This document shows, piece after piece, positions 1 through 64,000 of a stretch of 64,000 nucleotides of DNA. The DNA lies in the sequence record NC_042100.1. The stretch is one strand, 5' to 3'. The position numbers were made by a program, and so were the translations under genes. Under the pieces are notes generated by a model. The model was not told the origin of the DNA. It made no database searches and was given only the letters and a program-made list of their open reading frames with translations. Position 1 is the stretch's first letter. Each line of letters starts with the position of its first letter.

Positions 1-2
1 CG

Positions 3-3000
3 GATGAATTCGGTTTCTTTGACGTAAGCTACGACCGTATCGGAGAAGAGTCACATATGTTCGTTCGAGCTAGATGTGGACAAAGCTCTAACTATGACAC
101 CGCTCCTTGGACTGACACTAGCGCACCTCGTTGGGTGGACTTGCAGCTCACGAACCCACCAACTAGCGTGGATAACGATGGAAGTGTCTTCATGAACGGC
201 ATGATGCGAGATCAGGATGGTAATCCTGCTGATCGTGTTGCTTACAGCGTTTATGATGTTCGTAACCGTAGTACCATCGGTGGTCGTAGTAAATCAGACG
301 GTCGCATCGAACCTTTCTTGGACAACATTGCATTGGGTAAAAACCCTGTCGTTGTTACCAGTGCCAACGGGATGGTTAGACATGTAGTCACTTACAAAAA
401 GATGCCAGCTTCCGCTGATATCGTAAGTGGACACAGTGAAGCCTTGGCCTTTGATGGTAATCCTGAAATCACTTATCAGCTGAAGGATAGTGAAGGGAAC
501 AACTACGTTCCTAACGAAGGCGAAGTGGTTAACTTACTTACTCAAAGCGGGCGTTACCAGAAGCACGGTAATCCGGTAGGTCCTACAGGACTAGTCACCA
601 TACCTTGGTTCAACAAAGGTGTAGGACATGAGACTTATATCCTTGCTAACGAAGACATGTCTAAGGCTCTCAACACCACGCCTACTGAACACATCGCGAT
701 TAAGGAAGTTAGGGTGTTCCACGCCAGTGACTACCCTCAGTCCGGTGACCCGGGTATCATGTTGGTAAACGTTCAAGACTTTAACGATAACCCTATCCCT
801 AATATCGAGTTCCGTGTGAAAAGCACTACCGATGGCTTCGAGTTAGATGCGGTTTACAAAACTGATCCCAACGGTGTTGGTAAGGTGCTGTTAGCCGGTC
901 AGTCTGACGGAACAAACATCTCGGTCGAATTGACCTGTGGTAATGCAGTTACAAGTTACTCCATTGGTTGGGAGGATGGAGGTGAGTCTAGTCCCGGAAC
1001 GGTAATTTTAGATGCGTTACCTTCAGAAGCTTCTGAAGACGACGATCTTCCAATCACAGGTAAAGTTGTTGATAGTGAAGGGAATGGGATTAGTGGCGCG
1101 TTCGTTTACTTGTACATAGGGACACCGAATAGTACCTATTACCAAGAGGACTCTGTTAACGCGGATGCCGATGGACGTTTCTCTATCTCTCCTTGGTTGG
1201 AATCAGGAAACAACAGGTTCCTTGTGGTTAACGGGGAAGACTTTGATAGTACCGAAGTGTTGTGTTACTCAACACCAATGGTTACTATGACTAACCTCAC
1301 CATTCGTGATATTCACGAAAATCAGCGTGGTCGTATCTCAGCTCTTTATAAAGACAAGTACGGTAATCCGGTTCAAGGTGAAACCGTTGAGTTCCGATTT
1401 GACAGTGCAAGTGGTGAGTTAATAGATACCAAAACCACTAACGAGAAGGGTCATGCGTGGACTGAAGTTACTTGGGCGCAAGCACAAGGACACAGTGAGA
1501 TTTACGCTGTTTGTAATGGGGCGTCGGACTCTAGCTACATTAACGTTGCAGAAGCGGGTGATGTCACTCCAGTGGTTTCTACTATCGCTTGGCACAACAA
1601 TGTTGGGTTCATCCACCCAGAAATGCCAGCATTGATAATGGGTAAAGTGCTAGACCAACACGGTAACCCGTACTCTAAAGCGGAGGTGAACTATTATCGT
1701 CCTGACATCGGATCAAGGAATATGACTTATACTGACTCAGATGGTAACTTTACCTTAGAGGTCAGTCCGGGTCGTTTCGATCCTACCCGTAAGGATTTGT
1801 TTGGTGTACGTGGTAAGTTTACTGAGATCACCCCTAAGTGGAACATGGGAACCAAGTTCAAGTCTGGAACTATTAAATTTAACAAACCTGATTTTCCTGA
1901 AGGTATTCCATACGACTCAACCATCACCTTATCCGGTGCCGTGAAAGATACTGATGGAAGCATGGCTGAAGTGGGTGACTCTGTAATTAAACTGAAGGCG
2001 CGCGTTCGATCTGAAGGTTCGGAGCTAGGGTTGAAAGAGTTCACGGTTTCACCTGACGGCACTTGGTCCGTTGACATCCCAACACCGGATAAAGAAATTA
2101 AGTTCGATGTCTGGTTGGAAGATGAATACGGGAATGGTTGTGATCGTGTCGCACTTTGGGCAGGTCCGCCTAAGACCAAGACACTAGCGTTTGCTCCACC
2201 TACGCACGACTACATCCCTGAAGGGCAGAATCATACACGAGTGGTTTACTACTTGCTGGATGAGGAAGGAAAACCAATGCCTAACGTATCCATCGACTTT
2301 AAATATAAAGGGGATGCTGATTCTCGTTGGAATTATGGTTCAATGGATCGTACGGATGAAGATGGTCACGTTAACACTCGTATTCAGTTACGCAACAGCA
2401 CGACTATTGAGTTGCGTATTAAAGCTGAAGGGTTAACAACCAAACACACTATCGTCAGAACTAGCGACCCAGTAGGTACGAACTTAGTTGGTGTTTATTA
2501 CCCAGATTCAACCACCGTCTCTCGTGGATTGACTGGCTGGGCTAAGTTAACTGACATTGACGGTAAAGCACTCCCTGACGTTAGTGATGCGAAGATTGGC
2601 ATCTACGACTTGGTAACTAGGGAGACGTATGACTTGAAACCTTGGAAATTGGATAATATCAACTTTGTCTATAACTTTAACCCGCCAGCTGGCAGACACC
2701 GTTTCATGCAGTACTCTGACGCTTACATGGACTACTACCAAGTTCCTAAGGTGGTAGAGGTGACCGAAAGTGATCCTTCTGAGGTGGTAATACCTACACA
2801 AGCAGTATTATCTCCGACCATGAGCAACGGCGGCCTTGTGACACGGTCGAACATGAACGTTAAAACTGGATTCCGTTTAGTAGACGACCAATACCGTGAT
2901 TGGGACGCGACTGGTGAAGTGAATGTTTACGATGATTATGTTGGACTTCTGCGTGAGACCAGATCAGAGGGTGAAGTTCATCAGGTCCGAATATATGACC

Positions 3001-4220
3001 CACTCGATCCGGGTTTACGTACTTGGCGGGTATTTGCTGACTACAAAGAAGTTGGTACAGTCCCAATCTTCATTGTAGAAGGTGACGATGTCATGAACTT
3101 GGTACCGGGTTCTACGGTAATCAACCGGGTGAACAAACCAGCAATAGCGGTGTTTGGTTGTTATTCAGCTAATGACAATACACCTTCAGTTGGTAAGGTC
3201 ATGAGTGTTTGGGAAGTTGGTAAAGAGGGAGCTAAACAAACTCTAACTACTGATGATAGAGGTTTGACATCCTTCAGTCTTCCTGCACAAACTTCACCGG
3301 GTGTTTACAACTACATGGTGGAGTACGACGGTAATCAAGTACCATTCAGTTTCCATTGGGTTCCGGGTGATATGGTATTGGGTGAAAGCTTTGGTGAGAC
3401 ATTCTTCCCGACTGTATGGTCTATGGAAGAGTACCAATCGTTCAAAGCGGAAGTGATTGATCAGAACGGTGATGTGGTGTCAAACGGCGTAGAAGGTATT
3501 TCAATTAAGGACCTTGATGATCCTCAAATGAACTACTGGTACAACATCGACGGTGAATATGTGAGACCGGCTTACTTCACAGAAGGCAAACACCTAATCG
3601 GTATGTCTGCTGGTGCGGCAAGTGAAATGTTTAATATCTTCAGCGGTAATGCTACCGGACTCCGCACTCTGGCTTACGCTCAAGGTAAGGGTCTGGATGG
3701 ACAGAACCTCAAAGTAGCGTTTGGTCTAACTAACGAATCATTCGCACCGATTAATGGTGCGGTGGTTAAAGTGTGGTTAGGAGAAGCCGCTTCTTATTAC
3801 GAGGTAACTACCGACGCTTACGGTATCGCTGAGTTTGACATCCCTCAACCTGAGGGTGTAACCCGTACTTGGTTGATCGCGGAATCAAATGGTCATGAGT
3901 TGAAGATACCGGTTGTTTGGGCTAAGAAACCAACACCAAGTAAATTCAGCGCATTGACAGTTCCGACATCAATCCCGGCGGGATCTAAGTTGGACTTCTC
4001 TGCAACGATCGTTAACCAAGATGACACACCGGACACCATCGATAACTGGAAAGCTATTCATGGTGGTGTGTACGTTAAGGTTAACCAGAAGTTTGAGTAC
4101 TTGTTCTCAGCGTCTGGAGATCATTCGTTGAACATCATTGGTGATCTATCACCGGGTACTCACGAAATTGTGTTCTTCACATTAGCTGGGTACGAGGTGA
4201 AACAAATCACTATCACTTAA
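3..4220 (+). CDS. Large Ig-like/Big-domain repeat structural protein (tail or fibre-associated), 5'-truncated by the window
   Basis: The frame is open from position 3 (DEFGFFDVSYDRIGEESHM), upstream of the track's Met at 57. Many beta-rich repeats of the type G-x-V-x-D-x-x-G-x-P-(I/V)-x-G/N-x-x-V. Followed by a hairpin. Confidence 0.6.
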   Translation, partial: DEFGFFDVSYDRIGEESHMFVRARCGQSSNYDTAPWTDTSAPRWVDLQLTNPPTSVDNDGSVFMNGMMRDQDGNPADRVAYSVYDVRNRSTIGGRSKSDGRIEPFLDNIALGKNPVVVTSANGMVRHVVTYKKMPASADIVSGHSEALAFDGNPEITYQLKDSEGNNYVPNEGEVVNLLTQSGRYQKHGNPVGPTGLVTIPWFNKGVGHETYILANEDMSKALNTTPTEHIAIKEVRVFHASDYPQSGDPGIMLVNVQDFNDNPIPNIEFRVKSTTDGFELDAVYKTDPNGVGKVLLAGQSDGTNISVELTCGNAVTSYSIGWEDGGESSPGTVILDALPSEASEDDDLPITGKVVDSEGNGISGAFVYLYIGTPNSTYYQEDSVNADADGRFSISPWLESGNNRFLVVNGEDFDSTEVLCYSTPMVTMTNLTIRDIHENQRGRISALYKDKYGNPVQGETVEFRFDSASGELIDTKTTNEKGHAWTEVTWAQAQGHSEIYAVCNGASDSSYINVAEAGDVTPVVSTIAWHNNVGFIHPEMPALIMGKVLDQHGNPYSKAEVNYYRPDIGSRNMTYTDSDGNFTLEVSPGRFDPTRKDLFGVRGKFTEITPKWNMGTKFKSGTIKFNKPDFPEGIPYDSTITLSGAVKDTDGSMAEVGDSVIKLKARVRSEGSELGLKEFTVSPDGTWSVDIPTPDKEIKFDVWLEDEYGNGCDRVALWAGPPKTKTLAFAPPTHDYIPEGQNHTRVVYYLLDEEGKPMPNVSIDFKYKGDADSRWNYGSMDRTDEDGHVNTRIQLRNSTTIELRIKAEGLTTKHTIVRTSDPVGTNLVGVYYPDSTTVSRGLTGWAKLTDIDGKALPDVSDAKIGIYDLVTRETYDLKPWKLDNINFVYNFNPPAGRHRFMQYSDAYMDYYQVPKVVEVTESDPSEVVIPTQAVLSPTMSNGGLVTRSNMNVKTGFRLVDDQYRDWDATGEVNVYDDYVGLLRETRSEGEVHQVRIYDPLDPGLRTWRVFADYKEVGTVPIFIVEGDDVMNLVPGSTVINRVNKPAIAVFGCYSANDNTPSVGKVMSVWEVGKEGAKQTLTTDDRGLTSFSLPAQTSPGVYNYMVEYDGNQVPFSFHWVPGDMVLGESFGETFFPTVWSMEEYQSFKAEVIDQNGDVVSNGVEGISIKDLDDPQMNYWYNIDGEYVRPAYFTEGKHLIGMSAGAASEMFNIFSGNATGLRTLAYAQGKGLDGQNLKVAFGLTNESFAPINGAVVKVWLGEAASYYEVTTDAYGIAEFDIPQPEGVTRTWLIAESNGHELKIPVVWAKKPTPSKFSALTVPTSIPAGSKLDFSATIVNQDDTPDTIDNWKAIHGGVYVKVNQKFEYLFSASGDHSLNIIGDLSPGTHEIVFFTLAGYEVKQITIT

Positions 4221-4232
4221 ACATAACTAACT

Positions 4233-4266
4233 ATAACCGAGTAGGACGAAAGTCCTACTCGGTTAT
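4233..4266 (+). terminator. Intrinsic terminator hairpin
   Basis: 15-bp perfect stem ATAACCGAGTAGGAC / GTCCTACTCGGTTAT with a GAAA loop, right after the stop at 4220. Confidence 0.75.
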
Positions 4267-4308
4267 TTATGCATCGTATAGACCCTAGCCATTAAGCAAG
4301 GAGTTATC

Positions 4309-7300
4309 ATGGGTGCCAAATTAGAATTTAATTTCAATGAACAAGAACAAGTTTTAAAGTATTTAAATATCCAAAAAGAAACGATCCCAGAGCAATTAGT
4401 GGATGAACCTTCGGACGACGTACCGGAGCGCAACTGGGAAGAGTTATTAAGAGCACACTGGGAGGAAGACTCTTTACGTTCGATTAAGACTGTGCGCTTC
4501 ATGAAAGACTTTGAACGCTACCGTGCAAGACCGGACATGAAGACAACCAACAAGTCCTTTATTCGTACTATGGATGTATTCCGTCGTATGGGTGTCAAGA
4601 ACTGTGCATTCCATTTACAACTCAATAACCCGATGTTGGTTGGAGTGGATCCTCGTTCCCCGGACCTAACCGATGATCAACGCCTGATGATCATGAAAGA
4701 GATGCAAGAGAACTTCTGGTATTTCTTACGAGAAGTGTGTCACTTGAACGGAGGTATTCGCTTCCGTGCTAACCGTGCTAACATTTCCTTTGCGTGGTGT
4801 TGGTTGAATCACTTGACCACCATGCTGATACTTCCACGTCAGCAAGGGAAAGAATTGTCCGTTGATGCTAAAATCAAAACTATGAACGGATGGGTTCGAA
4901 ACGGGGATCTTAAACCCGGTGACATAGTTTTAGCTTCAGACGGTTCTCCGGTCAAGGTTAAACAAGTTTACCCTCAAGGAGTGAAACCTCTATATTGGGT
5001 GACCATGGAAGATGGACGAAAAGTTAAAGCAGGACTTGATCACTTATGGAAAGTGTTTGATTGCGGACAGGATACTTGGAAGGTTTCCAGTACAAAGGAA
5101 TTAATGACCGAGTTATGTAAAGGTCGGAAATACACTATTCCAATTGCTTACCCGGAACACAAATCCGACGTTAAGTTACCTGTACATCCTTGGTTGCTAG
5201 GTATGATCTTGGGTGGCAATGGTATCACTGGTGCGTTGTCCCATATAGGGAATCAAGACGTTAACGTTCGTCGTAAACTAGACCATATCCTAAACCTCCA
5301 TGACAAACCCATTGTGACGGGGAAGGAAATTCCGGATGAATACTTCAATGCTTCTTACGTCCAGCGTGTGGAGCTCATACAAGGTCTGATGGATAGTCAT
5401 GGGGAAGTTACACCTACGGGCAACTTACTGTGGGTGAATGACGACGTGGCGTTTAACGTTCGTTTGACGGAACTCATCCGTTCGGTGGGCGGTGTGGTTT
5501 ATTCAAGTGAAGACGGAACGTGTTTAGAAATCAATGACCCTGCGTTGGACTTGTTAGTTTCCGTACAACATAAGAAAACCATGTTGAAACGTAACTCTAA
5601 AGGAGTACCAAGGCCCACTCAAATAGAGATCACTTCCATCGAGTACGCGGGCGATGAAGAAGCGCTTTGTATCGAGATTGATCACCCGAGTCATTTGTAT
5701 GTTACCGACGATTACATTGTAACACATAATACCGTTACAGCACAGTGTATCTTTTTCTGGTTAACTTACATCTCTGGTCGTGCTTATGAATCTCACCTTA
5801 TTACGCTAAAAGACGATAACCGCCAACAATTCGTTGACGCAATCAAAGGGATACGTAACAACATCCCAGCTTGGATGACAAACGTCACTTACCGAGATAA
5901 AGACGCGGGTAACTCGTTAACGTATTCAGCGTTTGGTGATGAAGTTAAGAACAAACTCACTATCTCAGTTCCTCAGATTGGGCAAGAAGCAGCACGAAAC
6001 GTTGGTCGTGGTTTAACCATCAAATCTCGTTTCATAGATGAACCTGCGTACATTAAGTGGATGGAAGAAATTCTCAACGGTGCCGGTCCTTCTACGTTGA
6101 CCGCTCGTGAGAACGCTCGTCGATTAAACGAGCCTTACGCCACCGGGTTCATTACAACACCTGCTAGTATCTTAACGGAATCCGGGCAGTACATGTACAA
6201 CATCCTCATGGAGTCTACGGAGTGGCGTGAAAACTATTTCGATACTTACGGGGAATCTCATCTTTACGATGTATTGTTGAAGAATGCTCCTAAGGCTACC
6301 ACCAGTCCTTCAGTAGGTATGGTGTTCAACTACTTACAACTTGGTAAAAATCGAGATTGGGTTAAGAAGACCATTGATGAACTTAAGCTTTCACTTAGTG
6401 AGGCTAAGATCGACTTGCTGTTGATGTGGGATGACAACGGTAAAGGTAAGTTATTCGATGATGAAACTCGTGACGCTTTGAATGAAGCCAAACGAGGTCG
6501 TAGTTGGAGTCAACAAATCTCCGGGACGTCGTTGTTCTTTGACTGGTTCATCTCCCAAGAAGAACACGCAGAGATCATGAGTGGTGGTAAAAACTCTACG
6601 TTCTACTTGATTGGACTGGATACATCTGGAGCGGTAGGTCGAGATGCTTGTACTATTGTAGTACGAGATATCCGAGATGGTTCTGTAGCGGGCGTAGGGC
6701 GCTATCAGCGTGCTTTCTTAACCGAGGTAGGGATGGTAGTCCAAACGTTGCTCATGGAGCTTCCTAATTCGTTATTGATACCAGAACGTAACTACGCTCA
6801 CCACATGATCGATCAGTTACTACAATCTCTCCCTGCGATGGGACTCGATCCTTTTAAGAAAATCTACAACCGCATCTTCCAAGACCCAATGCGTTACCAA
6901 AACCATTACCGCGATATCAAAGCTCGCACCTTTGGTAACCGAAATGATGTGTTCTATCTCAAGTACAAAGAGTTCTTTGGATTTAACACTGGAGCGAAGT
7001 CTCGTGAAGTAATGTATGGTTTCTTAGAGGAAGCTGTGAGCTTAACCGGAACGGGAACCCGATACACCAAACTTATCGACGAGTTAACCAACTTGAAGAT
7101 TAAGAATGGACGTATAGACCACGACACCGGTAATCACGATGATATCGTAATCAGCTGGTTGTTGACGTACTGGTTTATTAAGTTGGGTGAAAACAAAAAC
7201 GAGTACGGTATCCCTGCGGGTATAGCGTTGAGTAACGTTGATATGTTGAAGCTCGGTGAGACTAAGAAAGAGTTGTCGGATCCTGTTAAACAAAAACGCA

Positions 7301-7524
7301 TTGCTTTCTATCGACAAAAAATCGAAGAGGTCAGTGCGAAATTAATGGAAACCGATGAACCTGTTATCGTAGCACGTTTAGAGGTGGCTCTGGATCGTTT
7401 ACGTGAAATGGTTCCAGCGGATGTGCGTAAATCTATCACTATTGACGATATTAAACGTCAAGCTGAAGCTGAACGCAACCGTAGAGCTCTGGAAAGTAAA
7501 CGTTCGAAATTCCGTAACCGATAA
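4309..7524 (+). CDS. terL: Terminase large subunit (phiKZ gp25-like), intein-containing
   Basis: Walker A LPRQQGK/T is interrupted by an intein. Walker B RFIDEP. RNase H-like nuclease motifs LIGLDTSG and HDDIVIS. Confidence 0.92.
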   Translation: MGAKLEFNFNEQEQVLKYLNIQKETIPEQLVDEPSDDVPERNWEELLRAHWEEDSLRSIKTVRFMKDFERYRARPDMKTTNKSFIRTMDVFRRMGVKNCAFHLQLNNPMLVGVDPRSPDLTDDQRLMIMKEMQENFWYFLREVCHLNGGIRFRANRANISFAWCWLNHLTTMLILPRQQGKELSVDAKIKTMNGWVRNGDLKPGDIVLASDGSPVKVKQVYPQGVKPLYWVTMEDGRKVKAGLDHLWKVFDCGQDTWKVSSTKELMTELCKGRKYTIPIAYPEHKSDVKLPVHPWLLGMILGGNGITGALSHIGNQDVNVRRKLDHILNLHDKPIVTGKEIPDEYFNASYVQRVELIQGLMDSHGEVTPTGNLLWVNDDVAFNVRLTELIRSVGGVVYSSEDGTCLEINDPALDLLVSVQHKKTMLKRNSKGVPRPTQIEITSIEYAGDEEALCIEIDHPSHLYVTDDYIVTHNTVTAQCIFFWLTYISGRAYESHLITLKDDNRQQFVDAIKGIRNNIPAWMTNVTYRDKDAGNSLTYSAFGDEVKNKLTISVPQIGQEAARNVGRGLTIKSRFIDEPAYIKWMEEILNGAGPSTLTARENARRLNEPYATGFITTPASILTESGQYMYNILMESTEWRENYFDTYGESHLYDVLLKNAPKATTSPSVGMVFNYLQLGKNRDWVKKTIDELKLSLSEAKIDLLLMWDDNGKGKLFDDETRDALNEAKRGRSWSQQISGTSLFFDWFISQEEHAEIMSGGKNSTFYLIGLDTSGAVGRDACTIVVRDIRDGSVAGVGRYQRAFLTEVGMVVQTLLMELPNSLLIPERNYAHHMIDQLLQSLPAMGLDPFKKIYNRIFQDPMRYQNHYRDIKARTFGNRNDVFYLKYKEFFGFNTGAKSREVMYGFLEEAVSLTGTGTRYTKLIDELTNLKIKNGRIDHDTGNHDDIVISWLLTYWFIKLGENKNEYGIPAGIALSNVDMLKLGETKKELSDPVKQKRIAFYRQKIEEVSAKLMETDEPVIVARLEVALDRLREMVPADVRKSITIDDIKRQAEAERNRRALESKRSKFRNR
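4852..5730 (+). mobile_element. Class 3 intein (293 aa) with a degenerate LAGLIDADG domain, inside TerL Walker A
   Basis: Starts ELSVDAKIKT after RQQGK and ends YIVTHN before Thr+1. Block B GLDHLWKV, block F ALCIEID, block G VTHN (W-C-T triad). Removal restores RQQGKTVTAQ. Confidence 0.9.
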
Positions 7525-7536
7525 ATAAAAAGCAAA

Positions 7537-7572
7537 AATAACTCCTACCTCCTTAGGGAGGTAGGAGTTATT
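7537..7572. terminator. Bidirectional terminator between terL and tmk
   Basis: 16-bp perfect stem AATAACTCCTACCTCC / GGAGGTAGGAGTTATT with a TTAG loop, between convergent genes. Confidence 0.75.
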
Positions 7573-7707
7573 AACTTTGGACGCGTAAGATCCGTCATCG
7601 CCAAATGACTTCACTCTGTTCCACACTTTAACCAAAAGGAGTAGGAGTTATCATGTACGCCGCTTCCCAAACAAAGTTCGTACATAAAATGCGCATACGG
7701 TAAAACT

Positions 7708-8331
7708 TTACAATGCTAATCGTTTTAACTCTTCGTAGACGAAATCCGGATCGTTAGAAGTGATCACTTTAACTCCAGATGATAAAGATAATGTTTTTAT
7801 TGCTTTCTTGTATTCTTTTTGGAAACGTTCGAAGTTTTCCGGTTTACTAATGTAACTTTCTACGTACTCAGTTTCTGGACGATCTTTACCTAGACGTTCT
7901 AAGTAAGTGGCGTGATCAGTTTGCAAGTAAACAATGACATCCGGGACCACGTTTCTCTCTAGGAAACGACCACCTTGTAAGTTACTCAACAAAATAGCGC
8001 AAGCATCATGATCTGCGTCTTGTTGGTAAACCATCGACGTTAATAGACAACGATCGGTGATTACTTGTTCTCCGGCTTTAAGCGCCGGGATAACACACTC
8101 TTGATAAAGGGCAACACGTTGACCGACACTGCAATGGATTTGAGCCACCTTAGGGATGTTGGGTGAGATAATCATTTTACGTAAGGCTCGCCATTCCTCA
8201 GAATCTTTACGAGGTTCTGCAAACACGACAGGGGCTTTCAGACCATCCTTCAACATCTTGTTTGTGATTTCTTGAATAAGGGTGGACTTGCCAGAATAAT
8301 CCAAGCCTTCGAACGCAATTACTTTTTTCAA
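7708..8331 (-). CDS. tmk: Thymidylate (dTMP) kinase
   Basis: P-loop AFEGLDYSGKST, FAEP, DRCLLTSMVYQ, PDVIVYL. TTG start with an upstream AAAGGA. Confidence 0.9.
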   Translation of the reverse strand: MKKVIAFEGLDYSGKSTLIQEITNKMLKDGLKAPVVFAEPRKDSEEWRALRKMIISPNIPKVAQIHCSVGQRVALYQECVIPALKAGEQVITDRCLLTSMVYQQDADHDACAILLSNLQGGRFLERNVVPDVIVYLQTDHATYLERLGKDRPETEYVESYISKPENFERFQKEYKKAIKTLSLSSGVKVITSNDPDFVYEELKRLAL

Positions 8332-8352
8332 AACTTCTTTCCTTTATATAAA

Positions 8353-8382
8353 ACTATGGTGAACCTATAGGTTCACCATAGT
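8353..8382 (-). terminator. Terminator-like hairpin
   Basis: Perfect palindrome ACTATGGTGAACC-TATA-GGTTCACCATAGT just downstream of the 8390-9760 gene. Confidence 0.6.
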
Positions 8383-8389
8383 AGTTTGA

Positions 8390-9760
8390 TTATACGTTAT
8401 CTTTTGCCAGCACGCGCAACACAATATACAACATTAAGGCGGTGCGTAACGCCGAGTAAGTTGAACGGGTACGAATACCGGTCAAGTCCTGAACGATGTC
8501 ATCCCCCATAGAACGGATTTTGAGCACACTCACATTTTGGTTACGAGGTGACGCATAAGTTCCCGCCATACGAGAAATCACTTCACGTAAGTTTGTTTGT
8601 CGGATTCGGTTAGAGTTTAAGTACTCAAACAGATGGGTTAACACCTCATCCACGAATTCTCGATAGAACTCACCACGTTTAGACTTCGACTGGTAGTTGC
8701 CCGGAAACTCTTTCAAGATACGTTCGAGTTTATCTTTTGGCGCACTGTCTATTTTCTTCGTGATGATGTCAGCGAAGCTCTCGCGATAGAAACCAGTCGG
8801 AGCCGTTAAGATCGTCTTGGCGTAGTTTTTGTAAACGTTAACTTGTTTAGTGATCTCTTTGACGGTCATCCCCTCTTCCATGTTAACTTGAGCTTTGTCA
8901 AGTTGCATGATGTTGGTACGGTTCTTTACATCGTGGAACACTTTGTTAATGTCGTTTACTAGACCACGCAGACGGTCTTGGATATCCCCCACCATGTAGA
9001 TGATTTTCTTATCGTCATTCATGTTCATGAAGGTACGGTAGTGGATACCAGTGGTCGGACTCAAAATGAATTCTGCACGAGCGATGAATAGCGCACGCCA
9101 GCTTTCGTATTTCTTGATGTCGTATTTAAGACTCAGACGGTTGTAAGTCTCGTAAACGATTTCGGGTTTCGCTAAGTAGGGGTAGTCATTGTGGATCATC
9201 GAAGTAATACACTTACAATGATACATGAATAACACCATGATTTGGGCTTCACGCTTTAATCCACTTGGGAGTTGTTTGGAGAACTGAATCTTCCATAACA
9301 AATAAGGTATCGTGAGGTTAAATACGTCACCGGTTACTGCCCAATCTTTGTTTACCCACTTACACTCATGAAGGTTTTCTTTAAGCTCTTCTTCATCCAC
9401 GTCCCAAATATCGGTAAACCATTCGTTACGATCTGCGGTAGTGAACGTAATCTTCTGCAAACCCAAGTAAGGAGATCCAAAGAAATCACCGTAGTCCGTC
9501 ACTCCTACTTTACGAGTAGTAAAACTAAACATGTAACGCTTTAAGCGTTGGAACCATTTGGTGTCGATGATTAGATCTCGACCAAAGTTTTCACAAACTT
9601 CTAAAATAGCGTTGTCACGTTTGTAGTTAAAGTTGGGGATGAGAGATTCCATCCCGTCAACTAAATACTCGTCTTGACTTACATACGAGTCGTTATTGAA
9701 AAATGAAACGGTGGGTTCGTAGAAACCTTCCCCACCAAACACATCGTGTTCCATCAACAT
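8390..9760 (-). CDS. Conserved phiKZ-like virion protein (probable)
   Basis: 456-aa ORF coupled to the upstream gene. Acidic N-terminus ending DGME/SL resembles an S/A/G-x-E head-protease site. Confidence 0.5.
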   Translation of the reverse strand: MLMEHDVFGGEGFYEPTVSFFNNDSYVSQDEYLVDGMESLIPNFNYKRDNAILEVCENFGRDLIIDTKWFQRLKRYMFSFTTRKVGVTDYGDFFGSPYLGLQKITFTTADRNEWFTDIWDVDEEELKENLHECKWVNKDWAVTGDVFNLTIPYLLWKIQFSKQLPSGLKREAQIMVLFMYHCKCITSMIHNDYPYLAKPEIVYETYNRLSLKYDIKKYESWRALFIARAEFILSPTTGIHYRTFMNMNDDKKIIYMVGDIQDRLRGLVNDINKVFHDVKNRTNIMQLDKAQVNMEEGMTVKEITKQVNVYKNYAKTILTAPTGFYRESFADIITKKIDSAPKDKLERILKEFPGNYQSKSKRGEFYREFVDEVLTHLFEYLNSNRIRQTNLREVISRMAGTYASPRNQNVSVLKIRSMGDDIVQDLTGIRTRSTYSALRTALMLYIVLRVLAKDNV

Positions 9761-10614
9761 TACATTCTCCCCGGAACTGTTTTGCGGATCATTTCCGCCT
9801 TACGTTGGGTATCAGAGTAACTCATGTATTTCAACCATTTTTCTTCGAAATACTCTTTGTATTCTTTCCATGAGTCAGAGTAGTTATAAACTTCATCACG
9901 GATAGAGTCTACGTTAACACCACCGCGAACCACACCTTCATTGATTTTGTTGCGAACGTTTTTGTAGATGTGTGCTTTGGTTGCTAGCTGACATAGTTCA
10001 GCGAAGTACGGATAAGCTCGAGGGTTGATATGGGATAACGCGTCATCAGACTCTAAGACCAAACGAGCGGTCATGGAGAATATCCCGGACGGGCAATTAC
10101 TGATGATAAACGTATTATTCCCGATCACTTGGATATTGGTAAACGTTTGAGGGATCGCACGGTTAGAACGAAGACCGTTCAACATACCAGCGGTCATATC
10201 ATTCAAAGTACCTTCCCCACAACCTACGTTTTGTGCGGCCATGGAAAGCGCACCACTGGAAGCACCAATGGAACCTTGGTATACCTCCGCCACGGAAATG
10301 ATCTTACGACCACCAGTTACAAAGTCAGGCACTTGGACTTGGATTTTACCTTGACCTAATTGAATGATACTAGATCCAGTTAAATCAAGTAATTCAGTAA
10401 CACCGCCTTGGACGTTACATTGTTTGAGAACTATCCCGTGGATAACTCGTTCACGCAGACCCTGCTCAACGCTGTAGTTAAGCGGATCGGCTAACCAGTT
10501 ATCCACAACGTTCTGGTTGGGGTCAGCGAATGCTAACTCCAGAACGTAGCTCGAGATGTCCCCGCCTTCTATTACTTCGTTGATCGCATAATCTACGCAG
10601 TTCATAATTATCAC
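9760..10614 (-). CDS. Conserved phiKZ-like virion protein (probable)
   Basis: 284-aa ORF with stop/start overlap at 9760. Function inferred from context only. Confidence 0.45.
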   Translation of the reverse strand: MIIMNCVDYAINEVIEGGDISSYVLELAFADPNQNVVDNWLADPLNYSVEQGLRERVIHGIVLKQCNVQGGVTELLDLTGSSIIQLGQGKIQVQVPDFVTGGRKIISVAEVYQGSIGASSGALSMAAQNVGCGEGTLNDMTAGMLNGLRSNRAIPQTFTNIQVIGNNTFIISNCPSGIFSMTARLVLESDDALSHINPRAYPYFAELCQLATKAHIYKNVRNKINEGVVRGGVNVDSIRDEVYNYSDSWKEYKEYFEEKWLKYMSYSDTQRKAEMIRKTVPGRM

Positions 10615-10668
10615 CTTAAGTTAAGAGGTCGGTTACGGTTCAATAAAATTCCAAAAGCAAAAATAAGG

Positions 10669-10690
10669 GGTAGGGGAAACGTCCCCTACC
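10669..10690 (-). terminator. Terminator hairpin (minus strand)
   Basis: GGTAGGGGA-AACG-TCCCCTACC with an A-run on the left, giving a U-tail on the minus strand. Confidence 0.5.
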
Positions 10691-10894
10691 GAACCTTAAA
10701 TATCAACCCAAAGATATTGAAACCCAACGCAAGCAATTCCCGGTCGAAAAGACCACCGACGATCACCAACCAAAGCGTCATTCGTAAAAGAGCCTACTTG
10801 CTATAGAATAGGACAAGAGTATTTAATGTAGGGATTCATTTACTGAGTCCCTCATTTAATGTTAGGTTTCCAATAATTAAAAGGAGTACTGACA

Positions 10895-11488
10895 ATGTCA
10901 TTTGTCTTTTCAGAAATCGTAAAAACACTGCAATTCATTTTGCTTCGTGTCATTTACGATAATTTCGATACCATCGTACATGCCGGTCATCGTGAGATCA
11001 TTCGTCAACAAGGTGTCGGGGTAACGATTGTTAGATTTCGTAATGGGTTACGAGTAACCATGCGACGTGATGAACGTCTTCGTTATTTCATGGATTTTGA
11101 GAACGTTCCTTATCCCCAAGAAACCCGGGGGTTCACCATTACACTTGGTAAAGGTAAAAACCTAGTCAATCATAGGGTAATGAATGACGTCGGGGTGCGG
11201 CTTAATGCCTTTTTGGGTGACTCCGCTTATTCCAGCAATAAAAGTCTCATGATGCGATTTGCTTTAGATTGGGCTAGTAAGGATTTACGCATTAATACCC
11301 CTAGTTGGTTTAGTCGGTTCTTTGGCACCACCACGATTAACCATAACGGTGGGATCTTGAGTGAACTACCTCATCTGACCGTCCGACATACAACCGACTG
11401 GAAGTGGTTGGAAGGAAACAGTAAAGTCAAAGTTGAAGTAGAACTCTTAGGTGGAGTTCGAGAAACCATTTACATGGTACCGGAATAA
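10895..11488 (+). CDS. Hypothetical protein
   Basis: 197-aa ORF with RBS AAGGAG and a downstream terminator. Confidence 0.7.
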   Translation: MSFVFSEIVKTLQFILLRVIYDNFDTIVHAGHREIIRQQGVGVTIVRFRNGLRVTMRRDERLRYFMDFENVPYPQETRGFTITLGKGKNLVNHRVMNDVGVRLNAFLGDSAYSSNKSLMMRFALDWASKDLRINTPSWFSRFFGTTTINHNGGILSELPHLTVRHTTDWKWLEGNSKVKVEVELLGGVRETIYMVPE

Positions 11489-11497
11489 CTTAATGTA

Positions 11498-11527
11498 TTA
11501 GTGGTGGGGCTTCGGTCCTACCACTAA
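11498..11527 (+). terminator. Intrinsic terminator
   Basis: TTAGTGGTGGGGC-TTCG-GTCCTACCACTAA followed by a T-rich tail. Confidence 0.75.
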
Positions 11528-11543
11528 CTTTGTTTTTATTTTT

Positions 11544-11568
11544 ATTCAAATCTATATTATCAACTAGA
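11544..11568 (+). promoter_or_regulatory. Class I phage promoter motif (putative early/vRNAP)
   Basis: ATTCAAATCTATATTATCAACTAGA aligns without gaps to five other intergenic copies. Confidence 0.55.
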
Positions 11569-11600
11569 TGGATCTTCAAATAACACGTCAGGAGCTTACC

Positions 11601-12149
11601 ATGAATCACTTTATAGAGACTCTGTTATTCTTTCAATTTTACGAAAACATCGAACCTTGGTTAGAAGAAAGGTTTAAGGCAATCGATGAAGGGCTGGAAG
11701 CCCAACCTTGTGGTCAGGTCGTTCGTTTTAACGAACTGGATGTCACTTACCAAATCACAAAATCTGGAGTAGTACGACTCCACGTAGATTGGTTGCAACA
11801 CCGAGCCTACGGACAAGTGTACAATTTTCATCGAGAGGATGACTTAGCGTTACAGTCGTTTAAAGATACCTTCAAAGAACATGTTTCACCTAAGAAGGTA
11901 AAATCGGCGAAGTTTAATCTCACCCAAACGATTAAAGCGAATATACCTAAACGAATATTAGACTCTATGGAGTCAGGGGAACTCACTCATTACCAAGCAG
12001 TGTACGGGACACTCAATACTCCGTTTTCTGCTTTTGTGCAACCTCGTATTCGAATCTTTGGTGGACGTAGTTACGAACTCGTCTTCAGTTTTCAAACCCC
12101 ATTAGGAGGATATAAAGAATGCGTAATCGGAGATCTGGAAACAGCTTAG
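11601..12149 (+). CDS. Hypothetical protein
   Basis: The track starts at 11568. AGGAG at 11590-11594 favours the ATG at 11601. Confidence 0.7.
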   Translation: MNHFIETLLFFQFYENIEPWLEERFKAIDEGLEAQPCGQVVRFNELDVTYQITKSGVVRLHVDWLQHRAYGQVYNFHREDDLALQSFKDTFKEHVSPKKVKSAKFNLTQTIKANIPKRILDSMESGELTHYQAVYGTLNTPFSAFVQPRIRIFGGRSYELVFSFQTPLGGYKECVIGDLETA

Positions 12150-12742
12150 ATTTAATTAACCGCACTCATTTGTTGTTATTGTTAAAAGACCTAACCACGG
12201 AACTAAAACAAGTCATTAATTTAAGGATTAATGATTTTGACCAACATAACCGAGTTAAGGTTTTCAACATCATCAATGAAAAGAGAGAATGTGAATGCAC
12301 GTTATTCAATGAAGGTGAGGAGTTAATACTCTCCCTCTATGGATTACGTCATGTACTAGGAGAAGGAGTGAGTGAAGGTTTTGTATATCGTTTCGATCCT
12401 AAATCTAAAGAAGAGATCGAAGAAGTACAAACCCTGTTGTACGAAACCTTTGAACCTTACTTTAAGAAATACCTTACTGACGTTATCTTGAACGATTATT
12501 ACCAAGAGTTAACGGGTCGTATATCCGCGATCAAAACTTCTAATCTCTGGGATATCCGATCTCATTTGAGTAAAGAACAAGTCACGGGCTTATATTTCTT
12601 TGACAAATACTTACGAGCGGAACTGGTTATGGTTAGGCGTGGTAAGTCTAAAGGGAAAGCTCACTATCGTATCACTCGCACTAGTTTATCCTTTGTTAAA
12701 GATACAGTGACGTTACCTGCGGATAACTCACTAAGTGATTAA
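12119..12742 (+). CDS. Hypothetical protein
   Basis: 207-aa ORF with AGGAGGA 8 nt upstream of the ATG. Confidence 0.7.
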   Translation: MRNRRSGNSLDLINRTHLLLLLKDLTTELKQVINLRINDFDQHNRVKVFNIINEKRECECTLFNEGEELILSLYGLRHVLGEGVSEGFVYRFDPKSKEEIEEVQTLLYETFEPYFKKYLTDVILNDYYQELTGRISAIKTSNLWDIRSHLSKEQVTGLYFFDKYLRAELVMVRRGKSKGKAHYRITRTSLSFVKDTVTLPADNSLSD

Positions 12743-12755
12743 AAACTAAGTGACA

Positions 12756-12767
12756 TACATTATATGT
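12756..12767 (+). promoter_or_regulatory. Class II promoter core (TATG type)
   Basis: TACATTATATGT is identical to the core at 22049-22060 and precedes a ~380-nt non-coding stretch. Confidence 0.5.
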
Positions 12768-12830
12768 TACAAAAACCTTTTTCTCACTCTTTTTTATCCA
12801 CTCTAAAATGACGTATAAAAACGCATTTTA

Positions 12831-12930
12831 GGGAGGGGTTTGGGGTGGGTTCTAGGTCATGGGTGGGTTCGTAGGTCAAGTTGAGTCAAGTTGAAGAAAG
12901 AGTCAAGTTGAGAAAGTTTAAGTCAAGTTA
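12831..12930 (+). repeat. G-quadruplex motif plus GTCAAGTTGA direct repeats
   Basis: GGG-A-GGGG-TTT-GGGG-T-GGG at 12831-12849. GGGTGGGTTC(G)TAGGTCA occurs twice. GTCAAGTTGA at 12875, 12885 and 12902, and GTCAAGTTA at 12922. Confidence 0.8.
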
Positions 12931-13146
12931 AAAAGATTGGGAAAGAAAGTTAGAACTTTTATATTAATATATCTAACTATAGAGTATGACCTCCTTACAA
13001 CGTAACGAGTATAACGAGTGAAGTGGTTAAGGTAAAGAGTCATACGTTAAGAAGGTATAGATACATAGTAGGATATCCGTTAAGGAGTCCTACTAGGGTT
13101 TATACTGCATTTTGAATATTTATACGTTAATTAAGGTTATTAGACC

Positions 13147-13539
13147 ATGAATGAAAAAGAAGTATTAGCTGGGTTAGTTAGCAGAGCGTTACACTTAGGG
13201 GTAGGGTTAGTACTAGAGGAAGGAGATCATAAAGTTCTACTTAAGACTTACGAGATCCGTAATAAGTTAGAGTCAGCAGGTTATCACTTAGAGGTTCACC
13301 TAGAGCGTATAGGGGAGCGTTATAAGCTACGTACTGTAGGGTTAGTTGAACTAGGGTATAGTAACTTAACGTTAGACTATGGCTTAGGAGAACGAATAGA
13401 CTTAAATACGTTCGGGGATTTAGATAAGGACAGTTTAATTAGCTTTATAGGTAGTAGAGCATTAGACTTTATCGATTTACCCATTATCCATAATAACGAA
13501 TTAATCTTACACTACAACGTACCACCTATTAAGTTATAA
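13147..13539 (+). CDS. Hypothetical protein, paralog of 16117-16461
   Basis: 130-aa ORF. LVSRALHLGVGLVLEEGDHKVLLK resembles LVEQTISEGKGEVLTHEGKVTLK. Confidence 0.6.
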   Translation: MNEKEVLAGLVSRALHLGVGLVLEEGDHKVLLKTYEIRNKLESAGYHLEVHLERIGERYKLRTVGLVELGYSNLTLDYGLGERIDLNTFGDLDKDSLISFIGSRALDFIDLPIIHNNELILHYNVPPIKL

Positions 13540-13556
13540 GACTAGGAGTAACTACC

Positions 13557-14027
13557 ATGAATGCAGCAAATCGAATTAAAGTAAGTAAAGCACTAATCCC
13601 AGTGATCTTAGGTTGGGTAGAACTTGCTACCTTTACAGACGCTAAGCGTTTAAAGACCAAACACCAAGGACATAAGGTTATAGCGAGCCTTACGTTGCCT
13701 TGGGATAAGGATAAACAAATAGCTGTAAAAGTATTATCCGTAGATACCGTAAGCTTTACGGTCGTCGTAGAAGGTATGGCTTACGTAGATCGTACTGGGA
13801 TCTGTTTAAACGTAATGAACGAAGAAGTGTTATTCAACGAAGCGTATGAAGCTTTGAGAAGACGATCTGAAGGTTACTTAGACGTTTTACACCACTTAGC
13901 TAAAGAAACGCCGGAACTATTACCAGAGCTTACTTTCGAAGTAACGGATAGACACTTTACCGTTACACATAAAACTATACAAGATATTGGACTGGCTTTT
14001 CCTATTAACAAAAAACGAGAGTTTTAA
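13557..14027 (+). CDS. Hypothetical protein, short member of the paralog family
   Basis: RBS AGGAG. Its N-domain (LTLPW...TVVVEGMAYV) matches 14031 (FKLPW...TIVTEGLRHL). Confidence 0.7.
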   Translation: MNAANRIKVSKALIPVILGWVELATFTDAKRLKTKHQGHKVIASLTLPWDKDKQIAVKVLSVDTVSFTVVVEGMAYVDRTGICLNVMNEEVLFNEAYEALRRRSEGYLDVLHHLAKETPELLPELTFEVTDRHFTVTHKTIQDIGLAFPINKKREF

Positions 14028-14030
14028 ATC

Positions 14031-15035
14031 ATGAACTTAGTAACAAAATCTAAATTACAATTAGCTTTGGCTTCGTTAGTCAAAGAGTGGTTACAACTCG
14101 CTCCTCGGGTCAGTGCTGCGAAACCGTTAGGGGAGGACTTACTTATCGCTAAGTTTAAACTTCCTTGGGGGAACGACACGGTGTTCATTAAAGCGATAGC
14201 ACGAACACGGAATGGTTGTACTATCGTCACTGAAGGTTTACGTCATTTAAACTTAAGTAACGTATTTAGTGAAGTGTATGTTGAACCAACCATCATCATC
14301 CAAGATAAGGTTTACCACCAAAACCTTTCGTTAGTTGGGAACTTACATCGCCATGCGTTCATTGAGTTGATCCAAGCTGGGGATTTGGGAGTAGAAGACA
14401 TTATCATCGAACCTACTGACGAAGGAGTAAAGGTCAGTACGAAAGAAGGGATGTGTTCGATGACCACTACACTACATTCTCATGCAACACGAGGATCGGA
14501 ACACTATGCCGCTCACGGACATATGGTAGTGCAACGAGAGTGTTTGGCTAAGACACTACTTAACAAGGCGTTATACGAACTCCCAGACATCTTAGAGCGG
14601 TTAATGCTGATGCCACTACCGGGTCCTCGGTTAACACCTAAGCGAGAGCGTATTATCAAGCTCCCGATAAGTAACGTTACTCAATACACACTTTACTTAG
14701 AATACCGTCGTGAATTAATTTACTTGGTGTTAGATACCGGTGAAGGGTTAATGGAATTTCTAGTTCCCCGAGAATACTTAGTTCGAGAACGTTGGGTGAA
14801 AGATCTAGTGACACACTTGAAGCATACTTTCTTACTCAGCAGACACGTCGACTTAAAGGAGGCGTATCGTCTCTGTAAGGAGCTAGAAACCCTTAATAAT
14901 GATTATGGTAGTATATCAGTCGATGAAGACAACGAAACCGCTCTAGTGAACGTACACGAGCATTTATTGCCATACCACCAAAAACGTGTTTTCGAATTCA
15001 CGACGAAAATCGAAACTAAACCACTTAAAATTTAA
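14031..15035 (+). CDS. Hypothetical protein, paralog family
   Basis: 334-aa ORF with visible similarity to 13557, 15066 and 16458. Confidence 0.75.
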   Translation: MNLVTKSKLQLALASLVKEWLQLAPRVSAAKPLGEDLLIAKFKLPWGNDTVFIKAIARTRNGCTIVTEGLRHLNLSNVFSEVYVEPTIIIQDKVYHQNLSLVGNLHRHAFIELIQAGDLGVEDIIIEPTDEGVKVSTKEGMCSMTTTLHSHATRGSEHYAAHGHMVVQRECLAKTLLNKALYELPDILERLMLMPLPGPRLTPKRERIIKLPISNVTQYTLYLEYRRELIYLVLDTGEGLMEFLVPREYLVRERWVKDLVTHLKHTFLLSRHVDLKEAYRLCKELETLNNDYGSISVDEDNETALVNVHEHLLPYHQKRVFEFTTKIETKPLKI

Positions 15036-15065
15036 TTCAACCACACCTAAGAAGGAAACTCGATC

Positions 15066-16085
15066 ATGTTCCGTCAAAAACCAGAAAAACTATCTCAAGC
15101 TAAACTTAACTTCATCACCCGTCCATTGGTAAAACATTGGATCCTAGAAGCACACCGTATCGTCAAAGAACCCGGGTTTGTCGGTAAAATAGTGGTGGGT
15201 GCGTGTGGATACAGACACCAAGACATCATCATTAAGGTAGAAGCTATCGACGATAAACCAGATCATTACCTGATGACCGCTATGAACATTCCTTTCATGA
15301 ACAGTGATTGGGAAGTGGAAGTCCATAAACACGTTAGCCTCACAACCCAGCGTATCCCAGAGATTAATGAAGTTCTGGACTCTGTGACAACCTTTGGGGA
15401 ACGTGAGCTATTGAATCTAACCATGAGTAACCCTTCTAGTCTAGCAGAAATAGGGATTAACGTCTATGGGTGCAATAGTGCGATACACCACTTAGACCCT
15501 AAAGTTTTCAATGTTCATTATCAGGGTATCGGATACCCGCTAAGTATTGATGAACCTAAGACTTACCCAGAGTCCGAGATGACTTACGATGAAACCATTT
15601 TGGAAACACGGACCGCAATAACTGAGATTATCTCTGCCGAGATAGCTCGTTACCTCCCTTACGAAGTTGAACAAGCTTTGATGAAGAATCAGATCTTGTT
15701 TGGTGATGACCGATACCGCCCTGTAGTTTTAGCTAACGTTCCCGTTCACCAGAACGCTGGGTTCTCGGTCGTGTTGGATTATAACGGTGAACACTTTAGT
15801 TTGCTTATTAACTTAGTTAATGGTCATCGTGAAAAGTTTGACTTAGCACTTAATCACGTTGAGCGCAATGAACAACTTCATGAGATCAGTGATTGGATTC
15901 GTGGGATGTGTCGTACCACCGAACGTCAATTCGAACTCATTACCGAGTGTTATGACCGAGTTCGTAGTCAACCGACTCATTACGGTCGTCTAGATAAAAA
16001 TTCAGAAACAGGCGAAATCGATTTGATCTTGGATAAAGATCTCTTCACAAGAGACATTCGTGTACTACTCGTACCGGGCAAATAA
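15066..16085 (+). CDS. Hypothetical protein, paralog family
   Basis: 339-aa ORF with RBS AAGGA and similar architecture to 14031. Confidence 0.75.
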   Translation: MFRQKPEKLSQAKLNFITRPLVKHWILEAHRIVKEPGFVGKIVVGACGYRHQDIIIKVEAIDDKPDHYLMTAMNIPFMNSDWEVEVHKHVSLTTQRIPEINEVLDSVTTFGERELLNLTMSNPSSLAEIGINVYGCNSAIHHLDPKVFNVHYQGIGYPLSIDEPKTYPESEMTYDETILETRTAITEIISAEIARYLPYEVEQALMKNQILFGDDRYRPVVLANVPVHQNAGFSVVLDYNGEHFSLLINLVNGHREKFDLALNHVERNEQLHEISDWIRGMCRTTERQFELITECYDRVRSQPTHYGRLDKNSETGEIDLILDKDLFTRDIRVLLVPGK

Positions 16086-16116
16086 CATAAATTAAACGTC
16101 AGTTGGACCAAGGAAA

Positions 16117-16461
16117 ATGGAAAAACATAATTACCAAGAAATGGCTTTGTCGTTAGTAGAACAAACTATTAGCGAAGGTAAAGGTGAGGTCTTAACCCAC
16201 GAAGGTAAGGTTACTTTAAAATTAGAAGGTAACGACTTACTCCTTATCATCAACGAAATCGTACACCGTTACAATGGATTACGCCTGCTAGACCGTAAGG
16301 GTCTAGCAGGATCCATAGAACGAGTACTTAACTTAACACTAAACACACCTGACTTAGGACACGAAGCTCAAGTGTTGTTCGATTTAGACCGAGGGACCTT
16401 CTGGCTGGATCCCCTTAAGCGCGTCATCACCAACTACTTACTAAACAGGAAAGCAGCATGA
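16117..16461 (+). CDS. Hypothetical protein, paralog of 13147
   Basis: 114-aa ORF with RBS AAGGA. ATGA overlap with the next gene. Confidence 0.7.
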   Translation: MEKHNYQEMALSLVEQTISEGKGEVLTHEGKVTLKLEGNDLLLIINEIVHRYNGLRLLDRKGLAGSIERVLNLTLNTPDLGHEAQVLFDLDRGTFWLDPLKRVITNYLLNRKAA

Positions 16462-17411
16462 ACACTAAATTAATCAACCTAGGTTTAAAAGGTTTATTTC
16501 AACACGCACTTCGTTCGATCCCTATTATCGTGGAGAAAGACTACTCCAAAGCTATGATGCATGATCTCTACGCTGCAAGGGTAACTAGTGGTGCGTGGGT
16601 TTCCCTCTCGTTTTATTGGAAAGAAGGTGACACGATTGTTGTTACAACAAAAGGGATGTCCCACATTGCTCAAACAGATTTTTCTTTTGATTACAACCCA
16701 AAGTACGGACATGACTTTGAAAAACTCATTCCTCACTCATGGAAACAAAAAGTCTCTGAAGGTGTTATCCGAACTTTCTTAAAGGCAGCCGACACTTATA
16801 ACTTCGAAACGGGATTGATCAGGAGTAAGGAAGGTGAAACTCTAAGTTACTCAATGGGGTCTGACTTGGTACCGGATTTGAAATTCAATCTTAATCCGAC
16901 TTTTGAATACGAACCTATCGAGTCATTAGTTAGAATGAGAGAGAAAATATATTTGTTGTTGGTGAAAGTAGCGCTCACAAACCTACAAGCATATATCGAA
17001 CACGAGATCGCCACACAAGCTCATTTAAGTGAACTCGGGAAACCTTTAGTGGATTTCCCGCACATTCAAGGTGACCGATTACAAGTAGGATTAAGACAGT
17101 ACGGTAGCGCGACACTCCACTTCGTTATCCCACTACCTTCTGGGGAAGAGTTGGTCTACTTGGTTCCTGAGTCCCGAGAAGACCGTCAAGTTTGGTATAA
17201 ACATATTCAAGAACTCGTCAATGAGGAATTAGGGTCTTTTGATCATTCTTCAGTATGCCGAGGGTTATCGCAAGTTTATCGCAACACCAATAACGGGATG
17301 TTTGTTTTTAAACCCACGCCTCACGACGGTGTTGACGTAATGGTCGTTGACCAGTCACTTTTACCGTGGGCAAGTGAACATACTCGTGAGATCTCTTACA
17401 TGCTCAAATAA
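16458..17411 (+). CDS. Hypothetical protein, paralog family
   Basis: 317-aa ORF. C-terminal LHFVIPLPSGEELVYLVP resembles 14031 IYLVLDTGEGLMEFLVP. Confidence 0.75.
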   Translation: MNTKLINLGLKGLFQHALRSIPIIVEKDYSKAMMHDLYAARVTSGAWVSLSFYWKEGDTIVVTTKGMSHIAQTDFSFDYNPKYGHDFEKLIPHSWKQKVSEGVIRTFLKAADTYNFETGLIRSKEGETLSYSMGSDLVPDLKFNLNPTFEYEPIESLVRMREKIYLLLVKVALTNLQAYIEHEIATQAHLSELGKPLVDFPHIQGDRLQVGLRQYGSATLHFVIPLPSGEELVYLVPESREDRQVWYKHIQELVNEELGSFDHSSVCRGLSQVYRNTNNGMFVFKPTPHDGVDVMVVDQSLLPWASEHTREISYMLK

Positions 17412-17416
17412 GCCCC

Positions 17417-17441
17417 TAGGGGCTCCTTAGAGGAGCCCCTA
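17417..17441 (+). terminator. Terminator-like hairpin
   Basis: TAGGGGCTCCT-TAG-AGGAGCCCCTA immediately after the stop. Confidence 0.6.
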
Positions 17442-17506
17442 ATACTCCATTCGATAAATCATACCAATCTTTTTTAATTAAGCTCTTAGAGCCTTAAGGA
17501 ACCATT

Positions 17507-18265
17507 ATGAACAAACAATGTCCTTTTACTTTACACATGGGTTATGGTCTACACGGCATGCCTATTCCTCACCCACCTTCAAGCATACATACGTTTGAAT
17601 CTCGTTTAGAGATGATGTCTAAGTTGGCTTACGCTTATCGAAGTTTTGACAATGCGTTCCAATGGATTGTTGATGTTTCTAATCAACTCCACCAAGACCG
17701 CGCTCAATCGTGGGATTTTGCTTATAAAAATCACCTCCTAATTTCTCCCGATAATTACGATAACCGTCAGTTCTCAATCGAACACCATAACCGTAAACGC
17801 AGTAGCATCACCATAACGGAATCCTACAATAAACTAAACCCTGACTTTTCGTTTAAGCTGGAATTCAGAGAAGGTAATGGATACGAACTTACTTGGGATT
17901 TACCTTGGGGTTTGTTTAAAAACCGGAACAACGAAGAGTGGTTTCATAAACGTCACTTTAATTTCAAGTTCAACACGTTAACTGAACCCGGCATCAAAGC
18001 CATGGTAGAGACCATCACCCAAGATATGTGGTTGGATCGTTTTAAAGTAGATAAAGAACTCGAAGCTTTCATACACGTGGTGAAGCCCTGTCCTAAGTTT
18101 AACTGGTTCAAATCAGAGCACGCCATCACCCGACCTTCTCCCATCAATGATGATTGCATGGATTCGGAACTAATTATTAGTCGTGTTCCCTTGAGACGAG
18201 AGTTGGTTACCTTACGTGGAACTTATAACGAACTCAGCGGTCTTAAGACCCACTTCATATTCTAA
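17507..18265 (+). CDS. Hypothetical protein
   Basis: 252-aa ORF with RBS AAGGA. Confidence 0.7.
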   Translation: MNKQCPFTLHMGYGLHGMPIPHPPSSIHTFESRLEMMSKLAYAYRSFDNAFQWIVDVSNQLHQDRAQSWDFAYKNHLLISPDNYDNRQFSIEHHNRKRSSITITESYNKLNPDFSFKLEFREGNGYELTWDLPWGLFKNRNNEEWFHKRHFNFKFNTLTEPGIKAMVETITQDMWLDRFKVDKELEAFIHVVKPCPKFNWFKSEHAITRPSPINDDCMDSELIISRVPLRRELVTLRGTYNELSGLKTHFIF

Positions 18266-18297
18266 AGTTATTTCCTAACGGATAATATATTATATGT
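18265..18297 (+). promoter_or_regulatory. Class II promoter with upstream AAGTTATTTCCTAAC box
   Basis: AAGTTATTTCCTAAC-GGATAA-TATATTATATGT. The same box and spacing recur at 22028-22060. Confidence 0.65.
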
Positions 18298-18592
18298 ACT
18301 AAAAAGAATCCGTCGAAGACCCCCTGAAAAGGATGGGAAAGGGTTATTTTTACATACGAGTTATAGTAGTACTCCTTAGAGTGATCTATGAGGTACGAAT
18401 AGTCACGGTGAGTGTTGTAGTACGAAGTACGTAAACACGATAAAAGGAGTGTACTACGTATAACGAGTAGTAGTTCATGTAATAGGCTTGCTGTAATCAG
18501 ATAAAGGAATTATATCCCTATATTACTAAGGGGATATAAAACTGAGTCATTTAAGTTATTAGGATAATAACGTTAGTAGGAGTAGATTCAAC

Positions 18593-19372
18593 ATGAAAGA
18601 ATTAGTAAAACAAATTGATAACACGAGTTTGCATCATTTACACGGAATGATCGTAACCGCTAAGGGGAAGCCTTATCGTCAACAAAACGTAAGCTTTACC
18701 GTTAAGGGCCGAAAGCAAGTTCGGTTAACACGAGCTCAAGGATGGTTAACTCATTTAACAAAACTCGTAGAAGGGTTCCCTATTCATTTAGTAGACTTAG
18801 CGGAAGAATTGCATTTTAAAGAAATCTTATTGCCGACTTACGAAGACTACGTGGTTCATGCTCCCTATGTGTGTAAAGTGATTAAATGGGAAGACTTAGA
18901 GCTATACATCTTACCGGGGTTCTTGGGGAACGCTGTCGCTGGGGATGGTAAGATCTACGAACTTTATGCAGATCATCGCAACAAAGATTGGTACTGGCAA
19001 GAAATCTACCCAAATCAAAACGGGTGTTATGATTTGATCAACAGTATCGACGGGGATATGTTGGAAGTCAGCGTAGACGACATTATTTATTTGTTGAAGT
19101 CTTGTGTTGTGACGGGGGATGATCTGAGTGACTACTACGCTAAGCGAGTAGTTAGTCGTCGAGCGGAAGTAGCATTAGAAGACGGGTGGGTGGAAATTGA
19201 TCCTAAAGACATTTCTGAACCCCATCACGTTGCTGCGCTGAAACAAGCTGACCAAGACCATGTCTTAGTTAGACTAGAAGTAAAACCCAAGACGGTTAGA
19301 GAAGCGTTCCTGAACGCCTATAAGCGAGCGGGAGGCATTCCTGTAGAGTGGGACAATCGTCTCGCTGTTTAA
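18593..19372 (+). CDS. Hypothetical protein (possible degenerate NUMOD4/HNH-associated motifs)
   Basis: 259-aa ORF with RBS AGGAG. Segments IVTAKGKPY and AVAGDGKIY...PNQNGCY are reminiscent of NUMOD4. No intact HNH is seen. Confidence 0.55.
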   Translation: MKELVKQIDNTSLHHLHGMIVTAKGKPYRQQNVSFTVKGRKQVRLTRAQGWLTHLTKLVEGFPIHLVDLAEELHFKEILLPTYEDYVVHAPYVCKVIKWEDLELYILPGFLGNAVAGDGKIYELYADHRNKDWYWQEIYPNQNGCYDLINSIDGDMLEVSVDDIIYLLKSCVVTGDDLSDYYAKRVVSRRAEVALEDGWVEIDPKDISEPHHVAALKQADQDHVLVRLEVKPKTVREAFLNAYKRAGGIPVEWDNRLAV

Positions 19373-19378
19373 ACCAGC

Positions 19379-19406
19379 ATCCTGCTTGCTGAAGAGCAAG
19401 CAGGAT
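19379..19406 (+). terminator. Intrinsic terminator
   Basis: 12-bp stem ATCCTGCTTGCT-GAAG-AGCAAGCAGGAT with a T-rich tail. Confidence 0.7.
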
Positions 19407-19443
19407 TATTGTTGTTTGTTAAATATTCATTAAAGGATTTATT

Positions 19444-20622
19444 ATGTCCATAGATACACTAGGAATCGACGATGAAATCGTTTTGACCACAATAGCAAAC
19501 ATTAATGCGCATTATAAAGAAAAACGTAAATTCGTCGACATTGCAAAAATGCAAGACATCGCCCCAGATATATTGACTGTGCGTTTTCTAAATCAAGGTT
19601 TAGAAACCCCTACGCATTACTTGAAAGAGTTACGTAAGGATTTAGCTAAGCGTTTAGTTTTTGAAGGCGAACTTTCACTAGAAGAAATCGCTAAAACCTT
19701 AAGTTATGATAAAACATCAAACTTTTACGTTTGGTATCTATCCGTTTTTGGAGAACGTCCTACTAAGGTCCGTGCACGCATGGGGTTAAAATCAAAAAGA
19801 CCGAGTTTAGGTTTAGTCAATGCGGTTATCAGCTCCATTGTCGAAAATATCGACCTTAATCCACATTTATACAAAGATGTTAATGTATTAATAAACGACA
19901 GTATTTATACAACAACTTACATCAGACAGAAGTTCATTGAACTGCACGGAGTAACCCCTAGGGCTTATTTGTTAAATAAGCAACTAGAGTACGTTGCCGA
20001 GCAAATCAAAAACCACGGGTATAAAGAAACCCGTCTGCTGGAAATGACCATCTACAACGCTCCTACTGGACTTAACAAAGCTTTTAAAGCAAAGTACGGT
20101 ATGACTACCAGTGAATTTGGTGAATCAAAATCTATCGGTATGTGGGCCAAGGTCCATGGTGAAAACGTCTGGATACTCCCTTCCCTCATGGAAGAGATAA
20201 TTGATAACGTTACCGAAAACCTGCTTGAAAATCGTCCCCACTTAACTGAGCTGAGAGAACTTTACGGAGTAAACACTTCTTCTTGGGAAAGAATGTTTAC
20301 TCTGTACACAGGCATGTTACCTAGTAAGGCGCGCTTATTCATCCGATTGGAAATAGTGGTGTACTTTTTACAAAACACTCGTTGGAAGTTTTCTAAGATC
20401 TTAAGGAAGGTTGGTTCGGATTATGAATACGACATCAGAAGATACTTAATGGCTAATTACGGACTGACTCCTGCGGAAATCCGTAAACATAAAGGTCCAC
20501 TCACTCGTCGTAACAAAACCAAGCAGTTTGTTCGTTTTGTTAAAACTAACGCCGACTTATGCATTAGAGAAGACGATATCCGTCTGGGTAAAATAAAGGA
20601 AACTGAATTATGTACCCTGTAG
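19444..20622 (+). CDS. AraC-family HTH-repeat protein (three DNA-binding domains, no effector domain)
   Basis: Three AraC C-terminal patterns: TPTHYLKELRKDLAKRL...SLEEIAKTLSY...FGERP; TPRAYL...AFKAKYGMTT; PSKARLFIRL...YGLTPAEIR. Confidence 0.75.
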   Translation: MSIDTLGIDDEIVLTTIANINAHYKEKRKFVDIAKMQDIAPDILTVRFLNQGLETPTHYLKELRKDLAKRLVFEGELSLEEIAKTLSYDKTSNFYVWYLSVFGERPTKVRARMGLKSKRPSLGLVNAVISSIVENIDLNPHLYKDVNVLINDSIYTTTYIRQKFIELHGVTPRAYLLNKQLEYVAEQIKNHGYKETRLLEMTIYNAPTGLNKAFKAKYGMTTSEFGESKSIGMWAKVHGENVWILPSLMEEIIDNVTENLLENRPHLTELRELYGVNTSSWERMFTLYTGMLPSKARLFIRLEIVVYFLQNTRWKFSKILRKVGSDYEYDIRRYLMANYGLTPAEIRKHKGPLTRRNKTKQFVRFVKTNADLCIREDDIRLGKIKETELCTL

Positions 20623-21335
20623 ATAAAGAATCCAGAATTCGTTTAATGGAAGATCTGGACAAATGGATAAATGAACACTACTTAGAAAAAGTCACCGTCA
20701 AAGACCTAAGTCACCAACTAGGTGTGTTCATCCCAGATGTTTACCGTCTGTTTGCTGAACAACGCAACACTACCCCGGGAGAGTACCTCCGACGTAAACG
20801 TTTAGTTAAAGCCAAAGCTTTGTTAGAATCAGGAATCCGTCCAACGCTGGCTGGAGCCCACGTTGGGTATTCTCACTTCCAATCTTTCGTTAAAGAGTAT
20901 AAAGCTTACTTTAAACGCCACCCTCGCGAAGATTACTCGGATACCCTTGAGGTCCCGACCATGGACTCTTATTCTAAAGAAACTATGGACCGATATTATC
21001 CTAGTGAGTTGCGTGAGAAGATATTGAATTATTTGCGTAAAAACATCAAAGTGAATTTCAATTACGCTGATGTAGAAAAGAAGTTTGGATTACCAGATCG
21101 TAGTTTAAGCGAAATGTTTGAACACTATTACGGTAAATCCTATCGTGAATGGAGAAAGGATACTAGGATGAAATTAGCTAAGGAGTTACTCCACAAAAAT
21201 CCAAGTGTTAAGATTTCAGACTTAGCGACTACCGTAGGTTCTTGTAGTGCGACCTATTTACGGAAGCAATACCAAGAAGTCTATGGAGTTAATATTGTTG
21301 AGCTCCGGGAAACTTTGAGAGGTGTTCGTGTCTGA
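20610..21335 (+). CDS. AraC-family HTH-repeat protein (two DNA-binding domains)
   Basis: VTVKDLSHQLG...TPGEYLRRKRLVKAKALL...VGYSHFQSFVKEYKAYFKRHP, plus a second copy ending ISDLATTVG...YGVN. Confidence 0.85.
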   Translation: MYPVDKESRIRLMEDLDKWINEHYLEKVTVKDLSHQLGVFIPDVYRLFAEQRNTTPGEYLRRKRLVKAKALLESGIRPTLAGAHVGYSHFQSFVKEYKAYFKRHPREDYSDTLEVPTMDSYSKETMDRYYPSELREKILNYLRKNIKVNFNYADVEKKFGLPDRSLSEMFEHYYGKSYREWRKDTRMKLAKELLHKNPSVKISDLATTVGSCSATYLRKQYQEVYGVNIVELRETLRGVRV

Positions 21336-22029
21336 TAAGAAATCGAAAGAACTCAAGAAGCTCAAAAGTGCCGCCAAGAAATATTGTTTGGAACCTAATG
21401 CCTCGGAATTAGTGTTAAAGAAAACCCTGTTTTCTTTACCTAAAGTCATTAAAATGTTCCGTGATGCAGGTGAGGGAAGTTTGTATGATTACATCACTCA
21501 TTTAAAAATGCTGGAGGCGAAGAAACTCTTAGATGACACCGATCTTAATCTGACTTCTATTTCCAGAGCCATTGGCTACGCTGATCGTAAATCCTTGAGA
21601 GAAAACTTTATTAAGCAATTTGGTATGTATCCTTTGGATTACCGCAACCGACCGAAGACCAACGACCTAGCTTGGGATTTGTTTAAATCCCATCCTAAGC
21701 TAACTGTACAGCGTCAGACGTTTTTGTTGGATCATGTCAAGAAGCATTACAAGGATTCTGATTTAAGTATTCAGACACTATCAGACCGATTCCGTTTAAC
21801 CCACCAAGACATAGACCTGATTATCAATCATCACTATGGGTCAGGATTGAAACAACTTTTATTAGACCTGCGTTTAAATCAAGCGCACGCTAAACTACCT
21901 AATTATTATAAGTCGGTGCGCCAACTCGCTGAGGAGTTAGGGTTTCTTGACTTTAATTATTTCGTAGTGAAGTTTGAAAGGAAATACGGAATGGGTCCCC
22001 GACGTTATCAACAACACGCACGTCTTTAA
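21322..22029 (+). CDS. AraC-family HTH-repeat protein (two DNA-binding domains)
   Basis: YITHLKMLEAKKLL...ISRAIGYAD...FIKQFGMYPLDYR and LRLNQAHAKL...LAEELGFLDFNYFVVKFERKYGMGPRRY. GTG start. Confidence 0.85.
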   Translation: MFVSDKKSKELKKLKSAAKKYCLEPNASELVLKKTLFSLPKVIKMFRDAGEGSLYDYITHLKMLEAKKLLDDTDLNLTSISRAIGYADRKSLRENFIKQFGMYPLDYRNRPKTNDLAWDLFKSHPKLTVQRQTFLLDHVKKHYKDSDLSIQTLSDRFRLTHQDIDLIINHHYGSGLKQLLLDLRLNQAHAKLPNYYKSVRQLAEELGFLDFNYFVVKFERKYGMGPRRYQQHARL

Positions 22030-22060
22030 GTTATTTCCTAACTCAACGTACATTATATGT
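22028..22060 (+). promoter_or_regulatory. Class II promoter with upstream box; predicted +1 at G22059
   Basis: AAGTTATTTCCTAAC-TCAACG-TACATTATATGT. It contains TATG, the motif used by phiKZ nvRNAP with the G as +1. Confidence 0.65.
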
Positions 22061-22486
22061 GAGCGGTACAAGATTAGGTTTAACTAGACTAGCGTGTCCG
22101 AAAAGAAAAGGTGTATGCCGCGAGTCCGACCTAGGAAGTTATCCCTTCATTACAACCGCTCACAACTCTTTTGGTTCAGAGGAAGTCCTCCTTGTCAACA
22201 TCGATGTCACTAAAGCCATTCTCTGAACCACCCTATTCGAACAGAAACCACTACTTTTTGTTCGTAGGACACTCGAGCCTTTAACTCAGTGTCCACAGCG
22301 GTACACCCCTGACCGCTTTAAAAATGGAGAGTGTTTCCTCAGCTCCCACACTCCGCCAAGGGATGCTAAGCCGAGGCTAGCCGGCTGGGTTCTTCGACCG
22401 CGTAAGAATCCAGTTCGGGTAATTTCAGTATTGGCACTGAGTTCCACTGCTTTGACCATCCCCTTCGCCGGGGATGGTGCTTTTTT
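22059..22486 (+). ncRNA. Putative structured non-coding RNA (~430 nt), family not recognised
   Basis: Has its own promoter and terminator and no ORF in the track. Serial stems: GTGAGCGGT/ACCGCTCAC, GGTTCAGAG/CTCTGAACC, CCTA..CGAACAGAAA/TTTTTGTTCGTAGG, GGACACT/AGTGTCC, AGCGGT/ACCGCT, GAGTGT/ACACTC, CTGGGTTCTT/AAGAATCCAG. Confidence 0.65.
22455..22486 (+). terminator. Intrinsic terminator closing the putative ncRNA
   Basis: ACCATCCCC-TTCGCC-GGGGATGGT followed by GCTTTTTT. Confidence 0.75.
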
Positions 22487-22527
22487 GCATTTTAAATATT
22501 TTTAACTAAACTTTAAAGGAGTTTAAT

Positions 22528-23493
22528 ATGTCTACATTACGTGCATGGTGTATTGGTGGTGCGGGTATTAACATCGGTTCTGCATGGAAAAAGTCGCTAA
22601 GAAACCTTCCTATCTCTAAAGTAGAGTTCATCGGTTTAGATACGTCTACTAACAACAAACCGGATGATGACTCGTTCATTTTAGAGTGTCCACCAAACAC
22701 TCGTGGTGGTGGTAAGAAACGTACTTTGAATCGTGACCTCATTCCTGATTTTGTTAACCAAATGTTGGTGAAACATAAAGCGGGTGATTTCAACGTTGTG
22801 ATTTACAGTGGTGCAGGCGCGTCGGGTTCTACTATCGGTCCTTTCTTAGTTCGTGCTCTCATGGAAGCAGGTATTCCTGTAGTTTCGTTCCTCGTGATCG
22901 ATCAAACCACAGACATCGAACTGGACAACACGATCGCGACTCTACGTTCCCTAGATGGTCAGCGTAAGCATTTTGATATGCCGGTCGTAATGGATGTACT
23001 GCAAAACGACGAGGCTTTAACTCGCGGTGAGTTAAACAAAATTGCTGTCGAGCGTCTCAACTTGCTATCACTGTTCCTAACGGACAAACACGAAGAGTCA
23101 GACTACGAAGACATCCGTCATTTGTTGGACTACTCTAGTGCGGTCGATATCCCACCGTCTCTTACTCGTATCGAGTTCTATGACGGTCTGACTATCGATA
23201 AGCGCCAAGGTAGTGCAGTAGCGAGTTTCTCTCTATACAGCTCTCGTAACGACATCCGTTCCGTCCAAATTGGTAAAGGTTATCGTGTGACGGGTGTGAT
23301 GCATCCAGATGCGATTACCCCTAACGATACAGGTGAACTACACATGATGCTTGAGTACGATAGCCTAACAGAACAAATCATCAATGATATGGAGCGTTCT
23401 AAAGAAAAAGCGGTAGAACGCCAGACTCAATTCACTAAGTCCCGTTCTAAGGACCTCACAGAGGGCTCTGACAATTCCGGGATGGTCTGGTAA
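22528..23493 (+). CDS. phuZ: PhuZ phage tubulin
   Basis: T1 loop CIGGAGINIG, IGLDTS, GGGKKR, signature-like SGAGASGST, DxxD (DYEDI), and a short acidic/aromatic C-terminal tail. Confidence 0.92.
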   Translation: MSTLRAWCIGGAGINIGSAWKKSLRNLPISKVEFIGLDTSTNNKPDDDSFILECPPNTRGGGKKRTLNRDLIPDFVNQMLVKHKAGDFNVVIYSGAGASGSTIGPFLVRALMEAGIPVVSFLVIDQTTDIELDNTIATLRSLDGQRKHFDMPVVMDVLQNDEALTRGELNKIAVERLNLLSLFLTDKHEESDYEDIRHLLDYSSAVDIPPSLTRIEFYDGLTIDKRQGSAVASFSLYSSRNDIRSVQIGKGYRVTGVMHPDAITPNDTGELHMMLEYDSLTEQIINDMERSKEKAVERQTQFTKSRSKDLTEGSDNSGMVW

Positions 23494-23513
23494 TACCTAA
23501 GTAAGACTTAACT

Positions 23514-23542
23514 ACGTATGGCATCTTCTAGGTGCCATACGT
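23514..23542 (+). terminator. Intrinsic terminator
   Basis: ACGTATGGCATC-TTCTA-GGTGCCATACGT with a T-rich tail. Confidence 0.7.
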
Positions 23543-23585
23543 TTATTATTTATATTTTTTAGTTTTATTAAAAACGGGAACGTAA

Positions 23586-23879
23586 ATGAGAAAGAACTGT
23601 ATTAAAGTCGTGAACATTGCACTTAACGACTATACAAAACTTATTGGAAACGAACATTCCGTTTTTAATGGAATTGCTCTGATCCACGAAACACTAACCG
23701 ATTTGGGTTACCACGTTTTAAATCGTCATATTGTGTATGGCGACGAAGCAACGTTGTATCCGGTCAAAACTTTCATCCATACCACGCTCGTAGCGCAATC
23801 AAGTGGGATTTCCACCGACACTCAAGTTTCGGTGCGTCCTGCTAGTCCCGGGTGCTATGCAGTCATGTTTTTTAAATAA
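23586..23879 (+). CDS. Hypothetical protein
   Basis: 97-aa ORF, first of a tightly packed operon. Confidence 0.6.
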   Translation: MRKNCIKVVNIALNDYTKLIGNEHSVFNGIALIHETLTDLGYHVLNRHIVYGDEATLYPVKTFIHTTLVAQSSGISTDTQVSVRPASPGCYAVMFFK

Positions 23880-23888
23880 GGGGTAATT

Positions 23889-24344
23889 ATGTACGTTGTC
23901 AACACGGGTCGAATTATGGAGAACTTACTTACTTTTGATAAGATGGAGTTCGATAATTTCACCATTCATGGTTATGTGCATGCTTTGTTGGAAGACGTCG
24001 TAGAAGTTTTTAATTCTAAGGACTTCGACCAAGCTTACGATCGTATCGGTCATCTCACCACACTACTAGGGAATAACACAGCAGTTGAAACGATTTATAT
24101 CGAACTGTTGAACGATCTTAAAAAGTACGCTCGTGCTTCAGGTTGGGACCCACGCCTCAAAATGAAAATCTGTGAAGAGAAAAATGTGAAAAACCGTGAC
24201 GGTATTATCCATCAAGTACTACTCATTATGGATTTGGATGCAACAGTTGAAGAACTTTCATTTGCCCCTGAATCATCAGTATCGTTAGGAGAGCTAGTAA
24301 GTGACAACCCTAGCCAAGATGAGCTTTCTAAACTCGTCCAATAA
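23889..24344 (+). CDS. Hypothetical protein
   Basis: 151-aa ORF with RBS AAGGGG. Confidence 0.65.
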   Translation: MYVVNTGRIMENLLTFDKMEFDNFTIHGYVHALLEDVVEVFNSKDFDQAYDRIGHLTTLLGNNTAVETIYIELLNDLKKYARASGWDPRLKMKICEEKNVKNRDGIIHQVLLIMDLDATVEELSFAPESSVSLGELVSDNPSQDELSKLVQ

Positions 24345-24891
24345 AACGAAAGTAGTAACTGTCGACCTTTCCCAAGTTAATCAATTAGTTTACGATTTGA
24401 TGTTTGATAACGACCTTCGTTCAATTCCAACTGAACGAATAGCCGATGTAAAGGCAGGACTCATTTATCAAACCCTTAGGGATATATGTTCGAACTCAAA
24501 GTTCAAATTATGTGTCGCTCCTTCGGAATCCTCAAAGTACGAAGTAATCTACTTCCAAAACAAACCACAAGATCGTGTCGATTTTGAAATCCATTTAACC
24601 TCCCTTGAATACGAAACGACTTTGTTACATCGTTATTATTCAGCGGGAGTGTTAGAAGATATCTTAACCGACATCGGTTACGCCTTTTACCAAATATTGT
24701 ACTCAATGACACCCAATACCCGATTTGAGCACGAGGTTCAGTTAGCTCTACCAAACATCGGACATTTGATAGTCGCAGTGCATGAAGACGATCTAAGGGA
24801 ATGTAATGCTGACGATATATCAGACACAGTCATTAGCGGACTTTATACAGAGGCATTGCTTGACAGACTTCACGGAGATGACCCAAGCTGA
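24301..24891 (+). CDS. Hypothetical protein
   Basis: 196-aa ORF with a GTG start and upstream AGGAG. Confidence 0.65.
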   Translation: MTTLAKMSFLNSSNKTKVVTVDLSQVNQLVYDLMFDNDLRSIPTERIADVKAGLIYQTLRDICSNSKFKLCVAPSESSKYEVIYFQNKPQDRVDFEIHLTSLEYETTLLHRYYSAGVLEDILTDIGYAFYQILYSMTPNTRFEHEVQLALPNIGHLIVAVHEDDLRECNADDISDTVISGLYTEALLDRLHGDDPS

Positions 24892-25189
24892 GTTACTCCA
24901 CGCTTTCTTTTATACGGCGTATGAAAACACCGTATCCTTTGGAAGACAAGCCGCAGTCGAGCAAGCCATCGCGGGGATGTTTACTAACTTGTTACGATCC
25001 ATTGTGATCATAGAAAAGTTTGACGACTTCCCTTGGTTAATTATTCAAAGCGAAATCACGGCAATTTGTATTCAAATGGTGGAAGACATTGATGACATCC
25101 TATCCGGGAATGAATTGATTGCTTACAACCCACTTCCCAATGTTGAATATCCTAAGGCCATGATGTTGGAGATAGTTCATGAATGTTAA
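24806..25189 (+). CDS. Hypothetical protein
   Basis: 127-aa ORF. The true start may be the in-frame ATG at 24878. Confidence 0.6.
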   Translation: MLTIYQTQSLADFIQRHCLTDFTEMTQAELLHAFFYTAYENTVSFGRQAAVEQAIAGMFTNLLRSIVIIEKFDDFPWLIIQSEITAICIQMVEDIDDILSGNELIAYNPLPNVEYPKAMMLEIVHEC

Positions 25190-25505
25190 TACTTTTTCGT
25201 ATAATTTCAACATACCACCCGCGACCGACATCGAAGCATTGATGACGTTTGTGGGAAAGTTGTTGGGAGCGCATCAAGTTAAAAATACGATCACCTCTTT
25301 GTCCAATACGGAGCTCGATCACCCCATCCCCGAATCTAAGCAATTGTTGATGCAAGAAGCCTACCGGTTAAACGAATACATCGGTGCTTTGAAATCACAA
25401 TGGGTTAATGTTGAGGTGGAAGATGCTCGTATGGCAGGACTATCGGTGATGATAGTCTTTAAGGTATCTGGGGATAGAACTAATGAATTTATTTCTATTA
25501 GCTGA
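25179..25505 (+). CDS. Hypothetical protein
   Basis: 108-aa ORF with RBS GGAG, overlapping its neighbours. Confidence 0.65.
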   Translation: MNVNTFSYNFNIPPATDIEALMTFVGKLLGAHQVKNTITSLSNTELDHPIPESKQLLMQEAYRLNEYIGALKSQWVNVEVEDARMAGLSVMIVFKVSGDRTNEFISIS

Positions 25506-25812
25506 TATCAACTACCCGCTGTTAACCCAGTATGTTAATTCACTCTACGACCCTGATGCGTGGGTGTTAAATTCTGACATACTCGGGACCCATTTAAATG
25601 ACCATCTACACCATTTAAATGACCAACACGGGGACCCCGATCCCATACTCACTAATTTGATCTTACCGGATACGACTCTATTAGAGATGTTCGTGCCTAT
25701 TATGAAAGACCGTACCGTAGCTATGTTGCCGACGGTGGATGGGGGTGTCTGTCACTGCCCAATGATCATGTTGGTTAACCGTGTTCATTACGATCATTTT
25801 TATAGGCAATAA
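25483..25812 (+). CDS. Hypothetical protein
   Basis: 109-aa ORF in the same operon. Confidence 0.6.
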   Translation: MNLFLLADINYPLLTQYVNSLYDPDAWVLNSDILGTHLNDHLHHLNDQHGDPDPILTNLILPDTTLLEMFVPIMKDRTVAMLPTVDGGVCHCPMIMLVNRVHYDHFYRQ

Positions 25813-25841
25813 TTGTCTGTCCAACCGAGGAGAACATCACA

Positions 25842-26249
25842 GTGATTTACAACATAGGTGAAGAAGACAAAATCAGTTTTCGCATCGTAGAATCTGGATT
25901 AATGAACAGTGCCTTTGAAGGCGTGACCTACCAAGGTACCGTGTCGTACGCAGTAGCCTTGCAAGTGACCAAAGACATTAACATCAAACACCAGAACCTA
26001 AAAGCTTACTTTAAGACCACATACCCTACGGCCCTCAACCCTACGGACTACCAATACATTTTGGTGAAACACCCGAATGGGATCATTGAAGCGATTGGGG
26101 AAACTTGGATTGTGAAAAACTCCCTTAAAGTAGTGAATGTGAAATCTAAAGTCATCACTATCACCAACTGGTCAGAATGGTTTAAAGACCCTATTGAAGA
26201 TCGATTGAATTCATTAGGTGCGACCTTTACCATCAAAGATGTAGAATAA
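25842..26249 (+). CDS. Hypothetical protein (conserved phiKZ-like, probable)
   Basis: 135-aa ORF with a GTG start, RBS GAGGAG and a downstream terminator. Confidence 0.7.
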   Translation: MIYNIGEEDKISFRIVESGLMNSAFEGVTYQGTVSYAVALQVTKDINIKHQNLKAYFKTTYPTALNPTDYQYILVKHPNGIIEAIGETWIVKNSLKVVNVKSKVITITNWSEWFKDPIEDRLNSLGATFTIKDVE

Positions 26250-26253
26250 TAAC

Positions 26254-26279
26254 CATCCTACCCCAAACGGGGTAGGATG
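26254..26279 (+). terminator. Intrinsic terminator
   Basis: CATCCTACCCC-AAAC-GGGGTAGGATG with a T-rich tail. Confidence 0.75.
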
Positions 26280-26314
26280 ATCTTTTATATTTATTTTTTT
26301 TTCAAGGAAATGAG

Positions 26315-26752
26315 ATGGAAAACTACTCAGACCAAGAACTAGATTTTAACCTAGAACAACTAAAGGAATGGGAACAACATTTTCCAAACCTATCATTAAA
26401 GGCGTACCTCGGACCCTTTAAACATCTTGATCTAACACAAACATGGTTCTGTCCTCGATGTAGAAACCTCGATAAACCACTGTTGTTAAGTTCAGATAAA
26501 GAAACCTTATACTGTGACTCCCATCCCCATGAGTGTGAGTACAACTACAGTAACTTTGAAAAACGTAAAGTTAAAAAGAGTTTCTTGGGTGAAGGTTATT
26601 CCCTACCGTTATCGGTAAACGACGTCGCCAACATCTCCCTCAGAAAGTTTGAGGATGAGAAACTAAAGATCATACAAGAACGCCACCGTCTCGATAAACT
26701 AGAAGAAGAAATTGAAAGTCATATTATAACACTGAAACGTACCTTAAAGTAA
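26315..26752 (+). CDS. Small Zn-finger/coiled-coil protein
   Basis: CPRC...CDSHPHEC motif and a C-terminal coiled coil (ERHRLDKLEEEIESHIITLK). Confidence 0.6.
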   Translation: MENYSDQELDFNLEQLKEWEQHFPNLSLKAYLGPFKHLDLTQTWFCPRCRNLDKPLLLSSDKETLYCDSHPHECEYNYSNFEKRKVKKSFLGEGYSLPLSVNDVANISLRKFEDEKLKIIQERHRLDKLEEEIESHIITLKRTLK

Positions 26753-26810
26753 TCCATTACTCTGAGGTTAATGATTTAGCATAAATTAAATTTTACCTTG
26801 GAGTGATATA

Positions 26811-28883
26811 ATGATACAGCCGATGTTGTCTCCTTTTGTGGACGCGGATTATCATTCTGATAGAAACATCGTGAAACATTATCACGATCAGATGATCACC
26901 TACTTACAAAAACGATTTAAGGTGACCGCTGAACAAGCAGCCCAAATTGTTAAGAAAAAATTCCGACCTAATACTGGGGAATACCAAGACCGTAAGTTTA
27001 AAGTCTTGGAGAAAAATAAATACGGTGACCGTGAACTTAAAGTCATGACCGCCAGTGAGTTCTTTAAAAACGTACACAGTAACAACTACCACTTAAGCCC
27101 ATCACTAGTGGGGTACAAAAACTCAGAAGAAGAGCAATCTGTTAACTCTATCGGGACAGAACGTTTTCTTAAGCTTCGTAAGTTGTACAAAAACAAACGA
27201 CAAGACGCCAAAGATAGCGGTGATAAATGGTCGGAGAAAACCTATGACGTTATTCAGAACGCACTTAAGATCTTTAACAACGCACAGTCTGGTGCAATGT
27301 CGTCGAACGGCACACCTCTGGTTAATAAGTCCGGCCACACTTCGATGACTTCAACGTGTCGCGGACTTACGTCTACGGCTAACATCTGTAACGAAAAATT
27401 CCTAGCAGGTAACCGACTCTATAATACTTTCGAGAACACCTTACAAAACATCATAGCGACGGTTCAATACACTGACCTTGAACGCATGCAGAAAGTGATG
27501 GATAAGTTAGGGATGCGTCACGCTACTGTAGAAGAAGTGATGAACATGATTCGTCACTCTACTGGTCGTTATTGGCGTAACGCAGTTCGTATGCAAACGA
27601 TCGAAGAACTAATCAACACTTTCCGTCCGGTGGAATTAACCGCTGTACTGTGTGTATTAGACTTAGAAGGTCTTCGTGTTACGAACCAGAAGACGTTATA
27701 CGAGCTACTTGATGACTTCTCCAAAGTACCGGAAATACCAGAGGGAGCTAAAGCCGAGGATTACCCTAAACCGGATACCGGTGACCGATACATCCTTTGT
27801 GTTTCAAAGATCGTCGGTAAAGCGAGTAAACTCCAAATCAATCATCTTAATGCTTGGCACTTAGAGTGTGAACAAAAGTGGTTCGATTTCATTGAAATTT
27901 TCCTTAAGCAAGAAATTCCACCATCTGGTGTTTACAACATCAAAGATATGATTCGTGAAGTTGTATTGACTTCCGACACGGATTCTTCTATCTACACGGT
28001 AGATACGGTGGTTGACCAATACACCAAAGACCGTGCGACCTCACTTCGTACTAACGGTGTTTTGACATACTTTATACGTATGATCGCTGTTCATCAACAC
28101 GCTCAGTTCTCTGAGAACATGAACGTGGCTCATCGCTTCCGTTACCGCTTGAACATGAAGAACGAATATTTGTTCGGAGCTTATGTTACCACAACGATGT
28201 CGAAACACTACTACGCGACACAGTTGATGGTAGAGGGGGTGATGAACAAAGAAGTTGAGATGGAGATTAAAGGTGTGCATTTACGCTCTGCCAAAATCGC
28301 TGCCAACATCAAGTCCTTTGCACACAAGCTGATGCGTGAAGTATTGGACGCTATCCATGAGCACCGTCAACTGGATGCTGCTGATATTTTGTATCGTGCG
28401 GCAGAACTGGAACGACAAATCATTGCGGATATAGAACGTGGGGATTGGTTGTGGTTGACAAAGTCTACGATTAAAGATGCGGAAGTTTATTCTAAACCTG
28501 AGTCGTCCGTTTACCAGTATCATGTGTTGTGGGAGAAGATCTTTGCTGAACAATACGGTCATGCTCCGGAATTACCGTATACGGCCATTAAAGTGAACGC
28601 CAAGACACTAAACCGAGCTTCTATTCAAAACTGGTTAGACGAACTACCGGAAGGGATTAAAAAGAAAGCGGAATCACACCTTGGTGATACCAGCAAGTTA
28701 ACGACCCTTTACGTTCCTGAAGAATGTTTAGGTTCCGAGGGGATTCCTAAGGAAATCGTGCAAGCCGCCGATATTCGTGCTATTATCAAACAAAACCTCA
28801 AATGTGTTTACGCAGTATTAGAGTCCTTAGGTCTCTTTATTGTGAATGAGAAAATAACACGATTAATTAGTGACGAACACTAA
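26811..28883 (+). CDS. Split family-B DNA polymerase, C-terminal polymerase subunit (phiKZ gp50-like)
   Basis: Motif B ALKIFNNAQSG, motif C LTSDTDSSIY, and KHYY and EIKGVHL motifs. Confidence 0.9.
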   Translation: MIQPMLSPFVDADYHSDRNIVKHYHDQMITYLQKRFKVTAEQAAQIVKKKFRPNTGEYQDRKFKVLEKNKYGDRELKVMTASEFFKNVHSNNYHLSPSLVGYKNSEEEQSVNSIGTERFLKLRKLYKNKRQDAKDSGDKWSEKTYDVIQNALKIFNNAQSGAMSSNGTPLVNKSGHTSMTSTCRGLTSTANICNEKFLAGNRLYNTFENTLQNIIATVQYTDLERMQKVMDKLGMRHATVEEVMNMIRHSTGRYWRNAVRMQTIEELINTFRPVELTAVLCVLDLEGLRVTNQKTLYELLDDFSKVPEIPEGAKAEDYPKPDTGDRYILCVSKIVGKASKLQINHLNAWHLECEQKWFDFIEIFLKQEIPPSGVYNIKDMIREVVLTSDTDSSIYTVDTVVDQYTKDRATSLRTNGVLTYFIRMIAVHQHAQFSENMNVAHRFRYRLNMKNEYLFGAYVTTTMSKHYYATQLMVEGVMNKEVEMEIKGVHLRSAKIAANIKSFAHKLMREVLDAIHEHRQLDAADILYRAAELERQIIADIERGDWLWLTKSTIKDAEVYSKPESSVYQYHVLWEKIFAEQYGHAPELPYTAIKVNAKTLNRASIQNWLDELPEGIKKKAESHLGDTSKLTTLYVPEECLGSEGIPKEIVQAADIRAIIKQNLKCVYAVLESLGLFIVNEKITRLISDEH

Positions 28884-28885
28884 TA

Positions 28886-28913
28886 ACTCCGTGCGGGTTA
28901 TCCCGCACGGAGT
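28886..28913. terminator. Bidirectional terminator
   Basis: ACTCCGTGCGGG-TTAT-CCCGCACGGAGT between convergent stops at 28883 and 28919. Confidence 0.75.
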
Positions 28914-28918
28914 CATCT

Positions 28919-30025
28919 TTACTGTATTCTTTTTTCTAACTCATTTCGCATCGCCACATAACGTTTCTCTAACAAAGGGTTACGTATTTGCTGTGTCGAT
29001 AATTTAACATCTTGTCGTAACCATCGACGAACGTGACTCTGTAGGAATCCATTGTTCGTCCGAGTTATTTGGTTATAGTGGAATAAAACAGTGAGGACTT
29101 TCATATACGAGAAATTCCAAACCCACCTCGATTTAAGGTAAAGTCCATATTGTTCGGGATCTTTCCATACTACCGGGTTATTCGGGAAATTCGGAAGAGT
29201 ATCGTAGATTTCTAAATCATCAATGAGTGCGTCTAAATTCCTTAACGGTTTCTTAGTTAATAAGTTGTCCATTTTTTCGACAGTCTTCACTAACAAACGT
29301 TCCACGGAATTGATCGCGTAAGTAGTTCGCGGTACCGTCAATAACTCATCGAAGTCACGTCCTGTGACTGTGTGCTGGTATAACGCGTTTAAGGTCACCA
29401 ATCGGTTACCAAGAAGTTGAGCGTTGAGTAAAGGGAATTTAGGTAACCATAGATGAGGTTTAGGATCAAATCCGTAAGTCACCGCGTCTTTCAAATAACG
29501 CCAGTACCCAACCGCAAGTGCGGTGAAGTCGATACCGATGATGGCAAACTTACCGTCAGGGTCTTCGCGAGGCTTATCCTTAGTAGGTCGAAAGTCTAAT
29601 TCAGTAGAATCGCTGTAAACTGGTATAAAGGGGCAAATGTCTTCGGTGTTAGTGATTAAATAATCTGTAAAGTTCAACTGTGATGGCAAAGATATTAGTA
29701 GCTCTCGGTAGCCTTGCTTATATAGCACATTTTGGTGAAGTTTACCATTGTTGTAAACACCGACCGCACTAATAGAACTCGCCCAACGTTCTCGCTTGAA
29801 CTCAATAACTTGTTCTAATTCCTCGGATGTCCAATGAGGGTCTATTTGCATAAACTCCACTAGTTGAACCAGTGGATGTTCATTTGGTAAGCGGTAGCTG
29901 GTTTCCAACACCCGCTCTTTAAACTGTTCTTGGTTGAATCGACACATGCGTAATAAATTGGTTACATTGGTATAATGGTAACTCGCATTGGTCATAGAAC
30001 TCAACTCGGTAAATAAAGTTTGCAT
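28919..30025 (-). CDS. Conserved phiKZ-like protein between DNAP and chimallin
   Basis: 368-aa ORF. Its position between DNAP and chmA matches phiKZ-like gene order. Confidence 0.6.
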   Translation of the reverse strand: MQTLFTELSSMTNASYHYTNVTNLLRMCRFNQEQFKERVLETSYRLPNEHPLVQLVEFMQIDPHWTSEELEQVIEFKRERWASSISAVGVYNNGKLHQNVLYKQGYRELLISLPSQLNFTDYLITNTEDICPFIPVYSDSTELDFRPTKDKPREDPDGKFAIIGIDFTALAVGYWRYLKDAVTYGFDPKPHLWLPKFPLLNAQLLGNRLVTLNALYQHTVTGRDFDELLTVPRTTYAINSVERLLVKTVEKMDNLLTKKPLRNLDALIDDLEIYDTLPNFPNNPVVWKDPEQYGLYLKSRWVWNFSYMKVLTVLFHYNQITRTNNGFLQSHVRRWLRQDVKLSTQQIRNPLLEKRYVAMRNELEKRIQ

Positions 30026-30046
30026 AACTGTGTGTCCATTATATGT
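30025..30046 (+). promoter_or_regulatory. Class II promoter upstream of the chimallin leader
   Basis: TAAC-TGTGTG-TCCATTATATGT has the same TAAC-N6-core spacing as 18265 and 22028. Confidence 0.5.
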
Positions 30047-30142
30047 AGATAAAACTTTCTCCAGCCGTAAGGTTGGGGTGGATAGGACCAGAATTGAAAT
30101 ATTTAAGACATAAAATCGTAAGGTTTTGAAGTCCCTAAATAT

Positions 30143-30167
30143 TTTCAGTCCTATATAACCTAGGTGT
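30143..30167 (+). promoter_or_regulatory. Class I phage promoter motif upstream of chimallin
   Basis: TTTCAGTCCTATATAACCTAGGTGT. Confidence 0.7.
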
Positions 30168-30247
30168 TAAGCAAGTGGTATTATTGCGATACCTTAATGT
30201 TTAATAACGTTATTGAATATTGAAACCCGAATAATAAAGGATCAATT

Positions 30248-32314
30248 ATGATCTCAAGCAAAAATAGCTGGGATGAAATCGAAGAGAATGATCAATCTTC
30301 TAACAACCCACAAACCCAACAACCAACCAAAAATCAAACTGCACAACAAGGAGCAGAAAAAATGTCATCTAACAAAACCAACTCACTACTAGATTTCGCT
30401 AACGTTCTAGGTATGAACTCAATGATGTCTGGCGGTCGTAGCGTTCCTGTTGTGAACGAGATTGTTAAGAAGTTGAACGACTTCCGTGAAGAGAAAGACA
30501 AATCTTCTATCAACCCTGCGCTACAGCAAATCATCCCTCAAGAAGTAATTCTGATGGACACTAACCTGTCTCCAGTATTACCGGGTATCATCCTAGCTCG
30601 TCGCGTAGGTAACGCAATGATCATCGCTCCAGTGCAGTTCTCTAACCGTGAGATCGCTATCCAGCTGGAAGAAATTCACACTAACGGTGTGATGGGTCAA
30701 AACATGCCGGCGAAGGTGCAAATCAAACAAACACCAAACCGTTACATGAGTAAAGAAGTGGTTCGTAACCTAATCGAATCAATGAAACTTCGCTACGCTA
30801 ACGACGGTGTAAACGACGTTCAACTTATCACGTCTCGTGTTATCGACCTAGAGTCTTACCAAACTCCAGAAAACAAAGAGATTGGTATGGCTGACCTACT
30901 AGCGAACGTTATCCTTGAAGAGTGGGAACGTGGTATGAAAACTACGCTAACCAAAACAATGGTTAAGCATGGTGTAGCACTGAAAACTCCATTCATCAAC
31001 GCTAAAGGTCAAATCGACGAAAATGCGTACGGTCCAACTAAATGTGCGACTGCGCGTATCGAAGCGATGAAAAACCAATCTGGTACTCCAGTGAGCATCG
31101 ACGGCGTACCGTCTGGCGCGAACATGTTAGTGCAGCTACAAACAGCACCAAAAGAAGGTCAGCAATACAACGCTGATGCTGCTCGCGGTATTGTTAACGC
31201 TTACTCTAACGTACTGTTGGTTGGCGTTCCGTTTGCCGTTTACACTGCGCAAATGGCAAACCGCCAAATCCAACCGATGTTCTCTCCAATGATGAACTCG
31301 AACGACATGTACCCTCATGGCTACCACCCGCTTCAAGCAGTTGTAGTAATGAACCACACTCGTGCACAAGCACAGATGGGTAACAACTCAGGTATCGCTT
31401 CATTCCTAATGGGTCTGTACGCGAACATGACTGTGAACCACAACCACCTGTTCACTGAGCCTCTACGTTTGGCTAAGATTGGTGCACGTGGTAACCTGTC
31501 TCACATCGAGCGTCGTATCGAAGACATGATTGGTGGTGCGCTAGGTAAGCGTGACGAGAAACTGAAGATGACAGAAGCCCGTCTAAAAGACATGGACTTC
31601 ACTTCTTCTTGGATCCGTCGTAACATTGCCGAGCGTGCATCTTACGCCATCGACCTAGTTGAATTCGGTAACGAAGCGGCACTTCACAACTTCCTACTTA
31701 ACCTTGTAGGTACTACTGAAGCGGCTACTGAAAACAAACTAGTAATCGTTAAAGTGATCGACTCTATCACTAACGGTGAAGCGTCTCGTCGTATTTCAGA
31801 GAACAAACAAACTGGTAAAGGTTGGACTCCAGAGAAAGCAGTTCTATGTCAATCTGGTATTCTGAACCCAGTAGGTACGTTCAAGCACAACGGTGAACTT
31901 CACTCACTAGAAGAAGTGGATGAAATCTTCCTAAGCCGTCTGTGTCCAACTGACACTACTCCGATGATTCAGTACCTACAAGCAGTGTACGGTGATGGTA
32001 ACCAAACTCCAGAGCCAGTGCGTCGCTACCGCATGACTACTATGCTTCCTACACTGATCAACGATGATGTAAACATCACTGGTACTTCACGTCGTCACTA
32101 CGTGGCACCAGAGTTTGCAGAATTCCTAGGTCAATGTCTAGACAAGCTTGGTAACCTAAATGCGTCTGGTACTATGGGTACGTTTGCATCTAACGTTGCA
32201 ATCTACGCACCATCTGTTGAATACGCAGTAAACGCGGCAGCAGGTGCTTCTGGTGCTTACATGGTTAACGGTGGCGGTATCGTGGGCAATGCTTCTGGTA
32301 TTGTTTACTCATAA
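30248..32314 (+). CDS. chmA: Chimallin, phage nuclear shell protein (phiKZ gp54-like)
   Basis: 688 aa with a disordered Q/N-rich N-terminus. It lies immediately upstream of the nvRNAP beta' N subunit, carries the C-terminal APEFAEFL...G pattern, and shows codon use typical of highly expressed genes. Confidence 0.8.
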   Translation: MISSKNSWDEIEENDQSSNNPQTQQPTKNQTAQQGAEKMSSNKTNSLLDFANVLGMNSMMSGGRSVPVVNEIVKKLNDFREEKDKSSINPALQQIIPQEVILMDTNLSPVLPGIILARRVGNAMIIAPVQFSNREIAIQLEEIHTNGVMGQNMPAKVQIKQTPNRYMSKEVVRNLIESMKLRYANDGVNDVQLITSRVIDLESYQTPENKEIGMADLLANVILEEWERGMKTTLTKTMVKHGVALKTPFINAKGQIDENAYGPTKCATARIEAMKNQSGTPVSIDGVPSGANMLVQLQTAPKEGQQYNADAARGIVNAYSNVLLVGVPFAVYTAQMANRQIQPMFSPMMNSNDMYPHGYHPLQAVVVMNHTRAQAQMGNNSGIASFLMGLYANMTVNHNHLFTEPLRLAKIGARGNLSHIERRIEDMIGGALGKRDEKLKMTEARLKDMDFTSSWIRRNIAERASYAIDLVEFGNEAALHNFLLNLVGTTEAATENKLVIVKVIDSITNGEASRRISENKQTGKGWTPEKAVLCQSGILNPVGTFKHNGELHSLEEVDEIFLSRLCPTDTTPMIQYLQAVYGDGNQTPEPVRRYRMTTMLPTLINDDVNITGTSRRHYVAPEFAEFLGQCLDKLGNLNASGTMGTFASNVAIYAPSVEYAVNAAAGASGAYMVNGGGIVGNASGIVYS

Positions 32315-32338
32315 TCTGCTTCGTTAATTAAGTTCTAA

Positions 32339-32362
32339 GGGTGGGAGCTAACGCTCCCACTC
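32339..32362 (+). terminator. Intrinsic terminator
   Basis: GGGTGGGAGC-TAAC-GCTCCCACTC followed by CTTT. Confidence 0.65.
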
Positions 32363-32408
32363 CTTTATATCGTTTTTAAATTTTTTATCAAAAATAAGGA
32401 GTTCTGTA

Positions 32409-34409
32409 ATGTCGTCTCCAACGAAAGATATTGCAGTAGAGGTATTAGCAAAGGAATCTTTTGACGATTTGCTTCCTATCAAACAGTTCCAGCGTTATCA
32501 GGAACAATCCGGGAAGAAATTCTTCGACGATCCTAGTTACTACGCTCCGCTTTATCCAGACTTCCGTGATTTCAATTACGCCCATGATACATCTAAGTCA
32601 CAACCTGTTTATCTGAACGACTACGACTTCTGTTTAGAAGAAGATCGTGAACGTTTGGAGAAACTGATTCGTGTGGACTTTGATACGGACACTTTTGAAA
32701 CCATTGCGTCGTGTGGTTGTGATAAACCTTTAAAGGGAAACCATTTAATTGGTTCTGGACGGGTTTGTAGAAACTGTGGTAACCAAGTGGAGCGCTTAGT
32801 TGATACTGAGTTATCGACCAAAGTTTGGTTACGTCTACCTACCGGTGTCCAATCATTCATCAACCCTGCGTTCTACAAGACATACTTGCAAAAGATCGCA
32901 ACAGCTTCACCTAAGATAGAGATCATCACTTACATCATCGATCCAACCTATCGTCGTAAGGTCAACTCACAAAGTTCGGAAAAACTTCGTGATCTTCAAT
33001 CTCATTTAAAACGTCTGATGACTCGTTTCGATCTCAACGAGTTTGTTGTTAATGCTGATACCATCATGGATTACTTTTTGTTAGGTGAAGGTCGAACTTT
33101 AACAGCACTTAAGAATTCCGATGCTAAAGAGATTATGTTGGGTTACTTTGATTACAAGGATATTGTTTTCACTAAGTATCTCCCGATACCTAATAAACTC
33201 TCTACCGTTATTGAAAAGGCGGGTAAAGAACGTTACGCTTCTTCAAGTCAGCTAAAAATGGATTCGACTTACATGTCCATCGCTGATACTAAAGATAACA
33301 CTGACCTATACCAAGTAAATGAATTCGACATCCAAGAATCCATCGATCGTGTTGGTAAAGGGATAGTGGCGTTAGCGGCACAAAACTCTGCTCATTTAAA
33401 AGACTTCATGTTCCCTAAACCGGGAGCGGCACGTAAACTGGTGGCGTCTGGCTCTTTACCGATGACAGGTCGTTCAGTAATCACCTCTAAGACCGGAATA
33501 CATAACCCGGGGATGATCGAAGTACCATGGATAATGGCACTCGCCCAGTTAGAGAAACAGATACTGTCCCATTTGTATCGTAAAGGTTATTCGCCGATGG
33601 CGGCACTGACCAAGATCAGTAAAGCCGCCCATTACCTCGACCCCGATATCGACGCTTTCTTTACTTATCATGAAGAACGCAATGATATTGTGTGTAAAGC
33701 AGGTCGTATGCCATCCATTCAGTATTTGTCTCGTCGCACCTTCTTTGCGCGAATTAAACGAGATCTGGGAGATCAATCTATTGGTCTACCGATACTGTCC
33801 GTGTCCAATTTTAATGCCGACTTCGACGGTGTGCAATCGCCGTCATTAAACTTCTTTAATTGCTGGAACCCCGTAAAACTCTATTTACTACAATAGTTGA
33901 GCGATCGACTATGAATGTGGGCGAAAGTCAGAAATAAAAATAGAGATGACCTAAGCTTAATGGAAAACCAACTTTACCAAGGATAAGTGTGGAGTGCTAA
34001 GGGATCACATCAATCGGAAATCAGCAGCGAAGACTCTCTCGTAGAGTAACGTTCAACGACTAGGTGGGGAGAAGTCTCCTCGAACAGGAAGAGTGGATTC
34101 AAGGAATGATGAAGCTAAGATATAGTCTCGCCCGGCATGAGAGTGTCGGAAGTCATTAACTTGGGGTGATGACTGGTGAACTAACGACTCACTTTAAAAA
34201 GCATCTTAACGGATGTAACAATGTATGCGGACCAGATGGCGCTATTCTTCTTACCTGACTTAAGATCTAAGGCGGTGAGTTATGGCGCATTCGGTCACCA
34301 ATCGGTATTTGATGAAAACAAACCGTTCTCAATCAGTCGACATTACAAACAGCCGTCGACTAACTTGATGAACATCAATAACGTAATGCGAAAACTGGAG
34401 TTCAAATAA
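32409..34409 (+). CDS. Non-virion RNA polymerase beta' N-terminal subunit (phiKZ gp55-like), spliced: exons 32409-33830 and 34230-34409
   Basis: Zn ribbon CGC...CRNC, MTGRSVIT, GRMPSI. The spliced frame restores the catalytic NADFDGDQM and gives 533 aa. Confidence 0.9.
33831..34229 (+). mobile_element. Group I (IA-type) self-splicing intron, ORF-less, 399 nt
   Basis: P1: exon GACGGT pairs with IGS GCCGTC, with U.G at the splice site. P element AATTGCTGGAA (33858), Q AATCAGCAG (34019), R GTTCAACGACTA (34051), S AAGATATAGTCT (34117). P9 has a GAGA loop. Terminal G at 34229. Confidence 0.93.
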
Positions 34410-35065
34410 TGAATACGTGTCGAGCTTTCTCTATGGGTACATCGGGGATCGTGCATGACAACCAAATGCAGTCTTATGCGAACATGATCCAGATGAACTT
34501 TGAACAGGTTCAAAACGTAGGCGGTTGGTTAGGAGAAGGTGCTTCTAACTTTATGGATTCCTTTAAGAACTTTGTTAACACCCGAGCTTGGGATTTAGCG
34601 AGCCGTATTCGTGGTAATGCCGAAGATCACTACATCGGTTACTACGACATCGGTATCGCGACTTCAATGGAAATGTTACAAGCTTCTCAAGGATTCATGC
34701 GTGATTACATCATGGCGATGCCGGGCGTGATGGACCTTTACAAAGAAGGAGAACTAAGTGGTTGGGAAGGTGAGTTCAGTGAATGGTGTACGGGTGTGGG
34801 TGAAGACAACATCTACTACCGTCGTCAAATGCACGGCTTATTGCAACTAGAACAGCAGGAAGACAAAAACGTAGCCCGTACTACTCATTTCTATGATTCC
34901 GTCGCTGGAACCGGTTTGAGTGTCCGTGAGCGCTATGATCTAGCAACTACCCGCACTGCTGTGAACCATCATCTTGCTAATAGTCTATTCGACTTCACTA
35001 ATGCAGAAGGTGAATTACGCACCTCAGCAAAAGAAGCGGAAGACAAACAAAATAAAGGGGAGTAA
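34409..35065 (+). CDS. Conserved phiKZ-like protein downstream of nvRNAP beta'N
   Basis: 218-aa ORF with a TAATG overlap with exon 2. Core-block position. Confidence 0.7.
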   Translation: MNTCRAFSMGTSGIVHDNQMQSYANMIQMNFEQVQNVGGWLGEGASNFMDSFKNFVNTRAWDLASRIRGNAEDHYIGYYDIGIATSMEMLQASQGFMRDYIMAMPGVMDLYKEGELSGWEGEFSEWCTGVGEDNIYYRRQMHGLLQLEQQEDKNVARTTHFYDSVAGTGLSVRERYDLATTRTAVNHHLANSLFDFTNAEGELRTSAKEAEDKQNKGE

Positions 35066-35072
35066 TCCCCTT
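35055..35072 (+). terminator. Terminator hairpin overlapping the stop codon
   Basis: AAGGGGA-GTAA-TCCCCTT followed by CTTTTT. Confidence 0.6.
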
Positions 35073-35090
35073 CTTTTTATTAGGAGAGTT

Positions 35091-35567
35091 ATGAGTTCTG
35101 TCAATATTGTTAATCGTCGTCGACTTACTATTTTTCGTAAAGACCAAATAGATCTAAGCGTCACCAAACTACTACGCACCTTAAAGAAAAGACCAGAGAA
35201 AAAGCGTTTCTTATTAGTTGAGTACGGGGAGCCTCTGGATGACCGTATCAACCCACAACATGCTGTATTAAAGCTCACCAACTTCACTTACAATGAAGAA
35301 GGGGATTTGACCGCACTAGTCTATCCTGCTGATACCGGGCGACCTAGCATCACACTAGGTGGGTGTGCTAAGCGAGTGAGTTTGGGGCAACTTTTATTGA
35401 GTTCTCGTGTTCCTACGTTTGAGTTTAAATTCAAACGAGTACGGAGGCCTGTGTTGAAGGATGAACAACCTGTTTATGATGAATTGGGTCGACAACAGTT
35501 TTTCTACAATTGTTGTTTGTACACGGTACCGATAGAAAAACCAATTTTATCAGAAGGTCAGAATTAA
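35091..35567 (+). CDS. Hypothetical protein
   Basis: The track starts at 34974. AGGAG before the in-frame ATG at 35091 favours the shorter start. Confidence 0.65.
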   Translation: MSSVNIVNRRRLTIFRKDQIDLSVTKLLRTLKKRPEKKRFLLVEYGEPLDDRINPQHAVLKLTNFTYNEEGDLTALVYPADTGRPSITLGGCAKRVSLGQLLLSSRVPTFEFKFKRVRRPVLKDEQPVYDELGRQQFFYNCCLYTVPIEKPILSEGQN

Positions 35568-35578
35568 CACACAGTCTT

Positions 35579-35603
35579 TTTCAAGTCTATATAACCTAAG
35601 TGT
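35579..35603 (+). promoter_or_regulatory. Class I phage promoter motif
   Basis: TTTCAAGTCTATATAACCTAAGTGT. Confidence 0.7.
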
Positions 35604-35640
35604 AAAATGAATGTATTTATTTAAACTTTGGAGACATCCC

Positions 35641-35769
35641 ATGAAAGATTACGTGAACGTTCAACCTAAAAACACTGAAACTAAAACTTCTTGGTTGCGT
35701 AGCAACGGTATGTTTGCACTCATCTTTTTGGTGGGTGTTTACACATCGTTTAACTACGGCAACTGGTAA
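35641..35769 (+). CDS. 42-aa single-pass membrane microprotein (absent from the ORF track)
   Basis: MKDYVNVQPKNTETKTSWLRSNGMFALIFLVGVYTSFNYGNW, with RBS GGAG, its own promoter and its own terminator. Confidence 0.75.
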   Translation: MKDYVNVQPKNTETKTSWLRSNGMFALIFLVGVYTSFNYGNW

Positions 35770-35775
35770 GTTACT

Positions 35776-35799
35776 TCCTCCTACCTTCGGGTAGGAGGA
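35776..35799 (+). terminator. Intrinsic terminator
   Basis: TCCTCCTACC-TTCG-GGTAGGAGGA with a C(UUCG)G loop. Confidence 0.7.
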
Positions 35800-35831
35800 T
35801 TCCCCTCCCTCTTTATTTTTTTAGGTTTATT

Positions 35832-36254
35832 ATGGCTAAAGATTACATAGTCGGTACGATGTCCACTTTAGGACATATCACCGAAGCGACCGAAGTCGCA
35901 ATGGACAGACACTTAGCTTATTGGTTCGCATCCCGTCGCAGCCAAGGCATGACTATCTTAAAAACAAATTCATTCGAGTGGGTTTTAAAAGAAGCCCAAG
36001 GTAACCAACAACGTGTTGCCGATGACGTTCAAAGTAACCTTAAACTCCATTTTGAAGAGTTGTTTCAGAACGTACAAGTTCAGACTTCCACCGAAGGATT
36101 TGAGAACGATCGAGATGGTCGTTTCCATCTTTATATACAAGTTTCTATTCAGCATGACGGACAATGGTATGATTTAGGATCCGCTGTCCAAGTGTCAGGC
36201 GAAACGTTTAACCTCATCAACCAAGGACGCATCAATGCAAGAGCAAGAACCTAA
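35832..36254 (+). CDS. Conserved protein, possible gp25-like baseplate wedge fold
   Basis: 140-aa ORF. The helix-helix-beta pattern is only suggestive. Confidence 0.45.
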   Translation: MAKDYIVGTMSTLGHITEATEVAMDRHLAYWFASRRSQGMTILKTNSFEWVLKEAQGNQQRVADDVQSNLKLHFEELFQNVQVQTSTEGFENDRDGRFHLYIQVSIQHDGQWYDLGSAVQVSGETFNLINQGRINARART

Positions 36255-37122
36255 CATGATCGAAGATATCACCGAAGATACGGTGATTGAAGAAATCGAA
36301 ATCGCCAGTAATGAAGACCTCCGTTATCTTGATCGAGTTCGTGTAGTGGACGAAAAACACCGCGCGAGTTTAAACGAATCGTTCGGTTGGATTGGAGACC
36401 TAAAGCTGGTTAAAGTCGACGACCAATATGCGTTAAAAGACCCTGCCGGTGGTTATGTTATCTCTGATACCACTATCCATGAAAAAGCTTTCGTTAACCG
36501 CTGGTTAGATCAATTCGCATTGGGTTTCGTTGGACCTACTAATTACTTCGATGCCAGAGCTTGGGGTGAATTAACCCACGGTCATCAACGTGGCGTGGTG
36601 ATAGTAGATGATAAAGGTGAAGCCATCTTCGTTATTCCACCTTTGTCCCGTATCCAATTAAATGAAACGGAACAATACGTTCTTGACCTCGCCCATAAAA
36701 ACTTTACCAATGCGAGTTCAGCCGAACAAACTGGTGACGCACATCGTGCTAAAGAAATCGTTCGTCAGACGTCAGAACTCATCAAAACTCACATTAGTGA
36801 TGAAACCATTACGGTAACACATTTGATCCCTGAATGGTTCTACACGAAATACGGCGTGGTGCCTTACATCAAGCGTTCGATGATCTATTGCCGTGATATG
36901 TATGGATTGAACCCGGAGATTAAAGAAGACTGGGAAATGGCGAAAAGCGTCTTCACCAACATCCATAACAAAACAGCGCTCACCCAAGAACAACTAATCT
37001 TTATGGAAATCTTAACAGAAGGAGAATTCACACCACCTGATTATGTTCCCGTAAATGAACCGAGTGAAATTTCACCAGAGTCGCCATCTAACAGCGAGGA
37101 CTTTGATCCGTTTGAAAACTAA
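36235..37122 (+). CDS. Conserved phiKZ-like hypothetical protein
   Basis: 295-aa ORF with acidic termini, in the operon with the nuclease. Confidence 0.7.
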   Translation: MQEQEPNMIEDITEDTVIEEIEIASNEDLRYLDRVRVVDEKHRASLNESFGWIGDLKLVKVDDQYALKDPAGGYVISDTTIHEKAFVNRWLDQFALGFVGPTNYFDARAWGELTHGHQRGVVIVDDKGEAIFVIPPLSRIQLNETEQYVLDLAHKNFTNASSAEQTGDAHRAKEIVRQTSELIKTHISDETITVTHLIPEWFYTKYGVVPYIKRSMIYCRDMYGLNPEIKEDWEMAKSVFTNIHNKTALTQEQLIFMEILTEGEFTPPDYVPVNEPSEISPESPSNSEDFDPFEN

Positions 37123-37143
37123 TTAGATTGGCGAATAATAACT

Positions 37144-38268
37144 ATGCAAGACAACCGCTTTTTCGGGTTATGGTTCAGTGACCAACATAACCTACATAGT
37201 AAGACCCCGACTAGTCACATACTGTACAACTCAAGTCAGTTTTTGACCCGTAGTCACAATTTAGAAGAAGTGGACATCGTTGTATTCGGTGGAGACTTTT
37301 ATGAGCGTTTGGTCGACGCTTCTCACCCAGACATGCGATTAACCCAACACTGGATCAGAAAGTTCTTATTGGAATGTTTGGAGCACAACGTGATTGTGAG
37401 GGTGCTTGAAGGTACGTCCTCACATGACCGTGAACAGCCTGAGAACTTTGTAGTTCAATGTCCTGATGGGTTAGACCTTAAATGGGTGAAAGAGCTTTCA
37501 TACGAGCGCATAGAGAAGCTTGGGATAGATGTCTTTTATGTTCCGGATAACATGGGTGGACTTTCTCCCGATATCATCTGGGACAAAACCTTAGAGATAC
37601 TGGCGGCCAATGGAAAGAAAGAAGTTGATTACGTTTTCTTCCATGGTGCGTTCGAGTACCAAATTCCCCTTAAGTTTAGTAAACACTCACATTCTGAAAC
37701 TCGCTGGCAGTCTATCGTAAAGCGTCATTTGTTTGCAGGGCATGTTCATAAACCATCGGAGTACGGGAAAATACGAGTCAGTGGTTCGTTTGACCGTATC
37801 AACCATGGCGAAGAGCATCCTAAAGGGGGCTACGAATTCTGGTGGGAACCAGAAAGTGATTGGTGTGAAACTAAATTTTGGGAGAATAAAAACGCCCTAC
37901 CTTATTTACGTGTATTGCAGCATCCCGATGATGATAATGAATCGTTGTTGGATAAAGTGAATCGGTTGATCAAACTGAAGAACCCGATTCCTAAAAGCCG
38001 CATCCAGTTACGTGGTAAGAATGGGGCGTTGATCAAAGGGGTTGCGGAATACCTAAAGGGTAGCTACCCGCAATACTTCTTTGATATCGACTCTTCCAGT
38101 CAAGTGGACAAACTTATCTCCCCAGACATCATGAATGATTTGACTTACGAGGGAGTGACTTTAACAAAAGGTAACTTCTCTGAGCACCTTCGACAATACA
38201 TGATCGAAGAGCGCACAGATCAAAATCTAATGAATGGTGCCTTGGAATTATTAGAGGAATTCTTATGA
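37144..38268 (+). CDS. SbcD/Mre11-like metallophosphoesterase nuclease
   Basis: SDQH, GGDFYE, EGTSSHD, FFHG, AGHVH and SGSFDR...GEE motifs. Confidence 0.85.
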   Translation: MQDNRFFGLWFSDQHNLHSKTPTSHILYNSSQFLTRSHNLEEVDIVVFGGDFYERLVDASHPDMRLTQHWIRKFLLECLEHNVIVRVLEGTSSHDREQPENFVVQCPDGLDLKWVKELSYERIEKLGIDVFYVPDNMGGLSPDIIWDKTLEILAANGKKEVDYVFFHGAFEYQIPLKFSKHSHSETRWQSIVKRHLFAGHVHKPSEYGKIRVSGSFDRINHGEEHPKGGYEFWWEPESDWCETKFWENKNALPYLRVLQHPDDDNESLLDKVNRLIKLKNPIPKSRIQLRGKNGALIKGVAEYLKGSYPQYFFDIDSSSQVDKLISPDIMNDLTYEGVTLTKGNFSEHLRQYMIEERTDQNLMNGALELLEEFL

Positions 38269-39062
38269 GGACCTTAGGTGAAATACTTCCGATGTCGGTC
38301 GGAACTGCATTAGCCTTTGAGGGAGAGGAGGGAAAACACGCCATCCCTAAGGCTGACACTTTCTTAATTAATTTACGCACCCTGATACGCAACGTACACG
38401 GTGCGTTCTCGAAAGACGATCCTCAAATAGAAGACATCGATGTTTTAAAGTCGGCATTGTTAGAGGACATCAAACAAATAGCTTCGGCTATTACGGAGAT
38501 CGCTCCTCGTTCCGTTATCCACGTCGAGATCTATTACCCTTCATATAAGTCTTTAGGTCAAAAGTATCCGCACGCTAATATCTGGAAACCAAGAACACCC
38601 AAACAGATAGCGTTGAATGATTTATATGAAAAAGTGGCAAAGTCTTTTATTAAAGATCATTCGTCACTAGTGACACTTACGGATGTTGGCCTCCCGACGT
38701 TCAAAGGTAAGGGTCTTGTCATTACCCACCATCCGATCGATATCGCGGACACTGAAAGTTGGGGACGATTAACGTTGCTTGAATCTCACTCTGGTGTTGC
38801 TAAGCCCTATTTACAATGGAACAGTAAACTTACCGGTAAAGAAACAGCCAACTACAACATCCCGCTAAACCGAATGACCATCCAAGTGTTCGGGGACAAC
38901 TCAGTGAATTTCTTAGGTCAAAGCAATGCGATCAAAAAGTTGGTGCGAGATCTAGCGGTTAAAGCGGGTTGGACATCGGCGACTACTCCGCAACGATGTC
39001 GTAGTTCGATCAACACATATTTAACGGGTGTGGACAAAAAAGGTTTACTCTTATTCTGGTAA
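38265..39062 (+). CDS. Conserved phiKZ-like protein (possible RNase H/5'-3' exonuclease-like fold)
   Basis: 265-aa ORF with an ATGA overlap. The fold assignment is recalled from synteny only. Confidence 0.5.
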   Translation: MRTLGEILPMSVGTALAFEGEEGKHAIPKADTFLINLRTLIRNVHGAFSKDDPQIEDIDVLKSALLEDIKQIASAITEIAPRSVIHVEIYYPSYKSLGQKYPHANIWKPRTPKQIALNDLYEKVAKSFIKDHSSLVTLTDVGLPTFKGKGLVITHHPIDIADTESWGRLTLLESHSGVAKPYLQWNSKLTGKETANYNIPLNRMTIQVFGDNSVNFLGQSNAIKKLVRDLAVKAGWTSATTPQRCRSSINTYLTGVDKKGLLLFW

Positions 39063-39135
39063 GTCTTCACCCCGGTGCACCTTTATTAGCACAAAACCAA
39101 ATTTTTAACTAATTCAATTTAAGGCAGAAAAGACT

Positions 39136-39858
39136 ATGTCTCAACAAAACGGCAACGCACGCGTAAAAACTCCACTGAACGACTACTACGGTGTTCACCC
39201 TCAAACGGCGCAACCAGTGGAAGGTGCTAAGTTCCCGGGTCAAGCATTATGGGAATTTGCTAACAACGGTAAGGTGTTGTTCAAAGCGGATGATAAGCGT
39301 TACAATCCTAACGACCAACAAGCGTACAAAAAGAAAGAATGTGAGATGGAAGCATCTGACCGTAACATGATCTTTGAATTGTTGTTAGAAGCAGCAAACG
39401 ACGAGACGTTTACTAAAGGTCAGTACACGATCAAAAAGCATCAATTCGTTCGTCAGAACGGTCAGTCTAAGCTTTCAGATCAACCAATTGCACAAGGTCA
39501 GTTCACAGTTATCCGTGACCAAAACGGCGTTATCTCCATGGGTTACACTCGCGGTGATTACAAAATCTTGTTTGTGTTCTCAGCTCCGGGTCACTCAGAA
39601 CTCAAGTTCTTTGAGAACGGCGAGTGGGTTTCTAAAGAAGGCAAAATGTCACAAATGTGGGTTCGTTCTTACGTGAAACGCATGGGTGGCATTCTTAACA
39701 CGAAAGAGATGGAAATCTACCAACCGCCTAAGCCTAAGAACAACAACTGGAACAACAACAATAACGGCGGTAACAATAACAACAACGGTGGTTGGGGCAA
39801 TAACAACGGCGGCGGTAATGGCGGCGGTAATGATAACTTCGACGATATTGACTTCTAA
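39136..39858 (+). CDS. SSB-like protein with Asn/Gly-rich tail (phiKZ gp67 position)
   Basis: C-terminal N/G low-complexity linker ending in the acidic-aromatic NFDDIDF, like SSB tails. Confidence 0.55.
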   Translation: MSQQNGNARVKTPLNDYYGVHPQTAQPVEGAKFPGQALWEFANNGKVLFKADDKRYNPNDQQAYKKKECEMEASDRNMIFELLLEAANDETFTKGQYTIKKHQFVRQNGQSKLSDQPIAQGQFTVIRDQNGVISMGYTRGDYKILFVFSAPGHSELKFFENGEWVSKEGKMSQMWVRSYVKRMGGILNTKEMEIYQPPKPKNNNWNNNNNGGNNNNNGGWGNNNGGGNGGGNDNFDDIDF

Positions 39859-39881
39859 TTTACTTTTTGATAAGTAGTTCT

Positions 39882-39905
39882 GAAGAGGGGCTTCGGTCCC
39901 TCTTC
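39882..39905 (+). terminator. Intrinsic terminator
   Basis: GAAGAGGGGC-TTCG-GTCCCTCTTC. Confidence 0.7.
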
Positions 39906-39927
39906 CTCTTATGCTTTTGCTAAATTA

Positions 39928-39952
39928 TTTCAAACCTACATTATCTTAGGGT
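39928..39952 (+). promoter_or_regulatory. Class I phage promoter motif
   Basis: TTTCAAACCTACATTATCTTAGGGT. Confidence 0.65.
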
Positions 39953-39971
39953 AATCCATAGGAGATTAAAC

Positions 39972-41546
39972 ATGGAATTTCACATTACCAATAAAACCCG
40001 TTCTCAATTTAAAGGGATCGTGGTCTCCCACAAAGGCGAAACCATTAATTTCGCTGCCCACAGTAAGATCCATTGTGGGGACTCTGATGGTGATTTATTC
40101 ATCCACACAAATGAATATTTCAAATCCATCCCGGAAGCCCGACTGGACAAAATGTTTGATGTCTTTAAGCGAGCTAAGGGAATCCTTGAACCCGATTACG
40201 CAGAAACATTAGGTAAGGACGACGAACTATTACGTAACCATCGTGATTACCGTTATTTGATCGATCGTTTGATTCCATTGGTTCGTGAACTTTACGAATC
40301 TGTTGATCTACGTAACTACTCGTATTACTTAAAACAATCTGGTGTTTGTGCTCCTCCTAGAGGGCTGCGTGAAACCGTATCTCGTGGCGAATACCATGCT
40401 GAACAAACCATTAACCCAACGGAGTATGAACAAGTAGCTGAACTCGCATTATTAATGCGACCAAGTTTCCCAATCATCTCCGGGATGATGCAAAAAGCAA
40501 AAGAGATTACCGGCGACGAATACAAAGAAGTGGTGACTGCTGGACTGTTCAAAGACTTTGATGTTTTCACTAACCATCACGGTTGGATTAAGATTCGTAA
40601 CTACATGAATTACTTTTATTCAACCAATGGTGTGAACTCTTTACAGTTGTCCCTGATCTCCGAAGACTCGTATGTGAACCACGCATTTTATTCTGCGTTG
40701 TTTAGTCGACTCGGTTCAACTCACATTCCTTCTTTAGACAACAGCAAGAACATCGCTAAGTCTTTGTACTCAGTAGCCAAACAGTTCTCGGCACCATCGT
40801 CTCGTATTCGTGAAAAGAAACTCACCACGAAAGATGAGATGAATGAGAAACGCAGTCTGTACGAGATCTACTTCCTTAAAGAAGAAGTAAGCTCCGCAGA
40901 TGAAGAATCTCATGCTGAGTTTTTCTCTATGGGTTTATTTGATTGCGAAGACAACCCGAGACACGCCGAACGTTTTGACATCCCGGCTGCGGGATTAAAA
41001 ATCGAGAACGTTAAACTAGTAGAGTGGGTATACGACCAAATCCCAAGCAACTGGGAGTTCGAACTACAGCCACACATCTACACACTACTTCAATTAGTTT
41101 TCCAAGAACACATTTCTTACAACATCTACTTGTCATTAGACCATTACCAGTTAATGGCTGCGCTTTCATTAGCCACTGTAAAACTTCACGAGATGGGCTA
41201 TCCTAAGTTAGCAACTCTTGTGTGTACAGTCTATGATGAAACCCAACCACGCAGTTTGACTGATGAAATTTTCTCATTAGACAGTGCAGATAAAGAAATG
41301 CTGGAATCGATATGCGCAGTGTATCGTGGCCAATCCACATTAACCGCAGATAACGAAGCCGTTATCGGAGCGAATGACTTCTTGAAGAACTTAGGTAACG
41401 GTCAATGGTCGTCTATCATCGAACCTAACATGTTAGGTGATGAAGCAATAATGAGCAATGCCGATCAAGGTGACTTGTTCGAAGTTGAACTCGACCGCTC
41501 CCTGAAAACTGAATTCCTCAACCTAATCAAAGAACTTAGCTCGTAA
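39972..41546 (+). CDS. Non-virion RNAP promoter-specificity (sigma-like) subunit, phiKZ gp68-like
   Basis: 524 aa. Its size and position three core genes upstream of nvRNAP betaC match the gp68-69-70-71/73 order. Confidence 0.7.
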   Translation: MEFHITNKTRSQFKGIVVSHKGETINFAAHSKIHCGDSDGDLFIHTNEYFKSIPEARLDKMFDVFKRAKGILEPDYAETLGKDDELLRNHRDYRYLIDRLIPLVRELYESVDLRNYSYYLKQSGVCAPPRGLRETVSRGEYHAEQTINPTEYEQVAELALLMRPSFPIISGMMQKAKEITGDEYKEVVTAGLFKDFDVFTNHHGWIKIRNYMNYFYSTNGVNSLQLSLISEDSYVNHAFYSALFSRLGSTHIPSLDNSKNIAKSLYSVAKQFSAPSSRIREKKLTTKDEMNEKRSLYEIYFLKEEVSSADEESHAEFFSMGLFDCEDNPRHAERFDIPAAGLKIENVKLVEWVYDQIPSNWEFELQPHIYTLLQLVFQEHISYNIYLSLDHYQLMAALSLATVKLHEMGYPKLATLVCTVYDETQPRSLTDEIFSLDSADKEMLESICAVYRGQSTLTADNEAVIGANDFLKNLGNGQWSSIIEPNMLGDEAIMSNADQGDLFEVELDRSLKTEFLNLIKELSS

Positions 41547-41596
41547 GAGTTTGTATTTATCATTAACGTTTAAAACGAAATTAAGGAAACCCAACC

Positions 41597-43078
41597 ATGG
41601 CACAACTAGCACTTATCCGCGCTACTATCGGTCTATCTAGCCAATACCACGACCACTACATGCGTGCGCACTCTTTAAACCTATCTGGTGATGACACCAA
41701 CCAATTACTTGGTGCTCGTCTAGGTAATACTTCATTAGTGGCTCCATCGGAAATGAACAACATCGCAGCTCGTTCTGGTGGCGTTGCGACTCAAGCGTCC
41801 GGTGTAGCGGGCATCGAGGATGGCTGGCAAACATCCCGTGGTCTAGCAAGTTTTGAATTCGCCATCAACGGTGCTTCACCGGTGCAAGCGCAAACCTTGA
41901 CAGTATACGGTTACATGTATGGGGGTTCACCGGCTGACACCGGTGGTGCGTTACCAGCTGACGCGATGTTTGTCCCTGTTCGTATGTGGATGGTAGAAAC
42001 CGCCGTATCGACCGATCACACAGGGTTCCCACAAGAAAGCCGTATGATGTCCCAATCAGGTACTTACTTGTTGAACGACCCTAATTCCATGGGTAACCCT
42101 AATAACGGACTGCACACCATCCGTCCGGTGGACGTGATCAACTCTGCATCGGCCTTTGCCGCCTTTGACGACGACGAGCAACCTTCCGGCATGCTAGATG
42201 GTTTTGGTGGTTCAAGCACCGGTATGTTACAAACCGCCGGTATGAACATCTCCAAGTCCAATAACCAGTCTACTGTAGACTACGCAAACAAAATTTTGAC
42301 AGCAGCGGCAACGGCATCGTTTGAGAACGAAAAGCGCCAAGACCGTTATGAAGCTATCTCTATGGCAACTGGTCTTAACAGCATCCGTGAAGTATCATTG
42401 GAAGACAACCCGTTCATCCGTGTAATGCGTCGCGAACTTGGTTATGTGAATATGGCGAACTTCGTTGGATTCAGTATGAGTGAAATCGCAACGGTATTTG
42501 AAAACTTCTACCAAGTAACTAACGCTCAACTAACAGACGTGAACAGTTTCGATGTTGCCGACCATCGTTATACTTCTAACGCTATGGGTGGTTCTACATT
42601 CGAAACACTCGTGTGTTCTGAACTTAACAACATCGCCAACGCCGTTCTAGATGGTCACCGACTATCTTATCTGAGCATTCGTGCGACCAATGACGTACAA
42701 CAAGGTATGGGACAAATTGTCATTAACGGTCTACCTGTGTTATACCAAATGGGTGAGTCCGCTCCTATGGTGGATAAAGACCCTGATTGGCAATACTTGG
42801 CGGCACAAGCGACTGAAACACTGCTTGCGCAATTCTACACTAAGTATAACGCAGAAATGATTCACGACCGAATGATTGTGGATTTCGAAGCTAACCTATC
42901 GTTGTTTGGTGAATCTACTATTACGGTAACGTTACACGGTAATCGTGAGAACCCACATAAAGAAACGTTCGGTACGATGGCGGGTAACCGTTTTGACCCA
43001 TCACTGGTTACTTCACAAGGTCTGAACCAATCGGTAGGTGCGTTCTACAACAACCTAAAAGAATACATGAACTTCTAA
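41597..43078 (+). CDS. picA: Probable nuclear import factor PicA/Imp1 (phiKZ gp69-like)
   Basis: 493 aa, directly downstream of the gp68-like gene. Assigned by synteny and size only. Confidence 0.6.
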   Translation: MAQLALIRATIGLSSQYHDHYMRAHSLNLSGDDTNQLLGARLGNTSLVAPSEMNNIAARSGGVATQASGVAGIEDGWQTSRGLASFEFAINGASPVQAQTLTVYGYMYGGSPADTGGALPADAMFVPVRMWMVETAVSTDHTGFPQESRMMSQSGTYLLNDPNSMGNPNNGLHTIRPVDVINSASAFAAFDDDEQPSGMLDGFGGSSTGMLQTAGMNISKSNNQSTVDYANKILTAAATASFENEKRQDRYEAISMATGLNSIREVSLEDNPFIRVMRRELGYVNMANFVGFSMSEIATVFENFYQVTNAQLTDVNSFDVADHRYTSNAMGGSTFETLVCSELNNIANAVLDGHRLSYLSIRATNDVQQGMGQIVINGLPVLYQMGESAPMVDKDPDWQYLAAQATETLLAQFYTKYNAEMIHDRMIVDFEANLSLFGESTITVTLHGNRENPHKETFGTMAGNRFDPSLVTSQGLNQSVGAFYNNLKEYMNF

Positions 43079-43164
43079 TCTCCGTCTCTGCAAGAGAGAA
43101 GTGCACGTCTTTCTTGCAGAATTAACCCATCAACTATTGATCAATATAACAAGGAAATTTCCTG

Positions 43165-44580
43165 ATGAACGAACTGAATAAATTGTACGTCGCAATTACA
43201 CGTACTTGGAACGCTACCCATAATGACATGGGTAAGCTTGAGTTGGAACTGGACGGTAACAAATACCCGATCACATTAGACGGGATGCCAGTTTACTTAC
43301 CGTTTAATGAAGCACTAGAGCAAGACACGACCGACATCGTGTTCTTCCATCCGGCGTGTGAATCTATCATCTCTAAAGAGACTGAGATTTTCCGCATTAT
43401 CCGCAAGTTAGTTGGCCTGCAATTACTGACACATTTCAAGAAGTTTGCGCCTGTTTTGTTTGATATTGCAAACAAGAAAGCCAAGCGTGGTTTGCGTAAC
43501 GATCTCTTGGAACACATCGAAGTGATCAAGACGGCTAAAGCGGGTCATCGTAAAGAAGTTGCAGGGCTGCTTGACCACATGGCGGTGGAACTAGAGGACG
43601 ATAACCTAGATCGCCGTTTTATCCACTTTGATATCAAACGTGGCGGTCGTAGTAAACTTACCGGCGACAAAACCTACTACAGCTGTAAACCAACTTTCCC
43701 GTTCTACAACGAACTTGTCCGTCGTCTAACTCGCACTGAAGGTGAACCAGCGAATAAGCAGGTTAAGATCTTAGGTCGTGAGTTTTCTCGTGGTGCCTTA
43801 GTGGTGGCTGAAGAAATCTTCCGTTTCGTATTGCCGGGTGTTGAAGATCCATTGGCTTACGAGCAAGAACAAACCTCAGCAGAAGCAGCACGCTTCACGG
43901 TATTGGTGAACACATACGCCTCAGTTATCGGCGACATGAACAACCTCCAAAACACGTTCCGTGCAGACTTTGACAAAGTAGGCGTTTACGAAATCGATAC
44001 TTCGTTCACTACAATGTTGGAAGACATTGACGTCATCTATAAGCAAGTTCCACCTATGCCTTATAACTCTCAATCTAGCGGTTCTGAAAACGCTCGTGCT
44101 GAAGTTCAAACGCAACAGATGGTGACTAACTTAATGAGTCAGTCTTCTCACCAATCAACGGGTATTGAAAACGTATTACCGACTAACCATGTTGGCGGTG
44201 GCACTACAACGGAAGTTCAAACAGCAACTGCTAATGACGGTTACGCGTCTTTGGTTCGTGCTTCTCTAGCACCGGGTGAAACATGGGTGGGTGTATCCCA
44301 AGACCCTAATACTGGTCAGTTCATTCACACAGTCCAATCACCATCTGGTCCGGTACAAATTCGTTACACTCGCCAAGGTAACTTCTTGAGCCGTGAGTCG
44401 TCAATGATGCCGGGTATGGGTATGATGAACAACATGTTACCTTATGGTTACAACATGAACCAAGCACAAATGGCTGCTATCATGGCTGGCGGAATGAACC
44501 CTGCTATCCAAGAACAACCTTTATCTTACAACCACGTCACCCCAAGTCAGCCAATCACTGAACCGGCGACCACTTGGTAA
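43165..44580 (+). CDS. Conserved phiKZ gp70-like protein with Q/M/G/N-rich C-terminus
   Basis: 471 aa. FFHPACE motif. Low-complexity tail SMMPGMGMMNNMLPYGYNMNQAQM. Confidence 0.6.
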   Translation: MNELNKLYVAITRTWNATHNDMGKLELELDGNKYPITLDGMPVYLPFNEALEQDTTDIVFFHPACESIISKETEIFRIIRKLVGLQLLTHFKKFAPVLFDIANKKAKRGLRNDLLEHIEVIKTAKAGHRKEVAGLLDHMAVELEDDNLDRRFIHFDIKRGGRSKLTGDKTYYSCKPTFPFYNELVRRLTRTEGEPANKQVKILGREFSRGALVVAEEIFRFVLPGVEDPLAYEQEQTSAEAARFTVLVNTYASVIGDMNNLQNTFRADFDKVGVYEIDTSFTTMLEDIDVIYKQVPPMPYNSQSSGSENARAEVQTQQMVTNLMSQSSHQSTGIENVLPTNHVGGGTTTEVQTATANDGYASLVRASLAPGETWVGVSQDPNTGQFIHTVQSPSGPVQIRYTRQGNFLSRESSMMPGMGMMNNMLPYGYNMNQAQMAAIMAGGMNPAIQEQPLSYNHVTPSQPITEPATTW

Positions 44581-44586
44581 TCACAC

Positions 44587-44610
44587 CCCGGGAACCTACG
44601 GGTTCCCGGG
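44587..44610 (+). terminator. Intrinsic terminator
   Basis: CCCGGGAACC-TACG-GGTTCCCGGG followed by ATTACTTTTT. Confidence 0.75.
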
Positions 44611-44646
44611 ATTACTTTTTATTCATTAACTTTTCGGAGAAACCAC

Positions 44647-45273
44647 ATGTTAAAGCGCTTAAGCTCGGCTGAAGTCCAAGCCCTAGATCCAAAGGACCTA
44701 GAAGCATATCAACTTAAACTCATGGAAGAAGATTCCTTTGACGTTACTGAGATCTTAGAGAAAAACCCACCAAAGCCAAATGGTGGTTCGATCGATATCC
44801 TACGTCCGGCTTTAGTGGACAAAGAAGACCCAACCAAAGGTTGGACAGTTTACGGGCTGTTCTCAAACGAGTTCAGTAAATTGGAAGAGGTTACACTGGA
44901 CGACATCATTAAAAATGTTAAAGCGAGAATCGAATCTCCTGAAGGCATGCTTTGTGAGGTTGGAGCTCGCCCGCCTATCGATAAAGAAAAATACCAAGCT
45001 ACAGCAAACGGCGTTAAAGGTTATAAACAACTCATTGTTGCGCATTTCAATAACAGAGAAGCCCGCATTGGTTGTCGTGTTGTCGATATTCGTTTAGGTC
45101 GCTCTGGGATACATGTGACTTTCATCCCCGAAGGCGATAAAGCCGAGTTAGTGGAGAAATGGATTAAAGACCCTAAAGTTTCATTGCGTATGTACCCTCG
45201 CTTTGGTTACAATACTAAACTAGAGCAAGAGTTCATCACCTTTGACTTAGATAAAGAAATACTATTGCCTTAA
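44647..45273 (+). CDS. Hypothetical protein, possibly an inactive prohead-protease paralog
   Basis: Motif order CEVGARP / CRVVDI / IPEG / RMYPR / ITFD parallels GExGHP / C-HI / I-P-GP / FSIRS / I-T-D of gp175/T4 gp21-type proteases. Confidence 0.45.
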   Translation: MLKRLSSAEVQALDPKDLEAYQLKLMEEDSFDVTEILEKNPPKPNGGSIDILRPALVDKEDPTKGWTVYGLFSNEFSKLEEVTLDDIIKNVKARIESPEGMLCEVGARPPIDKEKYQATANGVKGYKQLIVAHFNNREARIGCRVVDIRLGRSGIHVTFIPEGDKAELVEKWIKDPKVSLRMYPRFGYNTKLEQEFITFDLDKEILLP

Positions 45274-45278
45274 TAATC

Positions 45279-45310
45279 CGTACCCACCTCCTGTTAGGGA
45301 GGTGGGTACG
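45279..45310. terminator. Bidirectional terminator
   Basis: 13-bp stem CGTACCCACCTCC / GGAGGTGGGTACG between convergent genes. Confidence 0.75.
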
Positions 45311-45325
45311 AAAGTCTATTTATTT

Positions 45326-45646
45326 TTAACGTTTAAGGTTCATGCGTTGTACTAACTTATTAATAACTGCCGGTTCAATTATTAGTACCTCTTTCATATC
45401 TCCTATGTACTGTGAAGGATTTTCAACGTCATTTAAAAACGCCACAGTCCAGTGCAGGTGTTGAGGTACATTAAAGCTTTCCCATAGCACACGGTAAAAA
45501 TCATAACGATGAGCGTGTAGAAAGCTTAAGTCTTGTATCGGGTACTTACCAGCGACAGAAAGTAAATACTCCTTATTAGAACGGATCATGGTTTTATATT
45601 CGTCAGTAAAAAACTGATCCATAGTCGGGGGTAGTTCAATCGCCAT
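45326..45646 (-). CDS. Small conserved protein, possible LysM/gp53-like baseplate protein
   Basis: 106 aa. LHWTVAFLNDVENPS resembles the W-x-I-A-x-x-N-x-I-x-N-P pattern of LysM/tail-X/gp53 proteins. Confidence 0.45.
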   Translation of the reverse strand: MAIELPPTMDQFFTDEYKTMIRSNKEYLLSVAGKYPIQDLSFLHAHRYDFYRVLWESFNVPQHLHWTVAFLNDVENPSQYIGDMKEVLIIEPAVINKLVQRMNLKR

Positions 45647-45684
45647 AACTAACCTTTTGAATGAGTGAGCAAAGACCTAATATA

Positions 45685-45709
45685 AAACAGGTCTATATTA
45701 TCTAAGTGT
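45685..45709 (+). promoter_or_regulatory. Class I phage promoter motif
   Basis: AAACAGGTCTATATTATCTAAGTGT upstream of nvRNAP betaC. Confidence 0.7.
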
Positions 45710-45741
45710 GAACCAACCTAAGTAACATCAAAGGTAATCCA

Positions 45742-47844
45742 ATGAAAGTCTATAAAATCGATAACCAAATTTTACCAGAGGTGACGTCCATCGCGATCAA
45801 CCTCGCTGCAAATCCACACAATGCAGCATCTGGACGTAAGTACATGTCTGGTAACATGATTCCGAAATCATGTCGTGCAAAAGGCATTACCAAACGTCGT
45901 ATCACTTCTGGCTTTGAGCGTCAGTACGGTGATCATGCTCGTAAGATTGTTGCGCCAAGCAACATGGAAGTGGAACTGGTCATTTACCGTAAGTCCATCA
46001 AATCTCAAGATGCGCGTACCGATGATTGGGGTGAGATACACGTCGTATACTTCGATGCAGATCTGCAACGATACGATGTACTACATCTACCTAAATATCA
46101 TACGCATAACTTCTATGTGGGTTTTGAATACGACTACGATAAACAAATGTTAAATCGCCTACGTAAGGGGGCAACTTATGCTAAAGGTGAGGTCTTCGCT
46201 AAGTCCCCGGGGATAGATGATACCGGGGAATGGAAGTTCGGACTAGAGACCATGGTAGCCGGTATGACCTTACCGTCTACCGAAGAAGACGGCATCATGG
46301 TCCGTGATGATTACCTAGACCGTCTGATGGTGATGTTTGAACACGTACGTAAGTTCAGTTGGAATGAAGCAGAGTATATCCCAGTTAACCTTTATGGTAC
46401 ATTGGATAACCCTAAGGCATTCCCTGAGAACGGGGAGCGTGTTCGTGACGACGGACTGGTGATGGCATTCCGTCGAAGAGATGGCAATTCCGGATTAGCG
46501 TCTCTTACCAAGAAAGCGTTAATGAAACCTGACTTACTCTATGACGTGAAGTTCTATGCCCCACCTCACTCTATTGTTAAGAATATCGAAGTGCGTTCAG
46601 AACGCCTTAAGGATCGTTCTAATAACCGACGAGTTGAGAAACCAAGTTACGCTCATACCAAACTGCTGGAGATGTATGAGACTGAAGATAACAACATGTG
46701 GTACACATTAAAGATGTGGTACATTCATCAGATCAAGAAATTTGGGTCAGATGAAAGACTGCCGTTCTCTAATGAGTTACTTGCGTTTATTTATCAGTCG
46801 TTTGGTAACGTCACCAAAGATTACGCTCTCAATAAACCAAACTTCACTAAACGTACACACCGCAACAAGTCTTTGTTGGATTGGAACGTTAAAGTCACAT
46901 TAAAAGAAGACGTGGCAGGTAAAGTCCGCTTTAAACTGTCCGACTTGAACGGTGGTAAAGGGGTGATCGTTAAAGTCTTTAAGAAAGAAGACGCTCCAGT
47001 GGATGAGTACGGTCGTTCCCCAGAAATCATCGTTAACAACACACCGGCATTCCGTCGTCAAATCTATGCATCTTTGATGGAAGCTTCGATCAACTTTATC
47101 AACCTTAACGTTTACGATGAGGTCATGAAATATCGTGAATCAGGGGATTATGATAAAGCGTATCAATCGTTGTTGGATTTCTACGAAGTTACTTCACCTG
47201 AGTTCTTCCGTATTGTAGATACGGTTGGTAAGGGTGACCCTAACTTTAAGTTCGACCACGTTGATTACATCAAGAAAGAAGGCATGATTTCTATCCAACG
47301 TCGTAGTGATTCCGAGATCGTGGGTGTGGAGGTTATCCGTCGTCTTTCTGAACGTTATGGTCAATGGAAACCTACTCCAGTTACTTTCACCAATGACCTA
47401 GGTCAACGTGAGAAAACACTGGAGCCAGTAATTATTAGTTCCATGCATTATTTGTTGCTGGATAAGTTTGGCACGGAGATGTCCTCAGAGTCATTTCCTA
47501 AGCGCAACCTATATGGTTTGCCAGCTAAACTGAACGCTAATGATAAGTACAACAAACACTACCGCAGTAAAGTAGACCGTAACACAGGTGAAACTGAAGC
47601 CCGTATTGCTATCTCTCATGAAGGTGGTGAAGAAACTGCTCGTATGTTAACTCTAGCTAACTCACCGGAGGCAGCTAGAATGGGGATTAAGCGCATCATT
47701 CGTGCTGATGACCCATTTGCTGTACCTGAGTTAGTGAAACGTGAAGAGTACCGTACTAACCGTGCGTTACAACTCACTATGAATATGTTAACAGACGCTG
47801 GATATGAACTAAGGACTGAAAATGAAAACGATCTCACTTCGTGA
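45742..47844 (+). CDS. Non-virion RNA polymerase beta C-terminal subunit (phiKZ gp71-73-like), uninterrupted
   Basis: STEEDGI (beta ED motif), FKLSDLNGGKGVI, PEIIVN, YLLLDK, RNTGETE. Confidence 0.9.
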   Translation: MKVYKIDNQILPEVTSIAINLAANPHNAASGRKYMSGNMIPKSCRAKGITKRRITSGFERQYGDHARKIVAPSNMEVELVIYRKSIKSQDARTDDWGEIHVVYFDADLQRYDVLHLPKYHTHNFYVGFEYDYDKQMLNRLRKGATYAKGEVFAKSPGIDDTGEWKFGLETMVAGMTLPSTEEDGIMVRDDYLDRLMVMFEHVRKFSWNEAEYIPVNLYGTLDNPKAFPENGERVRDDGLVMAFRRRDGNSGLASLTKKALMKPDLLYDVKFYAPPHSIVKNIEVRSERLKDRSNNRRVEKPSYAHTKLLEMYETEDNNMWYTLKMWYIHQIKKFGSDERLPFSNELLAFIYQSFGNVTKDYALNKPNFTKRTHRNKSLLDWNVKVTLKEDVAGKVRFKLSDLNGGKGVIVKVFKKEDAPVDEYGRSPEIIVNNTPAFRRQIYASLMEASINFINLNVYDEVMKYRESGDYDKAYQSLLDFYEVTSPEFFRIVDTVGKGDPNFKFDHVDYIKKEGMISIQRRSDSEIVGVEVIRRLSERYGQWKPTPVTFTNDLGQREKTLEPVIISSMHYLLLDKFGTEMSSESFPKRNLYGLPAKLNANDKYNKHYRSKVDRNTGETEARIAISHEGGEETARMLTLANSPEAARMGIKRIIRADDPFAVPELVKREEYRTNRALQLTMNMLTDAGYELRTENENDLTS

Positions 47845-49807
47845 ATTTGCTAACTTATCGGAAAAAGAAGTTATCGGATGGCGTAAAGATTTAATCAAGG
47901 TCAAAGTCATCGATGATGAAGGTAAGGAGTTAGTTAGTAATACTTATGACCTTATCATGACTTGGTATGGATTAGAACTCCACCGTCGTTACGAACACCT
48001 TAAAATTCCGTACACGATTAAGGAGATCATCCATTGTAAAGTCTATAACGATCAGACGTTACAGAGACCCCTGCAATACATGCTGGACATCCTCATCTCT
48101 CACGTGGGGGATCCAGTTGAAGCTGACTTCATAAAACAGATTGTTTACATCTGGCATTTCAAGATCAACAACATTCTGGTTTACCTAGGCTCACCGGGTG
48201 TGATCTCAGCGACCGCAGAAGACGTTATGGAAGTTTTCAATCATCCAATGATTGCGGATATCCGAGAACGCCTTCGTCGTGGTGAAATAACGTACGATGA
48301 AGCAGAAGAAGAGTTTAAACAAACGGTACTTCGTGAACCAACGTTGGACTTCTCTACCTTCATTATGCAGGCTCGTACTGGAGCGGTTTCCATCAACCAA
48401 GGTTTCCAAACCTTTATTTCTCGTGGGGCGTGTTTCGATCTGAATAACCGAATCATGCCGAACCCTATCGAACCTTCCTTTGCCGAAGGCATTACTAACC
48501 TAGCGGACGTACTAGCTGAATCTCGTTCAGCCGGTAAAGCACTGGTATCCAACGGTAAAGCACTGGAAGACTCGGAGTGGTTCCACCGTAAGTTACACTT
48601 AACCGCCAGCCCAGTGAAAGACATCGATCACTACCATGATTGTGGGACCACCACGGTAGTACCGGTTAGTCTTAAATCGAAAGATTTAATTAATTCACTG
48701 CAAGGTAAATACTACCATGATGAGAACGGCAACCTTAGACTGATTACTCGAGATGAAGTTAAGAAGTTAAAGGTGGGGGAAACTATCCACTTACGCTCTA
48801 TGCAGTTTTGTCGTAACGAGAAAGCACCTTGTGCGGTTTGTTATGGGCAAATGCGAATGTCTGTACCGTACAATGTTATCATGCGTAAATCCGCTAACCC
48901 GGGAATGTTGAGCGGTACCGCGATAGCAGAACCTATTGGACAAGGTATGTTATCAACTAAGCACTTTATGCGACATGTGCAGGCGGTACCATTTACAGTC
49001 ATGACTGGTGACGAAGAATATATTACAACTAACGGTGACGATATATTCCTCAAACCAGAAATGGTTAAATCTGGAACCCGCATTCAACTTCCCGTTTCGA
49101 TGATCAGTGAACTAACTGACCTACGTTCTATGGAAAACTTAGATGAAGTACAAGACGATCAGTTGACGTGCTTCCCGACGTTAACCTTAACGTATGAAAT
49201 GGAAGACCCGATGTTACCGGGAACCAAAACCAACACCACTGTTCACTTAGATACTCAAGTGAGTTCTCGACAAGCTCGAATGTCTAAAGAGTTTATCGAG
49301 TACACCATGCTACATGGTTGGGAGAAAACTAAGAAATACATCGAAATTGATATTAAGGATTTCGATACCGATTACCCGCTACTGTGTCTACCTTATGTAT
49401 ATGAGGATTTGGATAAATACCGTAGTGAGATCGAATCGTTCTTAGCGTTATCTCGTCGTAATAAAGCATGGCGTGACACCCAAGTTACTCCAGAGTTCTT
49501 TGGACAAGTGATGACGGATTTCTGGTTATTGATTAACCGTAAGTTCAAAAACATCAACATGGTACACATAGAGACACTCTTACACAGTACAACCGCCGTG
49601 GCACCTAGCGAGGGATTGTATAGGTTGCCGGTGGGGGACGAACCACGTTACTTTATACCGTTTAAGAACGCTATCGAGAATCGTGGCTTTGGTTCTTTGA
49701 TCATCTATCAGGGTCAAAACAAAGTGATTGAATCCCCTTCAACGTTTTCTGTTAAAGAGCGTCAGGCGACAGCAATGGAGTGTTTCTTCACAAACGCCGC
49801 TAACTAG
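47822..49807 (+). CDS. Non-virion RNA polymerase beta' C-terminal subunit (phiKZ gp74-like)
   Basis: Bridge helix ESRSAGKAL...FHRKL, DCGT, Zn site CRNEKAPCAVCYG, trigger loop IAEPIGQGMLSTKH. Confidence 0.9.
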   Translation: MKTISLREFANLSEKEVIGWRKDLIKVKVIDDEGKELVSNTYDLIMTWYGLELHRRYEHLKIPYTIKEIIHCKVYNDQTLQRPLQYMLDILISHVGDPVEADFIKQIVYIWHFKINNILVYLGSPGVISATAEDVMEVFNHPMIADIRERLRRGEITYDEAEEEFKQTVLREPTLDFSTFIMQARTGAVSINQGFQTFISRGACFDLNNRIMPNPIEPSFAEGITNLADVLAESRSAGKALVSNGKALEDSEWFHRKLHLTASPVKDIDHYHDCGTTTVVPVSLKSKDLINSLQGKYYHDENGNLRLITRDEVKKLKVGETIHLRSMQFCRNEKAPCAVCYGQMRMSVPYNVIMRKSANPGMLSGTAIAEPIGQGMLSTKHFMRHVQAVPFTVMTGDEEYITTNGDDIFLKPEMVKSGTRIQLPVSMISELTDLRSMENLDEVQDDQLTCFPTLTLTYEMEDPMLPGTKTNTTVHLDTQVSSRQARMSKEFIEYTMLHGWEKTKKYIEIDIKDFDTDYPLLCLPYVYEDLDKYRSEIESFLALSRRNKAWRDTQVTPEFFGQVMTDFWLLINRKFKNINMVHIETLLHSTTAVAPSEGLYRLPVGDEPRYFIPFKNAIENRGFGSLIIYQGQNKVIESPSTFSVKERQATAMECFFTNAAN

Positions 49808-49815
49808 GAGGTAAC

Positions 49816-51348
49816 ATGCGCTCTACTGTAACTGTGTGGAAGGGCGGGACTTACCTAAGAATAACAGACTACAAAGCGCCGTTCGTAAAAGACGTCATTA
49901 TGCCGTTTTGTCGACGGCGCTTATATCGTTTGGGTCAAGAACCGATCCCCGGGACTAGACAAAAACGTACTGTAGTCACGCATTCTTTTGCTCGTATGAA
50001 TAATGACCGAAGTGAGTTTAGAATCTCAGCAGGGTTGCTTGATGACTTCATCCAGTTTATGGAAGGAGTGGGTTACAAGCAATCACGTGTTCAGATTAAA
50101 GACGAACCGGTTATCAAAGGGAAGGACGTTGAGTTTAAATGGAGAGAGGGTTGGGGTGCGCCTAGACCGCATCAGGAAGACTGGTGTGAGTATCAGTTAG
50201 CCGATGGTCCGGTTAAGGTAAACAACGCTGCCACAGGCCAAGGAAAAACGTTTATGGCGACGCATACCATGGTGAATACTGGTAAGCGTACGTTAATCAC
50301 GTGTCTCCCACGTTATGTTTCCATTTGGTTTGAATCGCTGGGTAACTCCGTTGAGTTGCTCCCAGAAGACATCATGTTGGTGGGTAATGGTAAGATCGAA
50401 GAAGCTGCTGAGACCATTAAAGAAGGTCGAGCGGACCCTAAAATCATTATCTTGCCACTGACTCGATATGACACGTATTTAAAACGTGAACGTGAAGAAG
50501 AGATCCCATGTCTGGACGAAGTCTTTAATGACATGGAAATTGGTCTCCGAATCATGGATGAAGCACACGAAGATATTTATCGTGTGTACATGTCGATGTT
50601 GTTTGGGAACTTCGAAAAAACCATCGCACTCTCAGCGACGCTCAAGGCGGACGATGCTTTCGTTAACGATATTTATCGTTACGTGTATCCACCTAAGATG
50701 CGACTCAAAGAACCTGAGTATGATAAGTACATCGATGTAGTAGCGTACCACCACTACATCGACATGCAGAAATACCGTATCAACACCAAAGGGTTTGGTG
50801 GGTATTCTCATGTTAAGTATGAACAAGCCATACTCAAAAATCCAAAGTTGTACGGTCAGTACCTTGGTTTGTGTAAGCAAGCCTTTGAAGAATTTTACGC
50901 GAATGACCATAAAGAAGGTCAAAAGTGTTTGTGGTTCTTCAGTACGGTAGAAATGGCAACTCGGATGAAAGAGGACTTTGAGAAAGCATATCCGGACATG
51001 GATATCTGGAAGTTCACCAATACGGAATCTAAGAACAAAGAAACGGAAATGTCCTACATGGAACACCAAGTCGTCTTTACGACTCCACAGTCTTGTGGTA
51101 CTGGTAAAGACATACCAGACTTGGCGGTAGCGTTCAGTCCGTATGCTTGTTCTTCTAGACAACGTAATGACCAAATGTTAGGTCGTACACGTCCGTTGAA
51201 GAACTACCCGGGTGATAGTCCTAAGTTCGTCTACTTTGTGTGTAGTTCTATCCCTAAGCAGAAAGAGTACCACCAGAAGCGAAAAGAGTTGTTCTCTGTG
51301 AAGTCCAAGTCACATCGAAACATCAATTCTTTCCACCACATTACTTAG
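49816..51348 (+). CDS. SF2 (DExH) helicase, phiKZ gp75-like
   Basis: Motif I ATGQGKT, II IMDEAH, III SAT, VI QMLGRTR. Confidence 0.9.
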   Translation: MRSTVTVWKGGTYLRITDYKAPFVKDVIMPFCRRRLYRLGQEPIPGTRQKRTVVTHSFARMNNDRSEFRISAGLLDDFIQFMEGVGYKQSRVQIKDEPVIKGKDVEFKWREGWGAPRPHQEDWCEYQLADGPVKVNNAATGQGKTFMATHTMVNTGKRTLITCLPRYVSIWFESLGNSVELLPEDIMLVGNGKIEEAAETIKEGRADPKIIILPLTRYDTYLKREREEEIPCLDEVFNDMEIGLRIMDEAHEDIYRVYMSMLFGNFEKTIALSATLKADDAFVNDIYRYVYPPKMRLKEPEYDKYIDVVAYHHYIDMQKYRINTKGFGGYSHVKYEQAILKNPKLYGQYLGLCKQAFEEFYANDHKEGQKCLWFFSTVEMATRMKEDFEKAYPDMDIWKFTNTESKNKETEMSYMEHQVVFTTPQSCGTGKDIPDLAVAFSPYACSSRQRNDQMLGRTRPLKNYPGDSPKFVYFVCSSIPKQKEYHQKRKELFSVKSKSHRNINSFHHIT

Positions 51349-51354
51349 CCCACC

Positions 51355-51387
51355 AATATCGACCTGAAGTAATTTCAGGTCGATATT
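51355..51387 (+). terminator. Terminator hairpin
   Basis: 14-bp stem AATATCGACCTGAA / TTCAGGTCGATATT. Confidence 0.7.
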
Positions 51388-51414
51388 ATTTATGTGTACA
51401 ATGGAGTTATTGTT

Positions 51415-51765
51415 ATGTCACCGTTATTAAGAAACATCAAGTTAAACCTGTTAATCAACACAACTTATTATTCTCTCTTCACGGAAGTCAATTCATTAAA
51501 GCTTCTTGCTAACTTATTCCTTGAAGACCACCCAAATAACACCCAACCACCGTTCTCATACGACGAATTACCGGAATGGAAAGAAGAGCTCATTGAGTCC
51601 CTTCACCAACTTCTAAAGACCGAAGACGAAGGTCGTCGATTCGGAGAACAACTTATTCTTAACTTCTCAGAAGGTTATACTTTGGAGGAAACTACCACTA
51701 GTAAAAACTTCGTACAAATAACGTTCTGTTTGAGACAAGAACCCAACCATGACAACCAAGGCTAA
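51415..51765 (+). CDS. Hypothetical protein
   Basis: The track uses the GTG at 51394. GGAG at 51403 favours the ATG at 51415. Confidence 0.65.
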   Translation: MSPLLRNIKLNLLINTTYYSLFTEVNSLKLLANLFLEDHPNNTQPPFSYDELPEWKEELIESLHQLLKTEDEGRRFGEQLILNFSEGYTLEETTTSKNFVQITFCLRQEPNHDNQG

Positions 51766-52186
51766 CACTATGGAAATTTTCGTGAACATCAATAACGAGT
51801 ATGGTTATCCAGACGAAGTATTTGACATTACACTGGAACACTTATCCGGGTTATTAATTTCCACGAAAATGACACCCGATGAACTCCATGATGATTTGGA
51901 GCTCTCGGTGGAGAATGTGTTGGAAACCTATAACCCTAAGTTTCATGAAAATATGGACGACTACGTTCTACTGGCTGATATAGAAAACCGTTTCTTTCAA
52001 GCCATGAGCGATTCTAAGGACCTGTTAAACGAAGTCCTAGGTAACCACCCAGAACTTCGTTATATGTACATGCAGAACATTAGAGACGTCGACATAAAGA
52101 AACTATCCGGTAATTGGGGGTTGTTACAAGTCACCATAGATCCACCCGGAGGTGAGACATGGAAACAAACAATCCAAAAATCTTAA
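51749..52186 (+). CDS. Hypothetical acidic protein
   Basis: 145-aa ORF overlapping its neighbours. Confidence 0.65.
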   Translation: MTTKANTMEIFVNINNEYGYPDEVFDITLEHLSGLLISTKMTPDELHDDLELSVENVLETYNPKFHENMDDYVLLADIENRFFQAMSDSKDLLNEVLGNHPELRYMYMQNIRDVDIKKLSGNWGLLQVTIDPPGGETWKQTIQKS

Positions 52187-52566
52187 GTGTGGTATTCACA
52201 CATGTATTCCCTAACAACGAGTACATCTCTCACGAAACATATCAACGAGTCATCGAATGTGGAGTAAGAGAAATTTTCCAACACGGTTCTTACCAACCCA
52301 CTATACTAGCTTCGGTAGTGGAATCTGTGATGGACGAACTGGACGGTATGCATGGGATGATGTCTTATTCCTTTGCATTCGATCAAGTTTACGCTGACCT
52401 TTATGAGTTTCTTGAAGACGTCATATTGGGTCCAGCAAACATTGATTCATTAAACACATTAACCACGTTATACGGGACAGGGGAAATTCACTCAATATTG
52501 CATTCCCCTGTTATGACTAACATTCTATTGTTAGTAAGTTTACCTCATTCATTAATTAAAAATTAA
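52159..52566 (+). CDS. Hypothetical acidic protein
   Basis: 135-aa ORF with RBS GGAGGTG. Confidence 0.7.
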   Translation: METNNPKILSVVFTHVFPNNEYISHETYQRVIECGVREIFQHGSYQPTILASVVESVMDELDGMHGMMSYSFAFDQVYADLYEFLEDVILGPANIDSLNTLTTLYGTGEIHSILHSPVMTNILLLVSLPHSLIKN

Positions 52567-52578
52567 AAGGAATCTCCC

Positions 52579-53019
52579 ATGCAATTCAACCTTGTGGGTA
52601 CCCCATCTCTAGCTTCTAAAATCAACGGCACTCTACTGGTGCAAACCCAGACTCTCTTCTTTAACCTGTTGTTAGAAGAACTTATTACTGCGCGTCGCGT
52701 AGCAATGGGCGTCCAACCAGAACTTAAAGAAGATGAAGATCACGATCCTGATGTGGATTCTGAAAACCGTATCCTTGACATGTGTGAAGCGATTATTGGT
52801 GAGGTTCCAGAAGACCGACCAGAAGAAGAACACAAGTCAATGTTGGAAGCATTAGAAAAAGACATCTCTAACCTATTGCACGAAGCGGCAGAAGTCTTCA
52901 GTAACAACCCTGATAACAACGATCAACTAGATGTATTGTCTAATCAAAACCTAAATGACGTTAAAGAACTTAACTGGGTGTTGAGCGAAACCGGTAACCT
53001 AGCATTGCGTCTAAAATAA
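52579..53019 (+). CDS. Hypothetical acidic protein
   Basis: 146-aa ORF with RBS AAGGA and a downstream terminator. Confidence 0.7.
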   Translation: MQFNLVGTPSLASKINGTLLVQTQTLFFNLLLEELITARRVAMGVQPELKEDEDHDPDVDSENRILDMCEAIIGEVPEDRPEEEHKSMLEALEKDISNLLHEAAEVFSNNPDNNDQLDVLSNQNLNDVKELNWVLSETGNLALRLK

Positions 53020-53030
53020 CGAACACAATA

Positions 53031-53065
53031 ATAACCTCGTACTCCGCTAAGGAGTACGAGGTTAT
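53031..53065. terminator. Terminator hairpin
   Basis: 15-bp stem ATAACCTCGTACTCC / GGAGTACGAGGTTAT. Confidence 0.75.
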
Positions 53066-53086
53066 AACGGTTCTTATTTTTTTTGA

Positions 53087-53114
53087 TGAAAAAAGAAGGG
53101 GTGACTGCCACCCC
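53087..53114 (-). terminator. Minus-strand terminator of the vRNAP gene
   Basis: On the minus strand: GGGGTG-GCAGT-CACCCC followed by TTCTTTTTT. Confidence 0.55.
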
Positions 53115-53191
53115 CGTAATAATGTTTGTTCCAAGTTGGAGACAAACAACCCCATCAAAAAGAAGGACACCTAAAGCGTCATATAATGGGT

Positions 53192-54490
53192 TTATTCAAA
53201 TAATTCAGTCAGAGTGAAACTCTTCACCGACATGTTGGCTTGGTGTGCCGCTTTCATTCGCTGCAACATGAAACCCGTTGGAATATCAGAGCATTCCATG
53301 GAGATCGCGTCAGAAGCGCCCGCTAGACCATCACCAACACACATCTTACAATAGTTACCGTCTCCAGTCCCACAAACGTTTGGTGTTCGGAATTTAACGG
53401 TTTTACCTATAAAGGCTTTCTCGTTACCCAACCAACGTTTAATTTCACCGGAGGCAGCAAGGTAGTACATACCAGTCCACAACTTAACTTGATCTTCACT
53501 CATCTGAACATCTTCGAAAACTCGAGTCTTACAATCGTCTTCCGGAATAGAAATACGGGACGTCAAACGCTGAGTATCCTTAACCGCCGCACCACCTTCA
53601 CCTGTGGCCTTACCACGGTCGTAAGAGCCAGATATTGCGGTGTTGACGTAGTCATGGAGATGATCCATATCCCAGCCGTCATCTAGGGATTTATGAAGGA
53701 ATGTATACTCACCAGTATTCCAGTCTTGCTCTGCACCAAATGCCAAGAACATACGTTTACGGGCGTTGTCAATGAACTTCTTATTAATGAAGAAATCTTT
53801 CGAATCCCCATTAAGTTGGATCTCCATATCCTTTGCAACCAATTGGTCGATAATCCATGATGCTTTAATCGGGTCTTTAATTGCATCCGGGTTTTCTTCC
53901 AACAGTTTAGCTTTAAAGGCAAGGAGTTCCTTATCAACAGTAAGCGATTGAATAGAAGCCGCTTTACAGAAGACGTTGTTCATCCCCATTAAGTAGTTAA
54001 ACTGCTTTGTGACCTTATGACAGTCGTCAACAGAACACTTGCCCTCAGGAAGCACTTCCCCTTCTTTAGGGTTATCCACCATAACACCGTCGATGATACG
54101 TTTGACGTCCTTACGACCCATCAACCGGTTTATGTAGGGGGCGTTATGTTTCAGTGCTTCATAGAACACCACTCGGTTAACTAACAATAACCCCATGGTG
54201 GATTCTAAGGGTTCTACGACCCTAGGATCAAGATCTTCGTCAACAGTAATACGTTCGTCCTTATAACAAAAAGGACCGCTTAAATCACCTTCTACGCGTT
54301 CTACGGAGCCATCGTCCTGTAGAAAGTAAAACCCGTCTTCGTCTCGTTGAATAGCAAAGCGAATATCTTTTAATATCCGTCTGGTATCCTCATCGTCAGA
54401 CAACTTAGTAAAGACACTCAACAACCATGCTTTTTTCTGATAACAGCGGTTTTTAAAACAAAGTTTAAGATAGTCGATTTTCGATATCAT
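53192..54490 (-). CDS. Virion RNA polymerase beta' subunit fragment (phiKZ gp80-like)
   Basis: Bridge helix SYDRGKATGEGG, EDDCKT, Zn site CGTGDGNYCKMCVG, trigger loop MLQRMKAAH. Confidence 0.85.
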   Translation of the reverse strand: MISKIDYLKLCFKNRCYQKKAWLLSVFTKLSDDEDTRRILKDIRFAIQRDEDGFYFLQDDGSVERVEGDLSGPFCYKDERITVDEDLDPRVVEPLESTMGLLLVNRVVFYEALKHNAPYINRLMGRKDVKRIIDGVMVDNPKEGEVLPEGKCSVDDCHKVTKQFNYLMGMNNVFCKAASIQSLTVDKELLAFKAKLLEENPDAIKDPIKASWIIDQLVAKDMEIQLNGDSKDFFINKKFIDNARKRMFLAFGAEQDWNTGEYTFLHKSLDDGWDMDHLHDYVNTAISGSYDRGKATGEGGAAVKDTQRLTSRISIPEDDCKTRVFEDVQMSEDQVKLWTGMYYLAASGEIKRWLGNEKAFIGKTVKFRTPNVCGTGDGNYCKMCVGDGLAGASDAISMECSDIPTGFMLQRMKAAHQANMSVKSFTLTELFE

Positions 54491-55391
54491 GGTTCTCCCC
54501 TTCAGGTAACTTGATTTGTTCCGCTAATTGCTCAGAACGATAGAGTAGTTGGACTTCTTCTACGTTCTCTTCAATAACCTGTTTGATTTGATCCCAGAAT
54601 TGATCATTACTTAACTCACTGATCAAAGCAAACCCAAAGAGTTCTTTAATGTAATGTTCTGGGGACGTTGCCATGGCTTGCTCTAATTCCATGCGGTAGA
54701 AGCTTAATAAGGTCAAGAACCCCATCCCGAGTTGACCGTTGTTTCTCACGTGCTTGGCAGCAACTGTGCCGTTCAAAAACCCAACATTGGTTTTAATGCG
54801 GAGTTTAATGAAATCCGGAGTCTCCGGAACAGCATCCGCTACGATTAGACTAATGCGTAACGTTTCCATTAAGTATTCCGAACATTCAAGGATCAAATAG
54901 TTGAGATCGTCGATGATCGGGTCCATGGTGTCGTGATCGTACATCTTACGGAACAATTCAATGAATCGATCTTTAGGTGGGAGGTCACGCATCTCTAGGA
55001 TTTCACTCAACCCCTGAAGATCTTCGTAACCATTAAGGAGATAAATCACATCTGTAATTTGATACAGCACGTGCAGTTTATTAGCCTCAACGTACTCTAA
55101 ATCCACCGTAATACCAAACTTAACTAATTGTTCAATTATATTGTTTAGTAAGAGCTCCAGTATTACCGCTTTTTGTTCAATGACTGCCGAGTCATCATCA
55201 CTCAGGATATTGGCGATAGAAGAAACCAAAACGTTCTCTTCATCGGCTAATACCAAGAGGGTGTAGACTTTTTGAATTAACTCAGCGTTTTCTGGGGTAA
55301 TGGCTTGGGAAAAGTTAATCCAAGGTTCACCCAAGTCTTTTGTTAATAAATCCACGTTGGTAACATCCATCGCAGGTAACATATCGTTCAT
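54465..55391 (-). CDS. Conserved phiKZ-like hypothetical protein
   Basis: 308-aa acidic helical ORF with RBS GAGG, overlapping the vRNAP gene start. Confidence 0.7.
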   Translation of the reverse strand: MNDMLPAMDVTNVDLLTKDLGEPWINFSQAITPENAELIQKVYTLLVLADEENVLVSSIANILSDDDSAVIEQKAVILELLLNNIIEQLVKFGITVDLEYVEANKLHVLYQITDVIYLLNGYEDLQGLSEILEMRDLPPKDRFIELFRKMYDHDTMDPIIDDLNYLILECSEYLMETLRISLIVADAVPETPDFIKLRIKTNVGFLNGTVAAKHVRNNGQLGMGFLTLLSFYRMELEQAMATSPEHYIKELFGFALISELSNDQFWDQIKQVIEENVEEVQLLYRSEQLAEQIKLPEGENHDIENRLS

Positions 55392-55420
55392 AATAACCTC
55401 TTAATTAGAAGGAACATAAA

Positions 55421-56146
55421 ATGCCAAAAATTAGTAAACATAAACAGGCAAAACGTAAAGCCCGTCAGCGTAATGTAAAGGCCGCTAAACAGCGCAACCG
55501 TTTAAAAGAATCACAACAGTTAGTTGATGAACACGCAATGAGCGATGAAATGAAAGCTCAGGCAAAAGAAAAATTCTGGAAAGTGTTCAGTAAATTACCG
55601 GCTCAGTTGCAAAAAGAAGCGATCAAAGATTTTGAAGCCAACGGTGGTCACACTACCCCGATGGACATCGATGGCATGACTGAGTTGTTATGTGAGGGCA
55701 TGAACTACTACATCCGTCCTCACGCAATGGTCGATACCCTTCACTCTCTTGTTCAACAAGAGAAAGTCACGCTGGAACCTAAACTACTAGAGTTAATGGA
55801 CCAAATGGACGAAGCGACACTTAAGTACATTGCAGGTGCGACGAAAGTCCTAAGTTGTTTCCAGCATATCCAAGAACTCCCAGAAGCTGAACGTCAACAA
55901 GCGATTCTGGATGATGAAGTACTTGGTGATGACCTCATCCCGACGCTTCTTGCTTATCAAGAAGACTATGACACGATCATTGCACCACTCATCGAACTGG
56001 CAGAAGTTCATTCAGATCTTATCGATGAAGATATCGAGTTCCACTCTGATATTCGAGGTGAGAAGAACCTATACAACGTAGCACGCGCGATCCACTTGGA
56101 GCGTGTTGAACAATTGATCAAGCAGAAGGCTAATAAAGATGTCTGA
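55421..56146 (+). CDS. Hypothetical protein with basic N-terminus
   Basis: 241 aa. Begins MPKISKHKQAKRKARQRNVKAAKQRNR, then an acidic helical body. Confidence 0.7.
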   Translation: MPKISKHKQAKRKARQRNVKAAKQRNRLKESQQLVDEHAMSDEMKAQAKEKFWKVFSKLPAQLQKEAIKDFEANGGHTTPMDIDGMTELLCEGMNYYIRPHAMVDTLHSLVQQEKVTLEPKLLELMDQMDEATLKYIAGATKVLSCFQHIQELPEAERQQAILDDEVLGDDLIPTLLAYQEDYDTIIAPLIELAEVHSDLIDEDIEFHSDIRGEKNLYNVARAIHLERVEQLIKQKANKDV

Positions 56147-57761
56147 AGAATCACCAGAAATCAAACGTCCTAAACTACGTGAAACTCATACCGCGGAAAA
56201 CACAACCATGAAAGAGGGTCACACTCCCTCTGTGTTAGGTACGATGGATAAACTTCCGGAAGGCGAAGATCCATCTCTGAATATCTTGTTGGGGACAGGT
56301 AAGGATAATTTCTACAACATCCTTACGTTGTCAATGGCTTGGGCACAATATCAAGCCGCGGTTTCTGAGGGACGAGCATCTAAAGCTGAAATCACTCGTC
56401 ACAAAAAGAACTATACCGACTTAGCGGAGAAACACTACCCGGATATGACGGAGGAAGAGATCGAGGAGATGATGTCCCATTTCCTTAGTTTCCACCGTAA
56501 TCTCGTAGAGCTTCCTTACTTCCGTCATAAGTCTATGCGTGAGCGTCCTTGGGAAAACCTAAGTGAAATTGCGGATGGTAAAGTTGAAGCAGATGTGGTC
56601 CCACGTTACCCGGGTATTAAGAATGAAGCCATGGCGCTTAGTGAACGCATGCAACGTTCCTCACAGCGCAAGAGCCGCACCCCGAATGGTTACGACGTGT
56701 TGTTCCGTGATTCGTTCATCCAAGTTCGTCTAGAACCTAGTTCTATTATTGAACTCGGTCGTCTCATCGATCGCATCAATAAAGAAATCCATGGTTACGT
56801 GAGAGAGTACAACGGTAACTCGATGACACTTATCCGTGCAGCGATCTACCGGGTGTTCTGGAATTACATCTCTGAGAAAATCGTGAGCCATTCGGTTAGT
56901 GATGTCGATGATCCTCGTGATCTTTCTCGTTACATTAAACTGAGTGACATTCGTGCACTGTTCATTGAACTCATGACAGAGTTGGCAGAAGACGGGCTTC
57001 CGGTACAACTTTATTGTAACCAAGATCAATGTGATTGGACAGGTTATGTTAAGGCTGATCCTGCGCTTCTTCTTTGGCATGATAAATCGGTATTAAGTGG
57101 TGATCAGGCTGCCGCACTTGGTAACCTAAAGAACTTCACCACCAAGTTCAAAGCCGAAGAAGTATTGGAGTTACAAAAACAATTCCAGTTCCTCAGCAAC
57201 GATGACATCATGTTCCATGAAGACACACACAAGCTTCGTCTAGAACAACCATCGTTAAGTGAATATTTCTTGGCTTACGATACGTTCATGGAGTACATCG
57301 AACCATCAATCCGTGAACTACGTACAAGTACACTAGATGACAAAACATTCGATGAAAAGTTGGGTGTGTTGATTGACACGGTGCGTGGTCTTGAATACCT
57401 ACACTGGGCGTCTGAGCTTACGATCTTCCCAGAACCGGGTGCCGATGAAGAACCAGAGGTATTTACTCGAAGTGAAAACCCAGTGGAGTTCTTTAATGGT
57501 CTATTGCCGATCATTAACAACTCGGATGATGCAACGACCAAATTGATTCGTTGGTGTGTTGAGAACGGTCCTGAAATGTCTTCTGTGGTGACGGGCATGA
57601 GTAACGCGACTTGTCCTAAGTGTGGTAAAGACACCAACGGCGGTCACACGTCACACGGCATTACACCGTTCGACCCATTCATGGGTTTTTTCATCCTGAC
57701 CCGCCAAACGATTTCCGACCTGTCAGTCAAACGCGGGATAGTGTCAGTGAACACCCTCTGA
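56139..57761 (+). CDS. Conserved phiKZ-like protein with Cys motifs
   Basis: 540 aa with CNQDQC and a C-terminal CPKC. Confidence 0.7.
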   Translation: MSEESPEIKRPKLRETHTAENTTMKEGHTPSVLGTMDKLPEGEDPSLNILLGTGKDNFYNILTLSMAWAQYQAAVSEGRASKAEITRHKKNYTDLAEKHYPDMTEEEIEEMMSHFLSFHRNLVELPYFRHKSMRERPWENLSEIADGKVEADVVPRYPGIKNEAMALSERMQRSSQRKSRTPNGYDVLFRDSFIQVRLEPSSIIELGRLIDRINKEIHGYVREYNGNSMTLIRAAIYRVFWNYISEKIVSHSVSDVDDPRDLSRYIKLSDIRALFIELMTELAEDGLPVQLYCNQDQCDWTGYVKADPALLLWHDKSVLSGDQAAALGNLKNFTTKFKAEEVLELQKQFQFLSNDDIMFHEDTHKLRLEQPSLSEYFLAYDTFMEYIEPSIRELRTSTLDDKTFDEKLGVLIDTVRGLEYLHWASELTIFPEPGADEEPEVFTRSENPVEFFNGLLPIINNSDDATTKLIRWCVENGPEMSSVVTGMSNATCPKCGKDTNGGHTSHGITPFDPFMGFFILTRQTISDLSVKRGIVSVNTL

Positions 57762-57817
57762 TACCCGGTTTAGCCACAGGTGGGTCCTTTAATTATTATC
57801 GAGATAAAATTAAAGGG

Positions 57818-58216
57818 TTGGATCCAGATGCAATTGGAGATGTTCAACATCAAACCATTGCTTTGATCTTACACCGTGCTGCTTACGGTCGACTCAATGG
57901 ACCACTGGAACCCGGTGATGATATTCGTCTCATTGAAGATGAAAAAGATTACAGTCATCCTTGGTCCATTGAACAACGAGCACACACTTACGCGTTTTAT
58001 GAGCTCAAGGAGATCTTTGGAGACATAAACACTTACATGTCGTTTCCTCCAAAGGTTGCCGCTCAAATAGTTAAGGGGATGCGTAAGGGTTCTGAAGAAC
58101 TCATGGAACGAAGACGTCAAGCAGACATTAGTCGTGGTAAGTCTTCCGAACAACGTAGTTTAGAAGAACAACTGGATGAATTGTCCAAAATGGAAATATC
58201 CAGCGGGTCTAATTAA
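57818..58216 (+). CDS. Conserved hypothetical protein
   Basis: 132-aa ORF with a TTG start, followed by a terminator. Confidence 0.6.
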   Translation: MDPDAIGDVQHQTIALILHRAAYGRLNGPLEPGDDIRLIEDEKDYSHPWSIEQRAHTYAFYELKEIFGDINTYMSFPPKVAAQIVKGMRKGSEELMERRRQADISRGKSSEQRSLEEQLDELSKMEISSGSN

Positions 58217-58218
58217 CT

Positions 58219-58244
58219 GATGTCCGTCCTGATGGGCGGGCATC
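58219..58244 (+). terminator. Intrinsic terminator
   Basis: GATGTCCGTCC-TGAT-GGGCGGGCATC followed by TTTTTT. Confidence 0.7.
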
Positions 58245-58271
58245 TTTTTTGCAATCCTATGTCTCTTCCAA

Positions 58272-58850
58272 ATGAACAAAGGAGTTATTGTCATGGGTAA
58301 ATACACCCCACCTAAAGAAGAACAAACGTTTGACCAAGTTGAAAAGCCAGTGGTCGAAACCAAAGAAGAAGTTCACTTAGCAGAAGAATCTGAAAAGTTC
58401 GATGCCGGTGAAGCACCAGCAGTAACGATTTTGAATGAGCGTATTGACAAATTCATTATGTTGCTGGCAGACCGTCGTAACGTACCAAGTGAGAACTACG
58501 GTAAAGAACAACTGGAATTCATGGCTGCCATGGATGAGTTGATTAAACAGCCGTACGACGTGTTCTCAACCGTTATGGATAAATTAGTTAACCGTGTTCG
58601 CCTAGAACCTAAAGCGTTCTCTATGGACCGCCTGTTTGTCCACACAATGCATCCTGAAGTAAAGGCTGCTAAGAATGACATCTATTTGCAAAAACACATT
58701 GCGTTGCTTTCAGCGATTGTGACACTAGGTCGTAATTTGAAAGATCGTCAACGTGTTGGTCGTCAAGTGGATATTGTGATGTTAACGAAAGGTTACCATC
58801 CTAAAGTAGCACAAAACCTACAAAACTACTTTAACCGAGTCTACAGTTAA
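58272..58850 (+). CDS. Conserved hypothetical protein
   Basis: 192-aa ORF. AAGGAG suggests the start is the second Met (MGKY). Confidence 0.7.
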   Translation: MNKGVIVMGKYTPPKEEQTFDQVEKPVVETKEEVHLAEESEKFDAGEAPAVTILNERIDKFIMLLADRRNVPSENYGKEQLEFMAAMDELIKQPYDVFSTVMDKLVNRVRLEPKAFSMDRLFVHTMHPEVKAAKNDIYLQKHIALLSAIVTLGRNLKDRQRVGRQVDIVMLTKGYHPKVAQNLQNYFNRVYS

Positions 58851-58864
58851 CAACGTCAGTAAGT

Positions 58865-58898
58865 TAAGCTCTCCTACCTTAACGGGTAGGAGAGCTTA
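58865..58898 (+). terminator. Intrinsic terminator
   Basis: TAAGCTCTCCTACC-TTAACG-GGTAGGAGAGCTTA followed by TTTTTT. Confidence 0.8.
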
Positions 58899-58917
58899 TT
58901 TTTTAACATACAGATTA

Positions 58918-58942
58918 TTTCAGATCTATATAGTCTAGGTGT
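58918..58942 (+). promoter_or_regulatory. Class I phage promoter motif
   Basis: TTTCAGATCTATATAGTCTAGGTGT. Confidence 0.7.
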
Positions 58943-59001
58943 ATAGACATAGGTATATACATTAAACTTAATTTAACTAACCTTTAATAAGGAATACTAT
59001 C

Positions 59002-59361
59002 ATGGAAATTTCAGCAGTAAACAAATACCGTCTAGCTATCGGCGCAGCAACAGTAGTTAACACAGCAGTAGCAGAGAAAGCATTTGATTCTCGTGGTATC
59101 GCACTTTACCATGCGATCTCAGGTACCGTAGCATTAGGAGCTAGTGCGCTAGCTCCTAAAGTAGATGAGGAGCAAGGAGAAGAGTACACGTACACGGATG
59201 CGGCACTGACGTTCGTAGGTGGAGTTATCGGTGGTACTGTATTATCAGGCGTATTCAAAGGCATCGGTACTCTACTATCTAAAGAAGCAGAAGACGAAGC
59301 AGACGCAGAAGAGATTGCTAACGTAATCGAAGAAGTAACTGGTCTAACACCAGAAGACTAA
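59002..59361 (+). CDS. Small membrane-associated protein with acidic tail
   Basis: 119 aa with hydrophobic Gly/Ala segments (AISGTVALGASALA; ALTFVGGVIGGTVLSGVFKGIGTLL). Own promoter and terminator. Confidence 0.75.
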   Translation: MEISAVNKYRLAIGAATVVNTAVAEKAFDSRGIALYHAISGTVALGASALAPKVDEEQGEEYTYTDAALTFVGGVIGGTVLSGVFKGIGTLLSKEAEDEADAEEIANVIEEVTGLTPED

Positions 59362-59370
59362 AATAAATAT

Positions 59371-59402
59371 AACTCCTACTACCCATCTGGGTAGTAGGAG
59401 TT
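59371..59402. terminator. Bidirectional terminator
   Basis: AACTCCTACTACCC-ATCT-GGGTAGTAGGAGTT. Confidence 0.8.
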
Positions 59403-59423
59403 TGTTCTCTTATTTTTTTTTCT

Positions 59424-61271
59424 TTATGCTGCCATCGGAAGTGGTTCGCCGAACTCTTCTTCGTAAAGCTCTGGGAACAACTCATCCATTTCTTCATAGC
59501 TAGGGAAACGATGTAACGTTGTACATAGTGACACCGCATTCGCTTTTGGAGAAGATGCGTAGTTAACCCCTACTTCACGGAACTGTAGTGGATTCAATCC
59601 TTGAATCGCACAAGCTTCGATCTTGGTGGTCTTATTGGAAATATTTAAGGCCACCGTTGCGGTAGGATAAGCACCCTCTACGTCGATGTCATCAGTAAGA
59701 CCTCGGCCTCGAGAACGAATCCCCGGCATCCCAATGAATACCGCTTTACCATTGTCCGCGTTTTTCTCTGTTTCTAACAATGCGATCCAATCACCCAAGG
59801 TAGGTTTATGGACGTCCAGTTTCTTATCTGGGTCGTCTTTAGAACCTCTGCCTTTAGTTCCCCAAATGTAACCAGCTTCTTCCGCGATGAACGAAAGTTC
59901 GTTAGAGATACATTTTGGTTGCGAAGGGTAATCAAAGAACTCCGTGGATTTCAATAGCAACGGTAAGTTAAGTGCAACGTCATTTGTTTTCTCATCCATC
60001 TCTTCAATAACTAAGTTATCAGAGATGTTGTACATGCAGTATTCGAACTTAGCGTACTTTTGCATCCAACGGTGCCAAGCACCCTTACCTTGTGTCAGGT
60101 GTGAGCCTTTGTCCGTGTAAAGCTTACCCTCGATGCCGTTGTCTTGAGCAGTGTATTCCAATGAGTAAGATTCTTTCTTACCCTTAGGTGCGTTTTTAAT
60201 TGCATAGAAGCTAGCGCCATCCAACCATTGCCATTTAGCAGCAGCACGAACAGTAGGGAATTGTTCTTGCCACTCAAGCGGTTGAGAATCACCGTTTTCT
60301 TTACGTTTATGAGTACGACCTTTATCGTATTTGTAGTAACGGAACTCACGAGGAATAGACGGGTCAGTGTAAACTTCTTCTAAGTCACGACCACCCATGA
60401 TAAGTGCGTGTTCATTACGTTGCATATCGTAGGACGCGTTCCAAGAACTGATAAAGTCCGGTTCCCACATGTGCCAAACTTTGATATTGTTTTCAACACA
60501 CTCTGCTTGATCATCAACTAAATTGTAATGAACTTCCGCATTACGTTTGCGGAGACGTTCACCGATAAGTTCTTCTTCAGCTTCTTTCAATCCCTTTAGG
60601 ATGTCTTCATCTTTCATCCCTTCAAAGAAACTACGAACTACAGAGAAAAAGATTTTCTCTTTCATCGTAGTGGAAGCCATGATGACGTCTTCACCATCAC
60701 CATTAACCATATCGGTCTCTACGTCGTATGCCGCCAGAGTTGCAGGTTCAGTTTCTTGGTAATCAGGATAGCGTTCAAAATACTTGCGTTTAATTAACAC
60801 CGGGACTGAAGACTCACAACCAAAGACGTAGGGATTGGATTTAACCATCAGTAAGTCGGCACCTCGGTCATTGATCCCGTACAACACTCGTTTAATACTC
60901 ATCGCTAATCGAGCTTGAGTAGAGCGATATTTTTTAACTAAACGCTTATCGATGTAGTCTTTCTTTTGATTAAATTTTCTATACTTCTCTTTTACGATAT
61001 AAAAGTCTCTAACATAGTCAGCCACTTTTAAAAACTGATTTGTGCGGTCACCATTCTCATGGATGGTGGTTTGCTTAATAAACGTCATGTCCTTAAGAGG
61101 ATCTCGTTTCGACGGAACATATACCGCGTGTTTACACACTTTTCCTTTAACAGGAGATTCGCTCGAAGGCGGCGTGTAACTATAATCCATTTCAGCCTTC
61201 CTCATTTTATGACTGGATTCTATTAGGTCTAGTATAATGCGCATTGTAGTAAATTTAAAAAGGTAATCCAC
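59424..61271 (-). CDS. Split family-B DNA polymerase, N-terminal exonuclease subunit (phiKZ gp82-like)
   Basis: ExoI AYDVETD, ExoII SWNASYDM, ExoIII YCMYNISD, and polymerase motif A DIDVEGAYPT. The true start is probably the ATG at 61190 or 61205. Confidence 0.88.
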   Translation of the reverse strand: MDYLFKFTTMRIILDLIESSHKMRKAEMDYSYTPPSSESPVKGKVCKHAVYVPSKRDPLKDMTFIKQTTIHENGDRTNQFLKVADYVRDFYIVKEKYRKFNQKKDYIDKRLVKKYRSTQARLAMSIKRVLYGINDRGADLLMVKSNPYVFGCESSVPVLIKRKYFERYPDYQETEPATLAAYDVETDMVNGDGEDVIMASTTMKEKIFFSVVRSFFEGMKDEDILKGLKEAEEELIGERLRKRNAEVHYNLVDDQAECVENNIKVWHMWEPDFISSWNASYDMQRNEHALIMGGRDLEEVYTDPSIPREFRYYKYDKGRTHKRKENGDSQPLEWQEQFPTVRAAAKWQWLDGASFYAIKNAPKGKKESYSLEYTAQDNGIEGKLYTDKGSHLTQGKGAWHRWMQKYAKFEYCMYNISDNLVIEEMDEKTNDVALNLPLLLKSTEFFDYPSQPKCISNELSFIAEEAGYIWGTKGRGSKDDPDKKLDVHKPTLGDWIALLETEKNADNGKAVFIGMPGIRSRGRGLTDDIDVEGAYPTATVALNISNKTTKIEACAIQGLNPLQFREVGVNYASSPKANAVSLCTTLHRFPSYEEMDELFPELYEEEFGEPLPMAA

Positions 61272-61273
61272 AT

Positions 61274-62602
61274 ATGATCAATAACAAATTTCTTAACCCG
61301 CCGGTTCAAGTTGCGGGGTTAGAGTTTATGGATTTCCAATCTCGTGATTTCTTTAACAAAATGGTTGCTTTGTTTGAGCCTGTTATCGAGGACGGTCAAC
61401 TCACAGACCTTCCTGCGGGTATGTTGGAAGTTATCAAAGATTACACGGGGTTTGAAAACCTTAACTTCAACCTAATCGATTACGCCAACTTAGCGATCGA
61501 TGCAGGGTACGTTTCTCCGGGGAATATCCTAAATAGTAAGGATATTGAATACTACTTACCTAAAACCCAAACCAACCTTTATCGTTGGTTCACACAAAAC
61601 CAAAGTAACTTGATGCGTGGTACGATCGACTTCCGTACAGGTAAAGTAGGTGGTGCTTACGCAACCATGCCGTTTGAAGTTTACATTAACTTCAATCTCA
61701 CGGATTTCATGGAATTAAAAACACCAAAAGAAATGGCGGAAAGACTAGTGGCTTTCATCACACATGAAATCGGCCATGCGTTTTCTGGTGTGTTTTCGAT
61801 CCACCGTACTTTAGTAGATTCTTACGCCATCACTTCTGCGGTACACTTCCTAAGTAATTCGTCTCACGGTCAAAGTGAAATCGCGATCTTTAAAGATACA
61901 CTCCGTATTATGGAGATTGACCAAAAGCAGGTGAAAGACTTAGAGAAAATCGCTGAGTCCGGTAACCAAGAAATCATCGTCACCAGTCTATTGAAGCTTA
62001 GTCAACAACGCACTCAAATGAACTCCCGTTCTCTCGGTGTGGATTTGATGAATTCCGAAGTACTGGCAGACGTTTATGCTGTTCGCATGGGTTGTGATAA
62101 AGCTCTGCTAGAAGGCACTCATGAACTAAACAATGGGTTCCTTAAAGAAGCCATATTAGGTACCGCAATGGGTTCTTTCATGACCGCGATCATAGTAGGT
62201 GGTGCTGTCCCAATGTTAGGTCCTATCGTTGCGGCGTTCTTTATCTCATGTATGGCGTTCGGTCTGGTGTTCTTTAACATGACCATGAGTTCTGATATCT
62301 ACGACACCCCATATCGTCGTTTATTGAATATCTTCCAAGAACAAATCCAACGCCTTAAACAATCTAAAACGTTGTCTTCATCAGAGAAACGTAAGATGTT
62401 AAATGAGTTAGATCAAAACCTTAAGGTCATCAAAGAAGCGAAACCGTTCTTTGAAGACACGGCGGTACAGCGTTTGTTCACTTGGTTTTCCTCTGAAGGT
62501 TCTCCACGCTACGATGCCTTGGAGCACTACACCAAAATCATCTTGAACAACGAGATGTCCCTAGTCAACAGCAAAGTTCAACTTTTAGGTACAGGAGCGT
62601 GA
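61274..62602 (+). CDS. Virion head protein with HExxH motif (phiKZ gp83-region-like)
   Basis: N-terminal AGLE/FMDFQ processing-like site, ITHEIGHAF, EVLADVYA, and a long hydrophobic segment. Confidence 0.65.
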   Translation: MINNKFLNPPVQVAGLEFMDFQSRDFFNKMVALFEPVIEDGQLTDLPAGMLEVIKDYTGFENLNFNLIDYANLAIDAGYVSPGNILNSKDIEYYLPKTQTNLYRWFTQNQSNLMRGTIDFRTGKVGGAYATMPFEVYINFNLTDFMELKTPKEMAERLVAFITHEIGHAFSGVFSIHRTLVDSYAITSAVHFLSNSSHGQSEIAIFKDTLRIMEIDQKQVKDLEKIAESGNQEIIVTSLLKLSQQRTQMNSRSLGVDLMNSEVLADVYAVRMGCDKALLEGTHELNNGFLKEAILGTAMGSFMTAIIVGGAVPMLGPIVAAFFISCMAFGLVFFNMTMSSDIYDTPYRRLLNIFQEQIQRLKQSKTLSSSEKRKMLNELDQNLKVIKEAKPFFEDTAVQRLFTWFSSEGSPRYDALEHYTKIILNNEMSLVNSKVQLLGTGA

Positions 62603-62603
62603 C

Positions 62604-63014
62604 ATGTCACACCTAAGTAAAGTCATTAAATTAAACACAGTACTAGCAGAAAAAGAGTTAGCACAAAGTCCATCTGTTCAAGCATTGATCGTAGAGTCTG
62701 CTATGATTCGTGCTTCGGTTGCTTACGCGCACGCTAAAAGCGGGGTTGAAGGTGCAGGGTTATCTGAATCCGTTCGTGAAGACATCCATAAAGCGGTAGA
62801 GAAGTGGAACGAAGTTTCTCCTATCAACCACCGTCATGTGATCAACTCGGTTGGTGGTGCGATCCAACGCCTTTACAACCAAGCACTCGCGGGTTGTGAG
62901 TTCCGTCCTATCGAAGTCGGGTTAGATGAACTGGACTTCAACCTAATGGAGTTACCGGAATATAAAGAACTGTTCCGTTGTTTGTTAACTGAGTTAATCG
63001 AAGATAACCGATAA
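62604..63014 (+). CDS. Probable virion protein
   Basis: 136-aa ORF with RBS AGGAG, in the structural operon. Confidence 0.6.
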   Translation: MSHLSKVIKLNTVLAEKELAQSPSVQALIVESAMIRASVAYAHAKSGVEGAGLSESVREDIHKAVEKWNEVSPINHRHVINSVGGAIQRLYNQALAGCEFRPIEVGLDELDFNLMELPEYKELFRCLLTELIEDNR

Positions 63015-63024
63015 GGAGCACGTA

Positions 63025-64000
63025 ATGAGTAAGTCCCCTAATTTCATCTCTATGGGTACCGACTCGACTTCCGGTGTAAGTTTGACTGATGATCGTCAAA
63101 TCATAGATCTTGACGATCATTACGATGACAAAGCAACCGAAGAAGAAACGAAAGCTATTGCTGAGTATCTGTCTTCTGGTAAGTTGAGTAAGAAAGCACT
63201 GCAAGCCCAAAACGTCGAAGGTCAAGAACGTTTCGAACCGGGAACCACTGTGTTGAACGGCGTATTGGGTGGTGAGTCTTTTCTGCAAAGTATCGTAAAA
63301 GGTGCTGCCGACTTTGTTAAGAAAGTCATCAAAATGATCGCGGATGCCGCTCGCTGGTTGACAGAGAAAGTTCGTCAGTTCACGACTTACTTTAGTGATA
63401 TCCGAGAGATCCAGAAAACGGAAGAGATGATGCGTGAGATCGAAGCCAAGCTTATGGAGCTCGGTGGACCGTCTATGCTCATCCCTAACGTGGAAGAACT
63501 CTTTGGTAAAGATAAGGTCGTCGCACGTCGTGTCTCGGTCGTACGCATGTTGCGAGACCGCAACAAAACGGTCATCGAAGCAGCGGCTAAGTTATCCGAG
63601 TCGTCACCTCAAATCAAAGAGTTGATCCTTTCACTGAACTCACAAGAATTCAGTGCACGTCGAGTGAAAGATCAGTTTGATAAGTCAGTCGCCCATATCC
63701 GTAAACGCTTTAAAGAGAACTCCCTTACTTTAGAAGACGTAACTTTATGGGAAGCACAAGTCAGTGATCTTGTTGCACAAAACTTACAACCTCATAAACT
63801 GAAAGCATCGTTCTCTAAACTAGCATCTATTGTGTCACTGGATCAAGAACTCAGTGACACTGTACAAGCCGAAGATCGCTTTGCTGAGTTTTATGAAACC
63901 CTTCGCAAAAACCAAGAGTTGGCTAAAGAAGAGTTATCGGTTAAAGACTTTGCTGCCTTTGCCCAACAAGGTAACGCGATGCGCGACATGGTTGCTCAAA
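63025..64000 (+). CDS. Probable internal head protein, 3'-truncated by the window (absent from the ORF track)
   Basis: RBS AGGAG, then MSKSPNFISMG..., with an acidic propeptide, a GGE/SF site and the amphipathic helix FLQSIVKGAADFVKKVIKMIADAARWL. The track gives no stop for this frame, consistent with run-off at the window end. Confidence 0.7.
   Translation, partial: MSKSPNFISMGTDSTSGVSLTDDRQIIDLDDHYDDKATEEETKAIAEYLSSGKLSKKALQAQNVEGQERFEPGTTVLNGVLGGESFLQSIVKGAADFVKKVIKMIADAARWLTEKVRQFTTYFSDIREIQKTEEMMREIEAKLMELGGPSMLIPNVEELFGKDKVVARRVSVVRMLRDRNKTVIEAAAKLSESSPQIKELILSLNSQEFSARRVKDQFDKSVAHIRKRFKENSLTLEDVTLWEAQVSDLVAQNLQPHKLKASFSKLASIVSLDQELSDTVQAEDRFAEFYETLRKNQELAKEELSVKDFAAFAQQGNAMRDMVAQ

Follow-up and report, generated by a model that had tools for sequence, protein, structure and literature searches.

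The only large terminase (TerL) gene of Vibrio phage Aphrodite1 is interrupted at PRQQGK|T by what we take, with a probability of roughly 0.87, to be a class 3 intein in which the homing-endonuclease domain has decayed and for which splicing is predicted to go by way of Cys273. It is an ordinary class 3 P-loop intein, and it is already catalogued as class 3, the RefSeq protein for the precursor (YP_009622170.1) being among the class 3 inteins in Table S4 of Hoffmann et al. 2020 (PMC7891396). We found no paper in the literature that discusses it. What is new here is the presence of three deeply diverged intein lineages at this one TerL site, and an endonuclease domain that is degenerate and yet under purifying selection. 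The useful outputs of the analysis are a corrected annotation, a measured spectrum for residue 1 and a description of the decayed but conserved endonuclease remnant.

The TerL gene and the position of the intein

The DNA analysed (the window) is a stretch of 64,000 nucleotides from the genome of Aphrodite1 (MG720308 / NC_042100), to which the region is 100% identical. Aphrodite1, a jumbo phage that infects Vibrio alginolyticus and has a genome of 238 kb, is placed in the genus Aphroditevirus of the subfamily Gorgonvirinae. The features that we discuss are given in Table 1. The frame of the precursor gene is uninterrupted and free of stop codons across both intein junctions. An intein-free homologue matches the PHROG family phrog_2, “terminase large subunit”, with an E value of 5e-55, and tblastn with the C-terminal part as query finds homologues in 311 phage records, among them those of the phiKZ-like EL and RisingSun. 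Both the sequence family and the Walker A motif that is restored on excision thus put the protein with the phiKZ-like large terminases. The same query matches at a single place in the Aphrodite1 genome, and the gene is therefore the sole large terminase of the phage. We also looked within the 64-kb window for another copy of TerL and for another intein, and found neither.

Table 1. Features of the intein-bearing TerL gene of Aphrodite1 (positions in the window) and of two other inteins at the same site
Feature	Position	Strand	Remarks
TerL precursor ORF	4309..7524	+	1071 aa, 122.8 kDa; phiKZ-like jumbo-phage large terminase
N-extein, aa 1-181, ending ...LPRQQGK, the first part of Walker A	4309..4851	+	Alignment with VP4B and pTD1
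Class 3 intein, 293 aa, 32.7 kDa, precursor residues 182-474	4852..5730	+	Glu...His-Asn
Glu1 codon GAA	4852..4854	+	GAA or GAG in 6/6 intein-bearing phage genomes
Block B His64-Leu65-Trp66 (B10, B11, B12)	5041..5049	+	His and Trp invariant in 62/62 relatives
Nested LAGLIDADG-like domain, intein residues ~105-250, shortened and degenerate	5164..5601	+	Foldseek PI-SceI, TliVMA, PI-PfuI
LAGLIDADG motif 1 remnant LLGMILGGNG	5194..5223	+	Catalytic Asp replaced by Gly122; Asp in 52/62 relatives
LAGLIDADG motif 2 remnant LIQGLMDSHG	5374..5403	+	Catalytic Asp replaced by His183; Asp in 50/62 relatives
Cys273 (block F4), predicted initiating nucleophile	5668..5670	+	Invariant in 62/62; aligned to F4 Cys of 6bs8 and 6rix
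Block G Thr291-His292-Asn293 (G5-G7)	5722..5730	+	THN in 195/198 related copies
Thr+1 (ACC), first C-extein residue, the Thr of Walker A GKT	5731..5733	+	Alignment with intein-free homologues
C-extein, aa 475-1071, and stop codon	5731..7524	+	Alignment with intein-free homologues; tblastn
phiKT1028 same-site intein	L003:1529-2428		44% identical to the Aphrodite1 intein
P0001 same-site intein, metagenomic	P0001:182-475		Intein 47%, exteins 86% identical to Aphrodite1

The boundaries are fixed by the TerL proteins of phages VP4B and pTD1 (777 aa), in which precisely the 293 residues of the intein are missing and the sequence is LPRQQGK|TVTAQ. In Aphrodite1 the codons GGG AAA for Gly-Lys (4846-4851) stand immediately before the Glu codon, and ACA CAT AAT for Thr-His-Asn is followed directly by ACC. 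The position of the gap is unique at the protein level, because the residues at the two ends of the insert are not those that flank it (Glu as against Thr, Lys as against Asn). The initial annotation had read the junctions as RQQGK|ELSVDAK...VTHN|TVTAQ. Its coordinates are exact, and a different junction in intein-free homologues, which would have spoken against it, is not what VP4B and pTD1 give, both having the same GK|TVT junction. An alternative start at Ser3 is ruled out, since Glu-Leu is absent from the intein-free homologues. The product expected after excision reads LPRQQGKTVTAQ, with the GKT of Walker A intact, and is the same there as in VP4B and pTD1. The precursor has a computed mass of 122.8 kDa, the spliced TerL one of 90.1 kDa and the intein one of 32.7 kDa.

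Class 3 signatures, fold and relatives

[quoted passage not shown] By definition they have a residue 1 that is not a nucleophile and co-varies with a Trp-Cys-Thr (WCT) triplet, with Thr or Ser at +1. Their hosts are helicase-like proteins, phage terminase large subunits among them, in which the ATPase P-loop is the usual site (PMC2807308). All of these features are seen in the Aphrodite1 intein: residue 1 is not Cys, Ser or Thr, there are Trp at B12, Cys at F4 and Thr at G5 with the following His-Asn, and the +1 residue is Thr. The W-C-T triad had been recognised earlier as HLW, the Cys of ALCIEID (which is Cys273) and the block G Thr, and it is indeed present, its Trp and Cys aligning with those of the solved class 3 inteins.

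An alignment of 62 sequences, made up of the window intein and search-returned proteins only, has His64, Trp66, Cys273 and Asn293 invariant. Tyr283 (F15) is Tyr or Phe in all 62, Thr291 and His292 are each present in 61, and Ile274 is nearly invariant. Mutagenesis of the DnaB intein of Mycobacteriophage Bethlehem (MP-Be) has shown the B10 His, B12 Trp, F4 Cys, F5 Ile, F15 aromatic residue and C-terminal Asn to be important (PMC2807308), and the conserved positions in our alignment coincide with these.

Searched with phmmer against 1.84 billion representative proteins, the intein has 13,841 matches at E<=1e-3 and 417 at E<=1e-30, which we judge to be far beyond chance. The best 150 of the 13,841 matched proteins contain 198 intein copies, and Trp B12 and Cys F4 are both present in 197 of them, which groups the Aphrodite1 intein with class 3 by sequence. 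In the same 198 copies the +1 residue is Thr in 156, Ser in 37 and Cys in 5. The nearest solved structures by sequence are likewise class 3 inteins, those of Mycobacterium smegmatis DnaB (6bs8, E 3.9e-9) and M. chimaera DnaB (6rix and 6riy). The solved class 3 inteins match at E values of 4e-9 to 1e-7, with residue 2 on residue 2 and Cys273 on the F4 Cys, and an engineered WCT variant of gp41-1 is also among the matches. Many of the top phmmer matches are proteins of 1000-2200 aa with two or more class 3 inteins each, and in some the inteins are back to back, as in P0002, where one ends in THN and the next begins at the following Cys. Some relatives begin with Cys or Ser yet keep the full WCT triplet.

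The AlphaFold2 model made on the 62-sequence alignment is a HINT fold with a pLDDT of 93.8 and a pTM of 0.91, and when compared with the PDB by Foldseek it matches only inteins and HINT relatives. The whole model matches endonuclease-bearing inteins (PI-SceI, TliVMA, PhoVMA and PI-PfuI), and the HINT part matches class 3 mini-inteins with TM scores of 0.75-0.80 normalised by target. Pfam is too insensitive for this intein, the precursor being unmatched as a whole and the intein alone giving only Intein_splicing at E 0.06, under the cut-off; PHROGs, PDB sequences and the representative library were the informative sources.

Alleles at the same site

Three intein lineages are found at this TerL site, and are only 44-50% identical in proteins that are 85-93% identical in the exteins. 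The phiKT1028 and metagenomic P0001 inteins share with that of Aphrodite1 the insertion site, a short degenerate endonuclease remnant, the WCT triplet and THN|T, in exteins that are 86-91% identical. They differ from it in the low identity of the inteins (44-50%), and P0001 also in having Met1 instead of Glu1. The phiKT1028 allele keeps Glu1, HLW, the F4 Cys and THN|T.

Wherever dS can be measured among the five Aphrodite-type alleles, the intein has a dN/dS ratio of 0.02-0.07, although many dS values are saturated, which weakens these figures. Between Aphrodite1 and USC-1 the intein has a dS of 0.72 and a dN/dS of 0.069. For the same pair dS is 0.75 in the N-extein and 0.16 in the C-extein, for which the proteins are 100% identical. 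The fall in dS from 0.72 in the intein to 0.16 in the C-extein suggests that recombination has taken place, with a breakpoint at the C-terminal splice junction or close to it. A 3.8 kb marine metagenome contig covers both junctions with 65 differences and no gap, and the intein-bearing form therefore circulates in nature; no gap-joined form was seen in DNA contigs.

Glutamate at residue 1

It had been pointed out that Glu at residue 1 makes the standard acyl shift impossible, and the intein-free homologues bear this out by confirming that residue 1 is Glu. The initial annotation also considered Glu1 to be unusual and proposed that class 3 alignments be searched for it. We counted residue 1 in the 130 related copies, from the best 150 of the 13,841 matched proteins, that are inserted in a P-loop as GK|...N|[T/S/C]. 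Ala is the most frequent (86), followed by Glu (8), Asp (7), Phe (6), Gly (5), Leu (4), Met (4), Cys (4), Ser (3), Gln (2) and Arg (1). Residue 1 was mapped by extrapolation from the starts of local alignments, and starts beyond query position 8 are unreliable (as for P0068 and P0051) and were left out of the 130. Glu1 is thus in the minority (about 6%, 8 of 130), and in that sense unusual, but it is not new, and is polyphyletic across unrelated hosts. The copies with Glu1 are in SNF2-family helicases, a DEAD-box helicase, DnaB, a DUF5906 (D5-like) primase-helicase and unassigned proteins. In a FastTree tree of 185 splicing domains, made with residue 1 removed, 10 changes are needed to account for the 10 Glu tips, as many as with shuffled labels, and as the tree is of low resolution 10 is an upper bound; the Glu tips being as scattered as shuffled labels, Glu1 therefore arose repeatedly.

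The published class 3 inteins that we checked have Pro (MP-Be DnaB), Ala (ABCat TerL and the M. smegmatis and M. chimaera DnaB inteins) or Gly (Halley TerL) at this position. The MP-Be DnaB intein still splices, at a reduced level, with its Pro1 changed to Ala, Ser or Cys (PMC2807308). We found no published discussion of Glu1 in inteins, the one match in the literature being to extein residue numbering (PMC7891396). Table S2 of Kelley 2016 gives coordinates only (PMC5050341), and Hoffmann 2020 tabulates the WCT triplet and not residue 1 (PMC7891396). We see Glu1 as a minority state at a weakly constrained position, with no mechanistic novelty, and for intein biology it is a data point rather than a concept: residue 1 is widely variable, with Ala, Pro, Glu, Asp, Phe, Met, Gly and others.

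All six phage alleles have retained Glu1 although their synonymous divergence is saturated, and the allele at the same site in the metagenomic TerL P0001 begins with Met. One can imagine that position 1, being freed from catalysis, serves as a tuning knob that sets the rate or conditions of splicing and so the timing of late terminase activation, or as a mark for disposal of the excised intein, with the endonuclease remnant also having a retained role, but we think this quite unlikely. With regard to disposal, the Bpt transferase of Vibrio renders N-terminal Asp and Glu destabilising.

Splicing

That the intein splices, and that it uses Cys273 to do so, we infer from the observed junction, motifs, fold, homology, selection and single copy of the gene. 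Splicing is expected because the GK|T of the only TerL is split in phages that have been isolated and propagated, because all catalytic positions are intact, because the intein is under purifying selection (dN/dS 0.02-0.07 where measurable), and because the phiKT1028 allele, although only 44% identical, still has Glu1, HLW, the F4 Cys and THN|T. The earlier proposal that packaging depends on splicing is a sound one, given that there is only one TerL in the genome. Removal of the insert at the RNA level is a moot alternative given the in-frame HINT domain.

The predicted mechanism is taken by homology from the MP-Be DnaB intein. The thiol of Cys273, aided by His64 and Trp66, would attack the Lys181-Glu182 bond and so take the N-extein onto the Cys side chain as a branched thioester, and the N-extein would then be transferred to the hydroxyl of Thr+1. 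Asn293 would cyclise with the help of His292 to release the intein, and an O-to-N acyl shift would give the native Lys-Thr bond of the mature TerL with its GKT intact. Glu1 would be a passive, non-nucleophilic occupant of position 1 throughout.

There are two other ways in which the sequence could be read. As residue 1 is non-nucleophilic, as it is in the class 2 KlbA inteins, Thr+1 could attack the N-terminal junction directly, with Cys273 having only a structural role. However, class 2 inteins have no WCT triplet, and the only ones known are those of archaeal KlbA, which begin with Ala1 (PMC2807308), the F4 Cys is kept in all 62 aligned relatives, and in the prototype MP-Be DnaB intein the substitutions C320A and C320S abolish both splicing and N-cleavage (PMC2807308), all of which makes such a route very improbable. 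We give still less credence to a dead intein or tolerated non-splicing insertion, with packaging achieved by other means. There is a published precedent for an inactive class 3-like element in the Arth_1007 pseudo-intein of Arthrobacter FB24 (PMC3196547), and the Aphrodite1 endonuclease domain has already decayed, but Arth_1007 lacks the F4 Cys, whereas the Aphrodite1 intein has this and every other catalytic residue. Furthermore the GK|T that is split belongs to the only TerL of phages isolated as plaque-formers, and purifying selection is strong over the whole intein. Splicing by the class 3 pathway through Cys273 is thus the reading that we prefer.

The endonuclease remnant

The consensus of the relatives is LLGxLLGDG at motif 1 and LLQGLMDTDG at motif 2, and alignment of the remnants with LGDG and MDTDG, together with the Foldseek matches, identifies two LAGLIDADG helices in an intein-nested endonuclease fold. 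Neither motif ends in the acidic catalytic residue, these positions having become Gly122 and His183. Nor does the model have the two alpha-beta-beta-alpha-beta-beta-alpha halves that form the DNA-binding saddle, as the first half of the domain (model residues 118-154) is helices only and strands are present in the second half only. In relatives of 340-370 aa the domain is longer by about 50-60 aa. In phiKT1028 (SEGG, MDVNG) and P0001 (AAGG, MDVKG) the remnant has undergone the same decay and has the same length as in Aphrodite1. TerL apart, the intein contains no ORF of 60 aa or more on either strand, and hence no nested free-standing endonuclease gene.

Homing has probably been lost, because both catalytic Asp residues and half of the DNA-binding sheet have been lost; the Aphrodite1 element thus probably homes no longer and is inherited vertically. 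The remnant nevertheless has a dN/dS of 0.03-0.06, as low as that of the exteins. In our view there is purifying selection because the protein is essential and its precursor has to fold and to splice, but a retained non-nuclease role for the remnant could also explain it. The selection could be taken to mean that the domain is still an active homing endonuclease that makes use of non-canonical residues, and that the element is mobile; the intein-free alleles of VP4B and pTD1, which have a near-identical target site, and the Glu close to motif 1 in the phiKT1028 allele (SEGG) would fit with this. We consider it improbable, as the two catalytic positions have changed from Asp, one to Gly and the other to His, and as the confident model shows no beta strands in the first half of the domain. 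The low dN/dS may also reflect the need to fold for splicing of an essential protein, and decay that is common to three lineages only 44-50% identical suggests long vertical descent without homing. The simplest reading is long vertical persistence of a non-homing intein, which was precisely lost in, or never gained by, the line of pTD1 and VP4B. To intein biology the case adds a further data point, that of an intein able to remain in an essential phage gene well after the decay of its endonuclease.

Comparison with known inteins

The class 3 prototype, the MP-Be DnaB intein (Tori et al. 2010, PMC2807308), has in common with that of Aphrodite1 a non-nucleophilic residue 1, the block B His10 and Trp12, the block F Cys4-Ile5, Asp9, His13 and aromatic residue 15, Thr-His-Asn with Thr+1, a phage ATPase as host and a nested LAGLIDADG-type domain. 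It differs in having Pro1 rather than Glu1, in being in a DnaB helicase rather than TerL, in its length (341 aa as against 293 aa) and in its endonuclease, which is apparently active, as it is reported to be toxic in E. coli, whereas that of Aphrodite1 is degenerate.

The Lys|Thr site is the “classic” P-loop insertion site in mycobacteriophage TerL (Kelley et al. 2016, PMC5050341). Among the TerL1-a “classic P-loop” inteins found there, that of ABCat gp8 (NGK|ALDVETPILT...THN|T) has the same WCT features as the Aphrodite1 intein. However the ABCat intein has Ala1, is in a TerL of the siphovirus TerL1 family and not in one of the phiKZ-like jumbo-phage type, is only about 28% identical, and has intact endonuclease motifs (LGDG and MDTDG). 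The M. smegmatis DnaBi1 (6bs8) and M. chimaera DnaB1 (6rix and 6riy) inteins are also at a P-loop, inserted after GK, and have the WCT triplet, but they are mini-inteins with no endonuclease domain, have Ala1 and are in a bacterial DnaB.

Annotation and neighbouring genes

The product names in the databases for this TerL gene disagree and are in part wrong, and none of them mentions the intein. The gene is labelled “DarB-like antirestriction” in the RefSeq Aphrodite1 record and in PDCC-1, “putative ATP-dependent DNA helicase” in phiKT1019 and phiKT1028, and “hypothetical protein” or “terminase large subunit” in further records. The practical value of the analysis is in annotation: the gene is that of an intein-interrupted large terminase, and the mature packaging ATPase has 778 aa, not 1071 aa. 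The corrected length is relevant to expression, modelling and proteomics of the jumbo Vibrio phages of the nucleus-forming type.

Upstream of the TerL gene there is a very long ORF on the same strand (57-4220), with 1387 aa in the window and 7.6 kb in the full gene, which is labelled “putative invasin” in Aphrodite1 and “TonB family protein / TonB-dependent receptor” in USC-1. Its product looks repetitive and is probably a large virion or structural protein. Directly downstream, on the opposite strand (7708-8331), is an ORF of 207 aa that corresponds to the gene labelled thymidylate kinase in pTD1, USC-1 and phiKT1028.

Follow-up and report, generated by a model that had tools for sequence, protein, structure and literature searches.

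Three coupled genes encoding strings of AraC-type DNA-binding domains in the nucleus-forming Vibrio phage Aphrodite1, possible regulators of phage DNA

The window analysed here is a 64,000-nt stretch of NC_042100.1 from Vibrio phage Aphrodite1, a nucleus-forming jumbo phage (chimallivirus, subfamily Gorgonvirinae) with a genome of 237.7 kb. Three coupled genes, gp053, gp054 and gp055 (the trio), follow gp052 and lie between two non-coding elements, as follows:

18267–18279, + strand: candidate operator GTTATTTCCTAAC, copy 1, 9 nt upstream of ATTATATGTA (18289–18298)
18278–18475, + strand: ultra-conserved non-coding block, candidate small RNA, between gp051 and gp052
18518–18526, + strand: phiKZ-type early-promoter core CTATATTAC, 75 nt upstream of gp052
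18593–19372, + strand: gp052, 259 aa, phrog_24322, first gene of the inferred operon
19379–19406, + strand: GC-rich hairpin followed by a T-rich tract in the gp052/gp053 gap, attenuator- or terminator-like
19444–20622, + strand: gp053, 392 aa, three AraC DNA-binding domain (DBD) units
20610–21335, + strand: gp054, 241 aa, two AraC DBD units
21328–22029, + strand: gp055, 233 aa from the RefSeq GTG start, two AraC DBD units
22030–22042, + strand: candidate operator GTTATTTCCTAAC, copy 2, 9 nt upstream of ATTATATGTG (22052–22061)
22059–22486, + strand: structured ncRNA region directly 3' of the trio, with a terminator-like hairpin at 22455–22478

The open reading frames overlap by 13 nt (gp053/gp054) and 8 nt (gp054/gp055), bearing out the coupling proposed in an earlier note on this DNA, and a Shine-Dalgarno sequence lies upstream of each of the three starts. 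For gp055 this is GAGAGG, 6 nt upstream of the GTG at 21328; an alternative GTG at 21322 would give a protein of 235 aa and an overlap of 14 nt. Among relatives, neighbouring genes of the trio overlap by up to 31 nt or lie up to 13 nt apart, and the annotated gp055 start of phage pTD1, 113 nt downstream, appears too late. The PhuZ gene adjoins the trio region in Aphrodite1, which, along with the placement of the phage among the chimalliviruses, agrees with the phiKZ-like setting that the earlier note had assumed.

A Pfam scan of gp053–055 returned HTH_18 and no other family above cut-off, with three stretches matched in gp053 (E = 1.4e-25), two in gp054 (4.3e-26) and two in gp055 (9.4e-25), and whole-protein scores of 87–91 bits against a curated cut-off of 33.6 bits. 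When the whole phage genome was searched in six frames, all seven units were recovered separately (E = 4e-14 to 6e-6), scoring 50.7, 48.4, 47.4, 43.5, 40.1, 32.0 and 24.6 bits; five of the seven exceed the cut-off, and units 2 and 3 of gp053 are significant yet fall below it. AF2 models of gp053 and gp054 (pLDDT 80 and 83) contain three and two 7-helix units, respectively, which cover nearly the whole chains and are connected by disordered linkers, with pTM values that are low (0.49–0.53) despite those pLDDT scores. Foldseek matches were AraC-family DBDs, including MarA (1bl0), AdpA (3w6v), SoxS (7w5w) and AraC, with TM-scores by target of 0.67–0.79, so that the predicted helices and the fold matches together identify the seven-helix, two-HTH fold of the AraC family. 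The units and profile matches are placed as follows:

gp053, aa 10–113, 122–230 and 245–349: AraC DBD units, with an extra C-terminal helix at aa 360–383 (AF2)
19570–19779, 19909–20118 and 20263–20487, + strand: HTH_18 matches in gp053 (genome profile search)
gp054, aa 6–108 and 123–240: AraC DBD units, with a disordered linker at aa 113–119
gp055, about aa 8–108 and 126–231: AraC DBD units
21445–21651 and 21781–22014, + strand: HTH_18 matches in gp055 (genome profile search)

No N-terminal sensor or dimerisation domain was found in gp053–055 by Pfam, and the AraC units tile almost the whole of the modelled chains, leaving no space into which a ligand-binding domain could fit. The three proteins are thus members of the AraC/XylS family cut down to their DBDs in a 3+2+2 arrangement, a content that the earlier note had read from the letters and that the Pfam scan, the six-frame units, AF2 and Foldseek confirm. 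Of the seven units, six are basic, with mean net charges of +4 to +8, and the pI values of the proteins are 9.3–9.7. Unit 3 of gp053, with the weakest HTH_18 score (24.6 bits) and a charge near neutral, may lack DNA binding. Unit 1 of gp054 keeps Gln and Lys at the positions of MarA Q92 and R96 and, in Aphroditevirus, has Arg at the position of MarA R46; the recognition helices at aa 91–102 of gp053 and aa 166–174 of gp054 carry no basic residues. A heterotrimer prediction for gp053, gp054 and gp055 scored 0.00, which we count neither for nor against a complex. None of the three matched the PADLOC defence-system models, and a defence or counter-defence identity was rejected on this basis.

An AraC-type regulator annotation, given on sequence similarity, already exists for these genes in GenBank, RefSeq and PHROGs. 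All three match phrog_7620, 'transcriptional regulator' (gp053, E = 4e-147; gp054, 6e-68; gp055, 1e-58), the same family as the Gorgonvirinae annotations of Aphrodite1 gp053–055, pTD1 gp140–142 and VP4B gp065–067; the homologues in phiKT1019 are labelled 'AraC-type DNA-binding protein', gene order is identical across records, and similarity-based record names include 'lactose operon transcriptional activator' and 'Msm operon regulatory protein'. Among characterised proteins, the units resemble MarA, SoxS, RamA and the N-terminal domain of Rob, which likewise lack a sensor domain and carry two HTH motifs in a seven-helix fold. Unit 1 of gp054 aligns end to end with SoxS (E = 3.7e-12), RamA (1e-9) and MarA (3e-9), and TM-scores by target to the MarA/SoxS group are 0.67–0.72, although sequence identity is just about 20–28%. 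However, MarA, SoxS and Rob have one DBD and bind one 20-bp site as monomers, whereas the trio has two or three DBDs per chain, in three co-encoded chains of a lytic nucleus-forming phage with its own polymerases. The earlier note had called such arrays atypical, which holds, but such arrays exist elsewhere too. Other tandem, DBD-only HTH_18 proteins from bacteria and metagenomes came up in an exhaustive profile search and in AlphaFold DB, among them a 677-aa protein with five units and a 215-aa protein with two units beside araA in a bacterial MAG (unit counts of 5, 5, 3 and 2 for P0013, P0033, P0050 and P0018), as well as AlphaFold DB clusters such as A0A4R2H9X3 and A0A7C2DHF4. These proteins share with the trio several AraC DBDs per chain and the absence of a sensor domain, but they are distant (99 bits or less, compared to 154–427 bits for trio orthologues) and are encoded by single genes in surroundings that look bacterial, between ECF sigma genes or beside araA, in contrast with the three-gene phage operon.

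The trio has the same order, sizes, flanks and 3+2+2 make-up in all ten related phages examined, and its seven AraC units form seven separate orthologue clades (8 phages), paralogous units being 20–25% identical to one another. Across the ten phages, the proteins share only 26–50% identity, yet their reading frames and sizes match; gp054 is the most conserved of the three, and dN/dS values of 0.05–0.15 indicate purifying selection. The locus alignments left out phiKT1019 and phiKT1028. That the trio is real and under selection is confirmed by these comparisons. The gene overlaps, as well as a phrog_7620 profile spanning 678 positions, could be taken to mean that one long multi-domain gene was split by frameshifts into decaying, functionless remnants, but this is hardly credible given the same three frames at matching sizes in ten diverged phages, the low dN/dS, the absence of internal stops and the Shine-Dalgarno sequence before each start, and the split-gene reading was rejected on conservation and dN/dS. 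By tblastn with gp053 and gp054 against 50,697 phage records, the trio was confined to Gorgonvirinae of Vibrio and Photobacterium, with no match in other chimalliviruses, placing it outside the core genes of the Chimalliviridae. AraC domains are rare among phage records.

The exposed residues of the recognition helices vary among phage genera, though all the hosts are Vibrionaceae. This variability, the fixed number of seven units, the overall basic character of the proteins and the beads-on-a-string models with disordered linkers and low pTM would all suit an architectural role, in which multi-HTH strings bridge, bend or coat phage DNA with low specificity in the manner of nucleoid-associated proteins. 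We regard such a role as unlikely, as the long-kept distinctness of the units, evident from their paralogue identity, suggests seven different specificities, an abundant coating protein would be unexpected behind an attenuating hairpin, and the AraC DBDs characterised so far are, to our knowledge, sequence-specific.

The trio is most probably expressed as one operon from the early-type promoter before gp052. An early-promoter core lies 68–99 nt 5' of the gp052 homologue in all ten phages, CTATATTA has 10 copies in the Aphrodite1 genome, every one intergenic and on the + strand, and the motif agrees with the early promoters in Table 2 of PMC7058600. In every relative, a hairpin of differing sequence occupies the same place between gp052 and gp053, and since it leaves just 25–40 nt to the start codon, there is no room for a promoter ahead of gp053. 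A sigma-70-type or phage promoter directly 5' of gp053 was rejected, with consensus matches at chance level, and TTAAATATT, which is common to the upstream region of PhuZ and stands ahead of gp053 with no usable promoter core, corresponds to the AT-rich upstream half of the early promoter as opposed to a separate promoter. From this arrangement we infer that gp052–055 are probably transcribed together and early; the listed sequencing runs that contain the stretch are DNA or metagenome runs, with no RNA run among them. In every relative examined, gp052 precedes the trio. The idea that it is a detached sensor domain was rejected, as the family search found no Pfam family and its Atlas neighbours were uninformative (scores of 0.61 or less).

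Both non-coding neighbours are conserved along with the trio. The upstream block (18278–18475) is 97% identical to that of phiKT1019, compared to 53–75% for the flanking genes, has homologues in all ten phages, and shows an MFE z-score of -3.17, with 83.9% of cells paired versus 41–51% in slid controls. The downstream region (22059–22486) follows the trio in all ten phages, including those that lack PhuZ. Rfam and tRNA scans of positions 17000–25000 and 17000–23000 of the window gave no match. The earlier note had suspected that the trio and the adjacent ncRNA form an undescribed regulatory system; the link is circumstantial, consisting of synteny in 10/10 phages and a 13-nt motif placed ahead of both flanking elements, and, while the genes had already been annotated as AraC-type regulators, we found no functional study of them in the literature. 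The tight linkage to two highly conserved non-coding elements, as well as the recognition helices of gp053 and gp054 that lack basic residues, could also indicate that the AraC folds have been repurposed for neighbouring structured RNAs or proteins, for instance as the scaffold of an RNA–protein particle. This is very improbable in our estimation; the strongest units retain MarA-like recognition-helix features, and RNA binding by AraC DBDs has no precedent known to us.

The 13-nt motif GTTATTTCCTAAC occurs exactly twice in the 237.7-kb genome, before each of the two flanking non-coding elements. Copy 1 is preserved as RTTAWTTYYTAAC in Aphroditevirus and phiKT1019; the downstream copy is missing in Tidunavirus, where an early-promoter-like core is found instead. 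The sole intergenic near match lies 130 nt 5' of a fourth AraC-like gene and is kept in 5 phages. The motif was chosen after the data were seen, and its near matches across the genome number 13 as against 7.5 +/- 3.8 in shuffles, no more than expected by chance. Its placement suggests a putative operator role. K-mer enrichment in upstream regions yielded no regulon-wide motif, returning only the early promoter, AT-rich runs and the Shine-Dalgarno-like TTAATTAAGG; TTGATCAA was rejected as a regulon motif, with mostly coding occurrences, and no local repeat array was convincing as a set of binding sites.

Based on the data presented above, our preferred reading, which we hold with rather less than even confidence, is that the trio proteins are lineage-specific regulators of phage DNA, strings of DBDs made from one operon and governing a small local regulon. 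Transcription would start at the early-type promoter before gp052 and pass through the hairpin into the coupled gp053–055. In each protein, two or three MarA-like monomer units would be strung together flexibly, so that a single chain could occupy two or three ~20-bp sites at once, either as a composite site of 40–60 bp or by bridging separate sites. The proteins would bind DNA and enter the phage nucleus, where the preferred target would be the phage's own DNA and where they might serve as repressors or as specificity factors for the phage RNA polymerase. The regulon would comprise the two flanking non-coding elements and the fourth AraC-like gene, all with RTTATTTYYTAAC upstream. We count in favour of a phage target the 13-mer at both borders of the block and its near match before the fourth AraC-like gene, the synteny of both non-coding neighbours in 10/10 phages, and the divergence of exposed recognition-helix residues between genera whose hosts are Vibrionaceae throughout. 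A further point for a phage target is that one carrier of the trio, Ariel (phiKT1028), breaks down the genome of its host (PMC12908238).

The main alternative is host takeover, in which the proteins, made early and staying in the cytoplasm, would bind the Vibrio chromosome and reprogram host genes before or instead of DNA breakdown, either acting with host RNA polymerase (RNAP) as MarA and SoxS do or competing for the sites of host AraC-type regulators. Known AraC activation works via the host sigma-70 RNAP, and structures matched by fold or sequence include 7w5w and 7vwy; the early-type promoter context suits such a role, unit 1 of gp054 is nearest to the SoxS/RamA/MarA group, and in EHEC, AraC-like regulators encoded by prophages have host genes as targets. 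However, the degradation of the host genome by at least one trio carrier, the poor retention of recognition helices between genera infecting closely related hosts, and the lack of a close host homologue (best non-phage matches of 99 bits or less) all weigh against takeover, which also does not explain why the trio stays so closely linked to non-coding elements of the phage. We consider it possible but doubtful.

The requirement of canonical AraC activation for host RNAP, raised in the earlier note, is a fair point that bears on the regulation of phage DNA as well. Chimalliviruses transcribe with their own RNAPs, and host RNAP is said to be kept out of the phage nucleus, so the proteins could act on phage DNA only by some non-canonical mechanism. 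T4 MotA, whose fold is unrelated to the AraC fold of the trio, turns on middle promoters and works with AsiA on host RNAP; by functional analogy only, an early DNA-binding protein of a lytic phage could re-target transcription to later genes. The promoter consensus of the phiKZ non-virion polymerase is just 4–5 bp, further factors may be needed, and how chimallivirus polymerases recognise promoters is still not well defined (PMC7618050). No transcription factor is mentioned in a review of these phages. One specific proposal is that the strings are imported into the nucleus as factors of the phage multisubunit RNAP and control both flanking small-RNA genes, along with the fourth AraC-like gene, via RTTATTTYYTAAC, which would keep a constant spacing to a start region containing TATG. 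We think this improbable, but, if true, gene-specific transcription factors would have been described for the first time for a chimallivirus polymerase.

The tandem arrangement of AraC domains with no sensor is one that recurs, and we found no study of it in the literature. What is added here, as leads, is the upstream ultra-conserved non-coding block, the pair of 13-nt motifs, and the near copy before the fourth AraC-like gene. Under strong selection, this phage lineage keeps seven distinct AraC-type units (nine or more with the fourth gene) beside two conserved non-coding elements, which makes the locus a tractable place to ask whether such phages use sequence-specific DNA-binding proteins, and raises the second question of whether phage or host DNA is the target of such proteins.

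The trio consists of three overlapping open reading frames (ORFs), all on one strand:

19444-20622, + strand: gp053, ORF of 392 aa
20610-21335, + strand: gp054, ORF of 241 aa
21322/21328-22029, + strand: gp055, ORF of 235/233 aa

RefSeq starts gp055 at a GTG at 21328, with a GAGAGG Shine-Dalgarno sequence 6 nt upstream, and with this start the genes overlap by 13 nt and 8 nt. An earlier note had read the three genes as 3+2+2 AraC DNA-binding-domain (DBD) units, and this was borne out by the ORFs, by the Pfam HTH_18 scan that it proposed, which matched three, two and two stretches in gp053, gp054 and gp055 (E 1.4e-25, 4.3e-26 and 9.4e-25, respectively), and by a six-frame PF12833 search of the whole phage genome, which recovered all seven units singly (50.7 to 24.6 bits). 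Units 2 and 3 of gp053 alone fell below the 33.6-bit cut-off, yet were significant (E 3e-8 and 6e-6). Besides HTH_18, no family exceeded its curated cut-off in the Pfam scan of these proteins.

The region 19000-22600 matches Vibrio phage Aphrodite1 (MG720308 / NC_042100; subtracting 62000 from a record position gives the window position) with 100% identity; this phage is classified by RefSeq in Gorgonvirinae, genus Aphroditevirus, and placed in the literature among the nucleus-forming Chimalliviridae (PMC10587174); the next gene 3' of the trio region encodes the phage tubulin PhuZ (phrog_4733, E 8e-103). The trio is a real, conserved feature that is annotated already: GenBank names two of the genes 'lactose operon transcriptional activator' and 'Msm operon regulatory protein', RefSeq names all three 'transcriptional regulator', the phiKT1019 record holds an 'AraC-type DNA-binding protein', and the PHROGs family is phrog_7620 'transcriptional regulator'. 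Full-text literature searches found no functional work on the trio, and none of the terms 'transcription factor', 'transcriptional regulator' and 'helix-turn-helix' occurs in a 2025 review of nucleus-forming phages. The family itself is known; the trio represents an unusual variant of it, in a biological setting where it was not expected.

The predicted structure of gp053 (pLDDT 80, pTM 0.53) contains three 7-helix units at residues 10-113, 122-230 and 245-349, with a low-confidence linker (117-120), a short hairpin (233-244) and an additional C-terminal helix (360-383), and that of gp054 (pLDDT 83, pTM 0.49) contains two such units separated by a disordered linker (113-119). Local confidence is good but pTM is low, which suggests that the modelled units are arranged as beads on a string. 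The top Foldseek PDB matches were exclusively AraC-family DBDs (GadX, the YesN C-terminal domain, MarA-DNA 1bl0, AdpA-DNA 3w6v, the AraC DBD and SoxS 7w5w), with TM by target of 0.67-0.79 over ~100 residues. Similarly, the gp054 orthologue profile matched SoxS end to end (E 3.7e-12, residues 2-102 of 107), as it did RamA and MarA. In the gp054-profile alignment, Aphroditevirus proteins retain Arg at the position of MarA R46 in helix 3, and Gln and Lys at those of Q92 and R96 in helix 6, three residues that we take, from the 1bl0 work, to be MarA contact residues. The trio proteins are basic (pI 9.3-9.7), with a mean net charge of +4 to +8 in six of the seven units and gp053 unit 3 approximately neutral. 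The trio might bind DNA as architectural proteins, which we consider unlikely, or serve a non-DNA role, which we consider highly improbable. Our main reading is that the trio proteins are DNA-binding regulators made as one early operon, each chain being a flexible series of MarA-like monomer domains that could occupy several 20-bp sites.

The trio was found with unchanged sizes, order and upstream neighbours (homologues of gp051 and gp052) in all ten phages compared, namely Aphrodite1, the isolates USC-1, 2 TSL-2019, PDCC-1, phiKT1019, pTD1, VP4B and phiKT1028, and the metagenomic jumbo phages L024 (a 244-kb contig) and L026. Identity between orthologues of different genera falls to 26-50%, and the Aphrodite1 paralogues share merely 20-26%. 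In a maximum-likelihood tree of 55 single units from the eight isolate phages, each of the seven units formed its own clade (ultrafast bootstrap 96-100% for six units, 89% for gp055 unit 1), with gp054 unit 2 and gp055 unit 2 as sisters (93/90). One clade per unit implies that the seven-unit layout predates the genus split, with no unit lost or homogenised. Nei-Gojobori dN/dS across four Aphroditevirus genomes was 0.05-0.15 for all three genes, which rules out a split pseudogene; that the trio reflects gene decay has a negligible probability. When PDCC-1 (locus L006, 4001-6586) was compared with the locus L005 and the window, its gp053 resembled that of 2 TSL-2019 (dN 0.066) and its gp055 that of Aphrodite1 (88% vs 70%), while gp054 was 92-96% identical throughout the four phages; this mosaic indicates that the operon recombines between its genes.

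The earlier note had also regarded tandem, DBD-only AraC arrays as atypical; they proved unusual, but not unique. When 1.84 billion cluster representatives were searched exhaustively with the gp054 profile (HMMER), six orthologue clusters emerged (E 2e-123 to 6e-40), followed by generic AraC matches at no more than 99 bits. The latter included a 677-aa protein with five HTH_18 stretches and no other domain, flanked by ECF sigma genes on a contig of bacterial appearance, further arrays of 504 aa (five stretches), 370 aa (three), and 215 and 263 aa (two each), and fusions to ankyrin repeats or to Hsp70 plus TerB-C. The 215-aa protein adjoins araA and a melibiase gene in an NCBI MAG, and some proteins in AlphaFold DB clusters align across both gp054 units. 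In the metagenomic proteins P0026, P0028 and P0012, four-unit arrays are fused to Hsp70 plus TerB-C, TerB-C alone, or ankyrin repeats; the TerB-C-alone fusion matches the PADLOC SngA model of Shango, and these arrays may serve defence-like proteins as their DNA-sensing portion. AraC domains are rare in phages: gp054 tblastn against 50,697 phage records matched 34, of which 15 were Gorgonvirinae and the others uncultured faecal contigs, a few small phage records and several bacterial contigs, with no other chimallivirus among them. Beyond the window, Aphrodite1 holds one more HTH_18 gene, which is kept in the same Gorgonvirinae set; besides a clear unit at aa 39-108, visual inspection suggests another one and a half units:

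record 202207-203175 (L013:1387-2355), outside the window: fourth AraC-like gene, 322 aa, adjoining RNase H

The octamer CTATATTA occurs ten times in Aphrodite1, always intergenic and on the + strand, within the longer consensus TAAAtaTTTTCAAATCTATATTAYC...GTG, which agrees with the early-promoter consensus tabulated for phiKZ, 201phi2-1, OBP, EL and N1M2 (PMC7058600 Table 2). The copies of this consensus and two hairpins near the trio are as follows:

window 11552, 18518, 45693, + strand: intergenic early-promoter consensus copies
record 2464, 29034, 151513, 164537, 196438, 206411, 223942, + strand: intergenic early-promoter consensus copies
19379-19406, + strand: GC-rich gp052-gp053 hairpin, T-rich sequence after
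22455-22478: next terminator-like hairpin after gp055

The copy at 18518 lies 75 nt 5' of gp052, and a copy lies 68-99 nt 5' of the gp052 homologue in all ten phages. In every phage the gp052-gp053 gap contains a GC-rich hairpin, differing in sequence, followed by T-rich sequence, leaving merely 25-40 nt, including the Shine-Dalgarno sequence, before the gp053 start codon. From this arrangement we infer early expression of the trio on one transcript with gp052, with transcription reading through an attenuating hairpin. No terminator was found between gp055 and the downstream non-coding region. Separately, ~45 nt of the gp052 leader (window 18527-18592), with a small inverted repeat (GTTATTAG...AATAAC), are near-invariant in Aphroditevirus, phiKT1019 and L024; they show higher conservation than the coding sequence downstream and may act in the control of translation or transcription. 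Early timing would fit action of the trio on the host, which also needs no new mechanism; for these reasons host-directed action is a strong rival, albeit one we hold to be somewhat doubtful.

Two non-coding elements accompany the operon. The 490-940-nt gap 3' of gp055, which contains the adjacent ncRNA, is homologous in all ten phages by nhmmer, including three without PhuZ; these are the Tidunavirus-type pTD1, VP4B and phiKT1028, and the third AraC gene of pTD1 and VP4B ends in a stop codon that is overlapped by an early-promoter-like core (GCTATATAAC). The second element and the decamer shared by both are:

window ~18278-18475: ultra-conserved non-coding block between gp051 and gp052
window 18289-18298, 22052-22061, 30038-30047, and record 142493-142502, + strand: decamer ATTATATGT[AG]

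The block is 97% identical between Aphrodite1 and phiKT1019, versus 53-75% (nucleotide) for flanking genes, and can be recognised in each of the ten phages. Its predicted folding is more stable than that of shuffles (MFE z = -3.17), and in a MAFFT alignment 83.9% was paired versus 41-51% in slid controls, with few compensatory changes; these pair counts are modestly supportive of folding. Its long closing stem seems to shift register between genera. The block had no Rfam or tRNA match. It is a candidate new small RNA.

Both elements begin with GTTATTTCCTAAC, a 9-nt spacer and ATTATATGTR. The 237.7-kb genome has just four copies of the decamer, all of them between genes and on the + strand, with two at the starts of these elements; since the decamer includes TATG, the phiKZ late-promoter consensus (PMC7618050), it may be a small-RNA promoter. 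The 13-mer GTTATTTCCTAAC has exactly two genome copies, at 18267 and 22030, and its sole intergenic near match (2 mismatches) lies 130 nt 5' of the fourth AraC-like gene, kept as ATTATTTYYTAAC in five phages. In Tidunavirus, the early-promoter-like core replaces the downstream copy. The motif was defined after the fact and its near matches overall are at chance level (13 vs 7.5 +/- 3.8); as a putative cis element it is a lead, not a result.

Four observations lead us tentatively and slightly to favour action on phage DNA: this candidate element; the conserved association of the trio with non-coding genes of the phage; the breakdown of host DNA by Ariel (phiKT1028; PMC12908238), a phage that carries the trio; and recognition helices that have diverged between phage genera infecting closely related hosts. 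The trio region also offers new testable leads beside it, and the ten early-promoter copies could serve to map the Aphrodite1 early regulon.

Follow-up and report, generated by a model that had tools for sequence, protein, structure and literature searches.

Chimalliviruses transcribe their genes inside a protein-walled nucleus, apart from translation, and their non-coding RNAs are, to our knowledge, almost entirely uncharacterized. The closest described examples come from phage phiKZ, in which transcription that stops prematurely ahead of genes yields short RNAs (Putzeys et al. 2024, PMC10914365). These 5'-UTR ncRNAs, defined by sequencing and 71–250 nt in length, lie between a phage-polymerase promoter and an intrinsic terminator upstream of a same-strand gene, and the short RNA coexists with read-through. 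Large, ornate phage-encoded RNAs transcribed in lytic growth are also described: Vibrio phage ICP1 produces an abundant ~800-nt ncRNA whose role is not known (PMC7567579), and GOLLD and ROOL form homo-oligomers as visualized by cryo-EM (PMC12286853). Architectural parallels are offered by few-hundred-nucleotide hairpin arrays that have C-rich apical loops and end in a terminator, namely RNAIII, 6C (PMC6486639), and RsaE, and by leaders that are structured from +1 and precede an intrinsic terminator and a gene, such as the HK022 put RNA, T-box, and protein-dependent antiterminator leaders.

We analyzed a 64,000-nt stretch (the window) of the jumbo phage Vibrio phage Aphrodite1 (MG720308.1, where coordinates equal window coordinates + 62000). 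Three genes consisting solely of AraC-type HTH_18 repeats (19444–22029, +; two to three stretches each, Pfam HTH_18 E values of 1e-25 to 9e-25) are followed, after a 498-nt spacer that begins at the end of the third gene (22029), by the tubulin gene phuZ (22528–23493, +), which any read-through would express. Within this spacer, at 22059–22486 (+), we predict a structured + strand non-coding RNA that is previously undescribed. Like the phiKZ 5'-UTR ncRNAs, it is non-coding, is carried by a nucleus-forming jumbo phage, and runs from a phage-polymerase promoter to an intrinsic terminator upstream of a same-strand gene, with its fold and ends here predicted from sequence; we propose that its short form likewise coexists with read-through. 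It differs from them in its length across the clade (428–572 nt) and its covariation-supported fold of 12 helices, evidence of a kind the phiKZ RNAs do not have, and it shares no sequence kinship with them. phiKZ has no such spacer beside phuZ, where the gaps are ~50 nt on each side, and the phiKZ '5'UTR_p40' ncRNA, which we considered as a phuZ neighbor, refers to locus PHIKZ_p40. With GOLLD, ROOL, and the ICP1 ncRNA it shares being large, ornate, and phage-encoded; compared with these it is smaller, matches no Rfam family, does not lie near tRNA genes, and belongs to one genus-level clade.

The region is retained in all six sequenced relatives at 76–84% nucleotide identity. Between lineages, identity is 76–84% for the spacer, 76–79% for phuZ, and 56–70% for the AraC-like genes. 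In Aphrodite1 the RNA is 428 nt long, and it reaches about 570 nt (up to 572) in relatives that carry added hairpins; three whole hairpins and an apical extension have been gained or lost between lineages around a retained core, a modular pattern typical of functional RNAs. A blastn search against phages matched only the Aphroditevirus clade and phiKT1019, with no match to ICP1. Near phuZ in Miami, FishSpeaker, pAEv1810, and RisingSun, neither covariance models run with filters off nor nhmmer gave a match, and contigs from IMG/VR, metagenomes, and GTDB, scanned for motifs, returned only matches that covariance-model scoring placed at chance. A further 15 IMG/VR chimallivirus loci, scanned with the unfiltered 5'-domain model and, under default filters, the 3'-domain model, gave a single match, marginal and on the minus strand (E = 0.027). 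Homologues are, in the searches run, confined to one genus-level clade. The AraC-like genes co-occur with the RNA, but this is uninformative because all carriers form one syntenic clade.

A preliminary description of this DNA, made from its letters, had proposed an unrecognized structured non-coding RNA of ~430 nt here and had called for homologues upstream of phuZ to be compared for covariation. That comparison supports the proposal. The fold model comprises 12 helices and 112 pairs, arranged as a 5' domain closed by helix P1, five hairpins, and a 73-nt irregular rod. Model helices are paired in 94.9–100% of cells across five sequences, vs 10–50% when the partners are slid. Both sides have changed in 18 of the 112 pairs, a count drawn from only five distinct sequences in three lineages, which limits the covariation statistics and puts R-scape-grade support out of reach. 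Most measures (paired-cell share, both-side-changed cells, covariation score) were matched by no more than 1 in 500 shuffles; for the M hairpin (below), 9 of 500 attained the number of compensatory pairs, and counting extra pair types proved uninformative in this comparison. G·U cells greatly outnumber A·C cells (61 vs 7), which fixes the + strand as the RNA strand, and 71% of paired columns are invariant vs 51% of unpaired ones. Compensatory helices combined with strand-specific G·U pairs, found here across the five sequences, are the marks of a generic structured functional RNA. Minimum free energy z scores agree in direction, at −5.6 on the + strand and −2.5 on the − strand of Aphrodite1; the longer homologues score −7.2 and −7.7. 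Since coding controls in the same genome also reach −2 to −3, we set the z score aside as stand-alone proof and take covariation as the main evidence. On this basis, the element is very probably a real structured RNA of the + strand.

The 5' domain (22059–22163, +; RNAalifold consensus) is closed by P1, in which GTGAGCGGT (22059–22067) pairs with ACCGCTCAC (22155–22163), and contains inner helices at 22076–22085/22137–22146, 22089–22092/22131–22134, 22096–22101/22125–22130, and 22110–22112/22117–22119. Its 30 pairs are formed in 96% of cells and include four compensatory ones, two of them in P1; inner helix 4 is weak in phiKT1019. The M hairpin (22173–22229, +) follows, its helix of GGTTCAGAG (22173–22181) and CTCTGAACC (22221–22229) being paired in 100% of cells with four of nine outer pairs compensatory, and its tip carrying an invariant palindrome, CATCGATG (22199–22206), between variable flanks. 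Hairpin Ha (22238–22264, +) has 10 pairs, 98% paired, with one compensatory pair and five one-sided G·U/G-C switches. In hairpin Hb (22267–22294, +), four pairs are compensatory, and the loop CCTTTAA (22278–22284) and its closing G-C never vary. Hairpin Hc (22297–22317, +) presents a C-rich loop, ACACCCCTG (22303–22311), on an AGCGGT/ACCGCT stem in which all six pairs are invariant; the long forms add a second hairpin of this type, GATCGCC-ACCCCCAT-GGCGATC, in which phiKT1019 carries a compensatory change. Hairpin Hd (22329–22353, +; seven pairs, one compensatory) includes an invariant CAGCTCC (22340–22346) in its loop.

A conserved single-stranded linker, AAGGGATG (22358–22365, +), is a possible pseudoknot partner of the Hb or the Hc loop. 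The CCUUU of the Hb loop is complementary to AAGGG/AGGGG in five of five sequences, and the Hc-loop C-run and the linker G-run are both one base longer in phiKT1019. The 73-nt irregular rod, He (22364–22436, +), contains 28 pairs (95.7% of cells paired; 18 never vary and three are compensatory), and its 1x1 mismatches and many of its G·U pairs are invariant. The rod harbors an invariant 15-mer, GAGGCTAGCCGGCTG (22373–22387), and TTCGACCGC at its tip (22393–22401), and bears an extra apical hairpin, AAAGAC...GTCTTT, in 2 TSL-2019, PDCC-1, and phiKT1019. Directly 5' of the terminator lies the single-stranded and largely conserved CCACTGCTT (22444–22452, +), which starts with A in 2 TSL-2019 and PDCC-1 but has an invariant core, CACTGCTT; this segment has an alternative pairing option with the AGCGGT of Hc. 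Look-alikes of a sigma-54 promoter, a marbox, and a CRISPR type I-F repeat at ~22430–22452 are unconserved in relatives and were discarded. Internal comparison of the RNA for repeats or paralogous modules yielded only chance-level repeats of 9–14 nt and no repeat array.

Eight stems had been drawn in the preliminary description. P1 and the 22173–22229 stem recur as proposed, the boundaries of 22267–22294 and 22297–22317 proved exact, and a stem near 22232–22268 is recovered as Ha. The stem placed at ~22328–22346 is real, with a 3' strand that extends to 22353, and that at ~22385–22413 is also real but forms merely the tip of the rod. The one proposed at 22426–22440 is unconserved, clashes with the base of the rod, and was dropped.

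The RNA resembles no family we could search. At gathering thresholds, Rfam returned only a group I intron (33793–34149) for the whole window. Within the RNA region no family is matched even at E ≤ 10, the four hits to Rfam 15 scoring at chance level (15–18 bits vs thresholds of 45–60); the long forms gave 0 and 4 such chance-level matches. Rfam 15 covers group I and II introns, RNase P, tmRNA, 6S, SRP, riboswitches, GOLLD, ROOL, OLE, HEARO, raiA, self-cleaving ribozymes, CRISPR repeats, CsrB, and Qrr, and ARAGORN found 0 tRNA or tmRNA genes in the 64-kb window, in keeping with the earlier remark that hallmarks of tRNA, tmRNA, RNase P, and group I introns are missing. The same holds for the remark that there is no convincing open reading frame: no frame in the region is conserved, frames being broken differently in each lineage and shifted by indels, and five stop-to-stop pieces gave no significant Pfam or PHROG match. 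A 17-aa ATG reading frame at 22324 is missing from relatives. The annotation of USC-1 places a 37-aa ORF on the minus strand of the region.

The ends of the RNA can be placed by analogy to phiKZ, where TATG with +1 at its G is needed for transcription by the non-virion RNA polymerase and middle promoters carry an upstream motif centered at −24 (PMC4666361). In Aphrodite1, the promoter core ATTATATG (22052–22059, +) includes a TATG at 22056–22059 that is invariant in five phages, with G22059 as predicted +1; the 5' strand of P1 begins at this G, so the first helix starts exactly at the predicted +1, as had been suggested. The motif ATTATATGT, which contains TATG, occurs four times in the window (12759, 18289, 22052, and 30038), always intergenic and on the + strand, vs 0.77 copies expected and with four copies reached in 0 of 100 shuffles. 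Upstream, GTTATTTCCTAAC (22030–22042, +) spans ~−29 to −17 relative to G22059, a position resembling that of the phiKZ middle-promoter motif (PMC4666361). The identical 13-mer also precedes the second ATTATATGT copy, at 18268–18280, and is kept with small changes at both loci in USC-1, 2 TSL-2019, PDCC-1, and phiKT1019. At the other end, a terminator scan identified an intrinsic terminator (22455–22486, +), with a 9-bp stem (six G-C) at 22455–22478 followed by GC and T6 (22481–22486), which ends the unit 42 nt ahead of the phuZ start codon. It is kept in five of five phages, with one compensatory pair and a variable loop. The sequence features of a phiKZ-rule transcription unit, TATG with +1 at G and a 3' intrinsic terminator, are thus both present, which supports the promoter and terminator first assigned to the region. 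A start at G22059 by the phiKZ rule is credible; we infer the 5' end (+1), the 3' end, and the abundance of the RNA, and the literature we searched contains no transcriptome of Aphrodite1 or its relatives.

In the explanation we favor, a phage RNA polymerase would start at G22059 of the ATTATATG promoter, following a phiKZ-type TATG rule with an element at ~−24, and the transcript would adopt the covariation-based fold of P1-closed 5' domain, five hairpins, and 73-nt rod. The strong terminator 42 nt ahead of the phuZ start codon would halt most polymerases to give a discrete RNA, and the freed molecule would work as a folded entity, as a protein-binding scaffold or decoy or as a self-assembling structural RNA, recognized via its invariant helices, mismatches, and loops. 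A minority of read-through would add to phuZ expression. The preliminary description had put forward a decoy, a scaffold for the AraC-repeat proteins, or a precursor of several small RNAs as candidate roles; a leader of phuZ acting in cis and an origin as the 3' end of the AraC operon lie outside that set and are weighed below. We assign this explanation as a whole, a discrete folded RNA with a role in trans and some read-through, a probability of roughly 0.4. Its parts differ in strength: that a discrete RNA species arises, by termination or processing, is likely, and that its main role is exerted in trans, folded or protein-bound, is a tentative proposal. The invariance of Hc, of 18 of the 28 He pairs, and of the G·U pairs and 1x1 mismatches, along with the greater invariance of paired over unpaired columns, points to recognition of shaped helices and not to seed pairing. 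A discrete protein-binding RNA is favored, with a cis-acting attenuator leader of phuZ nearly as likely. The same-strand position upstream of phuZ fits a purely cis role equally well, as does the layout of gene 13147.

If the RNA acted only in cis, the ATTATATG promoter would be the source of middle/late phuZ mRNA, the short RNA would be a by-product, and the 428-nt leader, alone or with a phage protein or the polymerase, would set passage through the terminator. We regard this as a serious, if somewhat improbable, alternative. The RNA lies directly upstream of phuZ on the same strand in all carriers, and gene 13147 shows the identical layout of promoter, long leader, hairpin, TGCATTTTRAATATTT, and gene, in which TGCATTTTGAATATTT precedes the gene. 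In distant chimallivirus contigs, too, phuZ is preceded by TATG, a structured spacer, and a terminator, and 81% of phiKZ 5'-UTR terminators operate in two modes, giving short RNA and read-through (PMC10914365). However, no conserved antiterminator was found: the strongest option, in which GGGATG at 22360 would pair with the terminator's CATCCC, amounts to 5–6 bp and degrades in phiKT1019, and further alternative pairings near AGCGGU are invariant and so uninformative on antitermination. The terminator is strong, and a 430–570-nt fold that gains and loses whole hairpins far exceeds known attenuators. Unlike HK022 put or T-box-type leaders, which it resembles in being structured from +1 ahead of a terminator and a gene, the RNA shows no conserved antiterminator alternative in the sequences compared, is 4–6x larger, and would be made by a non-canonical phage polymerase.

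Sequence beyond the terminator bears on the same question. The 42 nt before phuZ (22486–22527, +) are near-invariant in five phages and contain TGCATTTTAAATATTT followed by the Shine-Dalgarno sequence AAAGGAG (22515–22521); this AT-rich block resembles a separate promoter, which argues against dependence on the leader, and could serve phuZ as a promoter-like element of its own or as an element of the 5' UTR. TTRAATATT occurs 25–36 nt upstream of four + strand ATGs, that of chimallin among them. A separate motif, CTATATWAYCTARGTG, precedes chimallin and an RNA polymerase gene and looks like the early consensus, which makes TGCATTTTAAATATTT doubtful as a promoter; CTATATWAYCTARGTG is absent before phuZ, so phuZ may rely on a distal promoter, as a cis-acting leader would have it.

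A base-pairing riboregulator, in which the loops CCUUUAA, ACCCCU, and CAGCUCC would pair with phage or host Shine-Dalgarno regions and the terminator and U-tail would supply an Hfq-type 3' end, is improbable. The loops are invariant on stems that covary, CCUUUAA is complementary to UUAAAGG in the invariant ribosome-binding region of phuZ (22513–22519), AGCUCC is complementary to GGAGUU, and the layout is like that of RNAIII, 6C, and RsaE, the size and hairpin array calling RNAIII to mind. However, the complementarity extends over only 6–7 nt, TTAAAGG occurs 19 times in the window vs 11 expected and mostly away from start codons, relatives do not keep the corresponding site ahead of the first AraC gene, and unpaired columns are less conserved than paired ones. 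Pairing of anti-Shine-Dalgarno type with the flanking genes proved weak. The likeness to S. aureus RNAIII is resemblance only, since the Aphrodite1 RNA has this short complementarity, encodes no peptide, and belongs to a phage of a Gram-negative host.

The AraC operon has no terminator of its own ahead of the RNA (terminator scan, 22029–22455), so the RNA could arise as the 3' UTR of that operon. As a passive 3' UTR or insulator it would stabilize and terminate the AraC mRNA and shield phuZ from upstream transcription, and ncRNAs of phage PAK_P3 are indeed processed from 3' UTRs (PMC10914365). We consider this very unlikely: one terminator hairpin would suffice, 400 nt conserved at the level of phuZ with 18 compensatory pairs go far beyond what stabilization needs, and the 5' end of the first helix coincides exactly with a conserved promoter motif that recurs in the window. 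Less likely still is a DNA-level element, be it an array of protein-binding sites, an origin, or a packaging signal, or else a protein gene that is small or has decayed, for which the palindromes CATCGATG, GGCTAGCC, CTAG (x3), and CCTAGG and the minus-strand ORF of USC-1 might speak, and against which stand the G·U excess and the z-score gap between strands, both favoring RNA, the ~1.7 eight-base palindromes expected anyway per 430 nt, and the lack of a conserved ORF, family match, or repeat array.

A wider reading, which we offer as speculation, is that nucleus-forming jumbo phages keep a lineage-specific structured RNA gene, with TATG-type start, fold, and terminator, upstream of phuZ; the Aphroditevirus RNA would then be the best-supported example of a new phage RNA class, again a long shot. 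Such RNAs could be ribonucleoproteins, self-assembling RNAs, or polymerase-binding leaders, and would couple nuclear middle/late transcription to PhuZ and the cytoskeleton or act as cytoplasmic decoys. Four unrelated IMG/VR chimallivirus contigs contain ORF-free phuZ-upstream spacers of 450–580 nt that keep the same motif order and whose sense strand alone folds with z scores of −3.9 to −6.9, one lineage showing visible compensatory changes. Klebsiella phage Miami has a structured, ORF-poor stretch of ~1 kb at the phuZ position, with a sub-threshold hammerhead-like core. These distant spacers are structured and non-homologous to the Aphrodite1 RNA. If such positional analogues are real RNAs, the phuZ-upstream spacer would be a general regulatory or ribonucleoprotein locus of nucleus-forming phages; if the Aphrodite1 RNA is an attenuator leader only, it would nonetheless surpass, in size and conservation, any other described for a non-canonical phage RNA polymerase.

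A large RNA gene that selection maintains as strongly as it does the core gene phuZ, with a defined predicted fold, ends, and invariant surfaces, would offer a tractable entry point for antisense oligomers, pull-downs, structure probing, and cryo-EM. Antisense oligomers have already been applied to jumbo-phage mRNAs, and nucleus-forming phages are under development for aquaculture and clinical phage therapy.

TAAGCCGAGG and CTAGCC match Qrr2-4 sequence (taken from primers in PMC7221000), and we considered and rejected a Qrr mimic or sponge; duplex energies are no better than those of shuffles, Rfam Qrr is not matched, and the similarity is lineage-limited (nominal p = 0.005–0.011 only in Aphrodite1 and USC-1, 0.16–0.49 elsewhere). 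We also set aside palindromes as evidence of dimerization, their number equaling chance expectation and their invariance alone being notable. CAUCGAUG and GGCUAGCC are palindromes of the RNA.

The window belongs to Vibrio phage Aphrodite1 (MG720308.1 / NC_042100.1; 100% identity at the RNA region by blastn; record coordinate = window + 62000), a nucleus-forming jumbo phage of the genus Aphroditevirus. The candidate structured RNA (22059-22486, +) occupies most of a 498-nt spacer (22030-22527), the gap between the last of three tandem AraC-type HTH_18 genes (19444-22029, +; Pfam E ~1e-25 each, 2-3 stretches per protein) and the tubulin gene phuZ (22528-23493, +). The GenBank annotation of Aphrodite1 places no feature in this spacer, and that of phage USC-1 places there solely a 37-aa minus-strand 'hypothetical protein'. 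The preliminary description saw no convincing ORF, and we agree: reading frames are not conserved, being shifted by indels in a different way in each lineage, and the five stop-to-stop pieces gave no significant match in Pfam or PHROG. The region also contains no detectable tRNA or tmRNA, as had been noted, and a search of Rfam 15, at gathering thresholds and at E<=10, returned no family for short or long forms.

Spacer matches by blastn were confined to six phage genomes in ten database records (Aphrodite1, USC-1, 5 TSL-2019, 2 TSL-2019, Photobacterium phage PDCC-1, and phiKT1019), in all of which the AraC-like triplet and phuZ flank the spacer in one syntenic block; this shared block makes co-occurrence with the AraC genes uninformative about the AraC-protein scaffold role first suggested. 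The spacer is ~640 nt long in three of the lineages, the extra length consisting of whole added hairpins, and these long forms score -7.2 and -7.7 in fold z. Counting aligned positions, Aphrodite1 shares 76% of the RNA sequence with phiKT1019 and 84% with 2 TSL-2019; the corresponding values for phuZ are 76-77%. At 56-70% nucleotide identity across lineages, the AraC-like genes are evolving much faster than either. Their products consist of HTH_18 domains alone, without a ligand or dimerisation domain, which is odd for a phage whose transcription makes no use of the host RNA polymerase.

The predicted + strand fold of the RNA has a free energy of -147 kcal/mol (z = -5.6; - strand z = -2.5). 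Because coding controls from the Aphrodite1 genome reach z of -2 to -3, fold stability is by itself merely suggestive. We therefore rely on five sequences from three lineages, aligned in three blocks (5' domain, M hairpin, and 3' domain), with pairs counted in RNAalifold-derived structures after removal of spurious A-run/terminator U-tail pairing. The model contains 12 helices and 112 pairs. Paired cells amount to 94.9%, 100%, and 96.0% in the three blocks, against 10-50% in a slid control with 3' partners moved 1-3 columns. Covariation among homologues, which the preliminary description proposed to look for, is present: 10, 4, and 4 pairs in the respective blocks changed on both sides, including four compensatory pairs in M and four in hairpin Hb, the loops of both being invariant. 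At most 1/500 column shuffles matched the observed share paired, cells changed on both sides, or covariation score; the compensatory-pair count of M was equalled in 9/500, and the extra-pair-type count was uninformative against these shuffles. Among paired cells, G·U cells number 61 and A·C cells 7, the bias expected of a + strand RNA; a - strand RNA or DNA cruciform would tilt the counts the other way. For five sequences from three lineages, we consider this covariation support for the predicted fold solid, if below R-scape grade.

Six of the eight stems originally proposed were correct or nearly so. The stem at ~22328 is real and extends to 22353, beyond the end first assigned to it; that at 22385-22413 is present, but is merely the tip of He, a 73-nt irregular rod (22364-22436). 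The stem at 22426-22440 conflicts with the base of this rod and is not conserved.

Invariant columns make up 71% of paired and 51% of unpaired positions. In the alignment (+ strand), the invariant segments include the Hb loop CCUUUAA, an ACCCC shared by the loop of hairpin Hc and a second Hc-type hairpin of the long forms, CAGCUCC in hairpin Hd, the M tip CAUCGAUG, a 15-mer (GAGGCUAGCCGGCUG) and tip (UUCGACCGC) in He, the linker AAGGGAUG, and CACUGCUU 5' of the terminator. Short, conserved pairing of AAGGG with the Hb or Hc loop defines candidate pseudoknots. AGCGGTACA occurs twice (22062-22070 and 22297-22305, +), as the 5' strands of the first helix, P1, and of Hc; three copies of its complement ACCGC lie in P1, Hc, and the He tip, with a single ACUGCU besides, so several mutually exclusive pairings are possible. 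These segments are all invariant, P1 of phiKT1019 excepted. No internal repeat arrays were found in the RNA.

The ends of the RNA coincide with putative transcription signals, as first proposed. Late promoters of phiKZ are TATG with +1 at its G, and some of its middle promoters carry an additional upstream motif centred near -24 (PMC4666361; PMC7598289). TATG at 22056-22059 (+) places the predicted +1 at G22059, exactly where P1 (GTGAGCGGT / ACCGCTCAC 22155-22163) begins. The 9-mer ATTATATGT has four copies in the window (12759, 18289, 22052, and 30038), all + strand and intergenic, against a chance expectation of 0.77 and a count of four reached in 0/100 shuffles; an upstream 13-mer, GTTATTTCCTAAC, is common to the 18.29-kb and 22.05-kb copies, and relatives keep both motifs at both loci. 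Because of this recurrence, sharing, and conservation, the RNA very probably has a phage-polymerase promoter of its own. Transcription would initiate at G22059 and terminate at about 22486, following a predicted terminator at 22455-22478 (+; 9-bp stem, 6 G-C, then T6). From the AraC stop codon to 22455 the terminator scan found no other, so AraC-operon transcripts that end in the RNA may be a second source of it.

The alignments thus reveal a conserved non-coding interval whose predicted + strand fold is maintained by compensatory change, with modular gain and loss of hairpins, and whose ends fall exactly on promoter-like and terminator sequences. Judged by sequence, it is a real, previously undescribed structured RNA gene of a known kind, a phage ncRNA between a putative phage promoter and intrinsic terminator 5' of a gene; placed more loosely, it joins the large ncRNAs of phages. 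Compared with the phiKZ ncRNA examples it is much larger and structurally better supported, here by sequence covariation. phiKZ has no comparable phuZ-adjacent spacer, and its ncRNA '5'UTR_p40', which we considered as a counterpart, is not beside phuZ.

Our preferred reading, at a probability of roughly 0.4, is a discrete RNA that would act through its fold or in complex with protein, serving as an RNP scaffold or as a decoy and perhaps assembling with itself. It is favored because selection appears to act on the shape of helices (G·U pairs that never vary, 1x1 mismatches, a wholly invariant Hc helix) and not on single-stranded seeds, because size and modularity resemble those of structural RNAs, and because the predicted terminator is strong. 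Almost as likely, and itself only a tentative possibility, is a leader that would control phuZ in cis by attenuation or antitermination. This would suit the position of the RNA, the similar arrangement at gene 13147, and what is seen in phiKZ, where terminators in 5' UTRs have two modes of read-through (PMC10914365). We looked for a conserved antiterminator and found none. An RNAIII-like riboregulator acting through anti-Shine-Dalgarno loops is unlikely, and a passive 3' UTR or insulator somewhat more so. A DNA element or coding remnant, at odds with the G·U excess where a cruciform is meant, is very improbable.

The He 5' strand carries TAAGCCGAGG then CTAGCC (22366-22382, +), resembling the stem-loop 1 loop and 3' flank of Vibrio Qrr2-4 minus GTCAC (Qrr sequence checked against primers in PMC7221000). 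We rejected kinship with Qrr: the match is confined to Aphrodite1 and USC-1 and is not significant in other lineages, and the RNA has no excess complementarity to Qrr. The resemblance is probably coincidence, although the host is a Harveyi-clade Vibrio.

Covariance models of the 3' (R1) and 5' (R2) domains recover known carriers alone. They found nothing in 18 IMG/VR, 5 metagenome, and 10 GTDB loci holding the invariant motif, nor, with filters off, around phuZ of Miami, FishSpeaker, pAEv1810, and RisingSun, where nhmmer and short-word blastn were also negative; 15 more distant IMG/VR chimallivirus phuZ loci gave no convincing match (R2 filters off, R1 default filters). By these searches, the RNA family is limited to one genus-level clade.

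Of the other chimallivirus loci sampled, about half carry 300 nt or more free of ORFs upstream of phuZ, among them IMG/VR contigs L058 (1925-2500), L059 (1968-2500), L060 (2054-2500), L062 (84-530), and L063/L064 (2046-2500), whose spacers outdo shuffles in folding on the sense strand alone. The L058, L059, L060, and L063 spacers (450-580 nt) have sense z of -3.9 to -6.9 and antisense z of -2.2 to -3.0, and run in the order ACTATGT, structured segment, terminator, (C)TATATTAC(TAG), phuZ; a CTATATTAC-type motif lies between terminator and phuZ in the L058-L064 spacers. In the L060/L062/L063 lineage, several hairpins show compensatory changes, judged by eye. Klebsiella phage Miami (NC_070950.1) has a ~1 kb ORF-poor structured stretch upstream of phuZ (1991-2970; z = -4.3 on +, -6.9 on -), with tiny annotated ORFs on mixed strands and 93-100% identity in six related phages. 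Within it, 2238-2314 (CUGAUGAG...CGAAAC, hairpin, GUC) forms a hammerhead-like core below threshold (Hammerhead_3, 23.7 bits, E 0.004 in a 181-nt search; RAGATH-1-hammerhead, 19 bits). No homology to the Aphroditevirus RNA could be detected in either the L058-L064 or the Miami spacers; should these be genuine RNAs, what is conserved is position, not sequence.

The 42 nt from the terminator to the phuZ ATG are almost invariant among relatives; TGCATTTTRAATATTT of this block recurs in an identical arrangement ahead of gene 13147, and four ATGs, that of chimallin among them, have TTRAATATT 25-36 nt to their 5' side. CTATATWAYCTARGTG has four + strand copies (30151, 35587, 45693, and 58926; 0.17 expected), lies 49-97 nt ahead of chimallin, gene 35641, and an RNA polymerase beta gene, and resembles CTATATTACTAG, which precedes phuZ in contigs of other chimalliviruses. 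The true early-promoter consensus of Aphrodite1 may be CTATATWAYCTARGTG. At 18268-18592 (+), ATTATATGT with upstream GTTATTTCCTAAC is followed by a 295-nt leader of gene 18593. At 30036-30247 (+), ATTATATGT lies 210 nt 5' of the chimallin gene (30248), a region that also has CTATATAACCTAGGTG (30151) and TTGAATATT (30213).

A second non-coding unit of ~380 nt (12757-13146, +; z = -4.9) has ends like those of the RNA: it starts with ACATTATATGT (12757-12767) and closes with a hairpin (~13068-13095) and TGCATTTTGAATATTT before gene 13147. Four copies of GTCAAGTTGA(G/A) at spacings of 10, 17, and 20 nt, two of GGGTGGGTTC, and an AT-rich stretch have the look of iterons or an origin. Gaps in the GenBank/RefSeq annotation are filled by long + strand ORFs (114-317 aa; 11568-12149, 12119-12742, 13557-14027, 16117-16461, and 16458-17411) that are probably missed genes; 300 nt at 16086-16385 have a fold z of -6.1. 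A group I intron (33793-34149, +; Rfam RF00028, 55 bits, E 3e-11) lies inside the RNA polymerase beta-subunit gene, which is annotated as 32409-33896 plus small ORFs from 34221.
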